Origin: Sphingomonadales bacterium 39-57-19
Lineage (GTDB): Bacteria; Pseudomonadota; Alphaproteobacteria; Sphingomonadales; Sphingomonadaceae
Direction of reading: 5' to 3'
Assembly (NCBI GenBank): GCA_002282385.1
Contig: NCJG01000004.1
Location: forward strand, 12,254-76,253
Length of the DNA: 64,000 nucleotides
Part shown: positions 1-64,000 of the stretch, in pieces
How the letters are laid out: the number at the start of each line of letters is the position of its first letter
Position numbering within the stretch: position 1 is the stretch's first letter
Program-made: the position numbers and the translations under genes
The notes under the pieces: model-generated
The model's database searches: none
What the model saw: only the letters and a program-made list of their open reading frames with translations
What the model was told of the DNA's origin: nothing

Positions 1-453
1 GCTGCGCGGTCGCGGGCAACGCCGGTCTTCCTGAAAGTCGCGCCTGATTTGCAACCCGCCGACATTGACGATATTGTCAGCGTGGCGATGGCACGCGGCG
101 TTGCGGCTTTGATCGTATCGAACACAACCATTTCGCGGCCCGACCTGCAATCGAAACATGCCGGCGAAACCGGCGGCCTGTCGGGTGCGCCCTTGCGTGA
201 CCTTGCGCAGCAACGCCTCATCGATTTTCGCAAGGCGAGTGGGGGCAAGCTGGGCTTGATTGGCGTTGGCGGCATTGCTTCGGCCGAAGATGCATATGCG
301 CGCATCCGTGCGGGCGCATCTTTGGTGCAAATTTACAGTGCGCTTGTGTATCATGGCCCCGGACTGGCGCTTAAAATCAACCGGCAATTGCTGAAACTTT
401 TGCAGCGCGACGGGTTTGCCAATATCTCGGACGCCGTGGGGACTGACGCGTAA
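1..453 (+). CDS. pyrD: Dihydroorotate dehydrogenase (quinone), 5'-truncated
   Basis: Frame is open from base 1 (AARSRATPVFLKVAPDL). Class 2 DHODH motifs LKVAPD, SNTT, GGLSG, IGVGGI and VQIYSAL; stop TAA 451-453. Confidence 0.95.
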   Translation, partial: AARSRATPVFLKVAPDLQPADIDDIVSVAMARGVAALIVSNTTISRPDLQSKHAGETGGLSGAPLRDLAQQRLIDFRKASGGKLGLIGVGGIASAEDAYARIRAGASLVQIYSALVYHGPGLALKINRQLLKLLQRDGFANISDAVGTDA

Positions 454-497
454 ATCCGGACTTGGCATTGCCGTGTAAACGGGGCTAGGTATCGGGC

Positions 498-2240
498 ATG
501 AAAAAATTGTCCTTCGCGATCAGCGCACTCGTCCTTGCCGCTCAACCGGTTTTTGCCGAAAATGTCGGCGTCACATCATCGGCCGATCCCCGTGTTACCG
601 AAGCAGGGATGGAAATGTTGCGTCAGGGTGGTTCTGCTGCCGATGCGGCGATGGCCATGATGTTGGCGCTGACCGTCGTTGAACCGCAATCCAGCGGCAT
701 TGGTGGCGGCGGCTTCCTTTTGTATCAAGACAGCGCAAAGGGCGTGTTATCAACCATCAACGGGCGCGAGACGGCGCCAGCTGCGGCGACACCCGATCGT
801 TTTGTCGGACCAGACGGCAAAGCGCTCGGTTTCTTGGAGGCCTTTCAGGGCGGGCGTTCCGTGGGCGTTCCCGGCAATATCCAGCTTATGGCGGAAACCC
901 ACCGCAAATGGGGCAAGCTGTCTTGGGCGACGATTTTCAAGCCCGCCATCCGCCTTGCCGACAAAGGGTTCATCGTCAACAAGACGCTTGAATCACGGCT
1001 GAAGGGCATTCAGCCACTGTGGTCTAACTTTGACGCTGCGCGCGCGATTTATTGGCGCAACGGCGCGCCCGTGACCGCAGGTATGAAGCTTAATAATCCA
1101 CAACTTGCCGCGACGTTAAAGTTGCTCGCGAAAAAGGGACCCGATGCATTTTACACCGGCCCCATCGCCAACCAGATTGTGGGTGCGGTCACGACGAGCA
1201 AGCTTAGCCCCGGCGACATGACCATGACGGACCTTGCGCAATATCGCGCAAAGGAACAGCAGGCTGTTTGCGCGCCGTACCGCGTCTATGTGGTGTGCGG
1301 CATGGCCCCCCCTTCATCAGGCGCGACAACGGTCTTGCAAATATTGGGCACATTGCAACGGTTTGACTTGGCGGCGTCGGGCAAAAACAGCCCCCAAAGC
1401 TGGCACCTGATTGGTCAGGCGATGCAGCTGGCTTATGCCGACCGCGAAAAATATTTGGCGGATGATGCCTTTGTAAATGTGCCGGTCGCAGGGCTTTTGA
1501 ACCCCGAATATATCAAAGAACGCTCCGCGCTTATTGACCCTGAAAAGGCGCGCACGGACTATCCCGCAGGGAACCCACCCGGCGCGATGCCGCGCACGGC
1601 GGCCATTTCAAGTGAAGTCGCAGGGACAACGCATTTCACGGCAGTCGACCGCAACGGCAATATCGCCAATATGACATCGACGATTGAGGGGCCATTTGGC
1701 AGCCAGCTGGTCGCGGGCGGCTTTTTCTTGAACAACGAATTGACCGACTTCACCTTTTCACCCGAAAAAAATGGCGCGCCAGTTGCCAACCGCGTGATGG
1801 GCGGAAAGCGGCCATTGTCTTCCATGTCCCCTACGATTGTGTTTGATCGCGATGGCCGCGCGATTCTCGCGCTTGGTTCAGCCGGCGGAAAACGCATCAT
1901 CATGCATGTGACCAAGACGCTGATTGGCGTCATCGACTTTGGCCTTCCGCTCGATCAAGCGATTGCGCTGCCGAATATCTATTTTGGCGGTGGCGGTCTT
2001 GAGGTTGAACAAAATACCATGCTTTCGGCGATGTCTGATGGCCTCAGCAAATTTGGACAGACGGTTCGCCCTGTCGATTTGGGTTCAAAAGTTAACGGCG
2101 CGCAATTTATCGGGAATAGCTGGACCGGGGCCTCCGACCCACGCAGCGAGGGGACATCGTCCACCATCGACGCCAAGGGCAAAGTGAAAGTAACCGTGCC
2201 GCGATTGGTTGATGAGGCACCGACCGAGGATGTCGGTTAA
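498..2240 (+). CDS. ggt: Gamma-glutamyltransferase, exported
   Basis: Signal peptide; motifs EPQSSGIGGG, GRETAP, GTTHF (Thr nucleophile), LNNELTDF and RPLSSMSP. Confidence 0.95.
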   Translation: MKKLSFAISALVLAAQPVFAENVGVTSSADPRVTEAGMEMLRQGGSAADAAMAMMLALTVVEPQSSGIGGGGFLLYQDSAKGVLSTINGRETAPAAATPDRFVGPDGKALGFLEAFQGGRSVGVPGNIQLMAETHRKWGKLSWATIFKPAIRLADKGFIVNKTLESRLKGIQPLWSNFDAARAIYWRNGAPVTAGMKLNNPQLAATLKLLAKKGPDAFYTGPIANQIVGAVTTSKLSPGDMTMTDLAQYRAKEQQAVCAPYRVYVVCGMAPPSSGATTVLQILGTLQRFDLAASGKNSPQSWHLIGQAMQLAYADREKYLADDAFVNVPVAGLLNPEYIKERSALIDPEKARTDYPAGNPPGAMPRTAAISSEVAGTTHFTAVDRNGNIANMTSTIEGPFGSQLVAGGFFLNNELTDFTFSPEKNGAPVANRVMGGKRPLSSMSPTIVFDRDGRAILALGSAGGKRIIMHVTKTLIGVIDFGLPLDQAIALPNIYFGGGGLEVEQNTMLSAMSDGLSKFGQTVRPVDLGSKVNGAQFIGNSWTGASDPRSEGTSSTIDAKGKVKVTVPRLVDEAPTEDVG

Positions 2241-2334
2241 CGCTAACGGCACGTTGCGCCTAACGCATCGGCGCGCTAGCGTAATTTTTCAGAGTCCCAT
2301 AATGGACCGCAAAATGTTGTTTAGGAGAGAATAA

Positions 2335-4146
2335 GTGGCTGCCGAGCAATTTGACGATTTTGACAGCTTCCCCAACCTCGTCACCATGTTTTTTGCGCGC
2401 GCGCGGTATCGCGGTGACGCACCCTTTTTGTGGGCAAAATATGATGGTACGTGGCAATCCTTAAGCTGGGCTGAGGTCGCGCGCCAGGTTGCGGGCTTTG
2501 CCAAATCGCTGCGCCAGCTTGGGCTGGAAAAGGGCGACCGGGTCATGCTCGTGTCGGAAAATCGCCCCGAATGGTGTATCGCCGATCTGGGCATCATGGC
2601 GGCTGGATGCGTAACCGTGCCGACTTACGTCACCAATACCGAACGCGACCATCAACATATTCTCGACGACAGCGCCGCGCGCGCGGTGATTGTGTCGACC
2701 GCAAAACTGGCAAAGACATTGATGCCGGCGGCATTGCGGTCGTCGCAAGCGGAATTCATCATTGCTATGGAGCCGCAGCCAGCGGTGCAGCATGGCCAAT
2801 TGTCGATGCACCAATGGTCCGACATGGTTCAGGGCAATGATGCCGATGTACGGGCTGCTGAGGCGGCTATGGCCACAGTAACGCGCGACGATTTGGCGTG
2901 CATCATCTACACCAGCGGCACCGGCGGTGCGCCGCGTGGTGTGATGCAGCATCATGGCGCGATATTGCACAATGTCGACGGAGCCGCTGAGGTGCTGCGC
3001 GAGGATTTTGGGCTGGATGAAGAAGAAGTCTTCCTGTCATTTTTGCCGCTCTCGCACGCCTACGAACATAGCGGTGGGCAATTCCTTCCCATCAGTGTCG
3101 GCGCGCAAATCTATTATGCGGAAGGGCTGGAAAAGCTCGCCTCCAATATCGAGGAAACACGGCCAACCGTGATGGTAGTCGTTCCCCGATTGTTTGAAGT
3201 CCTGCGTCAAAGAATGATCAAGGCAGTCGAAAAGCAGGGTAAGTTTCCAAACTACTTGCTCAATAAAGCCCTGACCATCGGCGAACGAGACTATTCGGGG
3301 CGCAAGCGGCTTTCCGATGCGCCGATGCGGTTGATTTTATCGCGGACGATTAAGCCCAAAATCCAGGGGCGCTTTGGCGGCCGGATGAAGGCAATGGTAT
3401 CGGGCGGTGCGCCGCTCAACCCCGACATTGGTGTGTTTTTCCAATCCTTGGGCATTACTTTGCTGCAAGGTTACGGGCAGACCGAGTCCGGCCCCGTCAT
3501 CAGCTGCAACCGGCCGCAAGCCGGTATCAAGATGGATACCGTTGGCCCGCCGCTGAAGAATACTGAGGTCAAGATTGCCGAAGATGGCGAGATCCTTGTG
3601 CGCGGTCCTTTGGTGATGAAGGGCTATTGGCGGAACAAGGCGGAAACCGACCGGGTCATCAAGGATGGTTGGTTGCACACTGGTGACATCGGACACATTG
3701 ATGATTGCGGACGTATTGCCATTACCGACCGCAAAAAGGACCTGATCGTCAACGACAAGGGCGACAACATCGCGCCGCAGAAGATTGAGGGCATGCTCAC
3801 GCTGCAGCCCGAAATTTTGCAGGCGATGGTTTCAGGGGACAAGCGGCCTTACATCGTTGGCCTTATCGTTCCGGATCCCGAATGGGCGCTGGAATGGGCG
3901 CGTGCACAAGATATGAAATATGATTTCAATGCCTTGCAGGCCAATCCTCAGTTTCGGGCTGCGGTTCGTGCCGCGGTTGACCGCGTCAACGCCGATGTGT
4001 CGGTAACCGAAAAGGTCCGCCAGTTCGAATTTGCCGATGAGCCTTTCACAATCGAAAATGGCGAAATGACGCCGAGCATGAAAATTCGGCGCCATGTCAT
4101 CCGCGAACGTTACGCCGCGCGCGTCAATGGCCTTTACAAGGACTAA
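2335..4146 (+). CDS. Long-chain fatty acid-CoA ligase (AMP-binding, FadD15-like)
   Basis: Motifs IIYTSGTGGAPRG, QGYGQTE, GWLHTGDIG and DRKKDLIV; GTG start after AGGAGA RBS. Confidence 0.9.
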   Translation: MAAEQFDDFDSFPNLVTMFFARARYRGDAPFLWAKYDGTWQSLSWAEVARQVAGFAKSLRQLGLEKGDRVMLVSENRPEWCIADLGIMAAGCVTVPTYVTNTERDHQHILDDSAARAVIVSTAKLAKTLMPAALRSSQAEFIIAMEPQPAVQHGQLSMHQWSDMVQGNDADVRAAEAAMATVTRDDLACIIYTSGTGGAPRGVMQHHGAILHNVDGAAEVLREDFGLDEEEVFLSFLPLSHAYEHSGGQFLPISVGAQIYYAEGLEKLASNIEETRPTVMVVVPRLFEVLRQRMIKAVEKQGKFPNYLLNKALTIGERDYSGRKRLSDAPMRLILSRTIKPKIQGRFGGRMKAMVSGGAPLNPDIGVFFQSLGITLLQGYGQTESGPVISCNRPQAGIKMDTVGPPLKNTEVKIAEDGEILVRGPLVMKGYWRNKAETDRVIKDGWLHTGDIGHIDDCGRIAITDRKKDLIVNDKGDNIAPQKIEGMLTLQPEILQAMVSGDKRPYIVGLIVPDPEWALEWARAQDMKYDFNALQANPQFRAAVRAAVDRVNADVSVTEKVRQFEFADEPFTIENGEMTPSMKIRRHVIRERYAARVNGLYKD

Positions 4147-4195
4147 CGCGTCGCGACGTTGTGTCGGTTTGCTTATTTCGCGTCCAGCCATGCAC

Positions 4196-4218
4196 TGACC
4201 CCGGAACGGATCCGGGGT
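4196..4218. repeat. Single degenerate REP-like palindrome
   Basis: TGACCCCGGAACGGATCCGGGGT contains the hairpin ACCCCGGA-N5-TCCGGGGT and lies between convergent genes. Same 8-bp arm/5-nt loop design as the units at 13157 and 47610. Confidence 0.5.
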
Positions 4219-4278
4219 TGGGTTTTGATGCGCGTTTCTACCGACCGGATTTTCATATGACTGCTCCCCGGTGGGGCG

Positions 4279-5019
4279 CTATGCATTTTGCGCCCATATA
4301 AGAAATTCGATATTGCCTTGCGGCCCTGTAATTGGGCTGGTGGTCAAACCGCGTATCGTCCAGTTTTTTTCGACCAACCACTGCTGTACCTCGTTGCAAA
4401 CGCGTTCATGGACTTCAGGGTCCCGCACGACGCCGCCTTTGCCAACTTCTTCGCGGCCAGCCTCAAACTGTGGTTTGATAAGGGCGATCAATTGCGCGCC
4501 GCTTTTGGCAAAGGTCAAAGGCCGCTCAAGCACTTTGGCGAGGCCTATGAAGCTTGCGTCACAAACGATAAGATCAACGGGCTCGGTAATATGCACGTCG
4601 GTCAATATGCGCGCGCTTGTCTGTTCATGAACCACAACGCGGGGGTGTTGCCGCAGTTTCCACGCAAGCTGGTTCGTGCCGCTATCGACGGCGAAAACGC
4701 GCGTTGCCCCTTGCGTCAGCATAACGTCGGTAAAGCCGCCGGTTGAGGAACCCACATCAATGGCCACCATGCCGGTTACATCGATGGCAAATTCATCAAG
4801 GGCATGGGCAAGCTTAATGCCGCCGCGCGACACCCACGGATGATCGCTGCCCTTCACACTGATTTCGGTATCTTCGGCGATTTGCTGCCCTGGCTTTAGT
4901 GCCTTGGCATCACCGATATAGACATGGCCCGCCATGACCAATGCCTGCGCGCGCGTCTTGCTTTCGGCAAGGCCGCGATCAACGATCAATTGGTCTAGTC
5001 GTGTTTTTTTGGTCGCCAT
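4279..5019 (-). CDS. tlyA: TlyA-family rRNA 2'-O-methyltransferase
   Basis: S4 domain (RLDQLIVDRGL), WVSRGGIKL, IDVGSSTGGFTD, CDASFI and LIKPQFE. Start placed at ATG 5019 (MATKK), not the 5406 ORF start. Confidence 0.93.
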   Translation of the reverse strand: MATKKTRLDQLIVDRGLAESKTRAQALVMAGHVYIGDAKALKPGQQIAEDTEISVKGSDHPWVSRGGIKLAHALDEFAIDVTGMVAIDVGSSTGGFTDVMLTQGATRVFAVDSGTNQLAWKLRQHPRVVVHEQTSARILTDVHITEPVDLIVCDASFIGLAKVLERPLTFAKSGAQLIALIKPQFEAGREEVGKGGVVRDPEVHERVCNEVQQWLVEKNWTIRGLTTSPITGPQGNIEFLIWAQNA

Positions 5020-5068
5020 GTCGCAACGCGCTAGCGGAGCAGATGCGATTTGGCCATAAGACAAAGTC

Positions 5069-5599
5069 ATGCAAACCCGTAACCTGACCCTGATTGCAAT
5101 GTTGCTGCTCGCATCCTGCGTTGCGCCGCCGCCACCGCCAGCGCAGAGGGCAGCGCCCGTGCCGCCACCGGTGGCCGCCACGCCTGCGCCAACGCCGCGT
5201 CTGTCGGCGGATTGGAATGACTGGCCGTTTGCCGTGGGTGATTGGTTGTATCGGCGCGATGATCGCGGATCAATTGCTGTATTTGGACCGACTGACCAAA
5301 ATGCAGTCGTCAGCCTGCGCTGCGACCTGCAAAATCGGCGCATATATGTGTCGCGTGAAGCGACTGCACCGGGGCAACGCATTGTCATACGGACATCTTC
5401 GTCCATGAAGGAATTTGTCGCAAAGCCGACCGGCGGAACGCCCGGCTATCTGGCCAGTGAAATCATGCCGATGGACGCGATATTGGATGCGATGGCGTTT
5501 AGCCGCGGGCGGATATTATTGGAAACGGACGGGCATCCGCCCATCATTTTGCCCGCATGGGCAGAGATAGCACGCATTGTCGAAGATTGCCGCAATTAG
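5069..5599 (+). CDS. Hypothetical lipoprotein with Pro-rich linker
   Basis: Lipobox LLASC, Pro/Ala-rich tether, then a globular domain with a Cys pair (LRCD...EDCR). Confidence 0.75.
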   Translation: MQTRNLTLIAMLLLASCVAPPPPPAQRAAPVPPPVAATPAPTPRLSADWNDWPFAVGDWLYRRDDRGSIAVFGPTDQNAVVSLRCDLQNRRIYVSREATAPGQRIVIRTSSSMKEFVAKPTGGTPGYLASEIMPMDAILDAMAFSRGRILLETDGHPPIILPAWAEIARIVEDCRN

Positions 5600-5749
5600 C
5601 CTTTTGACGATGTCAAATATTGCGGCGCGGAACCCCAATATTTGCCCGAAAAATAATTTAATACAAGACTTGTTTACGTCACCCCTTTGATTCAACTTCA
5701 GTCCTGCGGAGGGCAGATATATGTTTGAAGCAAGCAATTTCCATTCAAC

Positions 5750-5764
5750 GAAAGGAGGTGATCC
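5750..5764 (+). promoter_or_regulatory. Extended Shine-Dalgarno, 15-nt perfect complement of the 16S rRNA 3' end
   Basis: GAAAGGAGGTGATCC is the reverse complement of GGAUCACCUCCUUUC. The GGAGG core is 7 nt from ATG 5766. Confidence 0.85.
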
Positions 5765-5765
5765 G

Positions 5766-5825
5766 ATGTCTCATGGTTCAGTTAAGAGGTCGGGGAATTC
5801 CGTTCGGGAGATCGGCCGCCGATGA
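5766..5825 (+). CDS. Candidate small protein, 19 aa (MSHGSVKRSGNSVREIGRR)
   Basis: ATG at optimal spacing from a maximal SD, TGA at 5823-5825, and an intrinsic terminator downstream. Below the ORF-track cutoff; translation not proven. Confidence 0.55.
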   Translation: MSHGSVKRSGNSVREIGRR

Positions 5826-5895
5826 TATCGGCGATGCCGGTCACGGCATGAAAGCAACTTCCGGCAGCGGCACATCCGACCGCTGACCCATGTTT

Positions 5896-5927
5896 AAGGG
5901 CCGTTGGATCATTCCAGCGGCCCTTTT
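5896..5927 (+). terminator. Intrinsic terminator
   Basis: AAGGGCCGTTGGA-TCAT-TCCAGCGGCCCTT (13 bp, one G-U) followed by a T-run. Confidence 0.85.
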
Positions 5928-6033
5928 CTGTTTCGCTGGTCTTATCAGCGCGCAACATCTTTTTGTCGAACAATAGTGGCAAATGACGTTCGAATGCTTA
6001 CATCAGAACAAAGATCAAAAGGGGCATCACATT

Positions 6034-7908
6034 ATGCAGTTTCTGCGCGTCAGCTGGAAAATATTGGTCGGGTTTAAGGACCTGCTGGTGCTCTTTTTCC
6101 TGTTATTGTTCTTCCTCGCGATATTCGCGCTTCTGAACGCCAGCCCCAATCCGGCGGTCGTGCGCGATGGTGCATTGTTGCTGAAACTTGATGGCGTTAT
6201 TTCCGAACAGCCTGCAGAAGTTGACCCGCTGACAGCGCTCACATCCTCAGCCATGCCAACCGGTGAAATCCGGCAACGCGACGTCGTTCGCGCGCTAAAG
6301 CTCGCGGAAAAAGATACGCGGGTGAAATTGGTCGTTGTCGACATGGAACGGTTCATGGGCGGCGGACAGGCGAGCCTTGCGGCAATCGGCAACAGCCTTG
6401 AGGCGGTGAAAAAGGCGGGCAAGCCAGTCTATGCCTTCGCCACGGCCTATTCGGACGACAGCTATCAACTGGCGGCCCATGCCACGCAAATCTGGATGGA
6501 CCCGTTGGGCGGCGCCATGATAACCGGACCCGGCGGATCACAGCCATATTATAAAGGCTTGCTCGACCAGCTTGGGGTGAAAGCCAACATCTACCGTGTC
6601 GGTACCTTCAAGAGCGCCGTTGAACCTTATATGCGGACCGAGCAATCGCCTGAATCCAAAATGGCCATCAAGGGCGTGTATGATGAGGTCTGGAGCCAGT
6701 GGAAAGCGGGCGTAGCAAAGGCGCGCCCTCAGGCGCAGCTGGACCGCATGTTGACCGACCCGGCCGGTGCGGTGGAGTCTGTTAAAGGTGATCTGGCGCA
6801 ATTGGCGCTGTCGTCGCGTCTGGTCGACAAGCTGGGTGACCGTATCGCATTCGGCAAATTCATCGCCGGCAAGGTTGGCGCGGATGACAAGAAAACGACT
6901 GGCGGTTTTGCCCACACACCGATGGACGCGTTACTTGCGAGCTACGGTCCAGCAACCGCGGGTGCACAGATTGGCGTCGTGACCATTGCGGGTACGATCG
7001 TCGATGGAGAGGGTGGTCCCGGAACCGCAGCGGGCGACACCGTCAGCGGTCTTATTTATGATGCGCTCGACAATAAGGATTTGAAAGCGTTGGTGGTCCG
7101 CGTGGATTCGCCGGGCGGTTCGGTCACAGCGTCTGAAAAAATCCGTCTGGCGATTGAAGCGGCGAAGGCGAAAAAGATTCCGGTCATCGTTTCGATGGCG
7201 AATTTGGCTGCAAGCGGCGGTTATTGGATATCGCTTCCTGCCGATGTCATCTTTGCCGATCCCGCCACGATTACCGGATCCATTGGTATCTTCGGTGTCA
7301 TTCCAAGCGCGGAGGCTGGGCTTGCGAAAATCGGCGTGAATGCCGACGGCGTGAAGACGACGCCATTGTCCGGCGAACCGGATATCTTGAATGGGTTCAG
7401 CCCCGAATTTGACCGCGTGGCCCAAAGCGCCATTGAGAATGGCTATCGTCAGTTCCTGACCCGCGTAGCCACGGCGCGCAAGAAAACGCCCGAACAAGTC
7501 GATGCTATCGCACAGGGGCGTGTATGGGCGGGTGGTACGGCCCGTCAGCTCGGCCTTGTCGACAGGACCGGTGGTATGAATGATGCGTTTGCGGAAGCGG
7601 CAAAGCGTGCCGGATTGAAACCCGATGGATGGCATGCCGAATATATTGAACCACCAACGAGCTTCGCAGACACGCTCATCAGTGGCCTGATGCCAAAGCG
7701 GGCGCAGGCTACAGCGCCGATGGATATTTTTGCGCAAGCATCATGGCAGCAGCAGTTGCTGTTCCAACGGATTTCGGCAGATTTGGATATGCTCACGGGC
7801 GTGCGTGGCGCGCAGGCCAAATGTCTTGAATGCGTGGATTTTGGCGCACCCGCGACGGCAAAGGCCGATACCGGTTGGTTCGCGATGTTGGTGAAGGCTT
7901 TAAGCTAA
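6034..7908 (+). CDS. sppA: Signal peptide peptidase SppA (protease IV, 67K type)
   Basis: N-terminal TM, two S49 domains; motifs GTFKSAVEPY, RVDSPGGS, AASGGYWIS and TITGSIG. Start at ATG 6034. Confidence 0.95.
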   Translation: MQFLRVSWKILVGFKDLLVLFFLLLFFLAIFALLNASPNPAVVRDGALLLKLDGVISEQPAEVDPLTALTSSAMPTGEIRQRDVVRALKLAEKDTRVKLVVVDMERFMGGGQASLAAIGNSLEAVKKAGKPVYAFATAYSDDSYQLAAHATQIWMDPLGGAMITGPGGSQPYYKGLLDQLGVKANIYRVGTFKSAVEPYMRTEQSPESKMAIKGVYDEVWSQWKAGVAKARPQAQLDRMLTDPAGAVESVKGDLAQLALSSRLVDKLGDRIAFGKFIAGKVGADDKKTTGGFAHTPMDALLASYGPATAGAQIGVVTIAGTIVDGEGGPGTAAGDTVSGLIYDALDNKDLKALVVRVDSPGGSVTASEKIRLAIEAAKAKKIPVIVSMANLAASGGYWISLPADVIFADPATITGSIGIFGVIPSAEAGLAKIGVNADGVKTTPLSGEPDILNGFSPEFDRVAQSAIENGYRQFLTRVATARKKTPEQVDAIAQGRVWAGGTARQLGLVDRTGGMNDAFAEAAKRAGLKPDGWHAEYIEPPTSFADTLISGLMPKRAQATAPMDIFAQASWQQQLLFQRISADLDMLTGVRGAQAKCLECVDFGAPATAKADTGWFAMLVKALS

Positions 7909-7913
7909 ATAAC

Positions 7914-7943
7914 TGTCATCCCGGGCCCATGTCCGAGATGACA
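7914..7943. repeat. Collapsed REP-like hairpin, possible bidirectional terminator
   Basis: TGTCATC-CCGG...CCGA-GATGACA keeps the GTCAT/ATGAC ends of the other REP doublets; lies between convergent genes. Confidence 0.5.
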
Positions 7944-7960
7944 ATTATAACTTAGGCTGC

Positions 7961-8272
7961 TTACGCCTTAATTGCGCAAATAAGCCCGGACGAGCTTACG
8001 ACGCCGAGTATTTCGGGGTCTTGCAGCGAGCGTGTGCGCTTCAGAAAGTCCTCGACGGTAATCTTGCGCATGTCCTGACCACGCAGCTTTTTAAGGCCGC
8101 TCAGCTTATTCAATTGCACAAGTGAAAGCCGGTCGACCATCCGGTCAGCCATGCAGGCTGCAATCGGACGGGATAGACCGGCATCCATCAGCGCGGTTCT
8201 TACGCGTGTTTCAGGGGTGGCACATGCCGAGAGCGCTAGTGCAACAAATGTGACCAGCGCTGCCCGATTCAT
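7961..8272 (-). CDS. Small hypothetical lipoprotein
   Basis: Lipobox LSAC; ATG overlaps the ppa stop (ATGA). Confidence 0.75.
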   Translation of the reverse strand: MNRAALVTFVALALSACATPETRVRTALMDAGLSRPIAACMADRMVDRLSLVQLNKLSGLKKLRGQDMRKITVEDFLKRTRSLQDPEILGVVSSSGLICAIKA

Positions 8273-8805
8273 ACACCATGTTCCTTCGCACGTTCGACGC
8301 ATTCCATAATAATGCGCTTGGCGTCGTTTTCATCACCCCAGCCATTCAACTTGGCCCATTTGCCGGGCTCCAGGTCTTTATAATGGGTGAAGAAATGCTC
8401 GATCTGTTGAAGGACGATTGGCGGCATATCTTTGTACGTCACAACGTCGGAATAATAAGGGAAGGTCTTGTTGACCGGCACGCAGAGCAATTTTTCATCA
8501 CCGCCAGCATCATCTTCCATCATCAAAACGCCAATCGGGCGGCACTTGACCACCGCGCCGGCGACGATAGGCGAGCGCGCGACGACAAGTGCGTCCAACG
8601 GGTCGCCATCTTCACCCAATGTATGCGGAACAAAGCCATAATTGGCGGGGTAACGCATGGGGGTGTGCAGGAAACGGTCTACGAAAAGAGCGCCAGAAGC
8701 CTTGTCGAATTCATACTTTACAGGTTCACCGCCAATGGGAACCTCGATCAGCACGTTAAGGCTTTCAGGCACATTGTCGCCTGCTGGAATCAAATCAATA
8801 CGCAT
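8269..8805 (-). CDS. ppa: Inorganic pyrophosphatase, family I
   Basis: Motifs KYEFDK, YPANYGF, DGDPLD, GDEKL and FFTHYKDLE. Confidence 0.97.
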   Translation of the reverse strand: MRIDLIPAGDNVPESLNVLIEVPIGGEPVKYEFDKASGALFVDRFLHTPMRYPANYGFVPHTLGEDGDPLDALVVARSPIVAGAVVKCRPIGVLMMEDDAGGDEKLLCVPVNKTFPYYSDVVTYKDMPPIVLQQIEHFFTHYKDLEPGKWAKLNGWGDENDAKRIIMECVERAKEHGV

Positions 8806-8828
8806 GGGAGAATGCTTTCAAATGGTTA

Positions 8829-10763
8829 TTAGTTGGTCCGCCGCGGACGCAGCAAACGATCGATCGCCGTTTCGCCCTTGCCCGTGGCTTCGAGGTGCGG
8901 ATAGCGCAAGCCGCCCGAATAGGCGATGTCTATTTGCTCAAAACGTTTGTTGCGTTCCAATATAAGGCGCACGGGCTTTTCCCCACCCTTTGCAGCCTTG
9001 ATTGCCGCACTCAGGCCGTCTTTGGAGTAAGCATAGCCGTTGACGGCAATGATTTTGGTGCCGTTGACAATATTGGCCTTAAAAGCAGGACCGTTCCATA
9101 ATACCGACGTGACGCGGCCTTCTTTGTCCAACGTCAGCCCCAGCGAGTGCGTGAGGTTGAAGTTGTTGCCTTCCTTCATCAGTTCTTTGTCAAAGATGTT
9201 CGGCTCTTCTTTCCAGACAAGTTTGTACCCGCCCAATTCAAAACCGTTCAGCGGTGCGGGCTGACCCGGTTGGCGCAATTTGGTATCCAGAAACGTCGCC
9301 CAATCATAAGGCTGCACAGCATTCAGCGTGCGGACAATCTCGTCAAAATTATAAGTGAGCACGCCCCAGTCGGCGTTGCGCACGCCAAAGAAAGCCTTGG
9401 CGAAATCATCGAGCGATTCCTTACCCTTTGAAAGCGTGCGGATCGTCATGTCCGCATCGAGCCAGATCAGCGAGCCTTCATTATAATAATCTTCGCCGCG
9501 TGCGTGGCTTGAGAATGGCTTGGCTTTGCGTGCGCCAAAAATGGGATCATGCGTGGTATCTTCCACCGAACGCCATGTGCGGCCGGGCTGCTCTGCGTAA
9601 AATCCCGCATATTTGGCCCATTCGCCCATCACCATTTCTTTGGATTGTAGGCCCGAGCGCGCACCAAGGACGAGATCCCAAAAGCTGGTCTGCCCTTCAT
9701 AGACCCACAATAAATTGTCGCGCATTGGGGTGGAATAATCGGGCGTCCACATCGTATCGGGACGGCGGAACTTGCCGTTCCAGCTGTGCGTGAATTCGTG
9801 CGGCAACAGGCCGCGTTCGGACATATTGTCATCCCATTCGATGAAATAGTCGGTCTCGCGCGTATTTTCAGAGCTGCGATGATGTTCAAGCCCAATGCCG
9901 CCAAGCTCTTCGGTCAGACCGAGCAGAAATTCGTAGCGATCAAAATGCTTTGATCCAAAAAGCAGGAGCGATTCATCCACCAATGCGCGATGTGCAGCGA
10001 TGTGCTCTGGCTTCGCGGCAAGATATTTGGCGTCGTCCGCCCATACGTTCAGTGTGACATTGTTGCCCAGATCCCATTTCTTATAATGTGGCCCAGCAAA
10101 CATCGGGCTGTCGACCAAGGTTTCAAAACTCGTCACGCCATACTCGATCCGGTTGCCGGTAATCTTTGCGCCATCAAGCGCGGCCACGCCTGTCCAGCCT
10201 TCAGGCAGTGTAATCGATGGCTGTACCTGAATAGCGCGGGTGAAATGTCCCGCGGGGTACAGGGCCACCTGTTCCCATTGTACGTTCATCATATTGGGCG
10301 TGACGTTGATGCGGCCTTCGCTTTCGCGGATAGGCGCTGTGAATTGGAATTCTACATCGACCGACGATGTTTCGGCAGGCACATCGACATGAAAGGCGTA
10401 CACCTGAACCGGGTCGCGGGTCCAACGCAGCGTCTTCCCGCCTGCGCGGATCATAAGCCCCGTCATTTCGGCCAGTGCACCACGTGGACCATGCTTGCCG
10501 GGCAGCCACTGCGGGTAAAGCAGGATCAGCGGCTTGCCTTTTTCTACAGGAATGACCTGACGCACTTGGAAAATAGCGCGATCAATATCGGTAGCGTCCA
10601 CAGACAAGATCATCGGTTCCGACAAGGGGCGATCTTGCGGCTCAGGGATATTCGAGACGATAGGCACAGGCTGCGGCGCACTGTTTTGCGCAGATGCTGC
10701 GGAAATGAGGCTGGCGGAAAGGGCGAATGCGGCGATAGCGCGCGACAATGTGCGTGGATTCAT
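8829..10763 (-). CDS. M61 family glycyl aminopeptidase with C-terminal PDZ domain
   Basis: Signal peptide; motifs GIGLEH, HEFTHSWNGK (zinc), LWVYEG and DYYNEG; PDZ-like tail. Confidence 0.92.
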   Translation of the reverse strand: MNPRTLSRAIAAFALSASLISAASAQNSAPQPVPIVSNIPEPQDRPLSEPMILSVDATDIDRAIFQVRQVIPVEKGKPLILLYPQWLPGKHGPRGALAEMTGLMIRAGGKTLRWTRDPVQVYAFHVDVPAETSSVDVEFQFTAPIRESEGRINVTPNMMNVQWEQVALYPAGHFTRAIQVQPSITLPEGWTGVAALDGAKITGNRIEYGVTSFETLVDSPMFAGPHYKKWDLGNNVTLNVWADDAKYLAAKPEHIAAHRALVDESLLLFGSKHFDRYEFLLGLTEELGGIGLEHHRSSENTRETDYFIEWDDNMSERGLLPHEFTHSWNGKFRRPDTMWTPDYSTPMRDNLLWVYEGQTSFWDLVLGARSGLQSKEMVMGEWAKYAGFYAEQPGRTWRSVEDTTHDPIFGARKAKPFSSHARGEDYYNEGSLIWLDADMTIRTLSKGKESLDDFAKAFFGVRNADWGVLTYNFDEIVRTLNAVQPYDWATFLDTKLRQPGQPAPLNGFELGGYKLVWKEEPNIFDKELMKEGNNFNLTHSLGLTLDKEGRVTSVLWNGPAFKANIVNGTKIIAVNGYAYSKDGLSAAIKAAKGGEKPVRLILERNKRFEQIDIAYSGGLRYPHLEATGKGETAIDRLLRPRRTN

Positions 10764-10843
10764 GGGCCAGACTTTTGGCGAAAGCCGATTGGCGCGTCCA
10801 GCCCTATTCCACTAACAACAATTAGCCGCTAGGGCGCTTTAAT

Positions 10844-12064
10844 ATGGCAAAGATACAGACACCCCAAGCCGTTCGCGGTACTCAGGACATGTTCGGCGAG
10901 ACAGAAGAACGTTTTGCGCATGTCGTCGCAACATTTGAGCGCGTGCGCAGGCTTTATGGATTTAAGGGACTTCAGTTGCCCGTCATTGAGCCAACGGCGG
11001 TATTTTCGCGTAGCTTGGGTGAGGCGACCGATGTTGTCTCAAAGGAAATGTACAGCTTCGAAGATCGCGGCGGAGATTCGATCACGCTGCGCCCCGAATT
11101 TACGGCGGGCATTGCGCGCGCGTATCTTACCAATGGCTGGCAGCAATTTGCGCCGATGAAGCTGTCGGTGCACGGCCCATTGTTCCGTTACGAACGCCCG
11201 CAAAAGGGCCGCTATCGTCAATTTCACCAGATTGACGCGGAGATTATCGGCGCAGCAGAGCCTGCCGCCGATGTGGAACTGCTGGTGATGGCGGACCAAT
11301 TGCTGAAGGAATTGGGCATAAATGACGGCGTGACGTTGCAGCTCAACACATTGGGCGACACGCCAAGCCGCGACGCGTGGCGGGCGGCATTGGTCGGCTA
11401 TTTCAACGATCACAAGGGTGCGCTGTCCGAAGATAGCCTCGCGCGGCTGGAGAAAAATCCGCTGCGTATTCTGGATAGCAAAGACCCCAAAGACCGCCCG
11501 ATTGCCGACACGGCGCCGGTGATCGACGATTATCTGTCTGGCGAAGCACAGGATTTCTTCGGCGCGGTCACAGCAGGCCTTGATGCCGCTGGTGTGGCTT
11601 GGACACGCAATGCCGCGCTGGTGCGCGGCCTCGATTATTATCGCCACACCGCGTTTGAATTTGTGACCGACCGGCTGGGTGCACAGGGCACCGTGCTGGG
11701 TGGTGGACGCTATGATGGCTTGATCGAAAATCTCGGCGGACCGGCAACACCAGCGGTCGGCTGGGCGGCTGGCATTGAGCGGTTGGGCATGTTGATTGAC
11801 GCCGTGCCAACACAGCAGATCGAAGCCATGATTGTTTTGGAGAATGACGCGGGTCTTGGGCATGCCTTCGCGCTTTTGCGTCAGCTGCGCCAAGCCGGAA
11901 TTTCGGCCGACATGATTGCAACTGGCTCACCGAAAAAGCGGTACGACAAGGCCGTCAAGCAAAGCCCGGCTGCAATTCTGCGCGTCAATGAGGACGGGTA
12001 TTATGGGATGTCCGGTGAAGGTAACAATGACCGGCTTACGAGCGTACTTCAGTCGCTCGCATGA
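10844..12064 (+). CDS. hisS: Histidine-tRNA ligase
   Basis: Motifs [30 protein letters not shown] and GGGRYDGL. Confidence 0.97.
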
Positions 12065-13140
12065 CCAAAATCTCCCCCCAACGTATCGCACTTATTGAAT
12101 CGCGCTTTTCCGAGCTTGAGGCGCGGATGGCGTCGGGGCAGTTGGAGGGCGATGCCTTTGTCACGGCGTCCAAGGAATATTCGGAGCTGGAACCGGTCGC
12201 CAAAGCGGCTGCCAATGTCCGGCGACTGCGCAAGGAAATCGAAACCTTGCAGCATATGTCGAAGGATTCCTCTGACCCCGACCTGCACGAAATGGCGATT
12301 GAGGAACTGGAGGATGTCAGTCATCAGTTGGGCGAAGCTGAAACCGCTTTGGCCATCTCGCTCTTGCCGAAAGATGCCGCTGATGACCGGCCTGCCATGC
12401 TTGAAATCCGGGCTGGCACGGGCGGTGATGAAGCGGCGTTGTTTGCCGGTGACTTGTACCGCATGTACGAACGCTATGCCGCAGGGCAGGGGTGGAAGAT
12501 CGAACCTATTTCCGTCAGCGCGTCTGATGTTGGCGGGTTCAAGGAAGTTGTTGTCGCGATCAAGGGCAATGGCGTTTTCGCCAAGCTGAAATATGAAAGC
12601 GGTGTCCACCGGGTGCAGCGCGTGCCTGTCACTGAAAGCGGCGGCCGCATTCATACCAGCGCAGCGACGGTCGCGGTGCTACCTGAGCCGACCGAAGTCG
12701 ATATCCAGATCGAGGCGCGCGACCTGAAAATCGACGTGTACCGTGCGTCGGGTGCAGGCGGACAGCACGTCAATACGACGGACTCGGCCGTGCGCATTAC
12801 CCACTTGCCGACGGGCATCGTTGTGACCTGCCAAGACGGGCGCAGCCAGCACAAGAACAAAGACCAAGCGATGCAGGTGCTGCGCGCGCGCATGTACGAA
12901 AAAGAGCGCGAGGAAGCCCAAGGCGCGGAGGCCGAGGCGCGCAAAGCGATGGTTGGTTCAGGCGACCGTTCGGAACGCATCCGCACCTATAATTTCCCGC
13001 AAGGCCGCGTCACCGACCACCGGATCAACCTGACGCTGCATAAGCTTCCGGAGATATTGGAGGGCGGTGGCCTTGGTGAATTGGTTGCGGCGCTGATTGC
13101 CGAAGACCAAGCCGAGCGCATGGCAGGTCTGTCGGATTAA
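12061..13140 (+). CDS. prfA: Peptide chain release factor 1
   Basis: GGQ motif, PVT stop-codon recognition motif (RF1) and [11 protein letters not shown]; ATGA overlap with hisS. Confidence 0.97.
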
Positions 13141-13156
13141 GCCGGTAACCTCTCTC

Positions 13157-13233
13157 CCGTCACCCTGAACTCGTTTCAGGGTCTTAATTCCCATCGTCGA
13201 AAGTAAGATGCTGAAACAAGTTCAGCATGACGG
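13157..13233. repeat. REPIN-like inverted REP doublet
   Basis: CCGTCACCCTGAACTCGTTTCAGGGTCTTA (13157-13186) and TAAGATGCTGAAACAAGTTCAGCATGACGG (13204-13233) are 25/30 complementary; each arm also has its own internal hairpin. Confidence 0.85.
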
Positions 13234-13250
13234 TTCGGGAAGAATATGGG

Positions 13251-14321
13251 TCAGTCGATCACCAACCGCCCATGGTCCAATTTCGGCAAGACATAACGTG
13301 CGAACATGTCGCATTCGTTGATGTGCGGGTACCCCGATAAAATGAACGCTTCGATGCCCACTGCGCGATATGCCTCAATTTTGGCAAGCACCTGGTCCGG
13401 GTCGCCAACGATCGCAGCGCCGCAGCCTGAACGGGCGCGGCCAATTCCGGTCCACAGATTGTCTTCCAAATATCCGTCGTTCGCTTCCGATTGCGCGCGC
13501 AATTCGGCCTGATGCGCAACACCGAAGGTTTGCGTATCCAAGGATTTGTTGCGGATTGCGTCGCCTTGCTGCGCATCCAGCTTGGACAAGAGGCGGTTCG
13601 CATAGGCCCGGGCTTCAGCTTCGGTTTCACGCACGATCACATGCGCGCGGAAGCCATATTTCAACGTCCGTCCAAATTTCGCCGCGCGCGCCGTCATGTC
13701 TTCGACAAGGTCCTTTGCGCCCTGAACCGTTTCCGGCCACATCAAATATACATCGCAACCTTCGGCAGCAGCGTCTTTAGCCGCGGGCGAGAGACCACCG
13801 AAATATAACGGCGGGCATTTGCCGCTGACGGTCTTCATGCGTGGCGGATCGAGATCGATTTTATAATGTTCGCCATCAATCGACAGATGTTCGCCGTTCA
13901 ACAATGTCTTGAGGATCTGCATCGCCTCAACCGTCCGGCGATAGCGCGGTTCGCTGTCCATCTTGTCACCCGGCAAGTCAGACGAGATGATGTTGACGTT
14001 CAACCGCCCACCCGAAATCTGGTCCAGCGTGGCAATCTGTCGCGCCAATTGCGGGGGCCAGCTTTCGCCAATACGCACCGCCATCAGCAACTTGATACGT
14101 GTGGTCAGCGTCGCAATGGCGCTGGCAAAAGCAGTGGTATCCAACCCAAGCGTGTAGCCCGAGGGGAGCAATATATTGTCGAACCCGCCCTTTTCAGCGG
14201 CGAGCACGATATTGCGGCAATGCTCCCAACTCGACGCGAGCATGGGGTCGGGTTGCCCAAGAAATTCGTAATCATCGTCGCATAATGCGGAGAACCAGCT
14301 GACTTCGATTGGGTTTTTCAT
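13251..14321 (-). CDS. smoC: Flavin-dependent (LLM/SsuD-fold) sulfoquinovose monooxygenase, SmoC-like
   Basis: LLM family. Blocks EVSWFSALC, DVYLMWPET, NLWTGIGRARSGCGAA and AFILSGYPH match my recollection of Agrobacterium SmoC; operonic with a sulfoquinovosidase. Confidence 0.85.
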   Translation of the reverse strand: MKNPIEVSWFSALCDDDYEFLGQPDPMLASSWEHCRNIVLAAEKGGFDNILLPSGYTLGLDTTAFASAIATLTTRIKLLMAVRIGESWPPQLARQIATLDQISGGRLNVNIISSDLPGDKMDSEPRYRRTVEAMQILKTLLNGEHLSIDGEHYKIDLDPPRMKTVSGKCPPLYFGGLSPAAKDAAAEGCDVYLMWPETVQGAKDLVEDMTARAAKFGRTLKYGFRAHVIVRETEAEARAYANRLLSKLDAQQGDAIRNKSLDTQTFGVAHQAELRAQSEANDGYLEDNLWTGIGRARSGCGAAIVGDPDQVLAKIEAYRAVGIEAFILSGYPHINECDMFARYVLPKLDHGRLVID

Positions 14322-15220
14322 GGCAGGGGAACTCCTCGCGCGGCGACCAACACGCTGTACCAGTCAGCGCGGGTCCATGTGATTTTGAAGGCATCGGCAG
14401 CCTCTGTGATGCGTGCCGGGTTTTGCGATCCGACAATAGGGATTGGGCGGGCAGGGTGCGCCATAATCCAGCTAAAGGCCGCTGCGGTGCGCGAAACGCC
14501 ATGCGCGGCTGCAACGCCCGACAAGGCCGCCGCTACATTTTGTTCACGCATGTCGCCGGGGTCGCCGATCCGTCCGCCGCCAAGTGGCGACCATGCCAAC
14601 ACCGCCAAATCCATGGCGATGGCTTGATCAAGCTCACCATTTTCGATGGTATCGATCCGCAATGGGGAAAGCTCCGGCTGTGTCGAGACAATCGGGACGC
14701 TGCTGAACTGTGCCAAGGTCGTTATTTGCGCGGTCGTGAAGTTCGACACACCAAAAGCGCGGATTTTTCCGGCTTTATGCGCGTCTTCGATGGTCCGTGC
14801 GATTTCTTGCGGGTGGGTAAGGATGTCGGGACGGTGGATTTGCCACAGGTCGACATATTCAGTGCCCAAACGCGACAGGCTGTCGTCAATCGCCTTGGTC
14901 AGATATTCCGCGCTGCTGTCATATGGCGTCGGCGGGGTAATTCCGCCCTTGGTGGCCAGCACCATACGGTTGCGATATTCCGGCGCTTCTGCAAATACGC
15001 GGCCAAGCAGTTCCTCAGCCTTGCCAAAGCCTTGTTCACCAAAGCCGTAGATGTCCGCCGTATCGAAAAGGGTGATGCTTGCTTCGAACGCCGCATCAAT
15101 GGCCGCGCGGGCTGCGGAGATTTCGAGACCCGCAAAGCGCCACATGCCCCAGGCAATCGATGAAATTTCAATACCGCTCTTGCCCAAAAGGCGCGTGGAC
15201 GGAGGTGTTGGAAGGGTCAT
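14318..15220 (-). CDS. smoB: Aldo/keto reductase, SmoB-like (6-oxo-glucose reductase)
   Basis: AKR motifs GMWR, DTADIYG, ATKGG, IHRPD, GVSNF and AWSPLGGG; ATGA-coupled on both sides. Confidence 0.75.
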   Translation of the reverse strand: MTLPTPPSTRLLGKSGIEISSIAWGMWRFAGLEISAARAAIDAAFEASITLFDTADIYGFGEQGFGKAEELLGRVFAEAPEYRNRMVLATKGGITPPTPYDSSAEYLTKAIDDSLSRLGTEYVDLWQIHRPDILTHPQEIARTIEDAHKAGKIRAFGVSNFTTAQITTLAQFSSVPIVSTQPELSPLRIDTIENGELDQAIAMDLAVLAWSPLGGGRIGDPGDMREQNVAAALSGVAAAHGVSRTAAAFSWIMAHPARPIPIVGSQNPARITEAADAFKITWTRADWYSVLVAARGVPLP

Positions 15221-16248
15221 GTGTTTTTGCTCTTTTTTATGGAAGGTGAATAAGGTGGTGCAACCGACTCGCGGCTGATCAGTTCGTGTGGAAGACGGCG
15301 ATGCTCAATTCCGCCCTCGCCAAATAATAGGTCGGCAGCGGTTGACGCCAGATCGCGTACAGGCTGGCGCATGGTGGTTAAGGGCGGCCAAACAACGCGG
15401 GCGAGCGTGGTGTCGTCGAACCCGGCGACAGACAATTGTTCTGGTACCTGAATGCCGCGGCGATGGGCGACGGCAAGGACACCTGAGGCCATGTCATCGT
15501 TCGATGCAAAGACCGCCGTCGGCGGATATTTAAGCGATAGAAATTGCTCGGTCGCCGCAACGCCGCTTTCAAAGTCAAAATGGCCGTCGGCGATCAAGTC
15601 GGGATCCACCGATATGCCAACACGGCTAAGTGCGCGTTCATATCCTGCCTGACGTTCGGCACTGGCCATATGGTTCGCATGGCCCTTGATAAAGGCAATC
15701 CGCCGGTGACCAATGTTGATGAGGTGCGTCGTCATGTCGTCCGCGGCCTGCATATCATCCATGAATACCGAGCTGGTAAGCGCGTGGTTGGTGCCGGGCG
15801 AAATGCGCACGAAGGGAATGTTCATCGCTTCAAGCACGTTCAGCACGGGGCCGCAATCGGTGACGGGTGAAGACAATATCGCGCCATCCACATGCGTTTG
15901 CCGGACCATGCCGCGCACCTGCTCGCCCACATCGGGGTCGGACACATCGACGGGCTGTGCAATCAGGCGCATGCCTTCTTCATGGCATCGGTCCCAGCAG
16001 CCCTGCATGATCTGGTGCATATAATAGGGGCTGTGATTGTCATAAATCAGCGCAATTTGGCCGGACTTCGTGCCCGCCAATATGCGCGCTGCAATGCTGG
16101 GCGAAAACCGCAGCTCCGCCATCGCGGCATCGACCTTCGCTTTGGTTTCTGCGCTGACATAAGGGTGATTGTTGAGGACGCGGCTAACGGTTTTGACGGC
16201 CACACCGGCAAGCTTTGCAACATCACGGATATTGGATCGGTTGTTCAT
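15217..16248 (-). CDS. LacI-family transcriptional regulator
   Basis: HTH IRDVAKLAGVAVKTVSRVLN; sugar-binding domain with GHRRIAFI, NDDMA, VAGFDD and PPLTT. Confidence 0.95.
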   Translation of the reverse strand: MNNRSNIRDVAKLAGVAVKTVSRVLNNHPYVSAETKAKVDAAMAELRFSPSIAARILAGTKSGQIALIYDNHSPYYMHQIMQGCWDRCHEEGMRLIAQPVDVSDPDVGEQVRGMVRQTHVDGAILSSPVTDCGPVLNVLEAMNIPFVRISPGTNHALTSSVFMDDMQAADDMTTHLINIGHRRIAFIKGHANHMASAERQAGYERALSRVGISVDPDLIADGHFDFESGVAATEQFLSLKYPPTAVFASNDDMASGVLAVAHRRGIQVPEQLSVAGFDDTTLARVVWPPLTTMRQPVRDLASTAADLLFGEGGIEHRRLPHELISRESVAPPYSPSIKKSKNT

Positions 16249-18257
16249 GACCTGAATTCTTGTGTGATAGCGCTGAACAGCGATGCGTGCGCGCTGTCCT
16301 TGCGCGTGAACACGGGTGGCTGCCCATGCGGAGCCGCGATGTCATATATGCCCTTGGCGAAAATGTCGCCGGACCAAAGATGGACCCAATCCCCATCTGG
16401 CAAAGTCACATTGCGGCTGCTTGCGCCCTCTTCGACCACAGGTGCGACGATCATGTCCGCGCCATAGAGATATTGGTCTTGAAGGTCGTAATAGGCCGCG
16501 TCGTCATAGTGCAGGAACAATGGACGCTGAAGCGGCAGGCCGGTCGCAACAGCCTCATCGGACAAGGCGCGGACATATGGCGCAAGGCGGGCATGCACTT
16601 GGCTCATCCGGGCAAAATGGGTGAGTATTTCGGCGCTGCTATCGAGCTGCAGATTGTCTGCTGGACGATTGCCCTCATGACTGCGCATGACGGGTGCAAA
16701 GGCGGCCAAGTCAATCCAACGGTGCATCAATTCTGCGGTCCGGACGACGCCATGCAGGCTGGTATATCCGCCGAGGTCGCTGTGGTGGTAGGCGTTGCCT
16801 AGCAAGCCCGAGGATAATGCCGCCGTGATGACTGTGTTGATCCCGTCGTGGCGGGTGAAGTCGACGCATTGGTCTCCGGCCCATAATAATGGGCAATGCG
16901 CCTGCACGCCCGAAAAACCGGCGCGCATGAAAAACGTCGCATCATGCGTTTTGCGGCGCGATGCGATGGCGTCGGCATTCACCTTCGCCCAAAGCACGGG
17001 CCAGCGATTATGCGCCTCCATCGGGTCAGACCCATCGAACAGGCGCACATCGGTCGGCAGATATTCGCCAAAATCCGCCATCCATCCCGAAAGCCCGAAG
17101 TCGAGCATTTCCTGACCGATGATGCGGTCGGCAAACCACGCCGCGGCGGCAGGGTTGGTGAAATCCACAACGCCTGCGTCAAATTCGCCGAAATCGACGG
17201 CATAAGGCGTGTCGCTGTCCTGCCGCAGCGCAAGGAAGTTGGCGGCGCGTGCCTCTTGATACAGCGACCCATCCACCGCCAGATAGGGGTTCACATAGCC
17301 AAGGAAGCGAATGCCCCGTTCGGCAAGCGCCGCGATTTGTGCGGGTAAATCCGGATAGCGCGTGGCATTCCATTTCCAGTCCCAGAACAATCGCTTGCCA
17401 AAGCTGGTCTGACGAATGCCGATCCAATCTTCGCACCACAGGCCGGTAATCGCGGCGCCAGAAGCTGCAATTTTTTCGAACCGGTCAAAGGTGTCGACAC
17501 CATCCTTCAGCCCGACGATGGCACCGGAAATGGCCCAATCTGGCAGGGCGGGCTGGCGACTAAAGCGATCCGACATTTTGGTAACAAGCGCGGGCAGCGT
17601 AGGCGCGTCAAAAAGCTCCAGATCGACATTTGCCGACCAACATTCGACCCCAACCCGGCCCGCGTCCGTCAGATCAAGCACCGAATAAGCTGCCGTTTCG
17701 AGGTGCACCGCATAACGCGCACTGCTCAGCCATGTCGGTTGCGGATAATTGGTCGTCCAATAATCACCACCGGCCAACCCATCTGCATCCATCGTCTGCG
17801 TAAGCGCGGTCGACTTATCGCGGCCAACGCCGGGTTCTGATGTCCAGAACGGAAACCGCCTGCCGTTGAGGCGCAAATAGGACATCTGTTCGCCGCCGCC
17901 CCAAAAGGCTTCGGATGTTGCGCACTGCATATCTATCCAAAGCCGGTTAAAGGCCGGATCTGTGCAGCGAAATGTGAGGATGGATTGTAGCGCCCGTTCC
18001 TCAAGCACCAGCGTTGCGACGACGTCAGGTCTCTTTGCGTTCCAAAGCCGGATATAGCCATCGACTTGGGCGAAACAATCAAGCGGCAATCGTGTTTCAA
18101 CGATGTCGTTGATGCGAAAATTGCCACGGACCATTTCCAGATCAGGCGCGCCAATGCCAATGCTGATAACAGGCGCATCATTCCGGTGCGACAATATGCT
18201 GACATCACCATGCAGCAGGTCGAAGCCTTCAGGATGCATGATAATTGAAAATGGCAA
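16245..18257 (-). CDS. yihQ: GH31 sulfoquinovosidase (YihQ/SmoI-like)
   Basis: Nucleophile WMADFGEY and acid/base WAGDQ. Sulfonate-binding E/R/W/Y set in WCEDW, GKRLFW and SDLGGYT. No signal peptide; start TTG 18257 or ATG 18239. Confidence 0.88.
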   Translation of the reverse strand: MPFSIIMHPEGFDLLHGDVSILSHRNDAPVISIGIGAPDLEMVRGNFRINDIVETRLPLDCFAQVDGYIRLWNAKRPDVVATLVLEERALQSILTFRCTDPAFNRLWIDMQCATSEAFWGGGEQMSYLRLNGRRFPFWTSEPGVGRDKSTALTQTMDADGLAGGDYWTTNYPQPTWLSSARYAVHLETAAYSVLDLTDAGRVGVECWSANVDLELFDAPTLPALVTKMSDRFSRQPALPDWAISGAIVGLKDGVDTFDRFEKIAASGAAITGLWCEDWIGIRQTSFGKRLFWDWKWNATRYPDLPAQIAALAERGIRFLGYVNPYLAVDGSLYQEARAANFLALRQDSDTPYAVDFGEFDAGVVDFTNPAAAAWFADRIIGQEMLDFGLSGWMADFGEYLPTDVRLFDGSDPMEAHNRWPVLWAKVNADAIASRRKTHDATFFMRAGFSGVQAHCPLLWAGDQCVDFTRHDGINTVITAALSSGLLGNAYHHSDLGGYTSLHGVVRTAELMHRWIDLAAFAPVMRSHEGNRPADNLQLDSSAEILTHFARMSQVHARLAPYVRALSDEAVATGLPLQRPLFLHYDDAAYYDLQDQYLYGADMIVAPVVEEGASSRNVTLPDGDWVHLWSGDIFAKGIYDIAAPHGQPPVFTRKDSAHASLFSAITQEFRS

Positions 18258-18331
18258 CGCGGATCCTTTTCGCCGTCACGGCAAGCACTATGGCATGATT
18301 GCCACAGTCTTTGCCTAAATATTGTCGCTAT

Positions 18332-18366
18332 ATGACACCGCTAGACATATCAAGCGGTGTTGGTTA
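18332..18366. promoter_or_regulatory. Candidate LacI operator pair in the divergent yihQ/TBDR promoter
   Basis: ACACCGCT (18335-18342) and its inverse AGCGGTGT (18353-18360) give two CG-centred sites sharing ACACCGCTWGA. Confidence 0.45.
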
Positions 18367-18469
18367 CATCAACCCCGTTATCAACGACTATCACGTCGAC
18401 CTGCATGGTTTCAGGGGTCCAACTTCTCTGAAACTGCCACAAGCGGGCGGCAATTAAGGGAGGCACAGG

Positions 18470-20800
18470 ATGCATTTTTCAACGTATAAAAAGACGAACC
18501 TTGTTCGCGCAGCATTGCTCGGCACCAGCGCAATCGCGCTAGGAGTGTCCGCACCAGCGTTTGCGCAGGTTGAGGAAATTGTTGTTACGGCCCAGAAGGT
18601 CGAAGAAAATTTGCAGGATGTGCCAATCGCCATCACCGCCGTTTCTGGTGACGCCTTGGCGGCGGCAGGCACAACCAGCCTTGAGAATCTGAGCCAGCTC
18701 GTTCCATCGGTCACATTCCGCAAGGGCACGACCAACGCCAACTCCGCTGTTGTGTTGCGTGGCGTTGGAACGATTTCGTTCTCAATCGCTGCAGAACCAA
18801 GTGTTTCGACCGTTGTCGACGGTGTGGTCCTCAGTCGTTCAGGTCAGGCATTTGCTGATCTCGTCGAAATCGAGCGCCTCGAAGTGCTGCGCGGGCCGCA
18901 AGGCACCTTGTTTGGCAAGAACGCGTCGGCTGGTCTTATCAACGTCGTTTCCAAGGGTGGTACAGACACGCTTGAGGGCGAAGTTACCGTAGAGGGTTTT
19001 GAAGGCGGCGAATATCGTGGCCGTGCAACCGTTTCCGGCCCAGTCGCAGAAAGCCTGACTTTCCGCGCAAACGCATTTTACGGCACTTATGAAGGCAATA
19101 TCACCAACATATTTGGCGGTACGAATAACAAAGTGAATGGTTATGAGCATGTCGGTTTCCGCGGATTGCTCGATTTTGACAATGGTCCCGCACGGATCAA
19201 GCTCATCGCAGATTATTATGAAGCCGATGATGATTGCTGCGGCGAAGTCACCGGCGTTTCGCGCGGTGCGGCGCTGGACGCAGAGCTGAACCTGCCATTG
19301 GGCGTGGCCCAAGGTGAAAATCAGCGCTTCGTGAACCATAATCTCGTAACGGAGTCGTTGGATCGTCAAGTCGGCGTCACGATAAACGCAGATTTCGATG
19401 TATTTTCTGACTACACGTTGAGCGCGATTTACGGATATCGTGACTGGAACAATACAGAAATCCGCGAAGGCGATTTCTTGCCCCGTGCTGTTGTTGGTAC
19501 ACCACAATTGCATGACCGTGGCTTTGTCGAAACCAACCAAAGCTCGCTTGAGGTGCGTTTGGCGTCAGACCAAAGCAAGGCGTTCAAATATCAGGTCGGG
19601 ACGTTTTACTGGAAATCCGAAAATACGCAGGACTTCACGCGCGACGTTACCACGTGCACAACATCCACTTCGGCTGTTGATGCGCTTACGGGTGCCCGTC
19701 CCTGTAACCTTACAGATACCGTCAATACATTGTTTCCGACGGCCACATCAAACAGCTTAGTTGATATCGAAAATTATGCTGTGTTCGGTCAGGCAACATA
19801 TGATTTCACCGACCGCATCGGTCTAACCGTTGGCATGCGCTGGACGCACGACGCTATCGATTACACGCACAACCGTGCACCAGGCGTAAACCGCACCAAT
19901 GGCGCGGCGGCAACGGGTGCCGGTATCTCGGGTTCGCCTGCTGGTGGCACAGTTGCATCCGGCGGTAACGGAACGGCGCTGTCAACCGGATCGTCTAGCA
20001 ACAGCAATTTCTCCGGCAAGGCAGTGCTTACTGTGAAGCCAACGGACGATGTCATGGTCTACGGCAGCTACACGCGTGGCTATAAGGGCCCAGCGTTCAA
20101 CGTATTCTTCAACCACACGGCACCCGTCAACGCAGTGCCGATCGATGAAGAAACATCAGATTCGTTTGAAGCTGGCATTAAGAGCCAGTTTGCCGACAAC
20201 CGCATTCAATTGAATGCGTCGGCATTCCAAGTGACCTATGACGGGTTCCAAGCGAACAACTTCGTGCTTTTGAATGGTGCAGTTGTTACCAACTTGACCA
20301 ATGCTGGCCAAGTGCGCAGCACGGGTTTTGAACTGGATGCACTTGCCAACCCTGTTGAAGGTCTCGACCTGTTCGGCAGCGTTGCTTATGCAGATGCCAA
20401 GGTACGCCGGTTCAACCCGAACCCGCTGACCAACGCACCGGACGCCCGCAACGGCACGAAGTTGCCTTTGGCTCCAACATGGAGCTGGAACATCGGCGCA
20501 TCGTACGAATCGCCGTTCAATATGTTCGGTAAAGATGCGAAGGTTTATCTGCGGACGAGCTACAACCATGTTGGCAGCCAGTTCTCGGATCTGGGCCAGA
20601 GCGGACCAATCGACAGCTATGGTCTGTGGAATGCAAGTGTTGGATATTCGGACGCCGAAGACAACTGGCGCCTGACCTTCATCGTCCGCAACATCACAGA
20701 CGAAAGCTACGTGCTGCTGAATACCAGCGCTGGCCAGCGTCTGCATATTCCACGTGATGCAGATCGTTACATGGGTGCAAGCTTGCGCTTCCGCATGTAA
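18470..20800 (+). CDS. TonB-dependent receptor
   Basis: Signal peptide, TonB box EEIVVTAQK, plug LEVLRGPQGTLFGKNASAG, C-terminal beta strand ending LRFRM; GGGAGG RBS. Confidence 0.95.
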   Translation: MHFSTYKKTNLVRAALLGTSAIALGVSAPAFAQVEEIVVTAQKVEENLQDVPIAITAVSGDALAAAGTTSLENLSQLVPSVTFRKGTTNANSAVVLRGVGTISFSIAAEPSVSTVVDGVVLSRSGQAFADLVEIERLEVLRGPQGTLFGKNASAGLINVVSKGGTDTLEGEVTVEGFEGGEYRGRATVSGPVAESLTFRANAFYGTYEGNITNIFGGTNNKVNGYEHVGFRGLLDFDNGPARIKLIADYYEADDDCCGEVTGVSRGAALDAELNLPLGVAQGENQRFVNHNLVTESLDRQVGVTINADFDVFSDYTLSAIYGYRDWNNTEIREGDFLPRAVVGTPQLHDRGFVETNQSSLEVRLASDQSKAFKYQVGTFYWKSENTQDFTRDVTTCTTSTSAVDALTGARPCNLTDTVNTLFPTATSNSLVDIENYAVFGQATYDFTDRIGLTVGMRWTHDAIDYTHNRAPGVNRTNGAAATGAGISGSPAGGTVASGGNGTALSTGSSSNSNFSGKAVLTVKPTDDVMVYGSYTRGYKGPAFNVFFNHTAPVNAVPIDEETSDSFEAGIKSQFADNRIQLNASAFQVTYDGFQANNFVLLNGAVVTNLTNAGQVRSTGFELDALANPVEGLDLFGSVAYADAKVRRFNPNPLTNAPDARNGTKLPLAPTWSWNIGASYESPFNMFGKDAKVYLRTSYNHVGSQFSDLGQSGPIDSYGLWNASVGYSDAEDNWRLTFIVRNITDESYVLLNTSAGQRLHIPRDADRYMGASLRFRM

Positions 20801-20826
20801 TCCAACACGCGACGAAAACTTAAAAC

Positions 20827-20862
20827 AAGGCTGGAATCCGCAATGGGTTCCAGCCTTTTTTG
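20827..20862 (+). terminator. Intrinsic terminator, possibly bidirectional
   Basis: AAGGCTGGAATCC-GCAAT-GGGTTCCAGCCTT followed by a T-run; A-run on the other side. Confidence 0.85.
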
Positions 20863-20992
20863 TTTTCAAATTTCAGGGGAGAGAGCGAGGACGGGCGGTG
20901 CGAGACCATAAGCATAGCACCCCGTCCTTTGCCCGATGCCCAGATGTAAAAGGAATTCGACAAAAAACCGACAATGGCAGACCAATGACGTT

Positions 20993-21026
20993 TACAGATG
21001 TAGTCGAAACGACTACGTCTGTAGTC
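20993..21026 (+). promoter_or_regulatory. BlaI/MecI-type operator dyad overlapping the blaI-like promoter
   Basis: TACAGATGTA (perfect TACA-N2-TGTA, 20993-21002) and TACGTCTGTA (21014-21023) form a 12/13 inverted repeat. TTTACA-N17-TACGTC overlaps both; partial third site CCAGATGTA near 20940. Confidence 0.8.
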
Positions 21027-21038
21027 GGAGGTTCCAAA

Positions 21039-21410
21039 ATGTCATCAGACCGTATCAGCGACGCTGAATTAACAATCATGGAAATCCTATGGGAACGCGC
21101 GCCGTTGACGGCGACAGACGTTGCTGCGCGATTGCCCGATGATCGTGATTGGTCGTTACCAACCGTGAAAACCTTGCTGTCGCGCCTGCTGACCAAAGCC
21201 GCTGTTGAACATCGCGCCGACGGACGCCGGTTCCTGTACTCGCCGCTCATCGATCGCGAGGATTATGTTTCGCATGAATCCAAGCGGCTGGTCGACCGGC
21301 TTTTTGGGGGGCGGTTCATGCCGCTTGTTGCGCATCTTGCCGAGCAGGAACAGCTCAGCGACGCTGACATTTCCGAAATCGAGAGACTGTTGAGGGAGAT
21401 GAAATCATGA
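21039..21410 (+). CDS. BlaI/MecI/CopY family repressor
   Basis: Motifs ISDAELTIMEILW, WSLPTVKTLLSRLLTK and RFLYSPLI; GGAGG RBS; start ATG 21039. Confidence 0.93.
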   Translation: MSSDRISDAELTIMEILWERAPLTATDVAARLPDDRDWSLPTVKTLLSRLLTKAAVEHRADGRRFLYSPLIDREDYVSHESKRLVDRLFGGRFMPLVAHLAEQEQLSDADISEIERLLREMKS

Positions 21411-23002
21411 ACATAGACTTCATGGGCGCTTGGCTGTTTGATACCTTATTGACCACAACATTGCTGATGGCCGCCATTTTAATTGTACGGCGGCCTGTCG
21501 CCAAATATTTTGGTCCGACCATCGCATATGCGCTTTGGCTTATACCCGCTGCCCGTGTGTGCATGCCCACGATCGAAGGGCCATCCATTTCAACAGCTGA
21601 CGGCGGCATTGCCATCCAAAACGCGGTAAGGGATGCTGTGCTCGCGGGGCTGTCGTCCCCAGATGCTATGGCGACTGCGGCGAACCCGGTACATGCGCTC
21701 CCCACGATTGATTTTGTCGCACTTGGTCTGATGATCTGGCTTGGTGGCGCGGTGCTGTTGTTCATGATCCAGATGATCCGCTACGCCGCAATGCGCGATG
21801 ACCTTTTGGCCGAAGCCACAGACATCGCCGTTGTCGATGGCGTCAAAATCGTCGCATCCGATCAGGTAGCCGGACCATTGGCGTTTGGCCTTTTTCATCG
21901 CGTGATCGCGGTGCCGCAGGATTTTACCAAAGCCTATTCGCCTGCCGAACGCGACCTGGCGATTGCGCATGAAATGGCGCATCACAAATCGGGCGACCTG
22001 TTCGCCAATCTGGCCGCTTTCACCATCCTGTGTCTGCAATGGTTCAACCCCGTTGCGTGGATCAGCTGGAGCGCATTCCGCTTTGATCAGGAAGCGGCGT
22101 GCGATGCGCGTGTGCTTGCCGGCAAGGGTCCGGAAGAACGCGCGATATACGGTCAGGCGTTGGCGAAAACCGCATTTGACGGCGTGCCGACCTTTGCGAC
22201 GGCACTGAATTCACCGAAAACAATAATTGAGCGATTGAGGAGAATAACGATGAAGGACACCAGCCATACCCGCCGTTCGCTTGGCAAGATTGGCATAATA
22301 ACAGCCGCTGCAATCATATTGCCGCTGACCGCAACAATAGTCCCCGCGGTCGTTGCGCAGGACAAAGTGGCGGCTGAAGAAAGCAAGCCTGAAGTGGTCA
22401 AGCGCGAGGTCCGGGTAATTAAGGTGAAACGCGACGGTGAGACGATGGACATAGTCGGTCAGGACGCCTTGGGCGGCGAAGTGACCAAGGTCGAACGTGA
22501 CGGGAAAACGTTCATCTTCCGCACCGATAAGAAATTGTCGCCGGAAGAAGTCGAAAAATTGATCGATGGGGCCGAACAATCGCGGGAAGAGGCTGAAGAT
22601 GCTGTGGCGCAGGCGGACAGTGCCAAGGGCGCTGAAGGTGATACGCCCGCACCCGCCAAAACCCGCCGCGTGGAAACTATCCGCGTCATGGGCGACATGG
22701 ATATAGCCTCCTACATCCCCGAAATCGATATTCGTGAAATGACCAAGGACTGTCGTGACGCCCAGCCAGTGACCACCGATGTCAGCGGGTTCGACGGCAA
22801 GCAAAAATCGCGCGTCCGGCTGGTTATGTGCGGCAAAGGGCAAGCCAAATTAGCACGGGCCGAAGCGATCAAAGGCTTGCGTGAGGCGCGTAACGAAATT
22901 GCAAAGGACAAGGAAATGCCCAAGGGCGTTCGCAAAGATGTTGTGAAACAACTTGATCTGCAAATTCGTAAGCTTGAAACGCAAAGCGACGCAGCGGAAT
23001 AA
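21407..23002 (+). CDS. M56 (BlaR1/MecR1-like) metallopeptidase antirepressor with a non-PBP C-terminal domain
   Basis: TM helices, HEMAH zinc motif, WFNP and DQEAACD; ATGA-coupled to the repressor. Confidence 0.9.
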   Translation: MNIDFMGAWLFDTLLTTTLLMAAILIVRRPVAKYFGPTIAYALWLIPAARVCMPTIEGPSISTADGGIAIQNAVRDAVLAGLSSPDAMATAANPVHALPTIDFVALGLMIWLGGAVLLFMIQMIRYAAMRDDLLAEATDIAVVDGVKIVASDQVAGPLAFGLFHRVIAVPQDFTKAYSPAERDLAIAHEMAHHKSGDLFANLAAFTILCLQWFNPVAWISWSAFRFDQEAACDARVLAGKGPEERAIYGQALAKTAFDGVPTFATALNSPKTIIERLRRITMKDTSHTRRSLGKIGIITAAAIILPLTATIVPAVVAQDKVAAEESKPEVVKREVRVIKVKRDGETMDIVGQDALGGEVTKVERDGKTFIFRTDKKLSPEEVEKLIDGAEQSREEAEDAVAQADSAKGAEGDTPAPAKTRRVETIRVMGDMDIASYIPEIDIREMTKDCRDAQPVTTDVSGFDGKQKSRVRLVMCGKGQAKLARAEAIKGLREARNEIAKDKEMPKGVRKDVVKQLDLQIRKLETQSDAAE

Positions 23003-23052
23003 ACGCCAATCCATTCGCTGGGCTGCCACGCTCGGCTTATGACAGAACATTT

Positions 23053-23081
23053 GGGGCGGTTTTTGCGAACCGCCCCTTTTT
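23053..23081 (+). terminator. Intrinsic terminator
   Basis: GGGGCGGTT-TTTGCG-AACCGCCCC followed by TTTTT. Confidence 0.85.
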
Positions 23082-23111
23082 CTTTGCGCCACATTGCGCC
23101 ATAGCCATTTC

Positions 23112-24035
23112 ATGAGCAACTGGCCCGATAGCATAGAAGCTGGCGAAACCGAGCAGCACGAACCCCTCGTGCGCCGCGTGCTTGCGCCCAATGCCTCACC
23201 TTACACCTATACAGGCACGCAAACCTGGTTGGTGGGCGCAGGATCCGATGTCGCGGTGATTGACCCGGGCCCAGTCGGTACCGGGATGAGCGTCGGCGAT
23301 CCGGCTGATATCAATGGCGAGGGGCATGTTGACGCGATCTTGCGCGCTGTTGCCGGTAAGCGTGTTGCCGCCATCATGTGCACGCACACCCATCGCGATC
23401 ATTCGCCAGCGGCAGCGCCGTTGAAGGCCGCGACAGGCGCGCCCATCATCGGTTGCGCGCCGCTGGTATTGCGCGACGACGGCCCGCGTTCCGATAGTGC
23501 TTTTGACCCTGATTATGCCCCCGACCGCATCCTTGCCGATGGGGAGCGTATTTCAGGCGACGGATGGACTTTGGAAGCCGTCACGACCCCCGGCCACACC
23601 AGCAACCATATATGTTACGGACTGGTTGAAAGCGGGGCGCTGTTTACCGGCGACCATGTCATGAAATGGTCCACCAGCGTCGTCAGCCCGCCCGATGGTG
23701 ATATGAGTGACTATCTGGCGTCGCTGCAAAAATTATATGAACGCACGGATCGTATTTATTACCCCGCACATGGGCCAGCGGTCGAAAACCCAAGGCAGCT
23801 TGTGCGCGGCATGATTGGTCACCGGCGTCAGCGGGAACGCCAGATTCTGAAATTGCTTGAAGCAGGCGAGGGGCACATTCCCGACATGGTCGCTGCGATG
23901 TATAAGGGCCTCGATCCGCGTTTGACGGGCGCTGCCGGCCGGTCGGTATTGGCGCATCTCATCGATTTGCAAAATCAGGGCCGGGTCGCTGCCCAAGGCG
24001 AAGGTTGGCATTTAATCCCGCAAAAAAGACCGTAA
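23112..24035 (+). CDS. MBL-fold hydrolase (LACTB2-like, C-terminal winged helix)
   Basis: Motifs THTHRDH, TPGHTSNH, LFTGDHVM and PAHG; no signal peptide. Confidence 0.88.
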   Translation: MSNWPDSIEAGETEQHEPLVRRVLAPNASPYTYTGTQTWLVGAGSDVAVIDPGPVGTGMSVGDPADINGEGHVDAILRAVAGKRVAAIMCTHTHRDHSPAAAPLKAATGAPIIGCAPLVLRDDGPRSDSAFDPDYAPDRILADGERISGDGWTLEAVTTPGHTSNHICYGLVESGALFTGDHVMKWSTSVVSPPDGDMSDYLASLQKLYERTDRIYYPAHGPAVENPRQLVRGMIGHRRQRERQILKLLEAGEGHIPDMVAAMYKGLDPRLTGAAGRSVLAHLIDLQNQGRVAAQGEGWHLIPQKRP

Positions 24036-24132
24036 AAGCCCCCGCCAGAACTTGTTTCGATGGGCCTTATGGACCACATAGGGCTTCACTCGAGACGCAG
24101 ATGACAATGCTGCAACGCAAAGGTACGACAGA

Positions 24133-25125
24133 ATGAACGCCCCTGTAGCCCGCGAAAATCTGCAAGGACTTGACCTGCTCGCTGAAATTCAGCGGCTGAA
24201 AAAAGAACGCAATGCCGTCATTCTCGCGCATTATTACCAAAAGCCGGAAATTCAGGACCTTGCCGATTTCGTCGGGGACTCGCTGGAACTCAGCAAGCGT
24301 GCGGCGGAAACCGACGCGGATGTCATCGCGTTTTGCGGCGTGAAGTTCATGGCCGAGACCGCGAAAATATTGAGCCCGCAAAAGACCGTTATTTTGCCCG
24401 ATATGGCGGCGGGCTGCTCATTGGAAGATGCGTGCCCCCCCGGCAAATTCAAGGCGTTCCGGGAAGCACATCCCGACCATATCGCGCTGACTTACATCAA
24501 TTGTTCGGCCGAAGTGAAAGCGCTGTCTGATATCATCGTCACCTCCTCAAGCGCCGAAACGATTTTGAGTCAGATTCCACCCGAACAAAAAATCATTTTT
24601 GGACCCGACCGGCATTTGGGCGGCTATTTGAGCCGTAAGTTCAACCGTGACATGCTGTTGTGGCCGGGCGTGTGCATTGTGCATGAGGCGTTTTCGGAAA
24701 CTGAATTGCTGAAACTGAAAGCGCAGCATCGCGGCGTTCCTGTGGCAGCGCACCCCGAATGCCCGCCGCATATTATCGATCACGCCGATTATGTCGGCAG
24801 CACCAGCGGTATCTTGCAATATGCGCAGACGATAACCGGCGACACGCTCATCGTCGCAACCGAACCGCACATCATCCACCAGATGGAAAAGGCCGAGCCC
24901 ACCAAGACCTTCATCGGTGCGCCGGGGGCTGACGGCAACTGCGCGTGCAATATCTGCCCTTATATGGCGCTCAACACGATGGAGAAGTTGTATCTCGCGC
25001 TGCGCGATCTTCAGCCGCAGATACATCTCGACGAAACCGTTCGTTTGGGAGCCAAGAAGAGCCTCGACCGAATGCTTGAAATGGCGAGCGGGACCGTCGG
25101 TAAAGGCGACCTCGGCAGGGCCTAG
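24133..25125 (+). CDS. nadA: Quinolinate synthase
   Basis: Motifs ILAHYYQ, FCGVKFMAETAK, GCSL, AHPEC and CPYM. Confidence 0.97.
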   Translation: MNAPVARENLQGLDLLAEIQRLKKERNAVILAHYYQKPEIQDLADFVGDSLELSKRAAETDADVIAFCGVKFMAETAKILSPQKTVILPDMAAGCSLEDACPPGKFKAFREAHPDHIALTYINCSAEVKALSDIIVTSSSAETILSQIPPEQKIIFGPDRHLGGYLSRKFNRDMLLWPGVCIVHEAFSETELLKLKAQHRGVPVAAHPECPPHIIDHADYVGSTSGILQYAQTITGDTLIVATEPHIIHQMEKAEPTKTFIGAPGADGNCACNICPYMALNTMEKLYLALRDLQPQIHLDETVRLGAKKSLDRMLEMASGTVGKGDLGRA

Positions 25126-25260
25126 GCCAATCGGCAGAGAATTTGGACAACATTGGCTGGATGCCGGCGGACGCTAAAAAAGCGCCTTCATCTGACGTTC
25201 AGCGAAAAGCGTAAATATACCCTCGCATTCACCGTTATATCGATATAATACAGCCACGCG

Positions 25261-27369
25261 ATGCTTTTCCGGCGCTCCTCTTCTGACATTCCTTCGGATA
25301 TTGATGGCCGGCTTGCGGCCTTCGATGAAAGCTATGCGCAGCGCTTTCCCGATGATCCGCAGCCTTGGAATCCCGATGCTAAGCCAGCGTCGACACGGCG
25401 CCTGATCCTCGGCAAGACCCGCTGGTGGTGGTTTAGCCGAACCAGTGCGGCCTTGCTTGGCCTGTTCATATTGTTGATATTGTGGCTTGCGATCACGGCG
25501 CCATTGTCCAAATCGCTTCAGCCCATCGCACCGCCGCGCATTACGCTGCTGGCGTCGGATGGCACGCCAATCGCGCGGAACGGGGCTATCGTCGACAAAC
25601 CGGTTGATGTCGGCACGCTGCCGCCGCACGTCGTGCAGGCGTTTTTATCTATCGAAGATCGCCGCTTTTATTCGCATTTCGGTATCGACCCCCGCGGCCT
25701 TGCGCGGGCGTTTTGGTCCAATGCTTTTGGCAGCGGAATGACTCAGGGCGGAAGCACGATTACGCAGCAACTTGCGAAATTCACTTTTCTGACGCCGGAG
25801 CGCAGCCTGACGCGCAAGGCGCGCGAAATGCTCATTGCCTTCTGGCTGGAGGGGCGTTTGACGAAGGACGAAATTCTTGAGCGCTATCTGTCGAACGTTT
25901 ATTTCGGTGACAATGTCTACGGCCTGCGCGCAGCGTCCTTACATTATTTCTACCGGCAACCCGAGCGCCTGACGCTCAGCCAGTCGGTGATGCTTGCCGG
26001 CCTTGTACAGGCACCGTCGCGGCTTGCCCCGACAAAGAACCCCGAACGGGCGGCCAAGCGGGCACAATTGGTGCTGAATGCAATGGTCGCCAATAATGTC
26101 ATTACGCGGGCCAAGGCCGACGCGACCCCGGTCGCGCGCCTTGACGTTCGCGTGCGCGAAACGCTGCCGACTGGCACCTATTTTGCGGACTGGGCCATTC
26201 CCCAGGCACGGCTGCTGACCGACAGCGGCTATGCTGACGTCAGGATTACCACGACATTGGACGCGCGATTGCAGAACATCGCCCGCAAGGTCGTGGCGCG
26301 ATCCGCCGTTGGCAATGCCCAAATCGCGCTCGTTGCGATGCGCCCCAATGGCGAAGTCGTCGCGATGGTAGGTGGCCGAAGCTATAAGGACTCCGCGTTC
26401 AACCGCGCGACGCAGGCAAAGCGGCAGCCCGGGTCCACGTTCAAACTGTTTGTCTATCTGGCGGCGCTCCGGTCGGGGATGACACCGGAATCGTTGATTG
26501 CCGATACGCCGATTAATGAAGGCGCGTACCGCCCCAAAAATTCGGGGCAGAATTACCGCGGTGACATTACGCTTGAGCAGGCATTTGCCCAGTCCAGCAA
26601 CGTGGCTGCGGTGCGCCTGTATCAAAAAGTTGGCGGCGAAGCGGTGGCACGCGCGGCAACGGATCTGGGCGTGCGCAGCCCATTGACGATGGACCAGAGC
26701 ATGGCGCTGGGCAGTTCGGGCCTGACCCTGATTGAGCTGACGGCTGCCTATGCCGGCGTGGCGGGGAACCAATGGCCCGTTGAACCGCACGCCATCAAAC
26801 GCGAAGAGCAAGGATGGATAGAGTGGCTGTTTTCCGGACCACGTTCATTCAGCAGCCGTACGCACGGGATGTTGCTCGATTTGCTGGGCGCGACGGTCAA
26901 TAAGGGAACCGGACGCGCGGCGCGGCTGTCCATCCCGGCCTATGGCAAAACCGGAACGAGCCAAGACAATCGCGACGCATTATTCGTCGGATTTGCGGGT
27001 AACCTCGTGGTCGGTGTCTGGATTGGCAATGATGACAACAGCCCGTTGCGCGGCGTTAACGGCGGCGGTTTACCGGCGCGCATCTGGCGCGATTTCATGG
27101 CGCAGTCGATCCGCAATGCGGCGCCTGCGGCAAGGCCGAAGCTGCGTCAGCAGCCTGACCCTGAAGGCCCGATCGAGCCGTTGGACTTGCCAGAACTTAG
27201 CGAATTTCCAGTCGATGTTGGCAACGCGGAAGTCCGGATTGACCAAGGCCAAGGTGTAACGGTGAATGCCGAGGTCGGTGGCATGCCGGTGGAGGTCAAG
27301 CTTGACCGCGGCGGTGTGAATATCCAGCCTGCGCCGCCCGAAACGCGACCAGCGCAAGGCTCGCGATGA
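25261..27369 (+). CDS. Class A penicillin-binding protein (PBP1A-like)
   Basis: Transglycosylase motifs EDRRFY and GGSTITQQLAK; transpeptidase GSTFK (SxxK), SSN and GKTGT. Exact start uncertain. Confidence 0.93.
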   Translation: MLFRRSSSDIPSDIDGRLAAFDESYAQRFPDDPQPWNPDAKPASTRRLILGKTRWWWFSRTSAALLGLFILLILWLAITAPLSKSLQPIAPPRITLLASDGTPIARNGAIVDKPVDVGTLPPHVVQAFLSIEDRRFYSHFGIDPRGLARAFWSNAFGSGMTQGGSTITQQLAKFTFLTPERSLTRKAREMLIAFWLEGRLTKDEILERYLSNVYFGDNVYGLRAASLHYFYRQPERLTLSQSVMLAGLVQAPSRLAPTKNPERAAKRAQLVLNAMVANNVITRAKADATPVARLDVRVRETLPTGTYFADWAIPQARLLTDSGYADVRITTTLDARLQNIARKVVARSAVGNAQIALVAMRPNGEVVAMVGGRSYKDSAFNRATQAKRQPGSTFKLFVYLAALRSGMTPESLIADTPINEGAYRPKNSGQNYRGDITLEQAFAQSSNVAAVRLYQKVGGEAVARAATDLGVRSPLTMDQSMALGSSGLTLIELTAAYAGVAGNQWPVEPHAIKREEQGWIEWLFSGPRSFSSRTHGMLLDLLGATVNKGTGRAARLSIPAYGKTGTSQDNRDALFVGFAGNLVVGVWIGNDDNSPLRGVNGGGLPARIWRDFMAQSIRNAAPAARPKLRQQPDPEGPIEPLDLPELSEFPVDVGNAEVRIDQGQGVTVNAEVGGMPVEVKLDRGGVNIQPAPPETRPAQGSR

Positions 27370-28925
27370 TGGTCGTTCGGTCCTTATATCCAAGCATTAA
27401 AAAACTCGCGCTCGCGCTGGCATGTGTTCTCGGCGCGGTGGTTGCGACCCCGGTCTATGCAGATGCGAGTGATATTAGCGCTGCTGCACGCAGTGTCGTG
27501 CGCATTATCGTTTTTAGCTCAGCAGATGGCCAGCAGACCATTGTCAGCATTGGTTCTGGCGTGGTTGTTGACCGCAACAAGGTCATTACTAACGCTCATG
27601 TCGTGGAACAGGCGCGCTTTGACGACAGCGTCGAAATTGTCGTTGTGCCCTCTGACGGGACACAAAGCTATCGCGCCACGGTGTCCGCCGTGGTCGCGCG
27701 CAAGGACCTTGCGCTTCTGCAGATTTCTAAGGGCGCGTTGGTCCCCGCCAGCATATTTGCGGGCGCGGTATCCGATGGCGCGGATGTCTTCGCAATTGGC
27801 TATCCGGCCAGCGTGGATGTCGCGCTTGAACAAAGCGAGGCGGACGTGCTGCGCCCTCAACCGCCCGTTAAAACGCGGGGCACGATTTCATCGGGCCGGA
27901 CATCGAAGTCCGTTGAATCGCTTTTACACACCGCGCCCATTGCACCGGGCAATAGCGGCGGGCCGATTGTCGATGCATGTGGCCGCGTTGTTGGCATCAA
28001 CAGCTTTGGATCAGTAGCGAACGATGGCGGTGCCGAGTTCTACTTCGCCATTTCAACCCGCGAGCTTGCGGCATTTCTCGACAATCAAGGCGTCACATTC
28101 CGGACGGTTCGTGGCGATTGCCGCTCGGTCGCGGAATTGACCCGCGCTGAGGCAGAACTGGAAGCGGCGACCCGCGCCAAGGTCGAGAAAGAAGCACGCG
28201 TCGCCGCCGAATTGCAACGCAGCCGTGAAGGCAAAGTGCGCAGTGACGCCGAACACGCAGTCATATCTGCCCGCGAAAACCATATTGCGCTTGCGGTTTT
28301 GCTGCTGGTCTTAAGTGCCGTCGCCGGTGGCGCAGCGTGGCAATTTTCGGAGCGTGGGCAGAATGATCGTTTCAAGGCGGCTGCCGCGGCGGGCGCGATA
28401 TTATTGGTTTCGGCGGTCGGTATTTTTGCAGCGCGCCCTTCTTTCAACGAAGTCGATGACAGGGTGCGTGCGGCCCTGACTGCGGATGCGCCGCAGGACG
28501 AAGCGGTCAAAGCGGCCGTGACGGAAGCGGCCAAAATATGCGTGCTGCAGCCCGAACGCAGCCGTATCACCATGTCCGATACCGCCGATGTTGATTTCAC
28601 GTGGCGGCCGGACGGATGCGTCAATGGGCGGACGCAATATGTCGAAAGCGGCGGGCGATGGGTCCGAAGCTTTGTGCCGAACAATGATGCACAGATTTCG
28701 GTGACGAGTTATGCCCCCGATACCAATATCTATCGTATTGAGCGTTTTCTGCCGGGTACAGATGCCATGCGCTCCGCCCGCGAAGCGCGTCAGCGTTATG
28801 ACGTGAAGACATGTACAACGGACGCCAGTCAGCTGACCAATATCGACAATATGAATAAGGCGATTGCCGCACAATTGCCGCCCGCCCCGAACGAGATATT
28901 GCTGTTCACCTGCACTGACCGTTGA
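27366..28925 (+). CDS. Trypsin-like (S1) serine protease with coiled coil, two TM helices and an unknown C-terminal domain
   Basis: Triad in TNAHV, DLALL and GNSGGP; ATGA overlap with the PBP gene. Confidence 0.85.
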   Translation: MMVVRSLYPSIKKLALALACVLGAVVATPVYADASDISAAARSVVRIIVFSSADGQQTIVSIGSGVVVDRNKVITNAHVVEQARFDDSVEIVVVPSDGTQSYRATVSAVVARKDLALLQISKGALVPASIFAGAVSDGADVFAIGYPASVDVALEQSEADVLRPQPPVKTRGTISSGRTSKSVESLLHTAPIAPGNSGGPIVDACGRVVGINSFGSVANDGGAEFYFAISTRELAAFLDNQGVTFRTVRGDCRSVAELTRAEAELEAATRAKVEKEARVAAELQRSREGKVRSDAEHAVISARENHIALAVLLLVLSAVAGGAAWQFSERGQNDRFKAAAAAGAILLVSAVGIFAARPSFNEVDDRVRAALTADAPQDEAVKAAVTEAAKICVLQPERSRITMSDTADVDFTWRPDGCVNGRTQYVESGGRWVRSFVPNNDAQISVTSYAPDTNIYRIERFLPGTDAMRSAREARQRYDVKTCTTDASQLTNIDNMNKAIAAQLPPAPNEILLFTCTDR

Positions 28926-28967
28926 ATCGTGGATTGTGCACCGCGACATTCTGATTATGGTGGCCGC

Positions 28968-30422
28968 ATGACCCGTTTGCTGCCGTTTTTGCTTTTGTTG
29001 CTGTCGGCTACACTTGCCGGTTGTTCGCAGGGCGTCGACAATGAACGGGTCCGCGTCGATGTGATTGAGGATCGTCCCAAGCCCTTTAACGTGTCCGCCT
29101 CACCATTACCGCTCGCCTCTGCCTATCTGCGCAGTGCAACGGCACAGGGGTTGGTCACCTTTGACGAAAAAGGCCGCGTTGCGCCGGGGTTGGCGAGCCG
29201 CTGGATCGTTAATGACGACGGTATGAGTTATATCTTCCGCCTGAACAAAGCGCGGTGGAACGATGGGCGCGAATTGGATTCGCAAGAGGTTGCGCAGCTT
29301 TTGACCCGGCGCATAAGCGAACTCAAAAAGGGCCGTTGGGGCGATGAGCTTGCGGTCATCGACCGCGTCGTCGCAATGACAGGCAAGGTCGTTGAAATCC
29401 GGCTGAAGGCCCCGATGCCTTATTTGCTTGAGCTGCTTGCTTTGCCTGAATTCGGATTGTTACGTCGCGGTGCCGGGTCCGGCCCGATGCAGGCCAAGAA
29501 ATTGGGTCAGGCCATGCAGTTGCGGCGCAATGAAATGGATGCAGAGGGGACGGCGGTTCTTGGCACCGCAACGGTTACGCTGCGCCGGGGCGAAGCCTCG
29601 TTGGTGCTCGCGCGTTATGTGCTTGGGCAGACCGATTTGATTGAGGGCGGCCGGTTTGAAACCTTCCCGTTGCTCGAAGCGGCAAAGATCAATGCCAATG
29701 AAATCCAGTTTGATGCGGTCCCGGGTTTGTTTGGATTAATGGTGGTGCAGGCTGGGCCCTTTTTAGCGGACAAGGACAACCGGACGGCAATCGCGATGGC
29801 CATTGACCGGCCAAAGCTGCTCACTGCTTTCGACATCGTCGCATGGCGCGAAACGGTCACGCTCGTGCCCGAAAGCTTACCGAACCGCGCGGACATCGCC
29901 CGCCCCGATTGGGCGGCGCCATCCATGGACCAAAGACGGTCTATGGCCGCTGCAAGCATTGCAAACTGGAAGCGTGCGAACGGGGCTATCCGGCCTTTGC
30001 GTGTTGCGCTGCCGCGTGGGTATGGCAGCCGCATATTTTTTGCCCGCCTGCGCGCTGATCTGGCGGCCGTGGGTATCGATATTGAGCGGGTGACCGCCGA
30101 CCGGCCGCATGACCTGCGTTTGATTGACCTGACGGCGCAGCAATCCAGCCCTGCATGGTATCTGGACCAATTGTCCTGCAAATTTGCCGCGATATGCAGC
30201 GCGCGGGCGGACGCAATCGTCGCAGAGGCGCGCATGACACAGGACATGGCGATGCGCGCGCAATTATTGGGGCAGGCGGAAGCCGAAATGCAATCCACGG
30301 TTGGCTTTATTCCGATTGCCAATCCGCTGCGCTGGTCGGTCGTGCGGCCGGGGCTTTTGGGGCACTTTGCCAACGGACGGGGCTGGCACCTGTTGCAATA
30401 TCTCGGGCTGGACCCAACATAG
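28968..30422 (+). CDS. Family 5 solute-binding-protein-like lipoprotein (orphan)
   Basis: Lipobox LAGC; motifs GLVTFD, PGLASRW, YIFRL and ARWNDG. Start at ATG 28968. Confidence 0.8.
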   Translation: MTRLLPFLLLLLSATLAGCSQGVDNERVRVDVIEDRPKPFNVSASPLPLASAYLRSATAQGLVTFDEKGRVAPGLASRWIVNDDGMSYIFRLNKARWNDGRELDSQEVAQLLTRRISELKKGRWGDELAVIDRVVAMTGKVVEIRLKAPMPYLLELLALPEFGLLRRGAGSGPMQAKKLGQAMQLRRNEMDAEGTAVLGTATVTLRRGEASLVLARYVLGQTDLIEGGRFETFPLLEAAKINANEIQFDAVPGLFGLMVVQAGPFLADKDNRTAIAMAIDRPKLLTAFDIVAWRETVTLVPESLPNRADIARPDWAAPSMDQRRSMAAASIANWKRANGAIRPLRVALPRGYGSRIFFARLRADLAAVGIDIERVTADRPHDLRLIDLTAQQSSPAWYLDQLSCKFAAICSARADAIVAEARMTQDMAMRAQLLGQAEAEMQSTVGFIPIANPLRWSVVRPGLLGHFANGRGWHLLQYLGLDPT

Positions 30423-30435
30423 GTCCAAAGGAGTT

Positions 30436-30864
30436 ATGCCAGTGCCGATTTCGCAGGACCAGTTCGCACAAATTGCCAAGGATCTGCCCGGAATGGGCAA
30501 CGACCCACAGGCCGTTCGCATGCGCGTCGAAGCACTCGAAAAGGTGCTTGAACGGGCGTTTCATATTCCCGGCACAAAAATTCCGGTGGGTTTAGACACC
30601 GTCATCGGCTTGGTGCCGGTGCTTGGCGATCTCGTGACCGCAGCCATGGGCGCCTATATAGTCTGGGAAGGCCGCAATCTGGGCATGTCAAAATGGCAGC
30701 TGCTGCGCATGAGTGCGAATATCGGCATTGATACCGCAATTGGCGCGGTGCCATTTTTGGGCGATGCCTTTGACTTGGTGTGGCGTTCAAATACGAAGAA
30801 CCTGAAGATCATCCGCAAACATCTCGACAAACATCATCCGTCCACGCGGATTATCGAACGTTAA
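30436..30864 (+). CDS. DUF4112-like membrane protein
   Basis: Motifs AFHIPGT, GLDTVIGLVPVLGD, GAVPFLGDAFD and RSNTKN; AGGAG RBS. Confidence 0.8.
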   Translation: MPVPISQDQFAQIAKDLPGMGNDPQAVRMRVEALEKVLERAFHIPGTKIPVGLDTVIGLVPVLGDLVTAAMGAYIVWEGRNLGMSKWQLLRMSANIGIDTAIGAVPFLGDAFDLVWRSNTKNLKIIRKHLDKHHPSTRIIER

Positions 30865-31592
30865 CGCCCACGCCAGATTTTGACTTGCGCTGTGCGTGAT
30901 GCAGCCCGGCTAAAGCTGGGGCATCTTCGCGGTTTGAATGCGCGGTCTAGGCAAATGCGTATTTCTTGAAGCCAGCCTTTCGGGCTGACCTTTACCGTCA
31001 CCGAGTCCGCAGGCATCCCATCGTTCAATTCGGCAAATCTCTCGGCAATCGTTGCTGCGGTCAATGGCGTTCCACGTTCCGGCTCGCGCGAAAGCCGCGC
31101 CATGTCGGGAAACTCAAGCGCATGGAACAGCAGACGGGCTGCACCGAAATAGGCCTCCGGCGTTTTGGCGATGCAGCTGCCATGCTTGGCCCATTGGTGC
31201 TGCAGCAATTGCGGGGAAGGGCTCAGGCAGATGTTGTTGCTAATGGTCTGCCGTGGCAGCACGCCCACCGGCCGGCAATATTGCGGATAATTTGGGCCCT
31301 TTGCTTCGGGCCAAAGGCCATGAAGGATGAAGCCGAAGTCGCCAATTGTGCCTGAACATTGGAACCGCATCGCCGGGTCGCGTTCCCGTCCACGGCAAAA
31401 TTCGGGGCTCCAGCTTAATGCCAGAATATAGCCCGCAATCGCGGTGCGCCGGACCTGATTAGGTGACGGAAGCTCCAATGCTGGGCGCGGCAGATAATGT
31501 GTGGGCTGGCACTGCCATGCTTGCGCCAGCGCCGGTGCTGGCGACAGGCACGCGGCCGCGCCTAAAAGGACGAGGCCGCTAAGCCTGCGCAA
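30861..31592 (-). CDS. Ribonuclease T2 family, exported
   Basis: Signal peptide, YILALSWSP, CAS I LHGLWP, CAS II HQWAKHGSC. Confidence 0.9.
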   Translation of the reverse strand: MRRLSGLVLLGAAACLSPAPALAQAWQCQPTHYLPRPALELPSPNQVRRTAIAGYILALSWSPEFCRGRERDPAMRFQCSGTIGDFGFILHGLWPEAKGPNYPQYCRPVGVLPRQTISNNICLSPSPQLLQHQWAKHGSCIAKTPEAYFGAARLLFHALEFPDMARLSREPERGTPLTAATIAERFAELNDGMPADSVTVKVSPKGWLQEIRICLDRAFKPRRCPSFSRAASRTAQVKIWRGR

Positions 31593-32427
31593 AATCCAGG
31601 CCGATATCCGCAGCGGGTGCGCTTTGCGTCAAGCGTCCAACCGAGATGTAGGTAACGCCGGTTTCTGCCTTCGCGCGAATGCTATCAAGCGTGACACCGC
31701 CCGACGCCTCTGTCGGCACACGGCCAGCAATTAACGCAACTGCGGTGCGCAGCGTATCTGCGTCCATATTGTCGAGCAGCAAATGGCTCGCGCCCGCCGC
31801 AAGCCCGGGTTCGATCTGCGCGATGCTATCGACCTCTAATATGATGCGTTCGACGCCTGCTTCGCGTGCGCGGCGTACCGCCTCTGCAACGCCGCCTGCG
31901 ACCGCCACATGATTGTCCTTGATCATCGCGGCGTCCCACAAGCCCATGCGGTGGTTCGTTGCCCCGCCCATGCGCGTGGCGTATTTTTCGAGCACGCGAA
32001 GCCCGGGAATGGTTTTACGCGTGTCCAACAGGGTGCAGCCGGTGCCCGAAATCGCGTCGACATATTGTCGTGTTAGCGTCGCGATGCCCGAAAGATGTTG
32101 GACCGTGTTTAGTGCCGACCGCTCCGCCGTCAGCATCGCGCGGGCATTGCCCCGAAGGCGCATAAGGTCCGTTCCAGCGGCAACCTGCTGTCCTTCTTCG
32201 ACAAGCAGGTCGATTTCCATCGCGGGATCGAGCGATGTGAAGAACGCAACGGCAATCGGCAGACCGGCCACGACGATGGCGTCACGGCTGTCCATCGTGC
32301 CTTCAAACCGGACATCTGCCGGGATAACGCTTTGTGATGTAACGTCGGTGCCGGTTGGCCCCAGATCTTCGGCAAGCGTCGCGCGGACAAAGGCGTCGAG
32401 ATCAAAATGGGGAAGGGTAAAGGCCAT
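31579..32427 (-). CDS. nadC: Nicotinate-nucleotide pyrophosphorylase (QPRTase)
   Basis: Motifs AERSALN, LLDTRKT, NHRMGL, LLLDN and EASGG. Confidence 0.97.
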   Translation of the reverse strand: MAFTLPHFDLDAFVRATLAEDLGPTGTDVTSQSVIPADVRFEGTMDSRDAIVVAGLPIAVAFFTSLDPAMEIDLLVEEGQQVAAGTDLMRLRGNARAMLTAERSALNTVQHLSGIATLTRQYVDAISGTGCTLLDTRKTIPGLRVLEKYATRMGGATNHRMGLWDAAMIKDNHVAVAGGVAEAVRRAREAGVERIILEVDSIAQIEPGLAAGASHLLLDNMDADTLRTAVALIAGRVPTEASGGVTLDSIRAKAETGVTYISVGRLTQSAPAADIGLDFAQA

Positions 32428-32507
32428 GTCAGTGCAGTCCGGCGATTCTTATCGGATGGGGTTGCCCCCACCCATAAGTGCGTTCGAACCGGGCAGCAAT
32501 GCCGTAA

Positions 32508-33143
32508 TCAGTAGCCCATCAGGCTCATGACTTCCTTGCGGCTCGATTGGTCGTCAAGGAAACATCCGATAAGTTTTGACGTGACCATGCCGACGCCATG
32601 CACCTTCACACCGCGACCCGTCATGCAACCATGCTGCGCCTCAATGACAACCGCGACGCCCTCTGGCTTCAGATGTTCCCAAATGCAGTTTGCGACCTCA
32701 GCGGTCAGGCGTTCTTGAACCTGCAGCCGTTGAGCAAAGCCATGCAGCACGCGCGCCAGCTTTGAAATGCCGACAACGCGATCCGTTGGCATATAGGCAA
32801 TCGATGCCTTGCCAATGATCGGCGCCATATGGTGCTCACAATGGGACTGGAACGGGATATCCTTCAGCAGAACCAGCTCGTGATATCCGCCGACTTCCTG
32901 AAATGTCCGCGACAGATGCGCCGCTGGGTCTTCCGCATAGCCACCGCAATATTCGCGCCAAGCCCGTCCAACGCGCGCTGGTGTGTCCAGCAAGCCTTCA
33001 CGGGCTGGGTCATCACCGGACCAACGGATTAAGGTGCGAATGGCGTCCTGAACGTCGTCAGGAACGACGATTTTGCCGTTCTCACCAATTTCGTCTTCAT
33101 AATGTATATGTGCGATGGGAAACACCTTTTCGGGCTGGTTCAT
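32508..33143 (-). CDS. folE: GTP cyclohydrolase I
   Basis: Motifs TPARV, SHCEHHM, GISKLAR, LQVQERLT and HGCM. Confidence 0.97.
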   Translation of the reverse strand: MNQPEKVFPIAHIHYEDEIGENGKIVVPDDVQDAIRTLIRWSGDDPAREGLLDTPARVGRAWREYCGGYAEDPAAHLSRTFQEVGGYHELVLLKDIPFQSHCEHHMAPIIGKASIAYMPTDRVVGISKLARVLHGFAQRLQVQERLTAEVANCIWEHLKPEGVAVVIEAQHGCMTGRGVKVHGVGMVTSKLIGCFLDDQSSRKEVMSLMGY

Positions 33144-33304
33144 CTTGGGTCTCCAGCGGTCTTAATTGCCCGCCATTTGTATTCCCAAAAATAGGCCCGC
33201 CCGCCTCTAAAAACTATACGGCGAATAACCCATAGGCATTTCACCATGATGCGATATCATATTGATGCACGGCTAGTGCTTCAAGCACAGCCGCGCCGAT
33301 AGCT

Positions 33305-33958
33305 TTAGCCGATGGCTTGGCCAGTCTTCGCCCAGTCCGCCAAAAAGCCTTCAATGCCCTTGTCTGTCAGGATATGCTTGAACAGGCCCTTGATGACTGC
33401 AGGTGGTGCAGTCATCACGTCAGCGCCGATTTTGGCCGCTTCAAGCACATGCACACCATGGCGCACGCTGGCGACGAGGATTTCAGTGTCGAATGCGTAA
33501 TTGTCGTAAATCAGGCGAATGTCGCTGATCAGCTGCATGCCGTCAAAGCCATTGTCATCATGACGACCAACGAAGGGCGATACAAATGTTGCACCAGCTT
33601 TGGCAGCAAGCAGCGCTTGGTTGGCAGAGAAGCACAAGGTCACATTGACCATGGTCCCTTCTGACGTCAGCGCTTTGCAGGTTTTCAGACCATCAATCGT
33701 CAATGGCACCTTGATGCAGACGTTGCTTGCGATCTTGCGGAGGATTTCCGCCTCTTTCATCATCGTTGCATGATCCAGCGCAACGACTTCGGCGGATACA
33801 GGTCCATCGGTCAGCGCACAAATTTCGCGGGTGACTTCAATGAAATCGCGGCCCGATCTGGCAATCAATGTTGGGTTGGTGGTGACGCCATCAAGCAAGC
33901 CAGTCGCTGCCAGATCTTTGATATCGGCAATGTCAGCGGTGTCGGCAAAAAATTTCAT
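33305..33958 (-). CDS. tal: Transaldolase (small TalC/Fsa family)
   Basis: Motifs GVTTNP, IKVP (Schiff-base Lys) and NVTL. SPFVGR has Phe, typical of transaldolases rather than the Tyr of FSA. Confidence 0.9.
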
Positions 33959-34133
33959 GGCACGTTATTCCTGATAGTAGATTCGGATGATTTCCTATTG
34001 GCAAAGTTAACGTGGAAATGACAGGCAATATTCCGTGCGGAATTGCCGCAATATATCACGCTAAAAGAACATGCTTTTGAACTGGTAGGGATAGGTGGGT
34101 GACGTCCCCCATTTGTCTGCCTATATCGACGGG

Positions 34134-36311
34134 ATGAATCCGCCCACCAACCGTGTCCGTGTTGTCCTGTTGACGCAAGCGATTGGTCCGCTCGACTATC
34201 GGTTACCTGCGGGCATGGAGGCAGGCCCCGGGTGCGTGGTGATGGTCCCGCTGGGGCCGCGTAAATTGCCCGGTGTTATTTGGGATGACGATGTTTTTGG
34301 CGATGAAGCTGTCGATGCCAGCAAACTTCGGCCGGTGTTGGAACTGCTCGACTGTCCGCCACTTGGGCACGGGCTGCGCCGCCTCGTCAACTGGGTCGCC
34401 GATTATTATCTGACCAGCCATGCCGCGGTGTTACGTATGGTATTGGCGTCGTCTGCGGCGTTTACGGTGTCTGGTACGATCATTGAATATCGCCGCACCG
34501 GCTTTGAACCCGCCAGGCTCACCCCGCAACGCGCCGCGGCGCTTGACGCGTTGGAGGGGGCGCAAGGCCTTGTTCGTGAGCTTGCCGCAGAAGCGGGGGT
34601 CAGCGATGCTGTCATCCGCGGGCTGATAAAGGCAGGGGCCTTTGAACCTGTCACGATCAGCGTGGATTCTCCGCTGCCTGAACCGCTCGCAGATTTCGAC
34701 GCGCCAAAATTGAATGACGCGCAAATGGTGGCGGCAGGCGCAATGGTCACCGCCGTCCGTTCGGGCGGGTTTGATACCTTTGTCCTCGACGGCGTGACAG
34801 GGTCTGGCAAAACCGAAACCTATTTTGAAGCGGTTGCCGAGGCTATTCGTTTGGGCAAACAAGTTCTCGTGCTGCTCCCCGAAATCGCACTGACGGCACC
34901 GTTTCTGGCCCGCTTTGAAGCGCGTTTCGGGGTGGAGCCTGCCGTGTGGCATAGCAATTTGCGGTCAACGCAGCGCCGTCGAGTTTGGCGCGCGGTGGCT
35001 GACGGCAGTGCAAAGGTCCTTGTCGGTGCACGGTCGGCTTTGTTTCTGCCCTTTGCCAATTTGCGGCTGATCATCGTCGACGAAGCGCATGAGAGCAGTT
35101 TCAAGCAAGAAGATGGCGTGCGGTACCACGCCCGCGATGTTGCCGTGATGCGTGGCCGTTTTGAAGGCTTTCCCGTGGTGCTGGCGTCGGCCACACCCGC
35201 TTTGGAATCGCGCCATATGGTCACGATCGGCCGCTATAAGGGGTTGGAAATCCCGTCCCGTTTCGGCGCGGCCAAAATGCCGGAGATTAAGGCGATTGAC
35301 CTCACCTTGGACGCGCCGGAGCGTCAACATTGGATTGCGCCAACATTGCTCAAGGCGTTGGAAGAGCGCGTGGAGCGCGGCGAGCAAAGCTTGCTGTTCC
35401 TCAACCGGCGCGGATTTGCGCCGCTCACCTTGTGCAGGACATGCGGCCACCGCTTCCAATGCCCCAATTGCACAAGCTGGATGGTCGAACACCGGCTAGT
35501 TCGCCGGCTTGCGTGCCACCATTGCGGCCATGTCATGCCGCCGCCCGAGGAATGCCCTGAATGCGGCGAGAGCGATACGCTTGTGGCCTGTGGCCCCGGC
35601 GTTGAACGCATTTGTGATGAGGTAAATCGCCTGTTGCCCGATGCGCGCACCATCGTTGCGACATCGGACACATTATGGTCACCGGAAAAAGCCGCCGAGT
35701 TCGTCTCGCGGGTTGAAAATAAGGCGGTCGATATCATCATCGGCACGCAGTTGGTGACCAAGGGATATCACTTTCCTGAACTGACCTTGGTGGGCGTGAT
35801 TGATGCCGATCTTGGACTTGAAGGCGGCGACTTGCGTGCGGCTGAACGGACATTCCAGCAAATTGCGCAAGCGGCGGGCCGGGCAGGGCGTGGTGAAAAA
35901 CCGGGTGAGGTTTTCATTCAGACGCGTAATCCCAATCACCCCGTGATCGCCGCGTTGGTCGCAGGGGACCGCGACGCATTTTACGATGCGGAAACCGAGC
36001 AACGCAAATCCGCAGGCGCGCCGCCGTTCGGGCGCTTTGCGGCGATCATCATTTCATCAGAAGACGAACGGGAGGCTATTGAAGCCGCGCGCGCAATCGG
36101 TGGCGCCGCGCCGCAGGTTGACGGCATGTATGTCTATGGCCCTGCGCCAGCGCCGCTCGCTATGCTGCGTGGCCGTTACCGCCAGCGGCTGTTGGTCCAT
36201 GCACAACGTTCGGTCGAGGTACAGACCATCATTCGCGAATGGCTGGGCAGCCTGCATTTTCCCCGGAGCGTTCGGGTCGGGGTCGACGTCGATCCCTATA
36301 GTTTCTTTTAA
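34134..36311 (+). CDS. priA: Primosomal protein N'
   Basis: Motifs GVTGSGKTE, DEAH, FLNRRG, two Cys-rich zinc motifs and QAAGRAGR. Start at ATG 34134. Confidence 0.97.
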   Translation: MNPPTNRVRVVLLTQAIGPLDYRLPAGMEAGPGCVVMVPLGPRKLPGVIWDDDVFGDEAVDASKLRPVLELLDCPPLGHGLRRLVNWVADYYLTSHAAVLRMVLASSAAFTVSGTIIEYRRTGFEPARLTPQRAAALDALEGAQGLVRELAAEAGVSDAVIRGLIKAGAFEPVTISVDSPLPEPLADFDAPKLNDAQMVAAGAMVTAVRSGGFDTFVLDGVTGSGKTETYFEAVAEAIRLGKQVLVLLPEIALTAPFLARFEARFGVEPAVWHSNLRSTQRRRVWRAVADGSAKVLVGARSALFLPFANLRLIIVDEAHESSFKQEDGVRYHARDVAVMRGRFEGFPVVLASATPALESRHMVTIGRYKGLEIPSRFGAAKMPEIKAIDLTLDAPERQHWIAPTLLKALEERVERGEQSLLFLNRRGFAPLTLCRTCGHRFQCPNCTSWMVEHRLVRRLACHHCGHVMPPPEECPECGESDTLVACGPGVERICDEVNRLLPDARTIVATSDTLWSPEKAAEFVSRVENKAVDIIIGTQLVTKGYHFPELTLVGVIDADLGLEGGDLRAAERTFQQIAQAAGRAGRGEKPGEVFIQTRNPNHPVIAALVAGDRDAFYDAETEQRKSAGAPPFGRFAAIIISSEDEREAIEAARAIGGAAPQVDGMYVYGPAPAPLAMLRGRYRQRLLVHAQRSVEVQTIIREWLGSLHFPRSVRVGVDVDPYSFF

Positions 36312-36406
36312 ATTTTGATGGCTGGATAATCCCGGGTCGAAAATCCTGATTTACCTGCGCCGCCTTATGATGCATCGTCCAAAAAAATTTTGGGGGAGAG
36401 ACCAAC

Positions 36407-38353
36407 ATGCAGAAATTCTTATGCGCCATTTTATTGAGCACGGCGTCGGCCACAGGCGCTTTTGCACAAGACGCCAAGCCAGCATCGGACGCGACCATTG
36501 CCGCACAGCGCAGCATGGCGGCGCAGCTTCCGATCGAAGATGGCCGTGACCTCGAATTTGCAGATCGCGGGTTTCTTGGAAGTCTGGCGGACCCCATCAT
36601 CACCAACAAAGATGGCAAGCCTGTCTGGAATCTGGGCGCATATGACTGGATGGACAATTCGGCATCGCCGGACACAGTAAACCCCAGCCTGTGGCGGCAC
36701 ATGGGGCTTTTGCGCAAGCATGGCCTATATGCGGTGACCGACAATATGTGGCAAGTGCGGGGGTTTGATGTGTCCAACATGACCATCATCAAAGGGCAAA
36801 CGGGTTGGATTATCATCGATCCATTGACCAGCCGTGATACGGCGGCGGCAGCGATGAAGCTTGTGAATGAAAAGCTGGGTACACGCCCTGTATCTGCAGT
36901 CATTTATAGCCATAGCCATGGCGACCATTTTGGCGGGGTGCGCGGCATCGTCAATGAAGCCGATGTTAAAGCCGGCAAAGTCGCCATTATCGCGCCCGAA
37001 CATTTTCTGGCTGAAACCGCGTCTGAAAATGTGATGGCCGGTTCGGCGATGGGACGGCGGGCGACATTCCAATTTGGCACCAACTTGGCACCGGGGCCGC
37101 AGGGTCAAATGGGCAGCGGCATCGGTAAAGGCATTGGCGGCGGCGACATCACGCTCATTTCGCCAACCATCGACATTCGCAAAACCGGCGAAGTGCGCGA
37201 AATTGACGGGGTAAGCCTCGAATTTCAAATGGTGCCAGAGACAGAAGCGCCAGCGGAAATGAACGTTTACATCCCCGCAGCGCGCACATTTTTGGCCGCC
37301 GAAATAGCGACCTGCAGCCTGCACAATATTCTGACGCCGCGCGGTGCCAAGGTACGCGATACATTAAGCTGGTCCAGCTTCCTCAACGAAGCTGTCAATC
37401 TGTACGGCGACCGTAGCGATATAATGATTTCAAGCCATTGCTGGCCGCGCTTTGGACAATCCGAAGTCAAAGGATCGTTGTCGGGGCAGCGCGACAATTA
37501 CCGCTATCTGCACGACCAGACAGTCCGCATGATGAACAAGGGCATGACGCAGGCCGAAATTGCCGAGGCGTTGAAAGCGCCGCCAGCGATTGGCGACCAA
37601 TGGTTCAACAAAGGCTATTACGGCACCTACAGCCACAATTCGAAGGCCGTATATCAATATTATCTGGGTTGGTATGACGCCGTCCCTGCCAACCTTAACC
37701 CCCACCCGCCTGAAGTTCGCGCGGCGAAAATGGTCGCGGCCATGGGCGGGGCAAAGAAGCTGCTCGCGGCGGCCAAAAAGGCCATGAAGGCAGGGGACTA
37801 TCGCTGGTCCTCGGACCTGTTGAACCAATTGGTCTTTGCCGATCCCAAAAATGTTGAGGGCCGAGCTTTGCTCGCCGACAGCTACGAACAGCAAGGTTTT
37901 CAGGCTGAATCCGCGATTTGGCGTAACATGTTTCTGACCGGTGCGGCCGAGCTAAGGCATGGCATAAAGGCGGGGATAAGTTCGCAAAGCATCGACATGA
38001 TTTCAGCGATACCGACCGGCCTGTTGCTTGATTCTGTCGCGACCCGATTGGATCCGACGATCATCGGCAATACGTCGCTGAACCTGAACTTTGTGATTTC
38101 GGACCGGAAAGAGACAGCGAAAATAACAGTCAGCAATGCGGTGATGATCAGCGAAATGGGAACAGGCCATGCTGCACCAGCCGTAACCGTTACCGGACCG
38201 CGTCAGTTGTTCCTTGCTTTGTTGTTCCTGAAAATGCCGGCAGCGCAATTGCAAATGGCTGGGCTGAAGATCGAAGGCGACCGGTCGGTCGTTGACAAGC
38301 TTCAGGCGGCGCTTGACCCGATGCCGGGCGCATTCAACATCGTCGAACCTTAA
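36407..38353 (+). CDS. Alkyl sulfatase (SdsA1/YjcS family, MBL fold), exported
   Basis: Signal peptide; motifs QVRGFDVSN, SHSHGDH, ETEAPAEM, YLHDQTVR, YYGTYSHN and YLGWYD. Confidence 0.9.
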   Translation: MQKFLCAILLSTASATGAFAQDAKPASDATIAAQRSMAAQLPIEDGRDLEFADRGFLGSLADPIITNKDGKPVWNLGAYDWMDNSASPDTVNPSLWRHMGLLRKHGLYAVTDNMWQVRGFDVSNMTIIKGQTGWIIIDPLTSRDTAAAAMKLVNEKLGTRPVSAVIYSHSHGDHFGGVRGIVNEADVKAGKVAIIAPEHFLAETASENVMAGSAMGRRATFQFGTNLAPGPQGQMGSGIGKGIGGGDITLISPTIDIRKTGEVREIDGVSLEFQMVPETEAPAEMNVYIPAARTFLAAEIATCSLHNILTPRGAKVRDTLSWSSFLNEAVNLYGDRSDIMISSHCWPRFGQSEVKGSLSGQRDNYRYLHDQTVRMMNKGMTQAEIAEALKAPPAIGDQWFNKGYYGTYSHNSKAVYQYYLGWYDAVPANLNPHPPEVRAAKMVAAMGGAKKLLAAAKKAMKAGDYRWSSDLLNQLVFADPKNVEGRALLADSYEQQGFQAESAIWRNMFLTGAAELRHGIKAGISSQSIDMISAIPTGLLLDSVATRLDPTIIGNTSLNLNFVISDRKETAKITVSNAVMISEMGTGHAAPAVTVTGPRQLFLALLFLKMPAAQLQMAGLKIEGDRSVVDKLQAALDPMPGAFNIVEP

Positions 38354-38357
38354 GGGA

Positions 38358-39329
38358 TTACATTTCCCCGCGTTCGCGGCGGATTGCATACCATTTTTTG
38401 ACGTTGGCGTTGTGCTGTTGCAGCGTGTCGGCAAACACATGGCCGCCCTTGCCATCGGCGACGAAGAACAAGGCGCTCGTCGCTTGCGGGTTCAGCACGG
38501 CGGCAATCGCCGCGCGTGACGGATTGGCAATCGGACCCTTTGGCAGGCCCCTCATCGCATACGTATTATAGTCGTTGACGTCGGCTATTTCGGATTTGCG
38601 GATGCGGCGGCCAAGCGGTTTACCCTTGGTAATCGGGTAAATGATAGTCGGGTCAGCCTGAAGCATCATGCCCTTGCGCAGGCGGTTGGAATATACCCCG
38701 GCCACAATCCGCAGTTCGGATTTCAGCGCGGTTTCCTTTTCGACAATCGACGCCAGCGTCAACGCCTCAAGCGGCGTTTTAACGACCGTGTTGGGGCTAC
38801 GCTTTGGCCAAAGCTCGTCCATTGTTTTTGTCATCGCGTCTTGCATGCGTTTGAGCACGGCAGCGCGTGGCTCGCCTATGCCAAAGGCATAGCTGTCGGG
38901 CAGCACGGAGCCTTCGGCCGGCATTGCGATAGTGCCGCTGAGACGGTCATTCGCCATCAAGCGTTCGTATACCATGATCGATGGCATCCCCTCAGGGATC
39001 GTGACCATCCGCTGGACGGTTTTGCCGCCGGTCAGGATGGATAATATCTCGGCATTCGACGCCTGCGGTTGGATGATGAATTCGCCAGCCTTAATCGTGC
39101 TGGTGCCGCCAAAAATTCGCGCGCGGTTCACGAACGCATCGGCGGACTTGATAACACCGTCTTTTTCAAGCTGCTGTGCGGCCAGGGTAATGCTTGAACC
39201 GGGCTTGATAACGACAGTCACTTCGCGCTCCAGCGGGCCCGGTGCGGTCCAGCCGTAGATGAAGTTGCCCGCAATGATAGCAAGCAGCAGCGCCGCCGCT
39301 AATATCGCCCATCTGGCGAGGCGGCGCAT
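38358..39329 (-). CDS. mltG: Endolytic transglycosylase MltG
   Basis: Motifs TIPEG, LASIVEKET, LQADPT, YNTY and GLPKGPIANP. Confidence 0.95.
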   Translation of the reverse strand: MRRLARWAILAAALLLAIIAGNFIYGWTAPGPLEREVTVVIKPGSSITLAAQQLEKDGVIKSADAFVNRARIFGGTSTIKAGEFIIQPQASNAEILSILTGGKTVQRMVTIPEGMPSIMVYERLMANDRLSGTIAMPAEGSVLPDSYAFGIGEPRAAVLKRMQDAMTKTMDELWPKRSPNTVVKTPLEALTLASIVEKETALKSELRIVAGVYSNRLRKGMMLQADPTIIYPITKGKPLGRRIRKSEIADVNDYNTYAMRGLPKGPIANPSRAAIAAVLNPQATSALFFVADGKGGHVFADTLQQHNANVKKWYAIRRERGEM

Positions 39330-39333
39330 ATCG

Positions 39334-40590
39334 TCAGATAGCCTTCATGATCAAGCTGGCATTGGTACCGCCAAAGCCAAAGCTGTTGTTCAACACAGCT
39401 TTCACTTCGCGCTTTTTGGCCACATGCGGTACCAAGTCGACGCCTTCAGTGCCTTCATCGGGATTGTCCAGATTGAGCGTTGGTGGAACGATTTGATCGC
39501 GGAGCGCGAGGATGCAGAAAATGCTTTCGACCGCGCCAGCGCCGCCCAAAAGATGGCCGATGGCGGACTTGGTCGAGCTCATGGAGACGTTCGCAATCGC
39601 ATCACCAAATAGACGCTTCACAGCACCCAGTTCGATGGTGTCGGCCATCGTCGATGTGCCATGGGCGTTGATATAATCAATATCGCTTGGCGTCATGCCC
39701 GCCTTTTTCAACGCCATCTGCATCGAACGATAGGCGCCGTCGCCATCGGGGTGCGGCGCGGTGACGTGATAGGCATCACCCGAAAGGCCATAGCCCACGA
39801 CTTCGGCATAGATTTTAGCGCCGCGCGCCTTTGCGTGCTCATATTCTTCCAGAACGATAACGCCTGCGCCTTCACCCATAACAAAACCGTCGCGGTCCTT
39901 GTCATAAGGGCGGCTTGCGGCTTCGGGACGGTCGTTAAAGCTCATGTTCAATGCACGCGCTTGCGCAAAGCCCGCAATACCCAGTGGGTTGATCGTGCCC
40001 TCCGCGCCGCCAGCCAACATGATGTCCGCATCATCATCGCGGATCATACGCGCGGCATCACCAATGGAATGCGCGCCGGTGGAACAGGCGGTCACCACGG
40101 CGTGATTGGGGCCTTTTAGGCCATATTTAATGCTGACCTGACCAGAGATCAGGTTGATGAGCCGGCCATGCACAAAATGCGGGCTGACGCGGCCGGGGCC
40201 TTTTTCAGCGAGCAACAATGCTTCGCTTTCAATGCCGGGCAGACCGCCAATGCCGGATCCGATGGAGCAGCCAGCGCGCACCTTTTGTTCTTCGGTCAAT
40301 TCGGTGAGGCCGGCATCTTCCAATGCCTGACCTGCGGCATCGATGCCGTAAATGATAAAGGGATCAACCTGCCGCTGAACCTTGTGGTCAACGCGCTTGT
40401 CGGGGTCAAAGCCCCATGCGTGGTCCTTTGGCTTAACCTCGCAGGCAATATGACATTTATGGTCGCTGGCGTCAAAACGCGTAATCATGCCTGCGCCGGA
40501 TTTTCCAGCAATCAGGTTGGACCATGTCGTTTCGACATCAGCCCCCAAAGGTGTGACCAGACCCAGTCCAGTGACCACGACACGACGCAT
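39334..40590 (-). CDS. fabF: Beta-ketoacyl-ACP synthase II
   Basis: Motifs TACSTG, NAHGTST, KSAIGHLLG and NSFGFGG. Confidence 0.97.
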   Translation of the reverse strand: MRRVVVTGLGLVTPLGADVETTWSNLIAGKSGAGMITRFDASDHKCHIACEVKPKDHAWGFDPDKRVDHKVQRQVDPFIIYGIDAAGQALEDAGLTELTEEQKVRAGCSIGSGIGGLPGIESEALLLAEKGPGRVSPHFVHGRLINLISGQVSIKYGLKGPNHAVVTACSTGAHSIGDAARMIRDDDADIMLAGGAEGTINPLGIAGFAQARALNMSFNDRPEAASRPYDKDRDGFVMGEGAGVIVLEEYEHAKARGAKIYAEVVGYGLSGDAYHVTAPHPDGDGAYRSMQMALKKAGMTPSDIDYINAHGTSTMADTIELGAVKRLFGDAIANVSMSSTKSAIGHLLGGAGAVESIFCILALRDQIVPPTLNLDNPDEGTEGVDLVPHVAKKREVKAVLNNSFGFGGTNASLIMKAI

Positions 40591-40653
40591 TGCGTTATCT
40601 CCAAAATGCTAATCTTCGCAGCCCAATACCGCAAACAAGTGCCAAAATGCAAA

Positions 40654-40696
40654 CGGCTTTCCGACGGTAGCGCTGTTGACGCCGGTCGGAAAGCCG
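40654..40696 (-). terminator. Terminator/attenuator hairpin between acpP and fabF
   Basis: Perfect 12-bp stem CGGCTTTCCGAC/GTCGGAAAGCCG, followed on the minus strand by TTTGCATTTT. Confidence 0.7.
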
Positions 40697-40739
40697 CTGG
40701 AATTTATAACTGCCCGCGCGACACAGCGCGCGAGACGGT

Positions 40740-40973
40740 TCAGCCGTTGCTGTTGATGAAGTCGATCGCGTCCTTGACGGTAGCGATCTTTTCAGCCGCA
40801 TCGTCAGGAATTTCAACGTTGAATTCTTCTTCGAACGCCATGACGAGCTCAACGATGTCGAGGCTGTCTGCGCCAAGATCGTCGATGAAGCTTGCAGCTT
40901 CCGTGACCTTGTCAGCTTCAACGCCGAGATGCTCAACTACAATTTTTTTGACCCGTTCTGCGGTATCGCTCAT
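40740..40973 (-). CDS. acpP: Acyl carrier protein
   Basis: DLGADSLD phosphopantetheine site; start ATG 40973 (MSDTAERV). Confidence 0.97.
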
Positions 40974-41066
40974 TTTTGTGCCCCTTATATTGTTGGGAGG
41001 ATGAATTTCAGTAATCGCCCTAATGTCCAGATTGCCCGCTGGCAAGTGGCAAGCGACGGTTATGCT

Positions 41067-41804
41067 TCAAAGCATCGCCATGCCGCCATTTACATGGATT
41101 GTCTGGCCAGTGACATAGCCAGCCTCTCTCGACGCGAGATAGGCCACCGCAGCGCCAATATCCGCGCCTTCGCCCATGCGACCCATCGGGATACGCGCAT
41201 TTAGCGCTTCCTTTTGCGCATCGGGTAAAGTTTCGGTCATCGCGGTCGCAATGAAGCCCGGCGCGACGCAGTTTGCGGTGACATTGCGGCTCGCCAGTTC
41301 CTGCGCAATCGCCTTGGTCATGGCGGTGAGGCCGCCTTTTGATGCGGCATAATTGGCCTGTCCCGGGTTTCCCGTGGTGCCCACAACGCTGGTTATCGTA
41401 ATGATACGGCCAAAGCGCGCTTTCATCATCGGTTTGGTCGCCGCGCGCATGAGGCGGAATGTCGCTTCGAGGTTGATGCGGATGACGTCATCCCATTCCT
41501 CATCCTTCATGCGCATGGTCAAATTGTCGCGTGTCACGCCCGCATTGTTGACCAATATGTCGATCTTGCCCAATTTTTCGAGCGCAGCCGGGACAAGCGC
41601 TTCGACGCTATCCTTGTCGCCAAGGTTGCATGGCACCGCGACATGATCGCCGCCCAGTGATGCGCGAAAGGCTTCAAGTTTTTCGACGTTGGAGCCTGAA
41701 ACAGCCAGCTGTGCGCCTTGCGCCACAAGCGCGTGGCAGATTGCGCTGCCAATACCGCCCGATGCCCCGGTGACGAGTGCTGTCATGCCAGTAAGATCAA
41801 ACAT
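41067..41804 (-). CDS. fabG: 3-oxoacyl-ACP reductase
   Basis: Motifs TGASGGIG, NNAGVTRD, GNPGQANYAASK and VAPGFI; start ATG 41804. Confidence 0.95.
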   Translation of the reverse strand: MFDLTGMTALVTGASGGIGSAICHALVAQGAQLAVSGSNVEKLEAFRASLGGDHVAVPCNLGDKDSVEALVPAALEKLGKIDILVNNAGVTRDNLTMRMKDEEWDDVIRINLEATFRLMRAATKPMMKARFGRIITITSVVGTTGNPGQANYAASKGGLTAMTKAIAQELASRNVTANCVAPGFIATAMTETLPDAQKEALNARIPMGRMGEGADIGAAVAYLASREAGYVTGQTIHVNGGMAML

Positions 41805-41805
41805 A

Positions 41806-42609
41806 TTATTCTCCCTTAAACTCGGGTGCGCGTTTTTCGAGAAACGCGGTGATGGCTTCGTCATTATCCGCGGTGGCATGCGCAAGGCTTTGCATCGCGG
41901 CAGACATTTCGAGGATGTTTTTCAGGTCCGCCGTCTGCCCTTCGCGCAACAGCCGCTTGGTCATGCGGACGGCATGTGGCGGGTTGGCGGCGATCTTGTC
42001 CGCCACCTTGCGCGCAGCATTCATCAGATCGGCATCGTCCACGACTTCGGACACAAGGCCGATGCGCAGCGCCTCTGCCGCGTCGATGGTTTCGCCTGTC
42101 AACGCAAGCTCGGTCGCTTTGGAAAAGCCGACGATGCGGGGCAAAAGCCATGCGCCGCCATCACCCGGCGTAATGCCAAGGCGCACAAAGCTTTCCGCGA
42201 ATTTGGCTGACGCAGCCGCAATACGAATGTCGCACATCGTGGTCAGGTCAAGCCCTGCGCCGATGGCGGGGCCGTTGACGGCCGCAACAACGGGCACCTC
42301 AAGCGCCTGAAACATCAGCGGCAACCGCTGAATACCATATTTATAGTTCCGCCGCGTTTCAGCTGGCAATCCGGCGCGCAGGCCGCCGCTGTCGGGGCGC
42401 ATCTGTTTCAGATCGCCGCCCGATGAGAATACCGTTCCGGCCCCCGTTAGGATGACGCAGCGCACCGACATATCTTGGTCCGCCGCCATGAAGGCATCGC
42501 AAATCTGTTCGACGACGCCGACGTCCGATATCGGGTTGCGCTTTTCCGGCATGTTCATCGTGATGGTCAATATGCCGCCATCGCGCGACTGGAGAATTTG
42601 GTCCGTCAT
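41806..42609 (-). CDS. Crotonase/enoyl-CoA hydratase superfamily protein, non-canonical active site
   Basis: Motifs FSSGGD, VNGPAIGAG and ALRIGLV; TAATG overlap with fabD, 1 nt from fabG. Confidence 0.9.
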   Translation of the reverse strand: MTDQILQSRDGGILTITMNMPEKRNPISDVGVVEQICDAFMAADQDMSVRCVILTGAGTVFSSGGDLKQMRPDSGGLRAGLPAETRRNYKYGIQRLPLMFQALEVPVVAAVNGPAIGAGLDLTTMCDIRIAAASAKFAESFVRLGITPGDGGAWLLPRIVGFSKATELALTGETIDAAEALRIGLVSEVVDDADLMNAARKVADKIAANPPHAVRMTKRLLREGQTADLKNILEMSAAMQSLAHATADNDEAITAFLEKRAPEFKGE

Positions 42610-43547
42610 TATATGGCTTTCAACAAAGCTTCGATGTCATCCATGCTGATGACGCTCGAGGTGGTGATGTCTTCATGCGTGCTGCGCTTCACCATAGGAG
42701 ATAGCACTTTGCCGCCGAATTCAACGAAATGGGTAACGCCAGTTTCCGCCATCGCGATTGCGGACTCACGCCAGCGCACGCGGCCGGTTACCTGCTGCAC
42801 CAATTGCGCGGCGATGATGTCGGGTTCGGATACCGGCGCTGCCGTCACGTTCGCAAAAAGCGGGACCAGCGGCGCATGAATGGTCGTCGTGCCAAGCGCG
42901 CTTTGCATTTCATCGGCTGCAGGTTGCATCAATGGACAGTGAAAGGGTGCAGATACCGGCAACAATATACCGCGCTTGATCCCATGGTCCTTGGCCAGCT
43001 CAATGGCGCGATCAATTGCGCCTTTATGCCCTGAAATGACGACCTGCGACGGATCATTGTCATTTGCCACGGTGCAGGTTTCGTCCTGCGCCGCAGCCGC
43101 AGCCAACGCTTCGGCTTTCTCGATATCTGCCCCAAGCAACGCAGCCATCGCGCCAATACCAACGGGAACAGCGGCCTGCATGGCGCGACCACGAAGCTTC
43201 AACAATGCCGCCGTCACAGACAATGGCAGCGCGCCAGCGGCACATAGCGCGCTATATTCGCCCAAAGAATGGCCCGCGACGAAATTGCATTTCTCCGAAA
43301 GGCGGACGCCGCCTTCGGTTTCGAGCACGCGCAAGGTCGCAATGGCATTTGCCATAATCGCAGGCTGGGCATTTTCGGTCAGCGTAAGCTCGCTTTCGGG
43401 GCCATCACACATCAACCGGAACAGATGTTGGCCAAGCGCTTCGTCGACTTCCTGAAACACCGCGCGGGCGGTGGGGCTGGCGTCGGCGAGCGCTTTGCCC
43501 ATGCCAACCGCCTGGCTGCCTTGTCCTGGAAATATAAATGCGCGCAT
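42609..43547 (-). CDS. fabD: Malonyl-CoA:ACP transacylase
   Basis: Motifs FPGQGSQ, GHSLGEY and SAPFHC. Confidence 0.97.
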   Translation of the reverse strand: MRAFIFPGQGSQAVGMGKALADASPTARAVFQEVDEALGQHLFRLMCDGPESELTLTENAQPAIMANAIATLRVLETEGGVRLSEKCNFVAGHSLGEYSALCAAGALPLSVTAALLKLRGRAMQAAVPVGIGAMAALLGADIEKAEALAAAAAQDETCTVANDNDPSQVVISGHKGAIDRAIELAKDHGIKRGILLPVSAPFHCPLMQPAADEMQSALGTTTIHAPLVPLFANVTAAPVSEPDIIAAQLVQQVTGRVRWRESAIAMAETGVTHFVEFGGKVLSPMVKRSTHEDITTSSVISMDDIEALLKAI

Positions 43548-43583
43548 ATTCGCTCCCGTTAGTCCGTGTTTGTGCCAAATCGC

Positions 43584-44420
43584 CTATGGTGCGGCGCTGG
43601 ATGTTGCAAGCCCGAACGGCACGATGCGGTTATCGGCGTCATGGCCGATGTCCGCGCGGCCCAGATAGGCGATGCCCGTCTTGGCACACCAGCGCCGGGC
43701 GATTTCTTCTGCGCCTTCGCCAAATGGCCGTTCATTTTCGGGCACATCGCTGACACGGCCAAGCCGCAAGCCGGCGAGGCCAGCCGATTGCAAATGGGTG
43801 CCGACATTGAAAAAGGCCCGGTCAAATCCGTACAGATATTCGCTGACTTCCTCGACCATTAACACATGGCCATTCAGATCGGGCATCAACGGCGTTCCAG
43901 CCATCATGGCCAGCGTCATCAGGTTGAACGCAGCATGTTTTTCCCCGGCCTGCACATGCGGCTCAAGCGCGTGCGGCGATTGGTGCACGATCCAGTCAAG
44001 CGCACGGGGCACGGCCGCCTCGCCGCCTGCGCGTCGTATGTCCGCAGGCATGGGGCCATGGCACACGCGGCCAATGCCCGCGCGACATAAAGCGCCGAGC
44101 AAATTGCCGGCGTCGCTATAGCCCATGTACATCTTGTCAGCTGCGATGGGTTTTAGAGCTGCGACAGCGTCTTCGGCGATCCGGCACGCGCCATATCCGC
44201 CACGGACAAACCAGACCGCATCAAAGCCGGGGTCATTGGCAAGCTCTACAAAAGCGTCGCGCCGTTCGTCATCCGAGCCCGCGAAATGCCCCGCCTCGGT
44301 AAAGCATTGGTCATGAAAGTAAAGCTCCGCGCTCGGATGTGACGTGGCGGCAAGCGCCGAAACGCGTGCAGCGTCTTCACGCGTAAAGGGCGTCGACGGT
44401 GCGCATATCCCGATTTTCAT
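43584..44420 (-). CDS. LD-carboxypeptidase (S66, LdcA-like)
   Basis: Motifs VRGGYG, GYSD (Ser), VEEVSE (Glu) and IGH (His); start ATG 44420. Confidence 0.9.
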   Translation of the reverse strand: MKIGICAPSTPFTREDAARVSALAATSHPSAELYFHDQCFTEAGHFAGSDDERRDAFVELANDPGFDAVWFVRGGYGACRIAEDAVAALKPIAADKMYMGYSDAGNLLGALCRAGIGRVCHGPMPADIRRAGGEAAVPRALDWIVHQSPHALEPHVQAGEKHAAFNLMTLAMMAGTPLMPDLNGHVLMVEEVSEYLYGFDRAFFNVGTHLQSAGLAGLRLGRVSDVPENERPFGEGAEEIARRWCAKTGIAYLGRADIGHDADNRIVPFGLATSSAAP

Positions 44421-44440
44421 GAAAAGCCTTCCATCCCCAC

Positions 44441-44558
44441 ACCGTAGCCCTGAGCCGTCAGCGCGCAAGCGCTGGCGAAAAGTCGAAGGGTGCTTCACCG
44501 CCGATAACCGCCCTTTGACCGGCGCAGCCGCGATGCGACTGCTGCTCAGGACTGCGGT
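44441..44558. repeat. Four-way-junction palindromic element (REP-derived or cis-regulatory RNA)
   Basis: P1 44441-44455/44544-44558; P2 44457-44476 with a GCAA loop; P3 44482-44492/44509-44519; P4 44524-44542. Confidence 0.65.
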
Positions 44559-44608
44559 TACCTTCGCTTGCCATTGCCAAATCCCTTCCTACCCAATAAC
44601 CGACGCTT

Positions 44609-46003
44609 ATGCACAAAAACAAATCCTATTTCTTCTGTGGCATTGGCGGTTCGGGCATGTTGCCCTTGGCGAATATCGTTCGCGATGCCGGCGCAACCGT
44701 CGCCGGGTCCGACCGCGCGCTGGATCAGGGCCGCTTAGGCGCCAAGTTTGAATGGTTACAAAGCCTTGGCATCGACCTGTTTGCGCAAGACGGCAGTGGC
44801 CTCATCAGTGGCGACCAAATTCTCATTGCGTCTGCTGCTATCGAAGACAGCGTGCCGGATGTGGCCAAGGCGAATGCCTTGGGCTGCGCCCGCATGACCC
44901 GCGCAGAGCTGCTCGCGGATTTGTTTAATAATGCGCCGCGCAGCGTTGCCGTTGGCGGGACCAGCGGGAAATCGACCGTCACGGGCATGATCGGCTGGAT
45001 ATTGACCGATGCAGGGCTGGACCCGACCATCATGAACGGCGCGGTGATGAAGAATTTCGTCGCCGATGACGCGCCTTTTGCGAGCGCGCGCGTGGGGCAG
45101 GGGAATGTTTTTGTTTCGGAGGTCGACGAAAGCGATGGTTCTATCGCCTTGTTCACCCCCGAAGTCGCGGTGCTCAACAATGTCAGCCTCGACCATAAAA
45201 GCCTTGAAGAATTGCGGCAGCTGTTCGGTGACTTTGCCAAGAAAGCAAAGACAAGCGTATGGAACGCCGATGATGCAGAGACTGTGGCGCTCATGGAGCC
45301 CTTGGCGCTGGCAGGGGCCATCAGCTTCGGCTTTGCAGCGCAGGCTGATTTCCGCGCGACCGATATCGTGGACTTGCCGCTGGGCAGCCGTTTCACGCTC
45401 CACGCCATGGGCGATACCCATGACGTCGCGCTCATCGTCCCCGGTCGTCACAATATCGCCAACGCACTGGCCGCCATCGCCGCCGCGACCGCGCTCGGCG
45501 TGACAGTTGCGCAGGCCGTTCGCGCGATAGAGCGTTTCAATGGCCTAGCCCGCCGCTTCGACATTGTCGGCACCGCCAACGACATTACGGTCATCGACGA
45601 TTTCGGCCACAACCCCGACAAGATCGCCGCAACGCTTGCAACACTCAAAGCCTTCCCGGGCCGGATCATCGCCTTCTTCCAACCGCATGGCTATGGACCA
45701 ATTCGCGTGATGGGCGCTGAATTGGCCGGCGTTTTTGCCGACATGCTTGGCGAGGGCGACCACCTCATCCTGTGCGATCCTGTCTATTTCGGTGGCACTG
45801 TCGACAAGAGCATCGGCAGCCAAAGCATAACCGACGCTGTCATTGCAGCAGGCCAAAATGCCGAATATATCCCGTCGCGCGAAGATTGCGGCAACCGCAT
45901 GGTCGATCTCGCGCAACCCGGCGACCGTATCGTCATCATGGGCGCGCGGGATGACACGTTGAGCGCGTTTGCAGCGGATATTTTGGCGCGGCTTGGCGCC
46001 TAG
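44609..46003 (+). CDS. MurC/Mpl-like Mur ligase with atypical substrate motifs
   Basis: Motifs CGIGGSGM, GTSGKST, EVDESD, LDH, DDFGHNP and FQPHGY. Confidence 0.85.
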   Translation: MHKNKSYFFCGIGGSGMLPLANIVRDAGATVAGSDRALDQGRLGAKFEWLQSLGIDLFAQDGSGLISGDQILIASAAIEDSVPDVAKANALGCARMTRAELLADLFNNAPRSVAVGGTSGKSTVTGMIGWILTDAGLDPTIMNGAVMKNFVADDAPFASARVGQGNVFVSEVDESDGSIALFTPEVAVLNNVSLDHKSLEELRQLFGDFAKKAKTSVWNADDAETVALMEPLALAGAISFGFAAQADFRATDIVDLPLGSRFTLHAMGDTHDVALIVPGRHNIANALAAIAAATALGVTVAQAVRAIERFNGLARRFDIVGTANDITVIDDFGHNPDKIAATLATLKAFPGRIIAFFQPHGYGPIRVMGAELAGVFADMLGEGDHLILCDPVYFGGTVDKSIGSQSITDAVIAAGQNAEYIPSREDCGNRMVDLAQPGDRIVIMGARDDTLSAFAADILARLGA

Positions 46004-46073
46004 CGATAACGCGACGTCGCGCCATTCCGGCGAATCGCTTGCTTTTCCCGCAAATCCCACCTAAGCGCGCCAC

Positions 46074-46165
46074 TTCGCTTGGGGTAACCCTCGTGGAATC
46101 GAAGAAAGCCGGAGGGGCGTATGCATGGTGCTGCGTCAGCGATCGGTAGGAACAAGGAAACGCCC
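46074..46165 (+). promoter_or_regulatory. Candidate rpsF leader (S6:S18 autoregulatory RNA)
   Basis: Promoter TTGCTT-N17-TAAGCG at 46039-46067. An unpaired CCG precedes a GGGCGT/ACGCCC stem that closes just before the ATG and encloses the SD. Not checked against Rfam. Confidence 0.35.
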
Positions 46166-46606
46166 ATGCCAATGTACGAGCATGTATTTTTGGCGCGTCA
46201 GGACCTTTCACAGGCCCAGGTTGATGCGCTGGCAGAAGTTGCCACCAAGATTGTGGAAGACAATAAAGGTAAGGTCGTAAAGACCGAAACCTGGGGTCTT
46301 CGCACACTGACTTACAAAATTCAGAAAAACCGCAAAGCGCATTTCGTAATGCTCGACATCGAAGCTAATGGCGACACCATCGCCGAGCTCGAGCGTCAGA
46401 CACGTATGAACGAAGACATCATTCGTTACATGACTGTTCGCGTTGACGCGCATGAAAAAGGCCCATCGGTCATGATGCGCAAGAGCGACCGTCCAGAGCG
46501 CAGCGAGCGCGGTGGATTCGGTGGCGGCGACCGTGATCGCGGTGCCCCACGTCCAGATCGTGGCGACCGTCCCGATCGCGCACCCCGTGCAGAGCAGGAG
46601 GCTTAA
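46166..46606 (+). CDS. rpsF: 30S ribosomal protein S6
   Basis: Motifs [20 protein letters not shown] and IIRYMTV; RG/DR-rich tail. Confidence 0.97.
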
Positions 46607-46609
46607 ATT

Positions 46610-46834
46610 ATGGCACGTCCGTTTTTCCGTCGCCGCAAGTCCTGCCCATTCCAGGGTAAAGATGCGCCGAAAATTGATTATAAAGATGTACGCCTGCTTC
46701 AGGGTTACATTTCAGAGCGTGGCAAGATTGTCCCATCACGCATCACCGCCGTTTCGGCAAAGAAGCAGCGTGAGCTGGGTCAAGCTATCAAGCGCGCCCG
46801 TCACATCGGCCTTCTGCCGTACATCGTGAAGTAA
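46610..46834 (+). CDS. rpsR: 30S ribosomal protein S18
   Basis: Motifs [14 protein letters not shown] and AIKRAR. Confidence 0.97.
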
Positions 46835-46845
46835 GGAGCCGAAAC

Positions 46846-47523
46846 ATGGATATCATACTTCTCGAACGCGTTGAAAAGCTTGGTGCAATCGGTGACGTTG
46901 TCACTGTGAAGGACGGCTATGCCCGTAACTTCCTGTTGCCAAACAAAAAAGCGCTCCGTGCGAACGACGCAAACCGCAAGGTTTTCGAAGCCAATCGCGC
47001 GAAAATTGAAAGCGACAACGCAACCCGTCGTGACGAAGCGCAAAAGGCTTCTGGCGGCGTCGAAGGCAAGCAGATCGTTCTGATCCGTGCGGCTTCGCAA
47101 ACTGGCCAGCTTTATGGTTCGGTTTCGGTTAAGGACATCGTTGACGGTCTGGTCGCCCAGGACGCCAAGGTTGCCAAGTCGATGATCGTTCTCGAACGCC
47201 CCATCAAAACGCTCGGCGTATTTGACGTTAAGGTTGTTCTGCACCCCGAAGTTTCGGTTACTGTTCAGGTCAATGTGGCCCGTTCGGACGACGAAGCCGA
47301 GCTGCAGAAGGACGGCGTCAACGTTCTCGACCAGATGTTCGAAGCAGAACAGGCCGAGATCGCTGCTGAAGCCATTGAAGCGCAGGTTGAAGCCGAAGTT
47401 GCTGCCGATGCTGCGGATGCCGCTGAAGCCGCTGCAAACGCAAAGCGCCGCGAAGAGCAAGCTGCTGCCAAGGCTGCTGCTGAAGCTGCCGGTGGTTTGT
47501 CGGCCGAGGCTGACGAAGCGTAA
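46846..47523 (+). CDS. rplI: 50S ribosomal protein L9 with a long Ala/Glu tail
   Basis: Motifs VKDGYARNFL, LYGSV and IKTLG. Confidence 0.97.
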   Translation: MDIILLERVEKLGAIGDVVTVKDGYARNFLLPNKKALRANDANRKVFEANRAKIESDNATRRDEAQKASGGVEGKQIVLIRAASQTGQLYGSVSVKDIVDGLVAQDAKVAKSMIVLERPIKTLGVFDVKVVLHPEVSVTVQVNVARSDDEAELQKDGVNVLDQMFEAEQAEIAAEAIEAQVEAEVAADAADAAEAAANAKRREEQAAAKAAAEAAGGLSAEADEA

Positions 47524-47543
47524 GCTTTCGCACCTAAAAAAAC

Positions 47544-47580
47544 AAAAAGCCGCCCCGTCGCAAGACCGGGCGGCTTTTTT
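47544..47580 (+). terminator. Intrinsic terminator
   Basis: AAAAAGCCGCCC...GGGCGGCTTTTT stem with a GCAA-centred loop. Confidence 0.9.
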
Positions 47581-47609
47581 GTGCCATTTTCCCTATGCAT
47601 AACGCAATT

Positions 47610-47680
47610 CGTCATCCTGAACTTGTTTCAGGATAACGCACAACCGTCGCATGTTATCCTGAAACAAGTTCAGGATGACG
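47610..47680. repeat. REPIN-like doublet, perfect 28-bp inverted repeat
   Basis: CGTCATCCTGAACTTGTTTCAGGATAAC (47610-47637), 15-nt spacer, exact reverse complement at 47653-47680. Confidence 0.9.
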
Positions 47681-47718
47681 CGGCTAATATATGTCCATTC
47701 ACCTGCGAGGCATCGGTC

Positions 47719-48225
47719 GTGACCGCACCCATCATCATCACCGCCGAAATGGGCAAAGCGGATCAGGCATGGGCCAATGGCTTGCGGCGTGCGCATTATC
47801 CTGCCGACCGCAACATGGTCGATGCGCACATTACGCTGTTCCACCATTTGCCCCCGGGCCATATTGCCGAGGTCAAAGCCCGCTTGGCGGCCCTTGCGGC
47901 TGAATGCACTGCTCCGAAGGCCCGTTTAAGCGACCTTATGCAGATGGGCGGCGGTGTTGCCTATCGCGTCGAAAGCCCTGAACTCCTCTCGATTCGCGAT
48001 GCGCTGGCAGAAGCGTTTCGTGGACTACTCATTCCGCAGGACCAAGCGCGTCCACGGCTGCACATCACCGTCCAGAACAAGGTCGAACCCACTATTGCAA
48101 AAGCGCTGTATGAAACGCTTTCCAGCAATTTTCAGCCCCGATCCTTGTCGATTTATGGCCTCGCTGCTTATTATTATCGCGGCGGTCCGTGGGAACAGAT
48201 TGGCAGATGGGCATTTCGGGGCTGA
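47719..48225 (+). CDS. 2H phosphoesterase (2'-5' RNA ligase family)
   Basis: Two HxT motifs (AHITLF, LHITVQ); start placed at GTG 47719. Confidence 0.85.
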   Translation: MTAPIIITAEMGKADQAWANGLRRAHYPADRNMVDAHITLFHHLPPGHIAEVKARLAALAAECTAPKARLSDLMQMGGGVAYRVESPELLSIRDALAEAFRGLLIPQDQARPRLHITVQNKVEPTIAKALYETLSSNFQPRSLSIYGLAAYYYRGGPWEQIGRWAFRG

Positions 48226-48242
48226 ATAACGTTTCGCAGCCC

Positions 48243-48271
48243 TTGACCCATGCACCCCCCACGCTTATAGC
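48243..48271 (+). promoter_or_regulatory. Sigma70-type promoter for tRNA-Met
   Basis: TTGACC-N17-TATAGC followed by a GC-rich discriminator. Confidence 0.75.
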
Positions 48272-48312
48272 GCCGCGTGCTTCCCCGCAATCGCCGGGAT
48301 TCACGCTTGGAT

Positions 48313-48389
48313 GGCGAAGTAGCTCAGCTGGTTAGAGCGGTGGAATCATAATCCATAGGTCGGGGGTTCAAGTCCCTCCTTCGCTACCA
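48313..48389 (+). tRNA. tRNA-Met (CAT), elongator type
   Basis: Full cloverleaf GGCGAAG/CTTCGCT, D arm GCTC/GAGC, anticodon loop ATCATAA, TTCAAGT T-loop, encoded CCA. Confidence 0.93.
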
Positions 48390-48478
48390 TCCTCCCACAT
48401 ATACGATTGGCCAGACAATTGCAGCCACGGCTATCATGAGCTGTTGCCCGATGCCCACGCGAGGGCTAAGCTCGGGTT

Positions 48479-49180
48479 ATGAAGGATTGCTCTCAATGCG
48501 TTGTGCGTAACCGTGCAATTTGCGCCGGCCTCGAACCCGATGAACTTGATGCGCTGGGGCAGCTTGGTCGAAAGCAGCGCGTGACAAAGGGGCAGACGGT
48601 TGTTTGGGAAGGCGATGATTCGGTTGTGGTCGCCAACGTCATCGAAGGCGTCCTTAAAGTGTCCATGAGCATTTCGGATGGCCGCGAACAGATTGTCGGC
48701 CTTGTCTTCGCCTCTGATTTTATCGGCCGGCCCTTTGGTCAGCAAAGCCCCTACAGCGTCACTGCGCTCACAGATGCAGAATTATGCATATTTTCCCGTT
48801 CCACTTTTGACAGCTTCGCACGGCAGCATCCGGAACTGGAGCATAAGCTGCTGCGGCGTACGTTGACTGAACTTGATCGCGCCCATGAATGGATGTTGCT
48901 GTTGGGGAAGAAGACCGCGACGGAACGCATTGCGACCTTGCTGTTGGAAATGTCTGCGCGCCTTAGTGAGACTGGTTGTTCGGCGGACAAAAGTGCCTTG
49001 GATAGCTTTGAATTGCCGCTCGATCGCCAACAAATGGGTGATGTTCTTGGCTTAACCATTGAAACGGTCAGCCGGCAATTATCGCTGTTGAAAGCCGATG
49101 GTGTCATTAACTTGCCGGACCGCCGGACGGTGACGATTCAAGACCGTGCGCGGCTTCAGCATCTTTCCGCCGCCACATAA
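48479..49180 (+). CDS. fnrL: FnrL/FnrN-type oxygen-sensing Crp/Fnr regulator
   Basis: Cys at 4, 7, 15 and 103 (C-X2-C-X7-C-X87-C) and HTH ETVSR. Confidence 0.85.
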   Translation: MKDCSQCVVRNRAICAGLEPDELDALGQLGRKQRVTKGQTVVWEGDDSVVVANVIEGVLKVSMSISDGREQIVGLVFASDFIGRPFGQQSPYSVTALTDAELCIFSRSTFDSFARQHPELEHKLLRRTLTELDRAHEWMLLLGKKTATERIATLLLEMSARLSETGCSADKSALDSFELPLDRQQMGDVLGLTIETVSRQLSLLKADGVINLPDRRTVTIQDRARLQHLSAAT

Positions 49181-49187
49181 GGCGGCT

Positions 49188-49379
49188 TTAATCTTTGCCG
49201 TTATCTGCAGGGCCGCCGACAAGCACAAAATGCCGGTCGCAATAGCCGCAATCGACATAGCCTTTTTCATCAATCTGAAGCCAGACGCGGGGGTGCCCCA
49301 ATGCAGCAGGGATATCGCCGCTGCCGTCGCAAGCAACGCGCGGTTCACGGACTCGGATCGTTTCAGGATTGTTGTTCAT
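49188..49379 (-). CDS. zf-CHCC (NDUFS6-like) zinc-finger protein
   Basis: ACDG...GHPRVWL...CGYC pattern. Confidence 0.9.
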   Translation of the reverse strand: MNNNPETIRVREPRVACDGSGDIPAALGHPRVWLQIDEKGYVDCGYCDRHFVLVGGPADNGKD

Positions 49380-49602
49380 GCGCGGCGCGTAGCAAAACCG
49401 CTGCGGGGCTGCAACGGGTCAGAAATAATTGAGCGTGATCGACCAGTTTCCCGAATAGACACCGGGTGTTTGGTTTGCGGCAACATCAAGCGTGGCAATG
49501 GACAAGTAGCAGCATCAACGCATTGCGCGCATTTCATGGTACGCCGGCAATCTGTCATTTCCCGTGATTGCTTAGCAGGGCTGCGTTCGCTATCGCATGC
49601 AT

Positions 49603-50520
49603 ATGTCTGAACAAGCTATCTCGATCAAAAATCTCTCCAAAAAATATGCCGGCGGCAAACAGGCGCTGAACGATGTCAGTTTCGACGTCGCGCAGGGATC
49701 TATTTTCGGCCTTCTGGGGCCAAATGGTGCGGGCAAATCCACATTGATCAACATATTGGCCGGGATGGTGATGAAAAGCTCCGGCTCTGCATCGATCTGG
49801 GGTTTTGATATCGATGCCAACCCGCGCAATGCCAAGGCATCGATCGGCATTGTCCCGCAAGAAATCATGTTCGACCCCTTCTTTACGCCGAAGGAAGCGC
49901 TTGAGCTGCAGGCGGGCCTATATGGCGTGCCCAAGTCGAAGCGGCGGACGATGGAGCTGCTCAAGGCTGTCCGTTTGGAAGACAAGGCGGATGCCTATGC
50001 CCGGACTTTGTCGGGTGGTATGAAAAGACGGTTGCTGGTGGCCAAAGCCATGGTCCATTCGCCGCCTGTTATCGTGCTCGATGAGCCCACCGCTGGTGTC
50101 GATATCGAGCTGCGCCAACAATTGTGGGATTATGTGCTTGAACTGAACAAGCAGGGCGTGACCGTGGTGTTGACCACCCACTATCTCGAAGAAGCCGAAC
50201 AATTGTGTGATCGCATCGCCATCATCAACCATGGGCAGCTTATCGCCAACAAGCCAACGCGCGAGTTGGTCGGCATGGCGCGTGAGAAAGCCGTTGTTCT
50301 GACGCTGGATCGCGATGTCACCGCCGCGCCAACCCATGAGGCATTTGAAAAATCCGAATTGGTGAATGAGCGCACAATCGAGATTACGTATAACAAAGAC
50401 CGCATGAACGCGGGCGAAGTGTTGACGACCATTCAGGGGCTCGGCCTTGGGATATTGGACGTGACGACCAAGGAAGCGGACCTTGAAGACGTTTTCCTGC
50501 GTCTCACAAGCAGTGCATAA
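49603..50520 (+). CDS. ABC transporter ATP-binding protein (YadG-like), no adjacent permease
   Basis: Motifs GPNGAGKST, LSGGMKRR, LDEPTAG and TTHY. Confidence 0.93.
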   Translation: MSEQAISIKNLSKKYAGGKQALNDVSFDVAQGSIFGLLGPNGAGKSTLINILAGMVMKSSGSASIWGFDIDANPRNAKASIGIVPQEIMFDPFFTPKEALELQAGLYGVPKSKRRTMELLKAVRLEDKADAYARTLSGGMKRRLLVAKAMVHSPPVIVLDEPTAGVDIELRQQLWDYVLELNKQGVTVVLTTHYLEEAEQLCDRIAIINHGQLIANKPTRELVGMAREKAVVLTLDRDVTAAPTHEAFEKSELVNERTIEITYNKDRMNAGEVLTTIQGLGLGILDVTTKEADLEDVFLRLTSSA

Positions 50521-52095
50521 ATGGACGTCGATGTCCTCATTATCGGATCGGGCGCGGCGGGATTAACCGCGGCGCTGCAGCTCGCAACAAGCCGAAAAGT
50601 CGCCGTTTTGGCAAAGGGCGCGATATCCGATGGTGCGACAGCCTGGGCGCAGGGGGGCATCGCCGCGGTGCTTGAGCCCGGCGACAATTTCGAAAACCAT
50701 ATCGAAGATACAATGGTCGCGGGTGCCGGGCTGAACAACCGTGCGACCGTCGAATTTGTTGTCGAAAATGCGCCTGTTGCCATCGAACGGCTCGCGAAAT
50801 TGGGTGTGCCATTTAATCTTGAGGGCAATGACTGGCATTTGACACGTGAGGGCGGCCACAGCCACCGGCGCATCGTCCATGTCGATGACGCCACAGGATG
50901 GGCAGTGCAGCAGGCATTGGAAGCCGCCGCGAGAGCGCATCCCAATATCGTGCTGGTGCCCGATATGGTTGCCGTTGATTTGATATCGGGCCGCCATCAG
51001 GAACGGTTTTCAACATCAGGACGCGTCCATGGCGTCTACGCGCTCAACCGCAAGACGGGGCAGGTGGAAGCGTTCACTGCGCGGGCCACGATCTTGGCCA
51101 GTGGCGGCGCCGGACGCACCTATCTCTACTCCACTGCTCCACGCGGGGCGACGGGCGATGGCATTGCCATGGCGTGGCGCGCTGGCTGCCGCGTATCGAA
51201 TATGGAATTCATGCAATTCCACCCGACCTGCCTATACAATCTTGAGGTTAAAAACTTCCTCATTACTGAGGCGGTGCGCGGCGAGGGCGGCATACTGAAA
51301 AACCCCAAAACCGGGCATCGCTATATGCCCGATTATGACGAACGCGCTGAACTTGCGCCACGCGATATCGTCGCCCGCGCCAATGATGCGGAGATTAAGC
51401 GCGACGGGCTGGAATATGTCCACTTGGACATCAGCCACAAGCCAGCAGATTTTGTGAAGGCGCATTTTCCGAACATTTATGAAAAGCTAATGGGGCTTGG
51501 CATCGACATCACGCGCGAGCCCATTCCTGTGGTGCCAGCGCAGCATTATACCTGCGGCGGTGTTCTGGTTGATCTGGATGGCCGAACCGATGCGCCGGGG
51601 CTGTATGCGGCTGGCGAAGTGACGCAAAGCGGACTTCATGGTGCCAACCGCCTTGCGTCGAATTCACTGCTGGAATGCTTCGTCTTTGGTGACGCCTGTG
51701 CGCGCCATATTGATGCCCATTGGGATAGCCTGCCGCCACCGCCGCCCATCCGCGCATGGGATGAAAGCCGCGTGACCGACAGCGACGAAGAAGTTGTCAT
51801 TGCGCAATGCTGGCGCGAGATACGTCAGTTCATGTGGAACTTTGTAGGTATCGTCCGCACGACCAAGCGGCTGGAGCGCGCGCAGCACCGTATCGATTTG
51901 TTGCGCAGCGAAGTTGCCGATTATTACAGCCATTTCCGTGTGACGCCCGACCTGATTGAACTGCGCAACCTGGTCGAGGTCGCGGCGCTGATCATTCAGT
52001 CCGCTTTGTCACGGCATGAGAGCCGGGGGCTGCATTTCACGCTCGATTATCCCGAAACGCTAAAGGAGGCGGTTGATACCGTGTTGGTCCCATGA
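50521..52095 (+). CDS. nadB: L-aspartate oxidase
   Basis: Motifs GSGAAG, AQGGIA, EGGHS, QFHPT, ELAPRD, HYTCGG and LHGANRLASNSL. Confidence 0.97.
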   Translation: MDVDVLIIGSGAAGLTAALQLATSRKVAVLAKGAISDGATAWAQGGIAAVLEPGDNFENHIEDTMVAGAGLNNRATVEFVVENAPVAIERLAKLGVPFNLEGNDWHLTREGGHSHRRIVHVDDATGWAVQQALEAAARAHPNIVLVPDMVAVDLISGRHQERFSTSGRVHGVYALNRKTGQVEAFTARATILASGGAGRTYLYSTAPRGATGDGIAMAWRAGCRVSNMEFMQFHPTCLYNLEVKNFLITEAVRGEGGILKNPKTGHRYMPDYDERAELAPRDIVARANDAEIKRDGLEYVHLDISHKPADFVKAHFPNIYEKLMGLGIDITREPIPVVPAQHYTCGGVLVDLDGRTDAPGLYAAGEVTQSGLHGANRLASNSLLECFVFGDACARHIDAHWDSLPPPPPIRAWDESRVTDSDEEVVIAQCWREIRQFMWNFVGIVRTTKRLERAQHRIDLLRSEVADYYSHFRVTPDLIELRNLVEVAALIIQSALSRHESRGLHFTLDYPETLKEAVDTVLVP

Positions 52096-53288
52096 AAAAA
52101 CTACTCCCGCTTTTTGCCTTGGCCGCGCTCTCGCCGGCATATGCCGCAACCCCTGAAGAAACCGCGCGGGAGGTGCTGGCGAAATCCCCCATCATCGACG
52201 GACATAATGATACGCCGCACCAGATTGCGGAACTGTTCGATCGGGATTTCTCGAAATTCAACCTCTCGGCGCTGCCTGCCGATGTTCTTGCCAAAACGCA
52301 TACCGATATCCGCACCGCGCACGCCGGTTTCCTCGGCGGTCAGTTTTGGTCGGTATATGTCGATGCGGCACTGCCGAAGCATGAGGCGGTGACACGCACC
52401 ATCGCGCAGATTGACGTCGTGCGGCAAATGATCGCGCGCTATCCAGACAGCTTTGGCTATGCATCGACGGCCGCTGAGGTGGAGCGCGCGATGAAGGCAG
52501 GCAAGATCGCGTCGATGATTGGTATGGAAGGCGGGCATTCCATCGGTGACTCGCTTGAGATCCTGCGGCAAAGCTATGCGCTCGGCGCACGGTATATGAC
52601 CATCACGCACAGCCTGACGACCGATTGGGCCGACAGCGCGACCGATGCGCCAAAGCATGATGGGCTGTCGCCATTTGGTTTTGACGTGCTGGCGGAAATG
52701 AACCGGCTGGGGATGATTGTGGACATCAGCCATGTGTCCGAGGCAACGATGCATGACGTATTGGACAAAACGACCGCGCCGGTGCTGTTCACGCACAGCA
52801 GCGCCCGCGCCATCACACCACATCCACGTAACGTGCCCGATTCTGTGTTGAAGCGTTTGCCGCAAAATGGCGGTGTGGTCATGGTCACATTCGTCCCCGG
52901 CTTTACCTCGCCCGAACGCCGCCAATGGGAATTTGAACGGTCGGCAGTAGCAGGGCGTGCGAAAACGGAATTTTCCGGCAACCCTGTCGGCGAGAAAGCT
53001 ACCGTAGACGCATGGATTGCCGCAAACCCTCAGCCCAAAGCAACATTGGCGCAAGTCGCTGACCATATCGACCACATCCGCAAGGTTGCCGGTATTGACC
53101 ATATCGGCATTGGTGGCGACTTTGGCGGTGTCGATGAACTGCCCGTGGGATTGGAAAATGTATCGACCTATCCCGCTCTGTTCGCGGAACTGGTACGTCG
53201 TGGCTATTCGAAGAGCGATCTCGCCAAAATCGCCCAAGGCAACGCCCTACGCGTCATGCGCGGGGTCGAGAAGGCGGCGGGGAAATAA
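52092..53288 (+). CDS. M19 membrane/renal dipeptidase family protein, exported
   Basis: Signal peptide; motifs IDGHND, GMEGGH, DISH and GIGGDF. Confidence 0.92.
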   Translation: MKKLLPLFALAALSPAYAATPEETAREVLAKSPIIDGHNDTPHQIAELFDRDFSKFNLSALPADVLAKTHTDIRTAHAGFLGGQFWSVYVDAALPKHEAVTRTIAQIDVVRQMIARYPDSFGYASTAAEVERAMKAGKIASMIGMEGGHSIGDSLEILRQSYALGARYMTITHSLTTDWADSATDAPKHDGLSPFGFDVLAEMNRLGMIVDISHVSEATMHDVLDKTTAPVLFTHSSARAITPHPRNVPDSVLKRLPQNGGVVMVTFVPGFTSPERRQWEFERSAVAGRAKTEFSGNPVGEKATVDAWIAANPQPKATLAQVADHIDHIRKVAGIDHIGIGGDFGGVDELPVGLENVSTYPALFAELVRRGYSKSDLAKIAQGNALRVMRGVEKAAGK

Positions 53289-53289
53289 T

Positions 53290-53404
53290 CTCACACAAAG
53301 ACACAAAGGCACCAAGAAGAAGATTATGAACCGCCTTGAGGAACTCGCGACCGAAGCGATCGCTCTTTGTAGATTTTCTTCGTGCCTTTGTGCCTTCGTG
53401 TGAG
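53290..53404 (+). mobile_element. Miniature inverted-repeat element with a truncated ORF stub (possible GxxExxY element relic)
   Basis: 31-nt arms (27/31 complementary) built from about three CACAAAGG-like 8-mers; internal ATG 53326 reads MNRLEELATEAIA. Confidence 0.6.
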
Positions 53405-53411
53405 CCCTCTT

Positions 53412-54611
53412 TTAAAAGCCCTCGGACAAATATCGCTCGGCTATTGCGGCGTGGAGGGCGGCGCCGCGGGCCATGACGCTGTCGTCTAGGACCATGCGGT
53501 TGGAATGCAGGCCGCAGCAGGATCGCCAGTCGTCGCCCTCATGTGACGCGCCCAAGAAGAACATTGCGCCGGGCACCTTCTCAAGGACATAGGCGAAGTC
53601 TTCGGCGCCCATGATCGGCGTGTCGAGCGTCAGCCAGCTTTCGGCGCCAAACATATCTTCAACCGCGGCTTTACCGAATTGAACCGCACGGTCGTCGCAG
53701 ACGGTGACAGGGAAGCCTTGTTCGATGTGGACTTCCGCGCTGCAACCATGGGCAGCGGCGATGCCGGGGGCGAGACGATGCAGCTCGTCGGCTACGCGGG
53801 CGCGTGATTGCGGCGACAGGGTCCGGATAGTGCCCAAAAGATGCGCGGTTTCCGGAATGATGTTGTTGGTCGTGCCTGCCGCGATTTTGGCAATGGTGAT
53901 GACCGCAGGGTTAAACACGGAAATCTTGCGCGTCACCATCGCCTGGATGGCCGATACGATTTCGCAGGCAACGGGAATGGGATCAACGGCGTCATGCGGC
54001 ATCGACGCGTGTCCGCCCGCGCCCTTGACGGTAATATTCAGGATGTCGGATGAAGCCAATAATGGTCCGCTTCGCCCGCTAAACACGCCGCGCGGGGCGT
54101 TGGGCATGATGTGCAAGGCAAAGGCCGCATCGGGCAGCGGATCAATCAAGCCGTCGTCGAGCATATAGCGCGCGCCATGATGGCCTTCTTCGCCGGGCTG
54201 GAACATGAATTGGACGGTGCCCGCCAGCTGATCGCGTTTGGCGCATAGCATCTTGGCCGCACCCACAAGCATCGCGACATGGGTATCATGCCCGCACGCA
54301 TGCATCGCGCCTTCGGTCAGCGAGCTATATTCAAGGCCCGTATCTTCATGGAGCGGTAACGCGTCCATATCGCCACGTAGGAGCACCGTACGGCCATTGG
54401 CAGGGCCTTTCAGGGTCGCGATGAGCCCCGTGGTCGATGGCCCTTCACGCAGCTCCAGCGGCAGGCCAGCAAGCGCGGCCTTGATTTTTGCCAATGTCTT
54501 GGGGTTTTGCAGGCCAAGCTCAGGCTCGGCATGGATGGCGCGGCGCAGCGCAATCAGGTCGGGCAGGATGTCTTCGGCGTCGTCGCGCCAGTCAGTGCTT
54601 ATTAAGTCCAT
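53412..54611 (-). CDS. M20D amidohydrolase (hippurate hydrolase-like)
   Basis: Motifs RGDMDAL, MHACGHD, QPGEEG, GAEDF and LH. Confidence 0.93.
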   Translation of the reverse strand: MDLISTDWRDDAEDILPDLIALRRAIHAEPELGLQNPKTLAKIKAALAGLPLELREGPSTTGLIATLKGPANGRTVLLRGDMDALPLHEDTGLEYSSLTEGAMHACGHDTHVAMLVGAAKMLCAKRDQLAGTVQFMFQPGEEGHHGARYMLDDGLIDPLPDAAFALHIMPNAPRGVFSGRSGPLLASSDILNITVKGAGGHASMPHDAVDPIPVACEIVSAIQAMVTRKISVFNPAVITIAKIAAGTTNNIIPETAHLLGTIRTLSPQSRARVADELHRLAPGIAAAHGCSAEVHIEQGFPVTVCDDRAVQFGKAAVEDMFGAESWLTLDTPIMGAEDFAYVLEKVPGAMFFLGASHEGDDWRSCCGLHSNRMVLDDSVMARGAALHAAIAERYLSEGF

Positions 54612-54650
54612 AGCTTAACTAGCACCACCCTGGCGCGCCCGACAACTGCC

Positions 54651-56135
54651 TTATTTTTCCAAACGTACCGTCACATATTGTGTGGCGACGCCGCGGCGTT
54701 TGACGCCCAGCAAGATCGCGCCACGACCGGCTGCCTTCGCTTCCTTAACGACATCGGCGAGACCGGCTGCTGTGCTCACCGGCTTGTAGTTTGCCGATAC
54801 GATGACATCACCACGACGCAGACCAACCTGCGCACCCGTACCGGTGCCCGGAACGTCAATAACGACACCCTTTGTGTCGGTCGTCATGCCAAGCGCGCGG
54901 GCGATTTCGGCATCAAGCGGAATAACGCTGATGCCCATAGCATCGCGCACAACCTTTGAATCTGCCGTGTCGCTTTGCTTGTCGAAATCCTTGTTTTCTT
55001 CAGGATTGAAACTTTGCGCCAACTTCTCTTCTGGAGGACGTGCGCCGACGGTTGCGGTCAGCTTCAGCGGCTTGCCTTCGCGTAAGATTTCCAGCGGAAT
55101 GCGTGTGCCAGGTTTGATATTGGCGACGATGAACGACAGCGTGGCTTCAGGCGAAACCTCGCGGTCATTGACACGCAGAACGATGTCGCCTTCCTTCAGG
55201 CCAGCCTTATCAGCGGCTTCGCCAGCAACAACGCGCGCGACAAATTCGCCGCGGTTCTTGTCCAAACCAAGTGCGTCGGCGGTATCCTCATCAACGGGCC
55301 GGATGCTGATCCCCAAATAGCCACGTTCCGGACGGACACCCTTTTTCAGGGATTCGACAACAGGAATGGCTTCTTCTGCGGGAATGGCAAATCCGACGCC
55401 GATATTCGCGCCGACTGGTGAAATCAGGCGGTTGTTGATGCCAACGACTTCGCCCTTGAGGTTGAACAAGGGACCACCCGAGTTGCCGGGGTTGATAGCG
55501 GTGTCGGTTTGAATGAAGCGGTCATACGCACCACCGGCTCCAATGTTACGCTGAAGCGCGGAGATGATGCCCGCGGTCACGGTGTTGCCGAGGCCAAGCG
55601 GGTTACCGATTGCAATGACCCAGTCACCCACACGGCTTTTCTTGGAATCTGCCATTTTGACGAACGGCAAATCGGTCGCACGGATTTTGAGCAACGCGAT
55701 GTCTGACTGTGGATCACGGCCGACGATTTCGGCCTGATATTCCTTGCCATCAAACAAGGTGACGGTCACGCGGTCAACCGCATCGCCCGATGGGCCACCC
55801 GCGACAACATGGTTGTTGGTCACGATATAGCCATCGCTCGAGATCAAAAAGCCTGAGCCACCGCTTGCTTGGTCCTGTGTTACGGGACGGCTTTCGCCGG
55901 TTAGCGGGTTAAAGCTGGTGGCGACCTGCACCTTTTTACGCGTGGCGATGTTGACCACCGCTGGCTGCAACTGTGCTGCCAAGTCTGCAAAGCTTGACGG
56001 TGCGCCGCCGGGCGCGAGATTAACTTGTTCCGAAACAGCAAGGCCGGTTTGCGCGGTCACGGGATTGTCGTTGACAAAAGCTACGGCGGCACCTGTCATT
56101 AAAAGCGCGGTGGTAACTGCATAAGCGTAACGCAC
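54651..56135 (-). CDS. Do/DegP-family periplasmic serine protease with two PDZ domains
   Basis: Motifs TNNHV, SDIALL and INPGNSGGP; GTG start (MRYAY) 9 nt after GAGAGGA. Confidence 0.95.
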   Translation of the reverse strand: MRYAYAVTTALLMTGAAVAFVNDNPVTAQTGLAVSEQVNLAPGGAPSSFADLAAQLQPAVVNIATRKKVQVATSFNPLTGESRPVTQDQASGGSGFLISSDGYIVTNNHVVAGGPSGDAVDRVTVTLFDGKEYQAEIVGRDPQSDIALLKIRATDLPFVKMADSKKSRVGDWVIAIGNPLGLGNTVTAGIISALQRNIGAGGAYDRFIQTDTAINPGNSGGPLFNLKGEVVGINNRLISPVGANIGVGFAIPAEEAIPVVESLKKGVRPERGYLGISIRPVDEDTADALGLDKNRGEFVARVVAGEAADKAGLKEGDIVLRVNDREVSPEATLSFIVANIKPGTRIPLEILREGKPLKLTATVGARPPEEKLAQSFNPEENKDFDKQSDTADSKVVRDAMGISVIPLDAEIARALGMTTDTKGVVIDVPGTGTGAQVGLRRGDVIVSANYKPVSTAAGLADVVKEAKAAGRGAILLGVKRRGVATQYVTVRLEK

Positions 56136-56261
56136 GGATATCATTCCTCTCGTATATTCATCTGGGCAGCAGGCCCGAAAGTCCGCCATTCGATGGCGTG
56201 GTAAAGCTTAACGCCAATTGAATGGATGCCATCCAATTGGCCAAATGCATCCGTCGTTCGA

Positions 56262-57107
56262 CTAACGCCCGGTACGGAATTTCTCAAGATAGGCGTTTTG
56301 CGGGGACAAGATGATGTTGCTTGATCCTTCGCCATTCTGGAATGTCTGGCGATAGCTCTGCATGGCGCGATAGAAGTCGTAGAACCCCGGATCCTTGCCA
56401 TAGCTGATGGCATAGATACGTGCGGCTTCGGCTTCGGCATCTGCGCGGATAATCTGCGCTTCTTTCTGGCCCTCGGCATCAATCGCAATCGCTTCCTGAT
56501 TCCGCGCGCTGCGCATCCGGTTATAGGCCGACTGCAAAGTCGCTGCGGGCAAATCGGCGCGCTTAATGCGGACATCAATGACTTCTGCGCCATATTTCTT
56601 GGCTTCACGGTTCAACGCCGTCTGGATATTTTCCATAACTTCGCCGCGCTCGGCACTCAGCAAGGCAACAAAGGTGCGCTTGCCCAATTCGTTGCGAAGC
56701 GATGAGCCCAAGATTGTCTTCAACTGGTCGCGTAGGCGATCTTCGGTACGGATGGTCCGATACATCACATCAGGTTGCGTGACACGAAACCGGGCAAAAG
56801 CATCGACTTGCAGGCGCAGCTGGTCGGTGGAAAGCACTTCCTGCTGATCCATTTCGACGCTCAACACGCGCTTGTCGATAATCTGGATTTGTTCAACAAG
56901 CGGCACACGGAAGGTGAGGCCGGCACGTGTTTCGCCAAATCGTTCGTTCGGACGATATTTGTTCACAACGCGGTCAACCTTGCCGTAGCTGCTGATAATC
57001 GCTTGTTGCGTTTCAGGGACGATGGTGACCGACATGCTCAACAAAATGAGCGTACCGATCCCAATCAATGCCAGATAAACGGGGTTTCTGATGATATTCG
57101 TCATCAT
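56262..57107 (-). CDS. hflC: FtsH modulator HflC
   Basis: SPFH domain; motifs VDAFARFR, DVRIKRADLP and FYDFYR; follows hflK. Confidence 0.93.
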   Translation of the reverse strand: MMTNIIRNPVYLALIGIGTLILLSMSVTIVPETQQAIISSYGKVDRVVNKYRPNERFGETRAGLTFRVPLVEQIQIIDKRVLSVEMDQQEVLSTDQLRLQVDAFARFRVTQPDVMYRTIRTEDRLRDQLKTILGSSLRNELGKRTFVALLSAERGEVMENIQTALNREAKKYGAEVIDVRIKRADLPAATLQSAYNRMRSARNQEAIAIDAEGQKEAQIIRADAEAEAARIYAISYGKDPGFYDFYRAMQSYRQTFQNGEGSSNIILSPQNAYLEKFRTGR

Positions 57108-58225
57108 TGCTTTTTTCCTGTCACAACAACGGGTTCAGCCTTTTGTGCGGCCTTTTTCTGAAATTCAGGGAGCGGGAGGTACGGCGTCACGCCGCCGGTT
57201 TCGACAATCGTCTTGTCGACCTTGCCAAGCACTTGCTCCATCGTTTCGTAATACAACCGCCTTTTGGTGACTTCGGGCGCTTCCTTATACTGCACGTAAA
57301 TCTTGTCGAACTCGGCAGTTTCACCCAGCGCCAACTCGGTAACGCGGCTGGCATACGCGCGCGCATCGTTCAGATAGCTCTCGCGGCGTTGTTGCGCCGC
57401 GTTTACTTCGCGGAATGCGTCATTCACTTCCGCGGGTGGGTCTGATTGACGGATCGAAATGCTCTGCACCAACACACCGGCGCGATATTCGTCCAATATC
57501 TGCTGCATGCGGCGGCGCACTTCCAATTCGATTGCGCCACGGCCCGGGCCAATGGCTTGGGTCAGATCAAAATTGGCAACGGCGGCGCGCATGGCGCTTT
57601 CCGCGACTTCCTTGACCGTGCCTTCAGGGCTGTCGAGTTGAAACAGGAACAATGAGGGGCTCTTGATCGACCAGCGGACGTCATAGGCCATATCGATGAT
57701 GCTCTGGTCTTTGGTCAGGACCAGATTTTCGCTGCTTGCCTTAGGAGAGCCGATGGAGGTCGTCTGAATCTGCTTGGTATCAATCTTGGTGATATTCTCG
57801 ATGGGCGAGGGCAGCGTGAAACGAATGCCGGGCTGCACCGTGCGGGAATATTTGCCAAGCTGGGTAACAACGCCTTCCTGTTCAGGGCCAATCCGGTGAA
57901 TCGTTGACCAAGCCAGCCAGAGCAACAGAAAGCCACCGACGATAATCGGCCACCAGCTTTTGCCATCCGGCCGTTGCGGAATGCCACCAAAGCCACCGCC
58001 TTTGCGGCGCAGCAATTCTTCCAATGATGGGCCACGGGTCCGCGATTGTTTCGCCGCACCTTCCGGCGTCGGGTCCCACGGATTAACCGGATCAGGCTTT
58101 GATCGGCCGCCTTTTTCATTTGCGTTACCGGATGTACCGGTGTCGTGGGAATCGTCTGAATCCCACGGTCCTTTGCCTTCTACCGCCAAAATATGTGACC
58201 CCTGCTCGTCAATTTTTCTGCTCAT
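57104..58225 (-). CDS. hflK: FtsH modulator HflK
   Basis: N-terminal GPW/PW repeats; motifs LVLTKD, VNDAF and RLYYETME. Confidence 0.93.
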   Translation of the reverse strand: MSRKIDEQGSHILAVEGKGPWDSDDSHDTGTSGNANEKGGRSKPDPVNPWDPTPEGAAKQSRTRGPSLEELLRRKGGGFGGIPQRPDGKSWWPIIVGGFLLLWLAWSTIHRIGPEQEGVVTQLGKYSRTVQPGIRFTLPSPIENITKIDTKQIQTTSIGSPKASSENLVLTKDQSIIDMAYDVRWSIKSPSLFLFQLDSPEGTVKEVAESAMRAAVANFDLTQAIGPGRGAIELEVRRRMQQILDEYRAGVLVQSISIRQSDPPAEVNDAFREVNAAQQRRESYLNDARAYASRVTELALGETAEFDKIYVQYKEAPEVTKRRLYYETMEQVLGKVDKTIVETGGVTPYLPLPEFQKKAAQKAEPVVVTGKKQ

Positions 58226-58296
58226 AAAGTCTATGTAGTAGCGGTTTTTCAGAAAAACAGTGTCAATCCCGCAATTCTGAATCTATTCGGCATGAT

Positions 58297-59271
58297 ATGC
58301 CAAATATTGATCATTTTTCTGATATAATTTCCGCCGTTGCCGGCGCACGTGCGAGCGGTTTGAAAATCGTCGATGGCGCGGTTTCGCTTATGCTAGACGT
58401 GTCGGGCTTGAACGCGGATGCGCGTGCACAAATGGAGGCTGATGTTCGCAGCGCGGTTGAACGTGCAGGCGCGACGTCGGTCCGGATCATGTTGACGGCG
58501 GAACGGATTACGCCGCGCTTGATTGCTGTGGCCAGCGGCAAAGGTGGCGTGGGTAAATCAACGCTGTCTACAAACCTTGCCATCGCCATGGCGCGGGCAG
58601 GCCGATCGGTCGGGCTTGTCGATGCCGATATCTACGGCCCATCGCAACCACGGTTGATGGGTGTTGAGGGCGTGAAGCCTGAAGCCGAAGGCAAGAATAT
58701 GATACCCGTAATGGGCGCGGGCGGTGTGCCTTTCCTGTCGATGGGTCAGTTGGTCAATCCGGGTCAGGCCATTGCGTGGCGTGGCCCCATGGCGGGCAAT
58801 GCCCTGTCGCAGCTTGTCGACGCCAAATGGGGGGATGTGCGCGACATCGTGGTCGATATGCCGCCGGGTACGGGTGATATCCAGTTGTCGATGATCCAAA
58901 AGCACAAGCCGGTCGGCGCCGTTATCATTTCAACCCCGCAGGATTTGGCGTTGATTGACGCCACCCGCGCGATCAGCTTTTTTGACACCGCGAAAGTCCC
59001 GATCATTGGGCTCGTTGAAAATATGGCAGGCTATCTCTGTCCGCATTGCGGCGAAATGAGCGATCCTTTTGGCTCCGGCGGAGCCGAAGCGGCGGCAAAG
59101 GAACTGGGCATTCCGTTTTTGGGCCGCATTCCGCTGGATATCAAAATCCGCATGGCAAGCGATGCGGGCAATCCGCCGGCACTGGATGAAGGCCCCATTA
59201 GCGATGCCTATGCCGCGATTGCCCGGCAAGTATCCGCATGGATGGACGCGCCAAAGGCCGCGCCTGCATGA
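58297..59271 (+). CDS. mrp: Mrp/ApbC/NBP35 Fe-S cluster carrier ATPase
   Basis: Motifs GKGGVGKS, DADIYGPS, DMPPGTGD and ENM-CPHC. Confidence 0.95.
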   Translation: MPNIDHFSDIISAVAGARASGLKIVDGAVSLMLDVSGLNADARAQMEADVRSAVERAGATSVRIMLTAERITPRLIAVASGKGGVGKSTLSTNLAIAMARAGRSVGLVDADIYGPSQPRLMGVEGVKPEAEGKNMIPVMGAGGVPFLSMGQLVNPGQAIAWRGPMAGNALSQLVDAKWGDVRDIVVDMPPGTGDIQLSMIQKHKPVGAVIISTPQDLALIDATRAISFFDTAKVPIIGLVENMAGYLCPHCGEMSDPFGSGGAEAAAKELGIPFLGRIPLDIKIRMASDAGNPPALDEGPISDAYAAIARQVSAWMDAPKAAPA

Positions 59272-61544
59272 CGGAAGACGCAGCGGCAAGCGAAGGCATT
59301 AGCCGCCGAAAGCTGCTCATTGGTGGCGGCGCTGGCGTCGGTTTGCTTGTGGCTTGGGGCCTGTGGCCCCGCCGCTATACGCCCAATTTACGGACGGTAG
59401 AGGGCGAGCATCTTTTCGGACCGTGGCTGAAAATAGCCGAAGACGGCAAAATCGTCGTCGGCATTCCACAAAGCGAGTCTGGCCAAGGCGTGTATACGGC
59501 ATTGGCGCAGATCGTCGCCGGAGAGCTTGGTGCTGACTGGCGATCGGTGGCAGTCCAGCCAGTGCCGCCAAGTCCGATATTCGCAAATACGTTATTGGCG
59601 CGCGAATGGGCCCCGGCATTCATGCCCGAAAACCTCTCGCTCAACGCAGATGGCGGTCCTGTTGCCAGCAGCATTAACGAACTTGCGAGACGCGACGTCT
59701 TTGTTGTGACCGGCGGATCATCCTCCATAAGGCAGTTTGAACAGCCATGCCGTGAAGCTGGGGCAGCGGCCCGGGCGGTCTTGTGTCAGGCCGCGGCAGC
59801 GCGCTGGGACATTTCGTGGGAACAGTGCCAAACGGACCGCGGCTTTGTGGTCTTTGGAAAGAAACGCCTCGCATTTGCTGATCTTGTCATTGAAGCGTCA
59901 GAGCTCGCACCGCCATCGCCGGTTCCGTTGCATCCATCGCCGCGCAACCGCCTTTCGGGCCGTGACGCACCGCGGCTCGATTTGTCTGCCAAGGTCGATG
60001 GCAGCGCAAGCTTTGCGGGCGATATTCGTCTGCCCGATATGCTTTACGCGTCGGTCCGGGGCGGTCCTGCGGGCGACAGTAGGTTGAAATCCGCCAACAC
60101 AAAAGCGGCACTGAAAATACGCGGCGTGGTGCAAGTTGTGCGGACCAAAAGCTGGGTTGCTGCGGTGGCAAGCAACTGGTGGGCAGCCAACACCGCGCTC
60201 GATGCAATGAAGCCCGTCTTCGCAACCAAAGGTGGCCTGGCGGACAGCCAGAAAATTGGTCAGTCGCTCAGCGACGCGATCGCCAAAGGCCCCGGCTTCC
60301 GTGCATTCAAATCAGGCGACGTTGATGCTGCAATGGCACCCGAGACGGCAACGCGCATTTTTAAAGCCGACTATTCGGTGGGTGCGGCGGTGCACGCCCC
60401 TATTGAAACACGTTCAGCGACGGCGGATTATCGCAACGGTCGTCTGCAATTATGGATCGCATCACAAGCGCCTCAGGCCGCGCGGGTTGCCGCGGCAAAC
60501 GCCATCGGCATAGATGTAAATGATGTCGTTCTCTACCCCGTCATGGCGGGCGGAAGTTTCGACCGTAATTTTGACAATGTGATCGCCGCGCAAGTCGCAG
60601 TCATTGCCAAGGAAGTGGGCCGACCGGTGCAACTGGTGTGGTCGCGCCCTGAAGATTTCCTGCGGGATCATGTCCGTACACCGGCGCTGGGCCGTTTATC
60701 CGCCGCGATAAATGCCGAAGGCGCAGTGACCGCCATGAGCGTGCGGGTGGCGGCGGCATCCAGCATGCGTGAGCTTGCAAACCGTATGGATGGGCAAAGC
60801 GTTGACGCAGCGCGCAAGGCGTCCGCAGGCGAATTTGATGCGCTCGCGGTGCGCGGTGCGGAGATACCATATGCGATTCCCAATCTGACGATTGACCATT
60901 TTCCCGTGCGCATGACGGTGCCAACCGGGCCGTGGCGGAGCCTTGCGCACAGCTACAACTGCTTCTTTGTCGAAGGTTTCATTGATGAGCTTGCGCAGAA
61001 AGCTGGTGTTGAGCCCTTGTCGTTTCGCATGCAAATGCTTGTCGGCCAAACGCGGCTTGCCCGATGCCTTACGGGCGTCGCCAACATGGCGGGATGGGAC
61101 GGGGGCGGCTCGGGCAGCGGACGCGGCATTGCGTGCCACAGCATGCGCGGCAGCCACATTGCCGTTATCGTGACGGCGCGTACCAGCGAAACCGGCGTGC
61201 GTGTCGACCGTATTCATGCGATGGCGGATTGCGGGCGGCTTATTAATCCTGATCTGGCGCGCCAGCAGATTGAGGGCGGCATCGTTTTCGGATTGGCACA
61301 AGCATTGGGTTCAACAACCGAATATCAAAACGGCCTGCCAACCGCCCGCCGTCTGCGCGATGTGGACCTGCCGAAATTGGTAGACGTGCCGGAAATCACC
61401 GTTGAATTTGCACGCAGCGATGCGGCACCGGGCGGTGTGACTGAACTCGGGGTGCCGCCAGTTGCCCCCGCACTTGCAAACGCTTTATTCTCCGCAGCGG
61501 GAATACGTTTGCGTGAACTTCCATTGCTGTCCCGGGGACTATAA
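59268..61544 (+). CDS. IorB-like xanthine dehydrogenase-family molybdopterin-binding subunit (orphan)
   Basis: Tat-like SRRKLL leader; motifs GQG, TGGSSS, KVDG and QIEGG; coupled to mrp (ATGA) and hemH (TAATG). Confidence 0.88.
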   Translation: MTEDAAASEGISRRKLLIGGGAGVGLLVAWGLWPRRYTPNLRTVEGEHLFGPWLKIAEDGKIVVGIPQSESGQGVYTALAQIVAGELGADWRSVAVQPVPPSPIFANTLLAREWAPAFMPENLSLNADGGPVASSINELARRDVFVVTGGSSSIRQFEQPCREAGAAARAVLCQAAAARWDISWEQCQTDRGFVVFGKKRLAFADLVIEASELAPPSPVPLHPSPRNRLSGRDAPRLDLSAKVDGSASFAGDIRLPDMLYASVRGGPAGDSRLKSANTKAALKIRGVVQVVRTKSWVAAVASNWWAANTALDAMKPVFATKGGLADSQKIGQSLSDAIAKGPGFRAFKSGDVDAAMAPETATRIFKADYSVGAAVHAPIETRSATADYRNGRLQLWIASQAPQAARVAAANAIGIDVNDVVLYPVMAGGSFDRNFDNVIAAQVAVIAKEVGRPVQLVWSRPEDFLRDHVRTPALGRLSAAINAEGAVTAMSVRVAAASSMRELANRMDGQSVDAARKASAGEFDALAVRGAEIPYAIPNLTIDHFPVRMTVPTGPWRSLAHSYNCFFVEGFIDELAQKAGVEPLSFRMQMLVGQTRLARCLTGVANMAGWDGGGSGSGRGIACHSMRGSHIAVIVTARTSETGVRVDRIHAMADCGRLINPDLARQQIEGGIVFGLAQALGSTTEYQNGLPTARRLRDVDLPKLVDVPEITVEFARSDAAPGGVTELGVPPVAPALANALFSAAGIRLRELPLLSRGL

Positions 61545-62542
61545 TGACATTACCAACGAACCACCCACCCGTAGCGACGCCCAAAGTCGGCGTCCTGCTG
61601 GTGAATCTGGGCACGCCAGACGCACCGACCACGTCAGCGGTGAAGCGCTATTTGAAACAGTTTTTGTCGGATCGACGCGTTGTCGAAATTCCGCCTTTGC
61701 TGTGGCAACCGATTTTGCGCGGCATCATTTTGAACACCCGTCCGCAAAAATCCGCGAAGGCATATGCCAAGGTATGGACGGAAAAAGGATCGCCGCTCGC
61801 ATTTTTCACAGCCGGACAGGCGGAAGCTTTGCAGGCGCGTATGGAAGGGATCGCCGATGTGCGGTACGCCATGCGCTATGGCAATCCGTCGGTCGCTGAC
61901 CAATTGGCCGCCATGAAAGCGGCGGGGTGCAACCGGATTTTGATTGCGCCATTATATCCGCAATATTCGGGGGCGACGACAGGTACTGTGCTGGATGAGG
62001 CATATGCCACGCTTACCGCCATGCGTTGGCATCCGGCGATCCGCACGCTGCCCGCTTATCATGACGACGCGCGCTATATCGGCGCCTTGAAGTCGTCGAT
62101 TGAGGCGTCGCTTGCGAAACTGGATTTCGTCCCCGACGCGCTTGTGATCAGTTTCCACGGGATGCCGGAACGGACACTCCATTTGGGTGACCCTTATCAT
62201 TGCCACTGCCAAAAAACCGCACGGCTGCTGTCGGAAGCCATGGGCCGCGCGCTTGTTGTGAGCTTCCAATCCCGCTTTGGGCGGGCAAAATGGCTTGAAC
62301 CCGCCACGGATGACACGCTGATGAAGCTGGCGCGCGAAGGGACGAAGAAAGTCGCGATCTTTGCGCCGGGCTTTTCGGTCGATTGCCTCGAAACGCTCGA
62401 AGAGCTCGCGATGCAAGGGCATGAGCAGTTCGAAGAAGCAGGGGGCACGCATTATGCCTATCTGCCGTGCCTGAACGACAGCGATATCGGCATGGATATG
62501 CTTGAACAGATTATCGGGCAGGAACTCGCTGGCTGGATATAA
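61544..62542 (+). CDS. hemH: Ferrochelatase
   Basis: Motifs NLGTP, MRYGNP, LYPQYS, SFHG, FQSRFG and DCLETLEE. Confidence 0.97.
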   Translation: MTLPTNHPPVATPKVGVLLVNLGTPDAPTTSAVKRYLKQFLSDRRVVEIPPLLWQPILRGIILNTRPQKSAKAYAKVWTEKGSPLAFFTAGQAEALQARMEGIADVRYAMRYGNPSVADQLAAMKAAGCNRILIAPLYPQYSGATTGTVLDEAYATLTAMRWHPAIRTLPAYHDDARYIGALKSSIEASLAKLDFVPDALVISFHGMPERTLHLGDPYHCHCQKTARLLSEAMGRALVVSFQSRFGRAKWLEPATDDTLMKLAREGTKKVAIFAPGFSVDCLETLEELAMQGHEQFEEAGGTHYAYLPCLNDSDIGMDMLEQIIGQELAGWI

Positions 62543-62651
62543 TCGTAGGCACAGCGTGGCTGCGGCTTTTTTGTGCTAACGTTTACGGCAACTTGCACTT
62601 GCACATCAGTGCATTAATCATCACAAAAAATGACAATCAGGAGAACGGTGT

Positions 62652-63374
62652 ATGTCACGAATTGCGGTGGTTACAGGCGGAACCAGAGGTATTGGCGAAG
62701 CGATCTGTTTGAAGCTTCAAGAAAAAGGCCGGATGGTCATCGCCAATTACGGTGGCAATGACGCAGCCGCTAAGGCTTTCTCAGAACGGACCGGCATTGC
62801 GGTGCGGAAGTGGGACGTTGGCGATCACCAAAGCTGTCTGGACGCCTGCGCGGCGATTGAGGCCGAGTTCGGGCCGATCGACATCATGGTCAACAATGCG
62901 GGCATCACCCGCGATGCTACGATGATGAAGATGACCTTTGAACAATGGGACGAAGTGATCCGTGTCGACCTGACGGGTTGTTTCAACATGGCCAAGGCGG
63001 TGTTTGCCGGCATGCGCGAACGCAAATGGGGCCGCATCGTAAACATCGGCTCAGTCAACGGTCAGGGCGGCCAAATTGGTCAGGTGAACTACGCGGCCGC
63101 GAAATCAGGCATCCATGGCTTTACCAAATCGCTTGCCGCTGAAGGCGCGCGTTATGGCGTGACCGCCAATGCAATCGCACCGGGCTATATCGGCACCGAA
63201 ATGCTCTCGACCATCCCGGAAAATGTGATGGAAAAGATCGTCGCGCAAATTCCCGTCGGCCGATTGGGTGAACCAGACGAAATCGCCCGCGGCGTCGAAT
63301 TTTTGACGAGCGACAATGCAGGCTTCATCACCGGTTCGACTTTGTCGATCAACGGTGGCCAGCACATGTATTGA
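62652..63374 (+). CDS. phbB: Acetoacetyl-CoA reductase
   Basis: Motifs TGGTRGIG, NAGITRD, GQVNYAAAK and IAPGYI; AGGAGA RBS. Confidence 0.9.
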   Translation: MSRIAVVTGGTRGIGEAICLKLQEKGRMVIANYGGNDAAAKAFSERTGIAVRKWDVGDHQSCLDACAAIEAEFGPIDIMVNNAGITRDATMMKMTFEQWDEVIRVDLTGCFNMAKAVFAGMRERKWGRIVNIGSVNGQGGQIGQVNYAAAKSGIHGFTKSLAAEGARYGVTANAIAPGYIGTEMLSTIPENVMEKIVAQIPVGRLGEPDEIARGVEFLTSDNAGFITGSTLSINGGQHMY

Positions 63375-63387
63375 TGGTCGTCGGCGG

Positions 63388-63615
63388 GTGAGCGACATTT
63401 ATCATCCACCCGTCAAGCGCAGCATGACGGTGGCGGGGCATCAAACCTCCATCAGTCTGGAACCGCTTTTCTGGGACGCGTTGAAACGGGCTGCCGAGCA
63501 GAAGGATTTGCCCGTCAATGCGTTGGTCGCGCAAATCGATGTTGAGCGTCTGGAGTCGGGCACGCCCTGCGGGTTGGCGAGTGCGATCCGGTTGTGGGTG
63601 ATGGCGAACGCATAA
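63388..63615 (+). CDS. Ribbon-helix-helix domain protein (RHH_4-like)
   Basis: Motifs KRSMTVAGHQTSISLE...FW and LASAIR; GTG start. Confidence 0.85.
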   Translation: MSDIYHPPVKRSMTVAGHQTSISLEPLFWDALKRAAEQKDLPVNALVAQIDVERLESGTPCGLASAIRLWVMANA

Positions 63616-63646
63616 AGGGTTCCGTCACATCGACCTGTCCGGTCGG

Positions 63647-64000
63647 TTAAAGCCCTGCTTCGACCGCTATTCGGACGGCATCTGCCGCATTCGACGTCGA
63701 CAGTTTCTTGAACATCAGCATGCGGTGCATCTGAACCGTTTTTTCGCTTAAGGACAACCGATACGCAATCTGCTTTGTCCGGAAACCGCGGGCCATCTGC
63801 TGCAAAATTTCGCGCTGGCGGGGCGAAAGCCGGTCGACAATCTGTGCAGCCTGTTGTTGCCGCACCAGCCCAATGCTTTCCTCTTCGGGCAGCACTTCGA
63901 TCTGGGACCCGACGAACAGCTCAAGATTCCCATCATCGTCGAACAATGGCGCAATCATCACCGCGTTGCGAAAGGGGGAGCCGTCTTTCCGGTAATTGAT
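63647..64000 (-). CDS. PAS/LOV-LuxR HTH regulator, EL222-like, 5'-truncated
   Basis: In frame from 64000: INYRKDGSPFRNAV (PAS/LOV C-terminal strand), GSQ, then LSPRQ...LSEKTVQMHR...VRIAVEAG. Confidence 0.85.
   Translation of the reverse strand: MNYRKDGSPFRNAVMIAPLFDDDGNLELFVGSQIEVLPEEESIGLVRQQQAAQIVDRLSPRQREILQQMARGFRTKQIAYRLSLSEKTVQMHRMLMFKKLSTSNAADAVRIAVEAGL

Follow-up and report, generated by a model that had tools for sequence, protein, structure and literature searches.

Between an uncharacterised lipoprotein gene and sppA, the 64-kb window (the whole stretch of DNA analysed here) carries a Shine-Dalgarno (SD) sequence of 15 nt, complementary to the free 3' tail of 16S rRNA and placed directly before a frame of only 19 codons. 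The locus raises the question of whether such an arrangement serves to make a microprotein, to capture 30S subunits, or to do something in between, and whether it represents a system not described before, as the original prediction had proposed. We approached this question by comparing the locus with its relatives in the genus, among the sphingomonads, and across Alphaproteobacteria, and by asking which of its parts (SD, fold, frame, or peptide) have been kept. The features discussed below are collected in Table 1.

Table 1. Features of the RNA locus and its surroundings, in window coordinates
Feature	Position	Strand	Description
Lipoprotein gene, uncharacterised	5069-5599	+	Directly upstream of the RNA; no Pfam or NCBIfam family
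Palindrome ACAAGACTTGT with -35-like CTTGTT	5663-5675	+	Conserved promoter-proximal block in sphingomonad copies; candidate promoter
TTGATTCAACT, TGAyTCA block	5687-5697	+	-10-like element 16-18 nt after CTTG; candidate, by conservation
SD1, GGAGGG	5708-5713	+	Ordinary Shine-Dalgarno; this genus only (25/25 members), 7-8 nt before AUG1
AUG1 and 15-codon extension	5721-5765	+	AUG1 at 5721-5723, in frame with AUG2
SD2	5750-5764	+	GAAAGGAGGTGATCC, 15-nt complement of the free 16S rRNA 3' tail; G-U at 5765
Short frame	5766-5825	+	AUG2 (5766-5768), 19 codons, MSHGSVKRSGNSVREIGRR, UGA at 5823-5825
P1, 5' strand	5772-5782	+	CAUGGUUCAGU; pairs with 5882-5892 and closes the folded domain; starts 6 nt after AUG2
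P2, 5' strand	5788-5794	+	GGUCGGG; pairs with 5875-5881 (UCCGACC)
P3, 5' strand	5800-5810	+	CCGU-CGGGAG (SD look-alike); partner strand 5858-5870 includes the anti-SD look-alike CUUCC
Two apical hairpins	5817-5833, 5834-5849	+	The first encloses the stop codon; variable between genera
P1, 3' strand	5882-5892	+	GCUGACCCAUG; partner of 5772-5782
Intrinsic terminator	5896-5929	+	13-bp G+C-rich stem (5896-5925), 4-nt loop, UUUU

The long SD sequence and its relatives

A search of the window's own assembly found no rRNA operon, and the 16S rRNA 3' end was therefore taken from a complete genome of the same genus, in which it reads ...CUGGAUCACCUCCUUUCU (the tail was also read as ...CCUGCGGCUGGAUCACCUCCUUUCU). 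Against this tail, SD2 forms 15 Watson-Crick pairs plus one G-U pair, in agreement with the original prediction that it is complementary to the whole tail. The duplex has a predicted energy of -30.1 kcal/mol, compared with -9.3 and -4.1 kcal/mol for the SDs of two neighbouring genes. Within the 64-kb window, GAAAGGAGGTGATCC has no match other than this one, even at two mismatches, and shuffles gave 0.09. AUG2 begins 7 nt past GGAGG, with one G between SD2 and the ATG, and lies outside the duplex; the ideal spacing and the basic, hydrophilic 19-residue frame at 5766-5825 had thus also been read correctly. In the free RNA, structure prediction places about half of SD2 in base pairs. SD2 is invariant in the genus and in sphingomonad relatives and identical to the core of the 17-nt region of rreB. 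Across the genus, bases 8-39 of the RNA are likewise invariant, in a setting where the flanking proteins are only 35-60% identical.

The rreB RNA of Bradyrhizobium, with which SD2 shares this core, is a 165-nt stand-alone mRNA with a 14-codon ORF (Hahn et al. 2017, RNA Biol 14:1353, PMC5711450). It has 17 nt complementary to the 16S 3' end, the last of which is the first G of its GUG start codon; it is found in the ribosomal pellet, co-sediments with 30S subunits in an association that requires the 5' extension of the SD, and is weakly translated (PMC5711450). Changing GUG to UAG lengthened its half-life from 10 to 37 min, and 20-fold overexpression left growth unaffected (PMC5711450), which makes simple ribosome titration unlikely as its function. 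The RreB and RreR peptides, from Bradyrhizobiaceae and Rhodobacterales, respectively, are conserved inside their own clades, and an RreB-EGFP fusion was produced; the synthetic peptides lacked structure, and growth did not respond to a construct expected to increase RreB (PMC5711450). Analogues of rre were reported from Caulobacterales, Rhizobiales, Rhodobacterales (rreR, 18 codons), and Rhodospirillales; Hahn et al. (2017) called the function of rre elusive and mentioned neither Sphingomonadales nor Rfam (PMC5711450). Our literature search found no follow-up work on rreB or rreR.

A second connection emerged from Rfam. The window was scanned, and the family RF01867 (caulobacter sRNA CC2171) matched 5742-5924 over model positions 1-159 (E 3.3e-8, 45.5 bits), below the gathering score of 75 bits; the matches in the same genus all lie below the cut-off as well. 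CC2171 comes from a Caulobacter crescentus sRNA screen and was seen on Northern blots in Caulobacter; it was also Northern-validated in Methylorubrum, without a known role (bioRxiv 10.1101/2022.01.24.477521). The 5' single-stranded consensus of the model (cAAcaAucGAAAGGAGGUGAUCC-N-RUG-UCUCAU) is present in the window in nearly identical form, with CAUUCAACGAAAGGAGGUGAUCCGAUGUCUCAU aligned to it at posterior probability '*', and the outer helix and the terminator align too. The long-range helix of RF01867, which begins just past the start codon and closes ahead of the terminator, corresponds to P1 here. The interior aligns at low posterior probability: the four separate hairpins of the model are absent, and sphingomonad copies have the nested P2 and P3 with a variable apex. 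Weak, chance-level matches to other Rfam families (ncS01, flg-Rhizobiales, and c4-a1b1) were set aside. As a side observation on the database, the Rfam cut-off leaves out the sphingomonad copies scored here.

The likeness to both families is extensive. With the rre small mRNAs, the window RNA shares the format, predicted here, of a stand-alone RNA (~165-200 nt), the core GAAAGGAGGUGAUCC complementary to the free 16S tail, a start codon at equal fixed spacing, a folded body, an intrinsic terminator, and a very short frame of 14-18 codons in rre, 19 here, and 18 in most sphingomonads. It differs in having 15 nt of complementarity plus G-U rather than the 16-17 nt of rre (the search criterion of Hahn et al. 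was at least 16 nt), AUG in place of GUG, with the first start-codon base outside the duplex, a different interior fold, and, in the window's genus, an additional in-frame ribosome-binding site upstream. Its features in common with RF01867 are the 5' consensus CAACAAnCGAAAGGAGGUGAUCC-N-RUG-UCUCAU, the outer helix that closes the domain, and the terminator, whereas the interior hairpins align poorly; moreover, Rfam files the family as a non-coding sRNA, although its frame has plainly been kept. Because their motif and anatomy are identical, rre and CC2171 are probably one family. The homology, anatomy, structure, and frame constraints of the window RNA are observed here in its sequence, whereas 30S binding, translation, and decay were measured for rreB only.

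The distribution of the element fits that of a widespread single-copy gene. The RF01867 element is single-copy in the source genome and was found in 24 of 25 same-genus genomes, and matches occur in 54 of 301 genomes drawn evenly across the class, of which 8 exceed the curated cut-off. In a sample of 201 genomes from the order, 83 carry the exact motif GAAAGGAGGTGRTCCNRTGTC, each of them once; all 83 belong to the window's GTDB family, which contributed ~107 genomes to the sample, and a reversed pattern used as a control gave 0. A search of named genomes returned at least 120 loci; the matches listed include Sphingomonas, Sphingobium, Novosphingobium, relatives of Erythrobacter, Caulobacter, Brevundimonas, Methylobacterium, Bosea, and Acetobacteraceae. 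Homologues of a neighbouring protein bear Sphingorhabdus names, and the window is therefore from a Sphingorhabdus-like bacterium. With fold and terminator kept in more than 170 genomes, the element is, on this comparative evidence, a real, conserved RNA gene, and the unit of SD, ORF, and terminator is indeed conserved in related genomes. In our assessment, 5742-5929 (probably ~5704-5929 in this genus) is very probably a divergent sphingomonad rre/CC2171 small mRNA that works as proposed below. The locus is thus a divergent member of RF01867 and the published rre small mRNAs rather than the undescribed system that had been suspected. New here is the extension of the family to the sphingomonads; Sphingomonadales were not listed by Hahn et al. 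(2017).

Fold, terminator, and candidate promoter region

Downstream of AUG2, the window RNA is predicted to form a domain closed by P1, with P2 and P3 nested inside it, and its single-sequence fold has a z-score of -4.9. For a test of the helices, 26 copies representing different sphingomonad genera were aligned; 92.7% of the cells in P1-P3 were paired, compared with 28-45% when the partners were slid. P3 has compensatory changes at 6 of 8 pairs; 39 cells are changed on both sides, whereas shuffles gave 16.8 +/- 3.4 and 0 of 500 reached the observed value. P1 is paired in 95.8% of the cells and P2 in 99%, the latter with one-sided changes only (G-C to G-U). Neither P1 nor P2 covaries inside the genus or among the sphingomonad copies, because their strands are invariant there. 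In other orders, P1 appears in more than 10 complementary versions, for example CAUUGUCA/UGACAAUG, GUGGGAAUU/AAUCUCAC, and CCCUUGG/CUAGGGG, as read from single-sequence folds in which P1 was present in only 89 of 136 minimum-energy structures. RNAalifold, run on the genus alignment, paired the SD with the 3' arm of the terminator and the U-tail; the terminator aligns poorly there and its own hairpin is far more stable, and we therefore regard this pairing as an alignment artefact.

These results bear directly on the structures in the original prediction. The hairpin over the stop codon (CGCCGAT/ATCGGCG, 5817-5823 and 5827-5833) is present and encloses the TGA at 5823-5825, and the strong terminator holds up as a 13-bp stem followed by TTTT. 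It is the only terminator-like site in 5300-6300, and a terminator is present in all relatives. The second hairpin (CAGCGG/CCGCTG) has to be given up: it is not part of the conserved fold, and its bases contribute instead to the long-range helices P3, P2, and P1, in each case on the 3' side.

Upstream of the RNA, a block with the form ACAAGnCTTG, 12-13 nt, and TGAyTCAca (5663-5697) recurs in many sphingomonad genera, with TGA(C/T)TCAca(t) at a fixed spacing after CAAGnCTTG across genera. This conservation points to 5663-5697 as the promoter, which would place the transcription start at ~5703-5706, a few bases before SD1. The 11-mer palindrome ACAAGnCTTGT occurs a single time in the 2.3-Mb genome, and its 8-base core occurs at chance frequency; a regulon defined by ACAAGnCTTGT was rejected, since the palindrome is unique to the rre locus in the genome. 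The layout of the candidate rre promoters (CTTG-N17/18-CCATAT or CTCACAT) resembles that of the genome's own dnaK, groES, hslV, and clpB promoters. This resemblance does not separate a sigma-32 from a sigma-70 promoter, since the alphaproteobacterial sigma-70 pattern is much alike and the -10 of the window (TCAACT) fits poorly. Of 58 sphingomonad loci, which represent many genera, ~50 have the lipoprotein gene directly before the RNA, and the gap between the two is usually free of terminator-like hairpins; a functional link between the RNA and this adjoining gene is possible.

The short frame and the second start of one genus

The length of the short frame is far better conserved than what it encodes. 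Read from the conserved RUG, frame 0 runs for 15-30 codons in 167 of 170 distinct relatives, whereas the two shifted frames do so in 33 and 48 of 170 and otherwise have a very early stop or none. Because length and stop are kept while the shifted frames scatter, the frame as such is under selection. Among the sphingomonads the constraint is tighter still, with a frame of exactly 18 codons in 73 of 87 copies, in which codon 19 is UAA, UGA, or UAG. In the genus members L018 and L019 (the two that were checked), codon 19 is UGG, and a stop follows immediately.

The encoded residues behave differently. Over codons 6-18 of 58 distinct 18-codon copies, dN/dS was 1.24 in frame, compared with 0.83 and 0.80 in the shifted frames, a comparison that rests on 13 codons, non-independent sequence pairs, and substitutions near saturation; across the same codons, variability does not peak at third positions. 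Sphingomonads share M-S-H-G-S and Ser9 without exception, and these residues coincide with the SD-proximal motif and with helices P1 and P2. Peptides from different orders have M-S alone in common. Taken together, the comparison favours selection on the start, length, and stop of the frame and on the RNA fold, not on the peptide sequence, and the peptide does not look like the product. The question of whether codons, or rather the SD and structure, are conserved thus has a divided answer: the SD, P1-P3, and the frame length are, and the amino acids, at a dN/dS of ~1.2, are not.

The window's genus has a second start upstream of the first. The 25 copies from this genus comprise 22 from the searched genomes and three MAGs from a named collection, and AUG1 is invariant in all of them, in frame and 45 nt before AUG2 (42 nt in L020). 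The shorter distance in L020, the member that diverges most, reflects a loss of exactly 3 nt between AUG1 and AUG2; SD1 reads GGAGGT in this member. The frame from AUG1 comprises 34 codons (5721-5825, MFEASNFHSTKGGDPMSHGS...) and reads through SD2 as ...K-G-G-D-P-M-S-H...; GGUGAUCC is passed without a UGA by frame 0 and by one other frame only. Outside the genus, an upstream SD-ATG pair was found in frame in two cases and out of frame in two, i.e., at chance level, and the exact 34-residue and 33-residue products of the upstream start are absent from a collection of 15 billion proteins. On balance, we lean towards AUG1 being used, and we infer what it does from its position: an ordinary ribosome-binding site 45 nt upstream and in frame would probably drive elongating ribosomes through the docking site.

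Mechanism, competing readings, and meaning

We propose that the locus gives rise to a stand-alone RNA of ~190-225 nt, in which SD2, near the 5' end, would pair with the entire single-stranded 16S 3' tail, and that 15 bp plus the G-U pair would dock a 30S subunit with a strength that no ordinary mRNA approaches. P1 begins only 6 nt past AUG2, in the stretch that the 30S subunit must hold single-stranded, and loading into the mRNA channel would thus require the domain to open. If P1 gates this loading, tight 30S binding combined with poor translation would be explained. The short frame spans the 5' strands of P1, P2, and P3 and has its stop in the apical region, and what may matter is translation or ribosome occupancy, for example for ribosome release or RNA turnover, and not the peptide. 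Because start, length, and stop are selected and the amino acids are not, the act of translation would matter rather than its product. By analogy, the properties of rreB would apply to the window RNA, which is presumably transcribed as drawn and may have a physiological role. Going one step further, we tentatively suggest that the rre frame is "translated but not coding", that a single round of translation unzips P1-P3 and thereby frees or destroys the 30S-docked RNA, and that this genus has evolved an in-frame ribosome-binding site that does the clearing. We regard this last suggestion as a serious conjecture, although we would sooner expect it to fail than to hold.

The original prediction had offered two readings, a micro-ORF mRNA and an RNA that captures 30S subunits, and both faces have been shown for the homologous rreB; the part of it that proposed a microprotein is weakened. 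If the 19-residue (or 34-residue) basic peptide were functional and the long SD merely expressed it, the near-constant frame length in 167 of 170 relatives and the invariant M-S-H-G-S and Ser9 of the sphingomonads would follow, as would the clade-wide conservation of RreB and RreR and the production of an RreB-EGFP fusion (PMC5711450). However, dN/dS over codons 6-18 (~1.2) does not fall below that of the shifted frames, third positions do not vary the most, the invariant codons overlap the SD-proximal motif, P1, and P2, and little but M-S is common to peptides across orders. The synthetic RreB and RreR peptides, moreover, were unstructured, and the construct meant to raise RreB did not affect growth (PMC5711450). 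We consider a microprotein gene unlikely on these grounds. Hardly more probable is the opposite extreme, a purely non-coding 30S decoy or sponge whose frame is an unused accident of an SD next to an AUG. The extreme pairing potential with the 16S tail, the conserved fold, and the presence of barely translated rreB on 30S subunits (PMC5711450) would all suit such an RNA. It would leave the conserved length and stop of the frame unexplained, given that the other two frames scatter, together with the immediate stop after UGG at codon 19 in L018 and L019. In rreB, too, the start codon controls the half-life of the RNA, and overexpression did not slow growth (PMC5711450), and the addition of a second in-frame start by the genus makes little sense for an untranslated RNA. 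The preferred reading, a divergent rre/CC2171 small mRNA in which translation matters and the peptide does not, accommodates both sets of observations.

Two further readings concern the surroundings and the origin of the locus. The order of promoter, short ORF, structures, terminator, and gene resembles that of ribosome-dependent attenuators, and sppA lies downstream on the same strand throughout the genus, which could make the short frame a leader peptide that controls sppA through alternative structures and the terminator. This arrangement holds for the genus only: at 50 or more other sphingomonad loci, other genes follow the RNA, the context is likewise unconserved in other orders (PMC5711450), no conserved antiterminator was found, and experiments in Caulobacter, Bradyrhizobium, and Methylorubrum have shown the family as a small RNA of its own. 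Leader peptides and uORFs of the trpL type do resemble the short frame in their conserved start, length, and stop, in their unconstrained peptide, and in an RNA structure that the ribosome would remodel, but here there is no conserved downstream gene and no codon bias for a sensed amino acid, and no leader has an SD even close to this strength. We thus consider attenuation of sppA very improbable. Some type I toxin mRNAs, which encode hydrophobic peptides, carry over-long SDs, as the original prediction had pointed out. The window RNA is like such mRNAs, with their standby or over-long ribosome-binding sites, in its unusual ribosome binding and in an mRNA structure that would limit initiation. 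Its peptide, however, is basic and hydrophilic and not conserved in sequence, the family consists of stand-alone RNAs with a housekeeping-like, single-copy distribution and conservation, and no antisense partner was seen in the ORF list or the Rfam scan, so that the toxin comparison does not carry over. Since GGATCACCTCCTTTC on the minus strand equals the 3' end of 16S rRNA, the locus might be suspected to be a relic of a 16S gene on that strand; the flanks of SD2, however, have no match to 16S, and the element is conserved, fold and terminator included, in more than 170 genomes, which speaks against chance. By these comparisons, the chance, relic, and toxin readings are already refuted, and we assign them practically no probability.

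For the family, the comparison narrows the options: selection preserves the frame length and the RNA fold but not the peptide sequence. Few small RNAs of Alphaproteobacteria are as conserved as the rre/CC2171 RNAs, whose ribosome binding is unlike that of any ordinary mRNA, and the sphingomonads provide two experimental handles on them: a genus with a second in-frame start, and a neighbouring lipoprotein gene that is found sphingomonad-wide. If the proposed use of AUG1 is true, the genus would be a natural test of what happens when an elongating ribosome meets a 30S subunit parked ahead of it or a maximal internal SD.

Upstream neighborhood of the rre RNA

Of 58 sphingomonad loci spanning many genera, about 50 have an uncharacterized lipoprotein gene directly 5' of the rre RNA and on the same strand, and the gap between the two usually lacks a terminator. 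The lipoprotein gene and the rre RNA may share a transcript or be functionally linked. The window's copy of the gene has no match in Pfam or NCBIfam. The gap also holds a promoter-like block, the 11-base palindrome of which occurs only once in the whole genome. Its arrangement is similar to that of the same genome's heat-shock promoters (dnaK, groES, hslV, and clpB), a similarity that does not discriminate the sigma factor. A TlyA-family methyltransferase gene lies two genes away from the RNA, an adjacency seen only within the window's Sphingorhabdus-like genus.

Features in and around the rre RNA (window numbering)
Feature	Position	Strand	Remarks
TlyA-family rRNA (cytidine-2'-O)-methyltransferase gene	4279-5019	-	TIGR00478, E 5e-71
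Lipoprotein gene	5069-5599	+	Lipobox LLASC; "hypothetical protein" in databases
Promoter-like block	5663-5697	+	ACAAGnCTTGt-N12/13-TGAyTCAca; conserved, common to sphingomonad rre loci
Internal SD look-alike	5806-5810	+	GGGAG; paired in helix P3
Internal anti-SD look-alike	5857-5861	+	CUUCC (CCUCC in some relatives); P3 partner of GGGAG

rRNA genes and an outlying rre copy

16S and 23S rRNA genes were not found anywhere in the window's own assembly, which is rated 99.99% complete; therefore, statements on the organism's own anti-SD rest on a congener. Among the matches listed in the scan of named genomes, a Rhizobiales-type rre copy (locus L137) was located in a MAG labeled Hydrogenophaga intermedia (Betaproteobacteria), which could reflect either mis-binning or transfer beyond the class.

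Possible alternative pairing of helix P3

The anti-SD look-alike in the inner long-range helix P3 could instead pair with the long SD, with a predicted energy of -17.5 kcal/mol versus -30.1 kcal/mol for the 16S tail. This alternative hints at a possible switch within the rre RNA.

Follow-up and report, generated by a model that had tools for sequence, protein, structure and literature searches.

Within the fatty acid synthesis operon of Sphingomonadales bacterium 39-57-19, a crotonase gene is wedged between fabD and fabG, in a 64,000-nucleotide stretch of the genome analysed here as a whole (the window). The favoured reading, with a probability of roughly 0.6, is that the gene encodes an acyl-CoA crotonase of the PRK09245 subfamily, the usual partner of PimCD-like acyl-CoA dehydrogenases (ACADs), that was inserted in the fab operon of one genus-level clade and has been kept there for expression. 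In the ancestor of this clade, a copy of the crotonase gene would have been inserted between fabD and fabG and later compacted into translational coupling, to be transcribed today with the fab genes, with the chemistry and the thioester carrier (CoA) of the enzyme presumably unchanged. The fab location would then supply constitutive expression for the crotonase, not a step of the FAS II cycle. The gene arrangement, its distribution, the membership in the family, the usual neighbours, the purifying selection and the lack of change specific to the clade are shown by the data, whereas use of a CoA ester, hydration versus isomerisation as the reaction, and a place outside FAS II are inferred.

The source genome (2.31 Mb, 20 contigs, 99.99% complete) carries the cluster on the minus strand of the window in the order fabD, crotonase, fabG, acpP, fabF and a yceG/mltG-like gene. 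The fabD gene (42609-43547, 312 amino acids), encoding malonyl-CoA:ACP transacylase, matches PF00698 and TIGR00128 (273.5 bits, cut-off 260.9), and fabG (41067-41804, 245 amino acids), encoding 3-oxoacyl-ACP reductase, matches TIGR01830 (317.5 bits, cut-off 297.75), which places both products above their NCBIfam equivalog cut-offs. Between them lies the crotonase gene (41806-42609, 267 amino acids). Further downstream are acpP (40740-40973), an open reading frame for an acyl carrier protein of 77 amino acids with the DSL motif in its translation and 86-100% identity across the loci of the genus, and fabF (39334-40590, 418 amino acids), the one full-length KAS I/II gene that the genome search recovered, with a PF00109 match of 202 bits inside the reading frame (G000:C15:52085-52843). 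The conserved cluster ends with a gene of 323 amino acids (38358-39329), 59-86% identical to its counterparts in the genus and assigned as yceG/mltG-like through the homologous locus L001, where the 323-amino-acid gene after fabF carries PF02618.

Both junctions of the crotonase gene are tight. At the TAATG junction, the fabD stop codon TAA (42611-42609) and the crotonase ATG (42609-42607) share one base, and the crotonase stop codon TAA (41808-41806) is followed by a single base (41805) and then by the fabG ATG (41804-41802). The fabG ribosome-binding site, read from the sequence as AAGGGAGA (41817-41810, minus strand), sits within the final codons of the crotonase gene, with a spacing of 5 nt to the fabG ATG. 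The original prediction had described exactly this position, overlap, one-nucleotide gap and embedded ribosome-binding site, and all were confirmed, with the genes on the minus strand. No terminator-like sites above background were found within fabD-crotonase-fabG. Additionally, contigs from metatranscriptome libraries of three separate studies bridge both crotonase junctions at 95-99% identity, among them a 992-nt contig spanning 41728-42719 and another spanning 42331-43426. These contigs, used for junction bridging only and with their depth left out of any expression ranking, fit co-transcription of fabD, the crotonase gene and fabG; they cannot prove a single transcript, and DNA carry-over in the libraries is possible. 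Coupled junctions and RNA-library contigs together support the co-expression with the fab genes that had been claimed from the sequence.

The crotonase gene is real and functional, and it is under purifying selection. Across 12 species its dN/dS is about 0.10, next to 0.08 for fabD and 0.06 for both fabG and fabF, with synonymous sites near saturation among the species compared, and none of the approximately 45 species that carry the insertion has a disrupted reading frame. A functionless passenger, whether decaying or neutral, is therefore very improbable: the interval does accept unrelated cargo and the crotonase was lost once, as described below, yet such a passenger is contradicted by a selection regime similar to that of fabD at near-saturated synonymous sites, by the intact frames and by the retention of every family-invariant residue. 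The two tight junctions, together with retention in about 45 sampled species at 76-100% identity and a dN/dS of about 0.1, indicate selection for expression with the FAS II genes. Such selection is in agreement with a lipid-related role for the crotonase and counts against the CoA reading.

The protein itself is a crotonase over its full length, matching PF00378 (ECH_1) at residues 10-266 (E 1.1e-62) and NF006699 (PRK09245) over residues 1-266 with 392.9 bits (cut-off 354); an ACAD-adjacent relative (L062) reaches 410.9 bits on the latter model. Its AF2 model has a pLDDT of 92.8, and the top 50 Foldseek matches of this model are crotonases throughout. The characteristic motifs are GAGLDL (residues 117-122), FAESFV (137-142) and PGDGG (148-152), where the canonical hydratase of the same genome (C16:116298-117059) has GGGCEL, QPEIK and PGMGG. 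Aligned with this hydratase, Asp121 takes the position of the first Glu, Phe141 that of the second Glu and Asp150 that of the Met, which bears out the earlier claim that the two-Glu hydratase pair is missing and that an extra Asp occurs in PGDGG. In rat enoyl-CoA hydratase the catalytic residues are Glu144 and Glu164. Having Asp121 and Phe141 in place of the Glu pair rules out the two-Glu hydratase mechanism, and the protein was rejected as a canonical enoyl-CoA hydratase for this reason, although it shares the crotonase fold and the oxyanion-hole glycine motifs with such enzymes. The Asp pair may support either hydration or proton-shuttle isomerisation.

Residues D121, D127, R129, F141 and D150, like the motifs GxGxD[LIVM] and PGDGG, show no variation across 40 orthologues (42-100% identity) in any genomic context, while Glu139, the Glu of FAESF, is not invariant and varies among more distant relatives. 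The invariance of Asp121, Asp127, Arg129 and Asp150 argues for a catalytic rather than a binding protein. The Asp/Phe/Asp signature is also widespread among the representatives of 50%-identity clusters. Judged from these alignments, Asp121, Phe141 and Asp150 are marks of the whole NF006699/PRK09245 subfamily and not of the location in the fab operon. A reading of these residues as a specialisation for the fab operon is accordingly not supported, as PRK09245 copies beside acyl-CoA dehydrogenases have the same residues.

The best solved relative is 7MCM from Mycolicibacterium smegmatis, an uncharacterised structural genomics entry (E 1.8e-70, 47% identity), which shows the same GAGxDL, FAESF and PGDGG motifs in alignment. 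Literature searches on 7MCM and PRK09245 found no paper and no activity described for the family. The second-best match, and the nearest characterised relative, is PaaG, a 1,2-epoxyphenylacetyl-CoA/enoyl-CoA isomerase (Thermus thermophilus 6SL9, 6SLA and 6SLB; Escherichia coli 4FZW), with 38-39% identity and a TM score of 0.86-0.88. Both PaaG and the window crotonase are without the second catalytic Glu and have an Asp in the P-x-x-G-G loop. However, the PaaG Asp that the D136N mutation of 6SLA replaces falls on Gly149 in the alignment, so that Asp150 of the crotonase stands one position later, and at the first-Glu position the crotonase has an acid (Asp121) where T. thermophilus PaaG has Ser. 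The crotonase scores 206.3 bits on the PaaG equivalog TIGR02280, under the cut-off of 345, and there are no paa genes near it. On the basis of the score and the position of the catalytic Asp, membership in the PaaG isomerases was rejected. A further comparison concerns RpfF/DspI-type DSF synthases, which are crotonases that act on 3-hydroxyacyl-ACP and depend on the two catalytic Glu. The window crotonase shares their fold and could conceivably take an ACP-borne substrate, but with Asp121 and Phe141 it was rejected as a synthase of this type; no rpf-type signalling genes were seen near it.

Among the other sampled species of this freshwater sphingomonad genus, about 45 of 60 have a crotonase orthologue (76-100% identity), which directly follows fabD wherever fabD is on the same contig. 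Proteins of 78-80% identity are labelled as originating from Sphingorhabdus sp. MAGs. Genus members without the crotonase have a fabD-fabG gap of 2-8 nt. In a tree of fabD, fabG and fabF, basal lineages without the crotonase (G147, G159, G091 and G131) are followed by a crotonase-bearing clade, within which one subclade without it, mostly of larger genomes, is nested. This topology suggests, with moderate support, one gain and at least one loss of the crotonase. In the nested subclade that lost it, fabD abuts fabG, and the loss means that the crotonase is dispensable in this subclade. The fab-linked crotonases group together as one clade in the protein tree (support 95/96), and the length of its stem, 0.13, is unremarkable. 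The spacers around the crotonase gene are 95-490 nt long in divergent species, compared to the overlap and the single base in the lineage of the window.

Outside the genus, the family has an orthologue (44-70% identity) in 51 of 120 genomes, sampled from 112 other genera, and none of these adjoins fabD. Across the Alphaproteobacteria an orthologue is present in 53 of 250 genomes, and the crotonase was next to fabD in none of the 40 alphaproteobacterial loci fetched. Thus, in contrast to the window crotonase, no NF006699 member outside the genus was seen at fabD-fabG in either sample. The conservation of the insertion across Sphingomonadales, raised with the original prediction, was not borne out, the insertion being confined to a clade of one genus. 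Literature searches on crotonases within fabD/fabG operons found no description of the arrangement.

The crotonase gene is not the sole occupant of this interval. In G171 a PD-(D/E)XK_3 gene lies between the crotonase gene and fabG, and G157 has two such extra genes, a GNAT gene after fabD and ahead of the crotonase gene, and another PD-(D/E)XK_3 gene between the crotonase gene and fabG. These sister-species insertions are small PD-(D/E)XK_3 (GxxExxY-type) and GNAT acetyltransferase genes, at L034:3733-4194 and at L036:995-1459 and 2283-2714. The fab operon of the genus accumulates unrelated cargo and the interval from fabD to fabG is permissive, which makes position in the operon weak evidence of membership in the pathway. 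Two species have additional stretches of 2.2 kb and 0.66 kb between fabG and acpP (L037:1200-3465 and L039:6480-7142), with open reading frames that have no Pfam match. In G158, the crotonase (L039:4939-5739) is 94% identical to that of the window, whereas the flanking fabD, fabG and fabF are 84-87% identical; this contrast hints that members of the genus have recently exchanged the inserted gene. G158 is without a close ACAD orthologue.

Given its position, the crotonase could be thought to act on ACP-borne intermediates of FAS II, either as a FabM-like trans-2/cis-3-enoyl-ACP isomerase in an oxygen-independent unsaturated route, or as a hydratase or diverting enzyme on enoyl- or 3-hydroxyacyl-ACP. 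FabM is the streptococcal trans-2/cis-3-decenoyl-ACP isomerase, a protein of the crotonase fold encoded in the fab cluster of a host without FabA. The window crotonase has the same fold and a similar setting: its gene is coupled in translation to fabD on one side and fabG on the other, acpP and fabF follow downstream, and the genome has no FabA. RNA-library contigs that bridge both junctions, the missing two-Glu pair and PaaG, an isomerase, as the nearest characterised relative also speak for a substrate of this kind, and the chemistry of enoyl-CoA isomerases and FabM is identical apart from the carrier. The gene content of the source genome points the same way, with one FabZ-type hotdog gene and a KAS I/II complement of one full gene, the fabF of the window, and one weak PF00109 match. 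The genome also has one fabH above the cut-off and four desaturase-family genes.

A wider comparison counts against an acyl-ACP substrate, which is rather unlikely. FabA was found in none of 121 Sphingomonadaceae genomes and in none of 61 genomes of the genus, in a search whose control recovered the FabA proteins of E. coli and Caulobacter. The check for fabA and fabB that had been proposed found neither, but they are equally absent from all 121 family genomes with or without the insertion. Being a trait of the whole family, the absence of FabA/FabB gives no pointer to a FabM-like substitute; most of the 121 FabA-less genomes have no fab insertion. The phyletic test likewise gives no support, with the orthologue in 51 of 120 family genomes and a fab-linked copy in this genus only. 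Genus members without the crotonase keep the same fab cluster, and desaturases are kept in both states, with 1-5 desaturase-family genes in genomes that have the crotonase (none in one 85%-complete genome) and 2-7 in those that do not. Complementary gene loss was therefore rejected, since these counts show no difference by crotonase state in 60 genus genomes. A further contrast to FabM is that relatives of the window crotonase accompany acyl-CoA dehydrogenases, and the loss of the gene in one subclade also counts against a FAS II step.

A change of function after the insertion was sought in the form of clade-specific fixed substitutions. Approximately 130 fab-linked sequences were set against 16 outside orthologues: of the 267 positions, 81 are conserved on both sides, and only one fixed difference was found, N249 in the former versus H in the latter; neofunctionalisation was rejected on this basis. 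Judged by sequence, the fab-linked crotonase gives no sign of a new specificity. An acyl-ACP substrate is also less likely because the clade shows no change of its own when compared with orthologues encoded next to acyl-CoA dehydrogenases. Crotonases mainly recognise the pantetheine arm, so an unchanged sequence is compatible with the use of acyl-ACP. Recruitment of the crotonase, with no visible sequence change, as a FAS II enoyl-ACP isomerase or hydratase in a genus without FabA/FabB is decidedly unlikely. If true, it would represent a second, independent FabM-like origin and an oxygen-independent or cheaper monounsaturated route in streamlined freshwater sphingomonads. A predicted complex of the crotonase with AcpP scored 0.00, which is evidence neither for nor against. 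Of the original prediction, the co-expression and the missing Glu pair stand; the acyl-ACP role that it put forward is rather unlikely. Desaturase-family genes aside, the classical FabA/FabB route does not account for monounsaturated fatty acid synthesis in the Sphingomonadaceae, and the crotonase is one cheap candidate to exclude. Literature searches on FabM found only general papers on unsaturated fatty acids, and those on Sphingomonas FabA/FabB and on PimC/PimD with a hydratase found nothing relevant.

The favoured reading, that of a CoA-dependent enzyme expressed from the fab operon, draws on the neighbours that the subfamily has elsewhere. As plain open reading frame calls are unreliable in high-GC relatives, with spurious long frames, gene context there was determined by filtering frames on GC content per codon position and by tblastn panels. 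An ACAD gene lies within 5 kb of the crotonase gene in 24 of the 40 alphaproteobacterial loci and is directly adjacent in 13, commonly in the order large ACAD, small ACAD, crotonase. The best NCBIfam matches of these neighbouring ACADs are PimC and PimD, the subunits of pimeloyl-CoA dehydrogenase, though under the equivalog cut-offs. In four Sphingomonadaceae genomes the crotonase gene is part of a thiolase-SDR-crotonase-ACAD-ACAD cluster, accompanied by acyl-CoA synthetases and by another hydratase of the canonical type, and a 56%-identical metagenomic representative adjoins an ACAD pair, a LysR regulator and a P450. Other Sphingomonadaceae copies are singletons beside ribBA, rpoA or trmFO. 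Because the subfamily normally lies beside PimC/PimD-like ACADs, its most likely reaction is hydration or isomerisation of the enoyl-CoA that those enzymes produce; the 'acyl-CoA' label, a putative one, is drawn entirely from gene neighbourhood.

The source genome has both partners, with its ACAD pair (C15:82349-84772) not adjacent to the crotonase gene but 28 kb from it. The large subunit of this pair is 59-70% identical, and the small subunit 48-55% identical, to those of crotonase-adjacent pairs. Within the genus, nearly every genome of the main clade has the pair, and the basal, crotonase-less G131, G147 and G159 lack it; 12 genomes have the pair without the crotonase, and four have the crotonase without the pair, three of which are 72-87% complete. 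In the family sample, genomes with the ACAD pair have the crotonase in 21 cases and are without it in 10, and the corresponding numbers for genomes without the pair are 30 and 59. The association of ACAD pair and crotonase across the family is positive and modest, and since related genomes are not independent samples, these co-occurrence counts overstate it. In the source genome, the PimC/PimD-like pair sits between phaC and a phasin gene outside the window (L083:5353-10227, corresponding to G000 C15:81606-86480), an unusual neighbourhood that might link acyl-CoA oxidation to PHA metabolism.

A CoA-acting crotonase might also serve lipid homeostasis tied to FAS II, by processing or holding acyl- or enoyl-CoA that lipid turnover or the PHA-linked ACAD pair supplies, with its amount tracking fatty acid synthesis. 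The selection for co-expression with fab genes across the clade, the reduction of the 95-490 nt spacers of divergent species to overlaps in the lineage of the window, and the orthologous ACAD pair between phaC and the phasin gene all speak for such a role. EchA6 of mycobacteria, a crotonase without catalytic activity that reportedly supplies acyl-CoA to FAS II, is loosely analogous. However, position is the sole link of the crotonase to FAS II, the invariant Asp121, Asp127, Arg129 and Asp150 favour catalysis over binding, and the gene is dispensable in one subclade, leaving this role unlikely. If instead the crotonase acts on CoA esters outside FAS II, as favoured here, the locus provides a cautionary case in which a coupled gene wedged in a core operon need not join its pathway, and in which a guilt-by-association call is corrected by wider family context, namely the ACAD partners and the other cargo at the site. 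The crotonases of PRK09245 form a large and widespread family, which has a solved structure, an active site of the Asp/Phe/Asp kind and PimCD-like dehydrogenases as conserved partners. The source genome also encodes a second beta-oxidation-type cluster (G000 C18:70310-79549) with an ACAD, a canonical enoyl-CoA hydratase, an acyl-CoA synthetase, a thiolase and an SDR, and the place that the PRK09245 type takes in relatives is here occupied by another crotonase, of 37% identity.

Follow-up and report, generated by a model that had tools for sequence, protein, structure and literature searches.

By its sequence, one Mur ligase encoded in the window (the whole stretch of 64,000 nucleotides from Sphingomonadales bacterium 39-57-19 that was analysed) is a member of a third lineage in the MurC/Mpl branch, with the three C-domain loops that line the pocket for the incoming substrate rewritten in a conserved way of their own. 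The ligase gene and a gene for an S66 LD-carboxypeptidase, LdcA, are divergently oriented, back to back (Table 1), and the ligase is quite likely to be an independently arisen, Mpl-like murein-tripeptide ligase that belongs with LdcA to a salvage module. The two genes would form a cytoplasmic module for murein-peptide salvage, in which anhydromuropeptides would be imported by AmpG, the stem peptide would be freed by an AmpD-type amidase, and the leaderless S66 LdcA would take the terminal D-Ala off the tetrapeptide. The ligase step would then yield UDP-MurNAc-tripeptide, to be completed by MurF; the ligase would do the job of Mpl without being an Mpl orthologue.

Table 1. Features of the ligase and carboxypeptidase genes, in window coordinates
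Feature	Positions	Strand	Remarks
MurC-like Mur ligase, distinct subfamily	44609..46003	+	464 aa; putative UDP-MurNAc:murein-tripeptide ligase, Mpl analogue
GIGGSGM, N-domain nucleotide-binding glycine loop, MurC/Mpl type	44639..44659	+	conserved across subfamily and MurC (GIGGxGM); GICGTFM in Mpl
P-loop GTSGKST (ATP)	44957..44977	+	G117, G120 and K121 invariant in 49 subfamily members
Specificity loop 1, DDFGHNP, residues 330-336	45596..45616	+	MurC DDY[AG]HHP; Mpl DDFAHHP
Specificity loop 2, FQPHGYGPI, residues 357-365	45677..45703	+	replaces MurC FQPHR[YF]xR
Specificity loop 3, GARDDTL	45941..45961	+	MurC GAGD[IV]; Mpl SNGGFGG
Divergent intergenic region	44421..44608	.	188 bp; both promoters presumed here
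S66 LD-carboxypeptidase LdcA, leaderless	43584..44420	-	278 aa from ATG 44420; PF02016 + PF17676
LdcA nucleophile motif GYSDAG (Ser102)	44106..44123	-	aligned counterpart in P. aeruginosa LdcA (1zl0): GFSD
LdcA acid motif MVEEVSE (Glu190)	43839..43859	-	aligned counterpart in 1zl0: LVLEDVGE
LdcA His motif IGHDADN (His260)	43629..43649	-	aligned counterpart in 1zl0: SGHGAQN

All three Mur-ligase Pfam domains of the ligase score above their gathering thresholds (PF01225, 38.6; PF08245, 69.9; PF02875, 75.6 bits). With the equivalog models, the protein reaches 291.5 bits for MurC (TIGR01082, curated cut-off 335.1) and 143.5 bits for Mpl (TIGR01081, curated cut-off 388.7). Its closest relatives in sequence are MurC proteins (H. 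influenzae 1p3d and E. coli 2f00, 28–37% identity), and an AlphaFold2 model (pLDDT 95.8) gave a TM score of 0.89 to MurC versus 0.72 to Mpl, a comparison in which domain closure differs between the two crystal forms. That the overall sequence and fold are nearer to MurC than to Mpl is an observation against the tripeptide-ligase reading. The ligase retains the GIGGxGM loop, P-loop, DESD, DH, HNxxN, RR and QPH core of MurC, together with the UDP-binding N-domain motifs GIGGSGM/GSD. Among 49 subfamily members, there is little or no variation in the P-loop, DESD, DH, HNxxN, RR, D331, H334 and H360. Judged by these residues, the catalytic machinery is intact; a pseudo-enzyme is ruled out by the invariance of the catalytic residues.

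Aligned by HMMER with MurC of H. influenzae (1gqq/1p3d), the first two loops match DDYGHHP (Y346-P350) and FQPHRYSRT (H376-R380). The preliminary description, made from the letters alone, had read the motifs DDFGHNP and FQPHGYGPI and noted the loss of both Arg and one His. The alignment bears this out as the changes Y346F, H349N, R377G and R380P, with H348 and H376 kept, such that the lost His is H349 and not H348. In MurC, Arg377 and Arg380 hold the carboxylate of L-Ala, and Tyr346, His348 and His376 also bind L-Ala, with H348 among the residues that contact the incoming amino acid (Das et al. 2011, PMC3060825). Because some canonical MurC proteins also do without Arg377 (FQPHTYSRT in 9ir5 and FQPHLYSRT in L222), the change at this position is by itself a weak marker, and that at Arg380 a stronger one. 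In the third loop, GAGD of MurC has become GARD and AGE has become GGT; the loop exceeds its MurC counterpart by two residues and has gained Arg447-Asp448, a pair that is invariant. The top HMM and structure matches to MurC, a central domain without the Mpl insertion and the variability of Arg377 among genuine MurC proteins could all be accommodated if the protein were a second UDP-MurNAc:amino-acid ligase, either a back-up MurC or an enzyme that places one residue, such as Gly or Ser, at position 1 of the stem. We consider this quite unlikely, as neither Arg377 nor Arg380 remains and no member has an unaltered loop 3, and as the genomic associations described below would be left unexplained.

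The Mpl-specific elements GICGTFM, the (S/T)AFFDKRSK insertion, EPRSNT and SNGGFGG are all absent from the ligase. The motifs attributed to Mpl in the preliminary description (DDFAHHP and EPRS) agree with an alignment of E. coli Mpl and nine other Mpl proteins. Because the AFFDKRSK insertion, EPRSNT and SNGGFGG are missing, a pocket for the tripeptide would need a different construction, a further point against the tripeptide-ligase reading.

The rewritten loops recur throughout the subfamily. In the 128 full-length cluster representatives closest to the ligase, D[FY]xHNP is present in 116 and GARD in 121, and none contains HHP or QPHRxxR; on this evidence, the loop motifs are not due to chance. 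The signature of the subfamily consists of the three conserved loops D[FY][AG]HNP, HG[FY]xP and GARD, all present in the ligase. In a first tree, the ligase fell outside MurC+Mpl (support 97) and a five-row subset stood apart, a single clade receiving a support of just 56. In a tree with more varied MurC sequences and a mixture model, the ligase was placed in its own clade (SH-aLRT 87), sister to MurC+Mpl (96). The Mur-ligase phylogeny that had been proposed as a check thus puts it in neither MurC nor Mpl, and the earlier claim that it fits neither enzyme holds, given this separate clade and scores below both curated cut-offs. A divergent Mpl orthologue is ruled out by the Mpl score, the absent Mpl motifs and the position in the tree. 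The ligase nevertheless shares with Mpl the superfamily branch, the three-domain fold and a location outside the dcw cluster; both are tied functionally to a cytoplasmic LD-carboxypeptidase, and the proposed reaction is identical. In genomic setting the two differ: the neighbours of mpl in E. coli are fbp and yjgA, whereas the ligase is fused to, or encoded next to, the carboxypeptidase. The gene mpl was first defined by an assay in which a dap auxotroph of E. coli obtains its DAP from the tripeptide.

The gene order in the window is fabD-ldcA<->ligase-rpsF, which confirms that the ligase gene is outside any dcw cluster. A canonical murC was found on another contig of the genome (C1), in a dcw cluster with murE, murF and murD, and scores 527 bits against the cut-off of 335. 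This gene, whose presence elsewhere had been named as something to confirm, rules out the ligase as the only murC of the genome. The protein thus differs from MurC in its location, in scoring below the family cut-off and in always being accompanied by a true murC. The open frame of ldcA extends to a GTG at 44498, and the ATG at 44420 was chosen by alignment to PDB 3g23; the length of the spacer follows from this choice. A scan of the intergenic region for the sigma-70 consensus returned no site, so the promoters are placed from the gene arrangement only, which is kept in 78 of 80 loci. The same genome encodes AmpG (421 bits) and an Amidase_2 protein of the AmpD type. AnmK was looked for in this genome and not found, so recycling here would be partial, which counts against the tripeptide-ligase reading. 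Because a second S66 paralogue of the genome bears a Tat-like signal peptide, the S66 protein linked to the ligase is taken to be the cytoplasmic copy.

LdcA begins with MKIGICAPS, has no signal peptide and aligns over residues 2-272 with the LD-carboxypeptidase A of PDB 3g23 (365.7 bits, ~65% identity). Both S66 domains, the Ser-Glu-His triad, the leaderless N-terminus and orthology to a characterised enzyme were thus found in the partner protein. It is a close orthologue of LdcA from Novosphingobium aromaticivorans (3g23) with the Ser-Glu-His motifs kept, a likeness that belongs to the partner gene and not to the ligase. The Novosphingobium aromaticivorans enzyme (PDB 3g23) is reportedly the subject of a paper by Das et al. 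in 2013 (J Bacteriol 195:5555). The literature searched contained no paper describing this ligase lineage, and the 2013 paper may mention the adjacent ligase. In a passage of PMC8689515, the LD-carboxypeptidase activity of the Novosphingobium enzyme is cited and a Novosphingobium LdcA homologue is reported to turn pentapeptide directly into tripeptide as well. This reported conversion, substrate loops unlike those of Mpl and the existence of ~23 subfamily members with no adjacent carboxypeptidase could point to a murein-peptide ligase with another specificity or acceptor, which would use a tetra- or pentapeptide (with LdcA trimming the UDP-linked product), a dipeptide, or another nucleotide-sugar for signalling or modification. 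Such a ligase seems unlikely, since the N-domain has the UDP-binding motifs of MurC, the tripeptide is the simplest use of the product of an LD-carboxypeptidase, and no gene in the neighbourhood hints at another acceptor.

The pairing of the ligase with LD-carboxypeptidases was examined across its relatives and proved very strong. For distant members, the gene context was drawn from loci of genome searches and from a single scan of each of the genome and metagenome collections. The order fabD-ldcA<->ligase-rpsF was found in 11 of 11 genera sampled. Of 80 named alphaproteobacterial loci, 78 have a divergent S66 gene no more than 600 nt from the ligase; among them are loci of Brevundimonas, Ponticaulis and Caulobacter, which keep the S66 pairing with different flanking genes. 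More distant alphaproteobacteria have a tandem ligase-ldcA arrangement, and one protein (P0182) is a natural ligase-S66 fusion. In another clade of the subfamily, the partner is a leaderless YkuD domain that resembles ElsL (LdtK; NF040925), a cytoplasmic YkuD-family LD-carboxypeptidase of Acinetobacter baumannii (PMC8649774). ElsL was the best NCBIfam match of these domains, at 115–128 bits (below the model cut-off of 270) versus ~30 for periplasmic LDTs. The profile used to search for them was built from the YkuD domain alone, without the ligase domain. The ElsL-like domain is fused to the ligase in P0187 and five metagenome loci, is encoded in four more metagenome loci by a separate gene of the same orientation only 23–56 nt upstream, and is absent from the window. 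The same ligase is therefore tied to two carboxypeptidases that are unrelated but yield one and the same product, and the ElsL-like partners support the same pathway logic as the S66 pairing. For elsL and mpl of A. baumannii, a genetic logic in which removing the ligase suppresses the defect caused by loss of the carboxypeptidase has been shown (PMC8649774). In 26 metagenome loci with full flanks, no carboxypeptidase was adjacent and the neighbours were unrelated genes; ~23 of these loci carry the subfamily motifs, and in the remaining three the protein reads as a canonical MurC.

We infer the substrate and product of the ligase from linkage, fusions and co-occurrence. Because these associations involve two unrelated kinds of cytoplasmic LD-carboxypeptidase, a peptide-recycling ligase is favoured over a single-amino-acid ligase. 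Of the two options offered in the preliminary description, the peptidoglycan-recycling ligase is thus strongly favoured and the ligase for a different single amino acid is not. A back-up MurC would leave the strict linkage, fusion and co-occurrence with both carboxypeptidase folds unexplained, and the canonical murC is retained in every ligase-bearing genome. The HNP of loop 1 is also reminiscent of FolC and cyanophycin synthetase, which could suggest that the adjacency is conserved but functionally unrelated and that the ligase acts in another pathway with a FolC-, CapB- or cyanophycin-type Mur-ligase fold. This is very improbable, as the full-length match is to MurC, the N-domain is of the MurC type, and the linkage survives in divergent, tandem and fused form across Alphaproteobacteria and more distant metagenome members.

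Co-occurrence was assessed in sets of related genomes, in which the counts are not independent events. Across 61 Sphingomonadaceae genera, ~60% of which have the ligase, an LdcA orthologue was found in every ligase-bearing genome and in none without the ligase. The ligase is present in 25 of 201 alphaproteobacterial genomes (~12%, about an eighth), with Brevundimonas and Hyphomonadaceae among the carriers. All 25 of these also contain an S66 protein (24 detected by Pfam and one by tblastn). S66 proteins without the ligase occur in 20 of 176 alphaproteobacterial genomes; this and the ~23 subfamily loci without an adjacent carboxypeptidase are observations against the tripeptide-ligase reading. 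A search for canonical Mpl gave no hit in the 201 Alphaproteobacteria, whereas 106 of the 107 other Pseudomonadota searched have it, and no genome in these two sets has both canonical Mpl and this ligase, such that the phyletic distribution of the ligase is complementary to that of Mpl.

We lean towards the broader reading that tripeptide ligase activity had a second, Mpl-independent origin in a third lineage, MurC-like but with loops of its own, that is carried as a two-gene or fused module of the LdcA or ElsL type. This lineage was found in about one in eight of the alphaproteobacterial genomes sampled and, going by cluster names, also occurs in PVC bacteria; on this reading, direct peptide recycling would be much wider than surveys of Alphaproteobacteria stating that Mpl is missing suggest. 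Caulobacter and Agrobacterium are said to be without LdcA and Mpl and probably to degrade stem peptides rather than re-ligate them (PMC13046382, PMC11980594, PMC9790009). The lineage is widespread and probably re-attaches recycled cell-wall tripeptides in bacteria said to be without that route. If the ligase is an analogue of Mpl, it would complete the pathway in which the Novosphingobium LdcA, an enzyme already characterised, takes part, and provide a clean case of a convergent change in substrate specificity within the Mur ligases. The ligase-carboxypeptidase fusions would then suggest substrate channelling, by which the ligation of tetrapeptide, a toxic reaction, would be avoided.

Beyond Alphaproteobacteria, PVC members were recognised by cluster names (Brocadiia, Kiritimatiellia and Verrucomicrobiota), the taxa of distant subfamily members resting on a few such names. 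Scanning genome contigs with a subfamily profile returned alphaproteobacterial loci only, bar two contigs labelled Flavobacteriales/Flavobacteriaceae (60–72% identity) that are probably mis-binned. A word-indexed homologue search with the ligase recovered near-identical Sphingorhabdus proteins only. Members of the subfamily are currently annotated as "UDP-N-acetylmuramate--alanine ligase", "Mur ligase family protein" or "hypothetical protein", annotations that the three sequence signatures would correct if the ligase is an Mpl analogue. The ESM Atlas look-up for the ligase gave "MurC family, Pseudomonadota".

The preliminary description had placed an LD-carboxypeptidase gene divergent from a Mur ligase gene and outside any dcw cluster, and the gene models bear this out. 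The ligase matches three Mur-ligase Pfam domains, the carboxypeptidase (LdcA) matches both domains of peptidase family S66, and no dcw genes lie near the pair, which is flanked by fabD and rpsF. With an ATG at 44420, the alignment of LdcA to PDB 3g23 (LD-carboxypeptidase A) opens at residue 2; this start therefore fits and leaves a 188-bp spacer to the ligase. The N-terminus of LdcA (MKIGICAPS) lacks a signal peptide. A canonical murC, for which the preliminary description had proposed looking elsewhere, is present on contig C1 of the same genome (G000; 2.31 Mb, 20 contigs; Sphingorhabdus-like, judged from the names of its nearest proteins), adjoining murE, murF, and murD and scoring 527 bits against a TIGR01082 cut-off of 335.

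Coordinates of the ligase-LdcA locus (window positions) and of related loci
Feature	Position	Strand	Remarks
Enoyl-CoA hydratase/crotonase-family gene	41806-42609		Between fabD and fabG, in a string of fatty-acid synthesis genes
fabD	42609-43547	-	Flank on LdcA side
LdcA (S66)	43584-44420	-	Start by alignment to PDB 3g23
Ligase	44609-46003	+	464 aa
rpsF	46121-46606	+	Flank on ligase side
Second S66 paralogue of G000	L237:1427-2476		Contig C14, outside the window; 349 aa
Ligase-linked LdcA of G026	C1:1020948-1021871		Two pieces
dapB	L157:3345-3998		Metagenome
Ligase and two Mur-ligase-like ORFs	L217:5658-7740		245-kb metagenome contig

The two motifs on which the preliminary description drew were confirmed as residues 330–336 (DDFGHNP) and 357–365 (FQPHGYGPI), which align with DDYGHHP (Y346 to P350) and FQPHRYSRT (H376 to R380) of H. 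influenzae MurC. In MurC the incoming amino acid is contacted by His376, Arg377, Arg380, Tyr346, and His348 (Das et al. 2011, PMC3060825). The ligase keeps His348 and His376, and both arginines and one histidine are gone as claimed, with Arg377 replaced by Gly, Arg380 by Pro, and His349 by Asn; Tyr346 is replaced by Phe. Some true MurCs also lack Arg377, which counts against the weight of this change. The P-loop, DESD, DH, HNxxN, RR, D331, H334, and H360 vary little or not at all among 49 relatives, and GIGGSGM and GSD of the N-domain are of MurC type, so that, judged from these motifs, the machinery for ATP, Mg, and UDP is preserved. Side-by-side consensus sequences tell three groups apart by the same three C-domain loops, which read DDYgHHP, QPHRytR, and GAGd in MurC; DDFAHHP, EPRSNtM, and S--NGgFgG in Mpl (UDP-MurNAc:murein-tripeptide ligase); and DDfaHNP, QPHGfgP, and GARD.tL in the subfamily of the ligase. 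YaAGE of MurC against YaGGt of the subfamily is a fourth difference, and the AFFDKRSK insertion found only in Mpl is absent from the subfamily.

That the ligase fits neither MurC nor Mpl also holds at the level of models, as it scores 291.5 bits against MurC (cut-off 335.1) and 143.5 bits against Mpl (cut-off 388.7). A full HMMER search of 1.84 billion cluster representatives was made and the best 150 matches taken, all of which (255–718 bits) outscore the G000 MurC (183 bits) and the highest-scoring MurC of known structure (210 bits). Among the 128 full-length proteins in these best 150 matches, D[FY]xHNP occurs in 116, GARD near the C-terminus in 121, HG[FY]xP in nearly all, and HHP or QPHRxxR of MurC in none. 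The Mur-ligase phylogeny suggested in the preliminary description, provisional because both maximum-likelihood trees were 'quick' searches without bootstraps, sets the subfamily apart from a MurC+Mpl group in each: with 78 rows (LG+G4) the separation had an SH-aLRT of 97, a 5-row subset of the subfamily stood apart, and a single subfamily clade was supported at only 56, and with 54 rows (C20 mixture model, eight extra metagenomic MurCs) the subfamily formed a single clade (87) that was sister to the MurC+Mpl group (96). In the trees, Mpl sits on a long branch among the canonical MurC sequences. By these comparisons the ligase is a separate lineage and not a drifted MurC copy. By their cluster names, distant members belong to Candidatus Brocadiia, Kiritimatiellia, and Verrucomicrobiota, where the annotation is either 'Mur ligase family protein' or just 'hypothetical protein'. 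Two loci labeled as Flavobacteriales (L087) and Flavobacteriaceae (L144) MAGs, with ligases 72% and 60% identical to that of the window, are probably mis-binned alphaproteobacterial contigs.

Across 61 Sphingomonadaceae genera, with one genome each, about 36 have a ligase orthologue (55–69% identity), and every ligase-bearing genome also has an LdcA orthologue, adjacent in all except one (G004). No ligase-less genome of the 61 has an LdcA orthologue, two weak matches being another S66 paralogue. The order fabD-ldcA<->ligase-rpsF was found in 11 of 11 loci examined. A divergent S66 gene lies ≤600 nt from the ligase in 78 of 80 named-species loci of the genome collection, which include Novosphingobium, Erythrobacter, Sphingopyxis, and Sphingomonas as well as Brevundimonas diminuta, Ponticaulis koreensis, Hyphomonadaceae, and a Caulobacter MAG; the fabD and rpsF flanks are absent from non-sphingomonad loci where checked. 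In more distant alphaproteobacterial families (44–48% identity) the S66 gene is directly downstream on the same strand, and the 742-residue protein P0182 is a natural ligase-S66 fusion. Among 201 Alphaproteobacteria, S66 was found in all 25 ligase-bearing genomes (in 24 through the Pfam N-domain and in G110 through a tblastn search with the C-terminal half) and in 20 of the 176 without the ligase, these co-occurrence counts coming from related genomes that are not independent. For three class-sample loci without an adjacent S66 gene, a check of the genomes showed exactly one S66 gene elsewhere in each. In G026, whose ligase diverges furthest within the Sphingomonadaceae set (55% identity), LdcA looks broken (two matching pieces and an internal TGA), and the module may be decaying.

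In another clade of the subfamily the partner is a YkuD domain, fused N-terminally in the cluster representatives P0187 and P0286 and in five metagenome loci (L149, L150, L151, L152, and L161) or encoded separately 23–56 nt upstream on the same strand (L153, L158, L160, and L167). YkuD-bearing metagenome ligases are 45–64% identical to P0187, indicating that this architecture recurs across a diverged clade. The best NCBIfam match of the YkuD partner is NF040925, the cell-wall-recycling LD-carboxypeptidase ElsL (115–128 bits), against about 30 bits for periplasmic L,D-transpeptidase models. In A. baumannii, ElsL, a YkuD enzyme of the cytoplasm that has no leader sequence, acts before Mpl and turns tetrapeptide into tripeptide (PMC8649774). 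Thus, two unrelated enzymes with the same product are tied to one ligase lineage, and this coupling is the strongest single argument for the substrate of the ligase.

The most economical reading, which we consider probable, is that the ligase is Mpl-like, a predicted murein-tripeptide ligase: LdcA would trim tetrapeptide to tripeptide, and the ligase would join the tripeptide to UDP-MurNAc. The strict need of the ligase for a carboxypeptidase agrees with the toxicity known for tetrapeptide ligation in the absence of LdcA or ElsL (PMC13046382; PMC8649774); a peptide ligase without its trimming enzyme would be harmful, and fusion would guarantee stoichiometry and order. Counting against the Mpl-like reading, the AlphaFold2 model of the ligase (pLDDT 95.8) is nearer MurC than Mpl, superposing best on closed MurC (TM 0.89) and on Mpl 3hn7 at TM 0.72; that the ligase adds a single amino acid is nevertheless unlikely given the two kinds of carboxypeptidase partner in its subfamily. 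Also counting against it, about 23 metagenome members have no adjacent carboxypeptidase, their neighbors being unrelated genes (dapB, glycosyltransferase, DEAD-box helicase, and others). Such members could point to a different peptide or acceptor specificity, which has a small chance of being correct. An unrelated function is very improbable beside the recurrent coupling.

No canonical Mpl exceeded the cut-off in the 61 Sphingomonadaceae or the 201 Alphaproteobacteria, whereas 106 of the 107 non-alpha genomes in a 151-genome phylum sample have one and none of the 107 has the ligase. The subfamily profile scores 535–601 bits in six genomes of the phylum sample, all alphaproteobacterial, and about 350 bits or less, from canonical MurC, in the rest. 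None of the samples holds a genome with both ligases, an exclusion that may owe as much to phylogeny as to function. Recent studies of Caulobacter and Agrobacterium found no homologue of LdcA or Mpl in these bacteria and propose stem-peptide degradation.

Within G000, LdcA scores 365.7 bits against 3g23 (about 65% identity) and 56 bits against the next solved LdcA. We take 3g23 to be the Novosphingobium aromaticivorans enzyme. The catalytic motifs of P. aeruginosa LdcA are matched in the alignment by Ser102 (GYSDAG), Glu190, and His260. Citing Das et al. 2013, PMC8689515 credits N. aromaticivorans LdcA with LD-carboxypeptidase activity and with cutting pentapeptide directly to tripeptide. Other genes of G000 encode AmpG (421 bits, above its cut-off) and an AmpD-type amidase of the Amidase_2 family. 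A search of this genome, rated 99.99% complete, for the AnmK family (PF03702) found no member; the usual route through anhMurNAc kinase may not serve to recycle muropeptide sugars here, although the route for peptides seems to be in place. The second S66 paralogue (178.8 bits to NF008424) is encoded directly after a fragment of a TonB-dependent receptor. Its signal peptide (MDMNATRRQIMAGLAAML...) is twin-arginine-like, and it probably acts as an LD-carboxypeptidase in the periplasm, which would leave the ligase-linked LdcA as the cytoplasmic copy. Weak S66 paralogue matches occur in several Sphingomonadaceae with or without the ligase.

The literature searched on Mpl, MurC paralogues, and LdcA yielded no description of the subfamily. 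A cyanobacterial 'conserved hypothetical protein' was called Mpl in silico (PMC7464499), so database-level guesses of this kind already exist. It seems likely that this lineage, independent of Mpl and equipped with specificity loops of its own, has an Mpl-like function, and the coupling to the upstream carboxypeptidase, sometimes by fusion, is unusually tight in the loci compared. At the metagenome locus L157, dapB (dihydrodipicolinate reductase, DAP synthesis) is immediately upstream of a subfamily ligase on the same strand. At L217, a subfamily ligase is followed by two convergent Mur-ligase-like ORFs (E 3e-47 and 9e-52 against the ligase profile), which may represent a dcw cluster or further paralogues.
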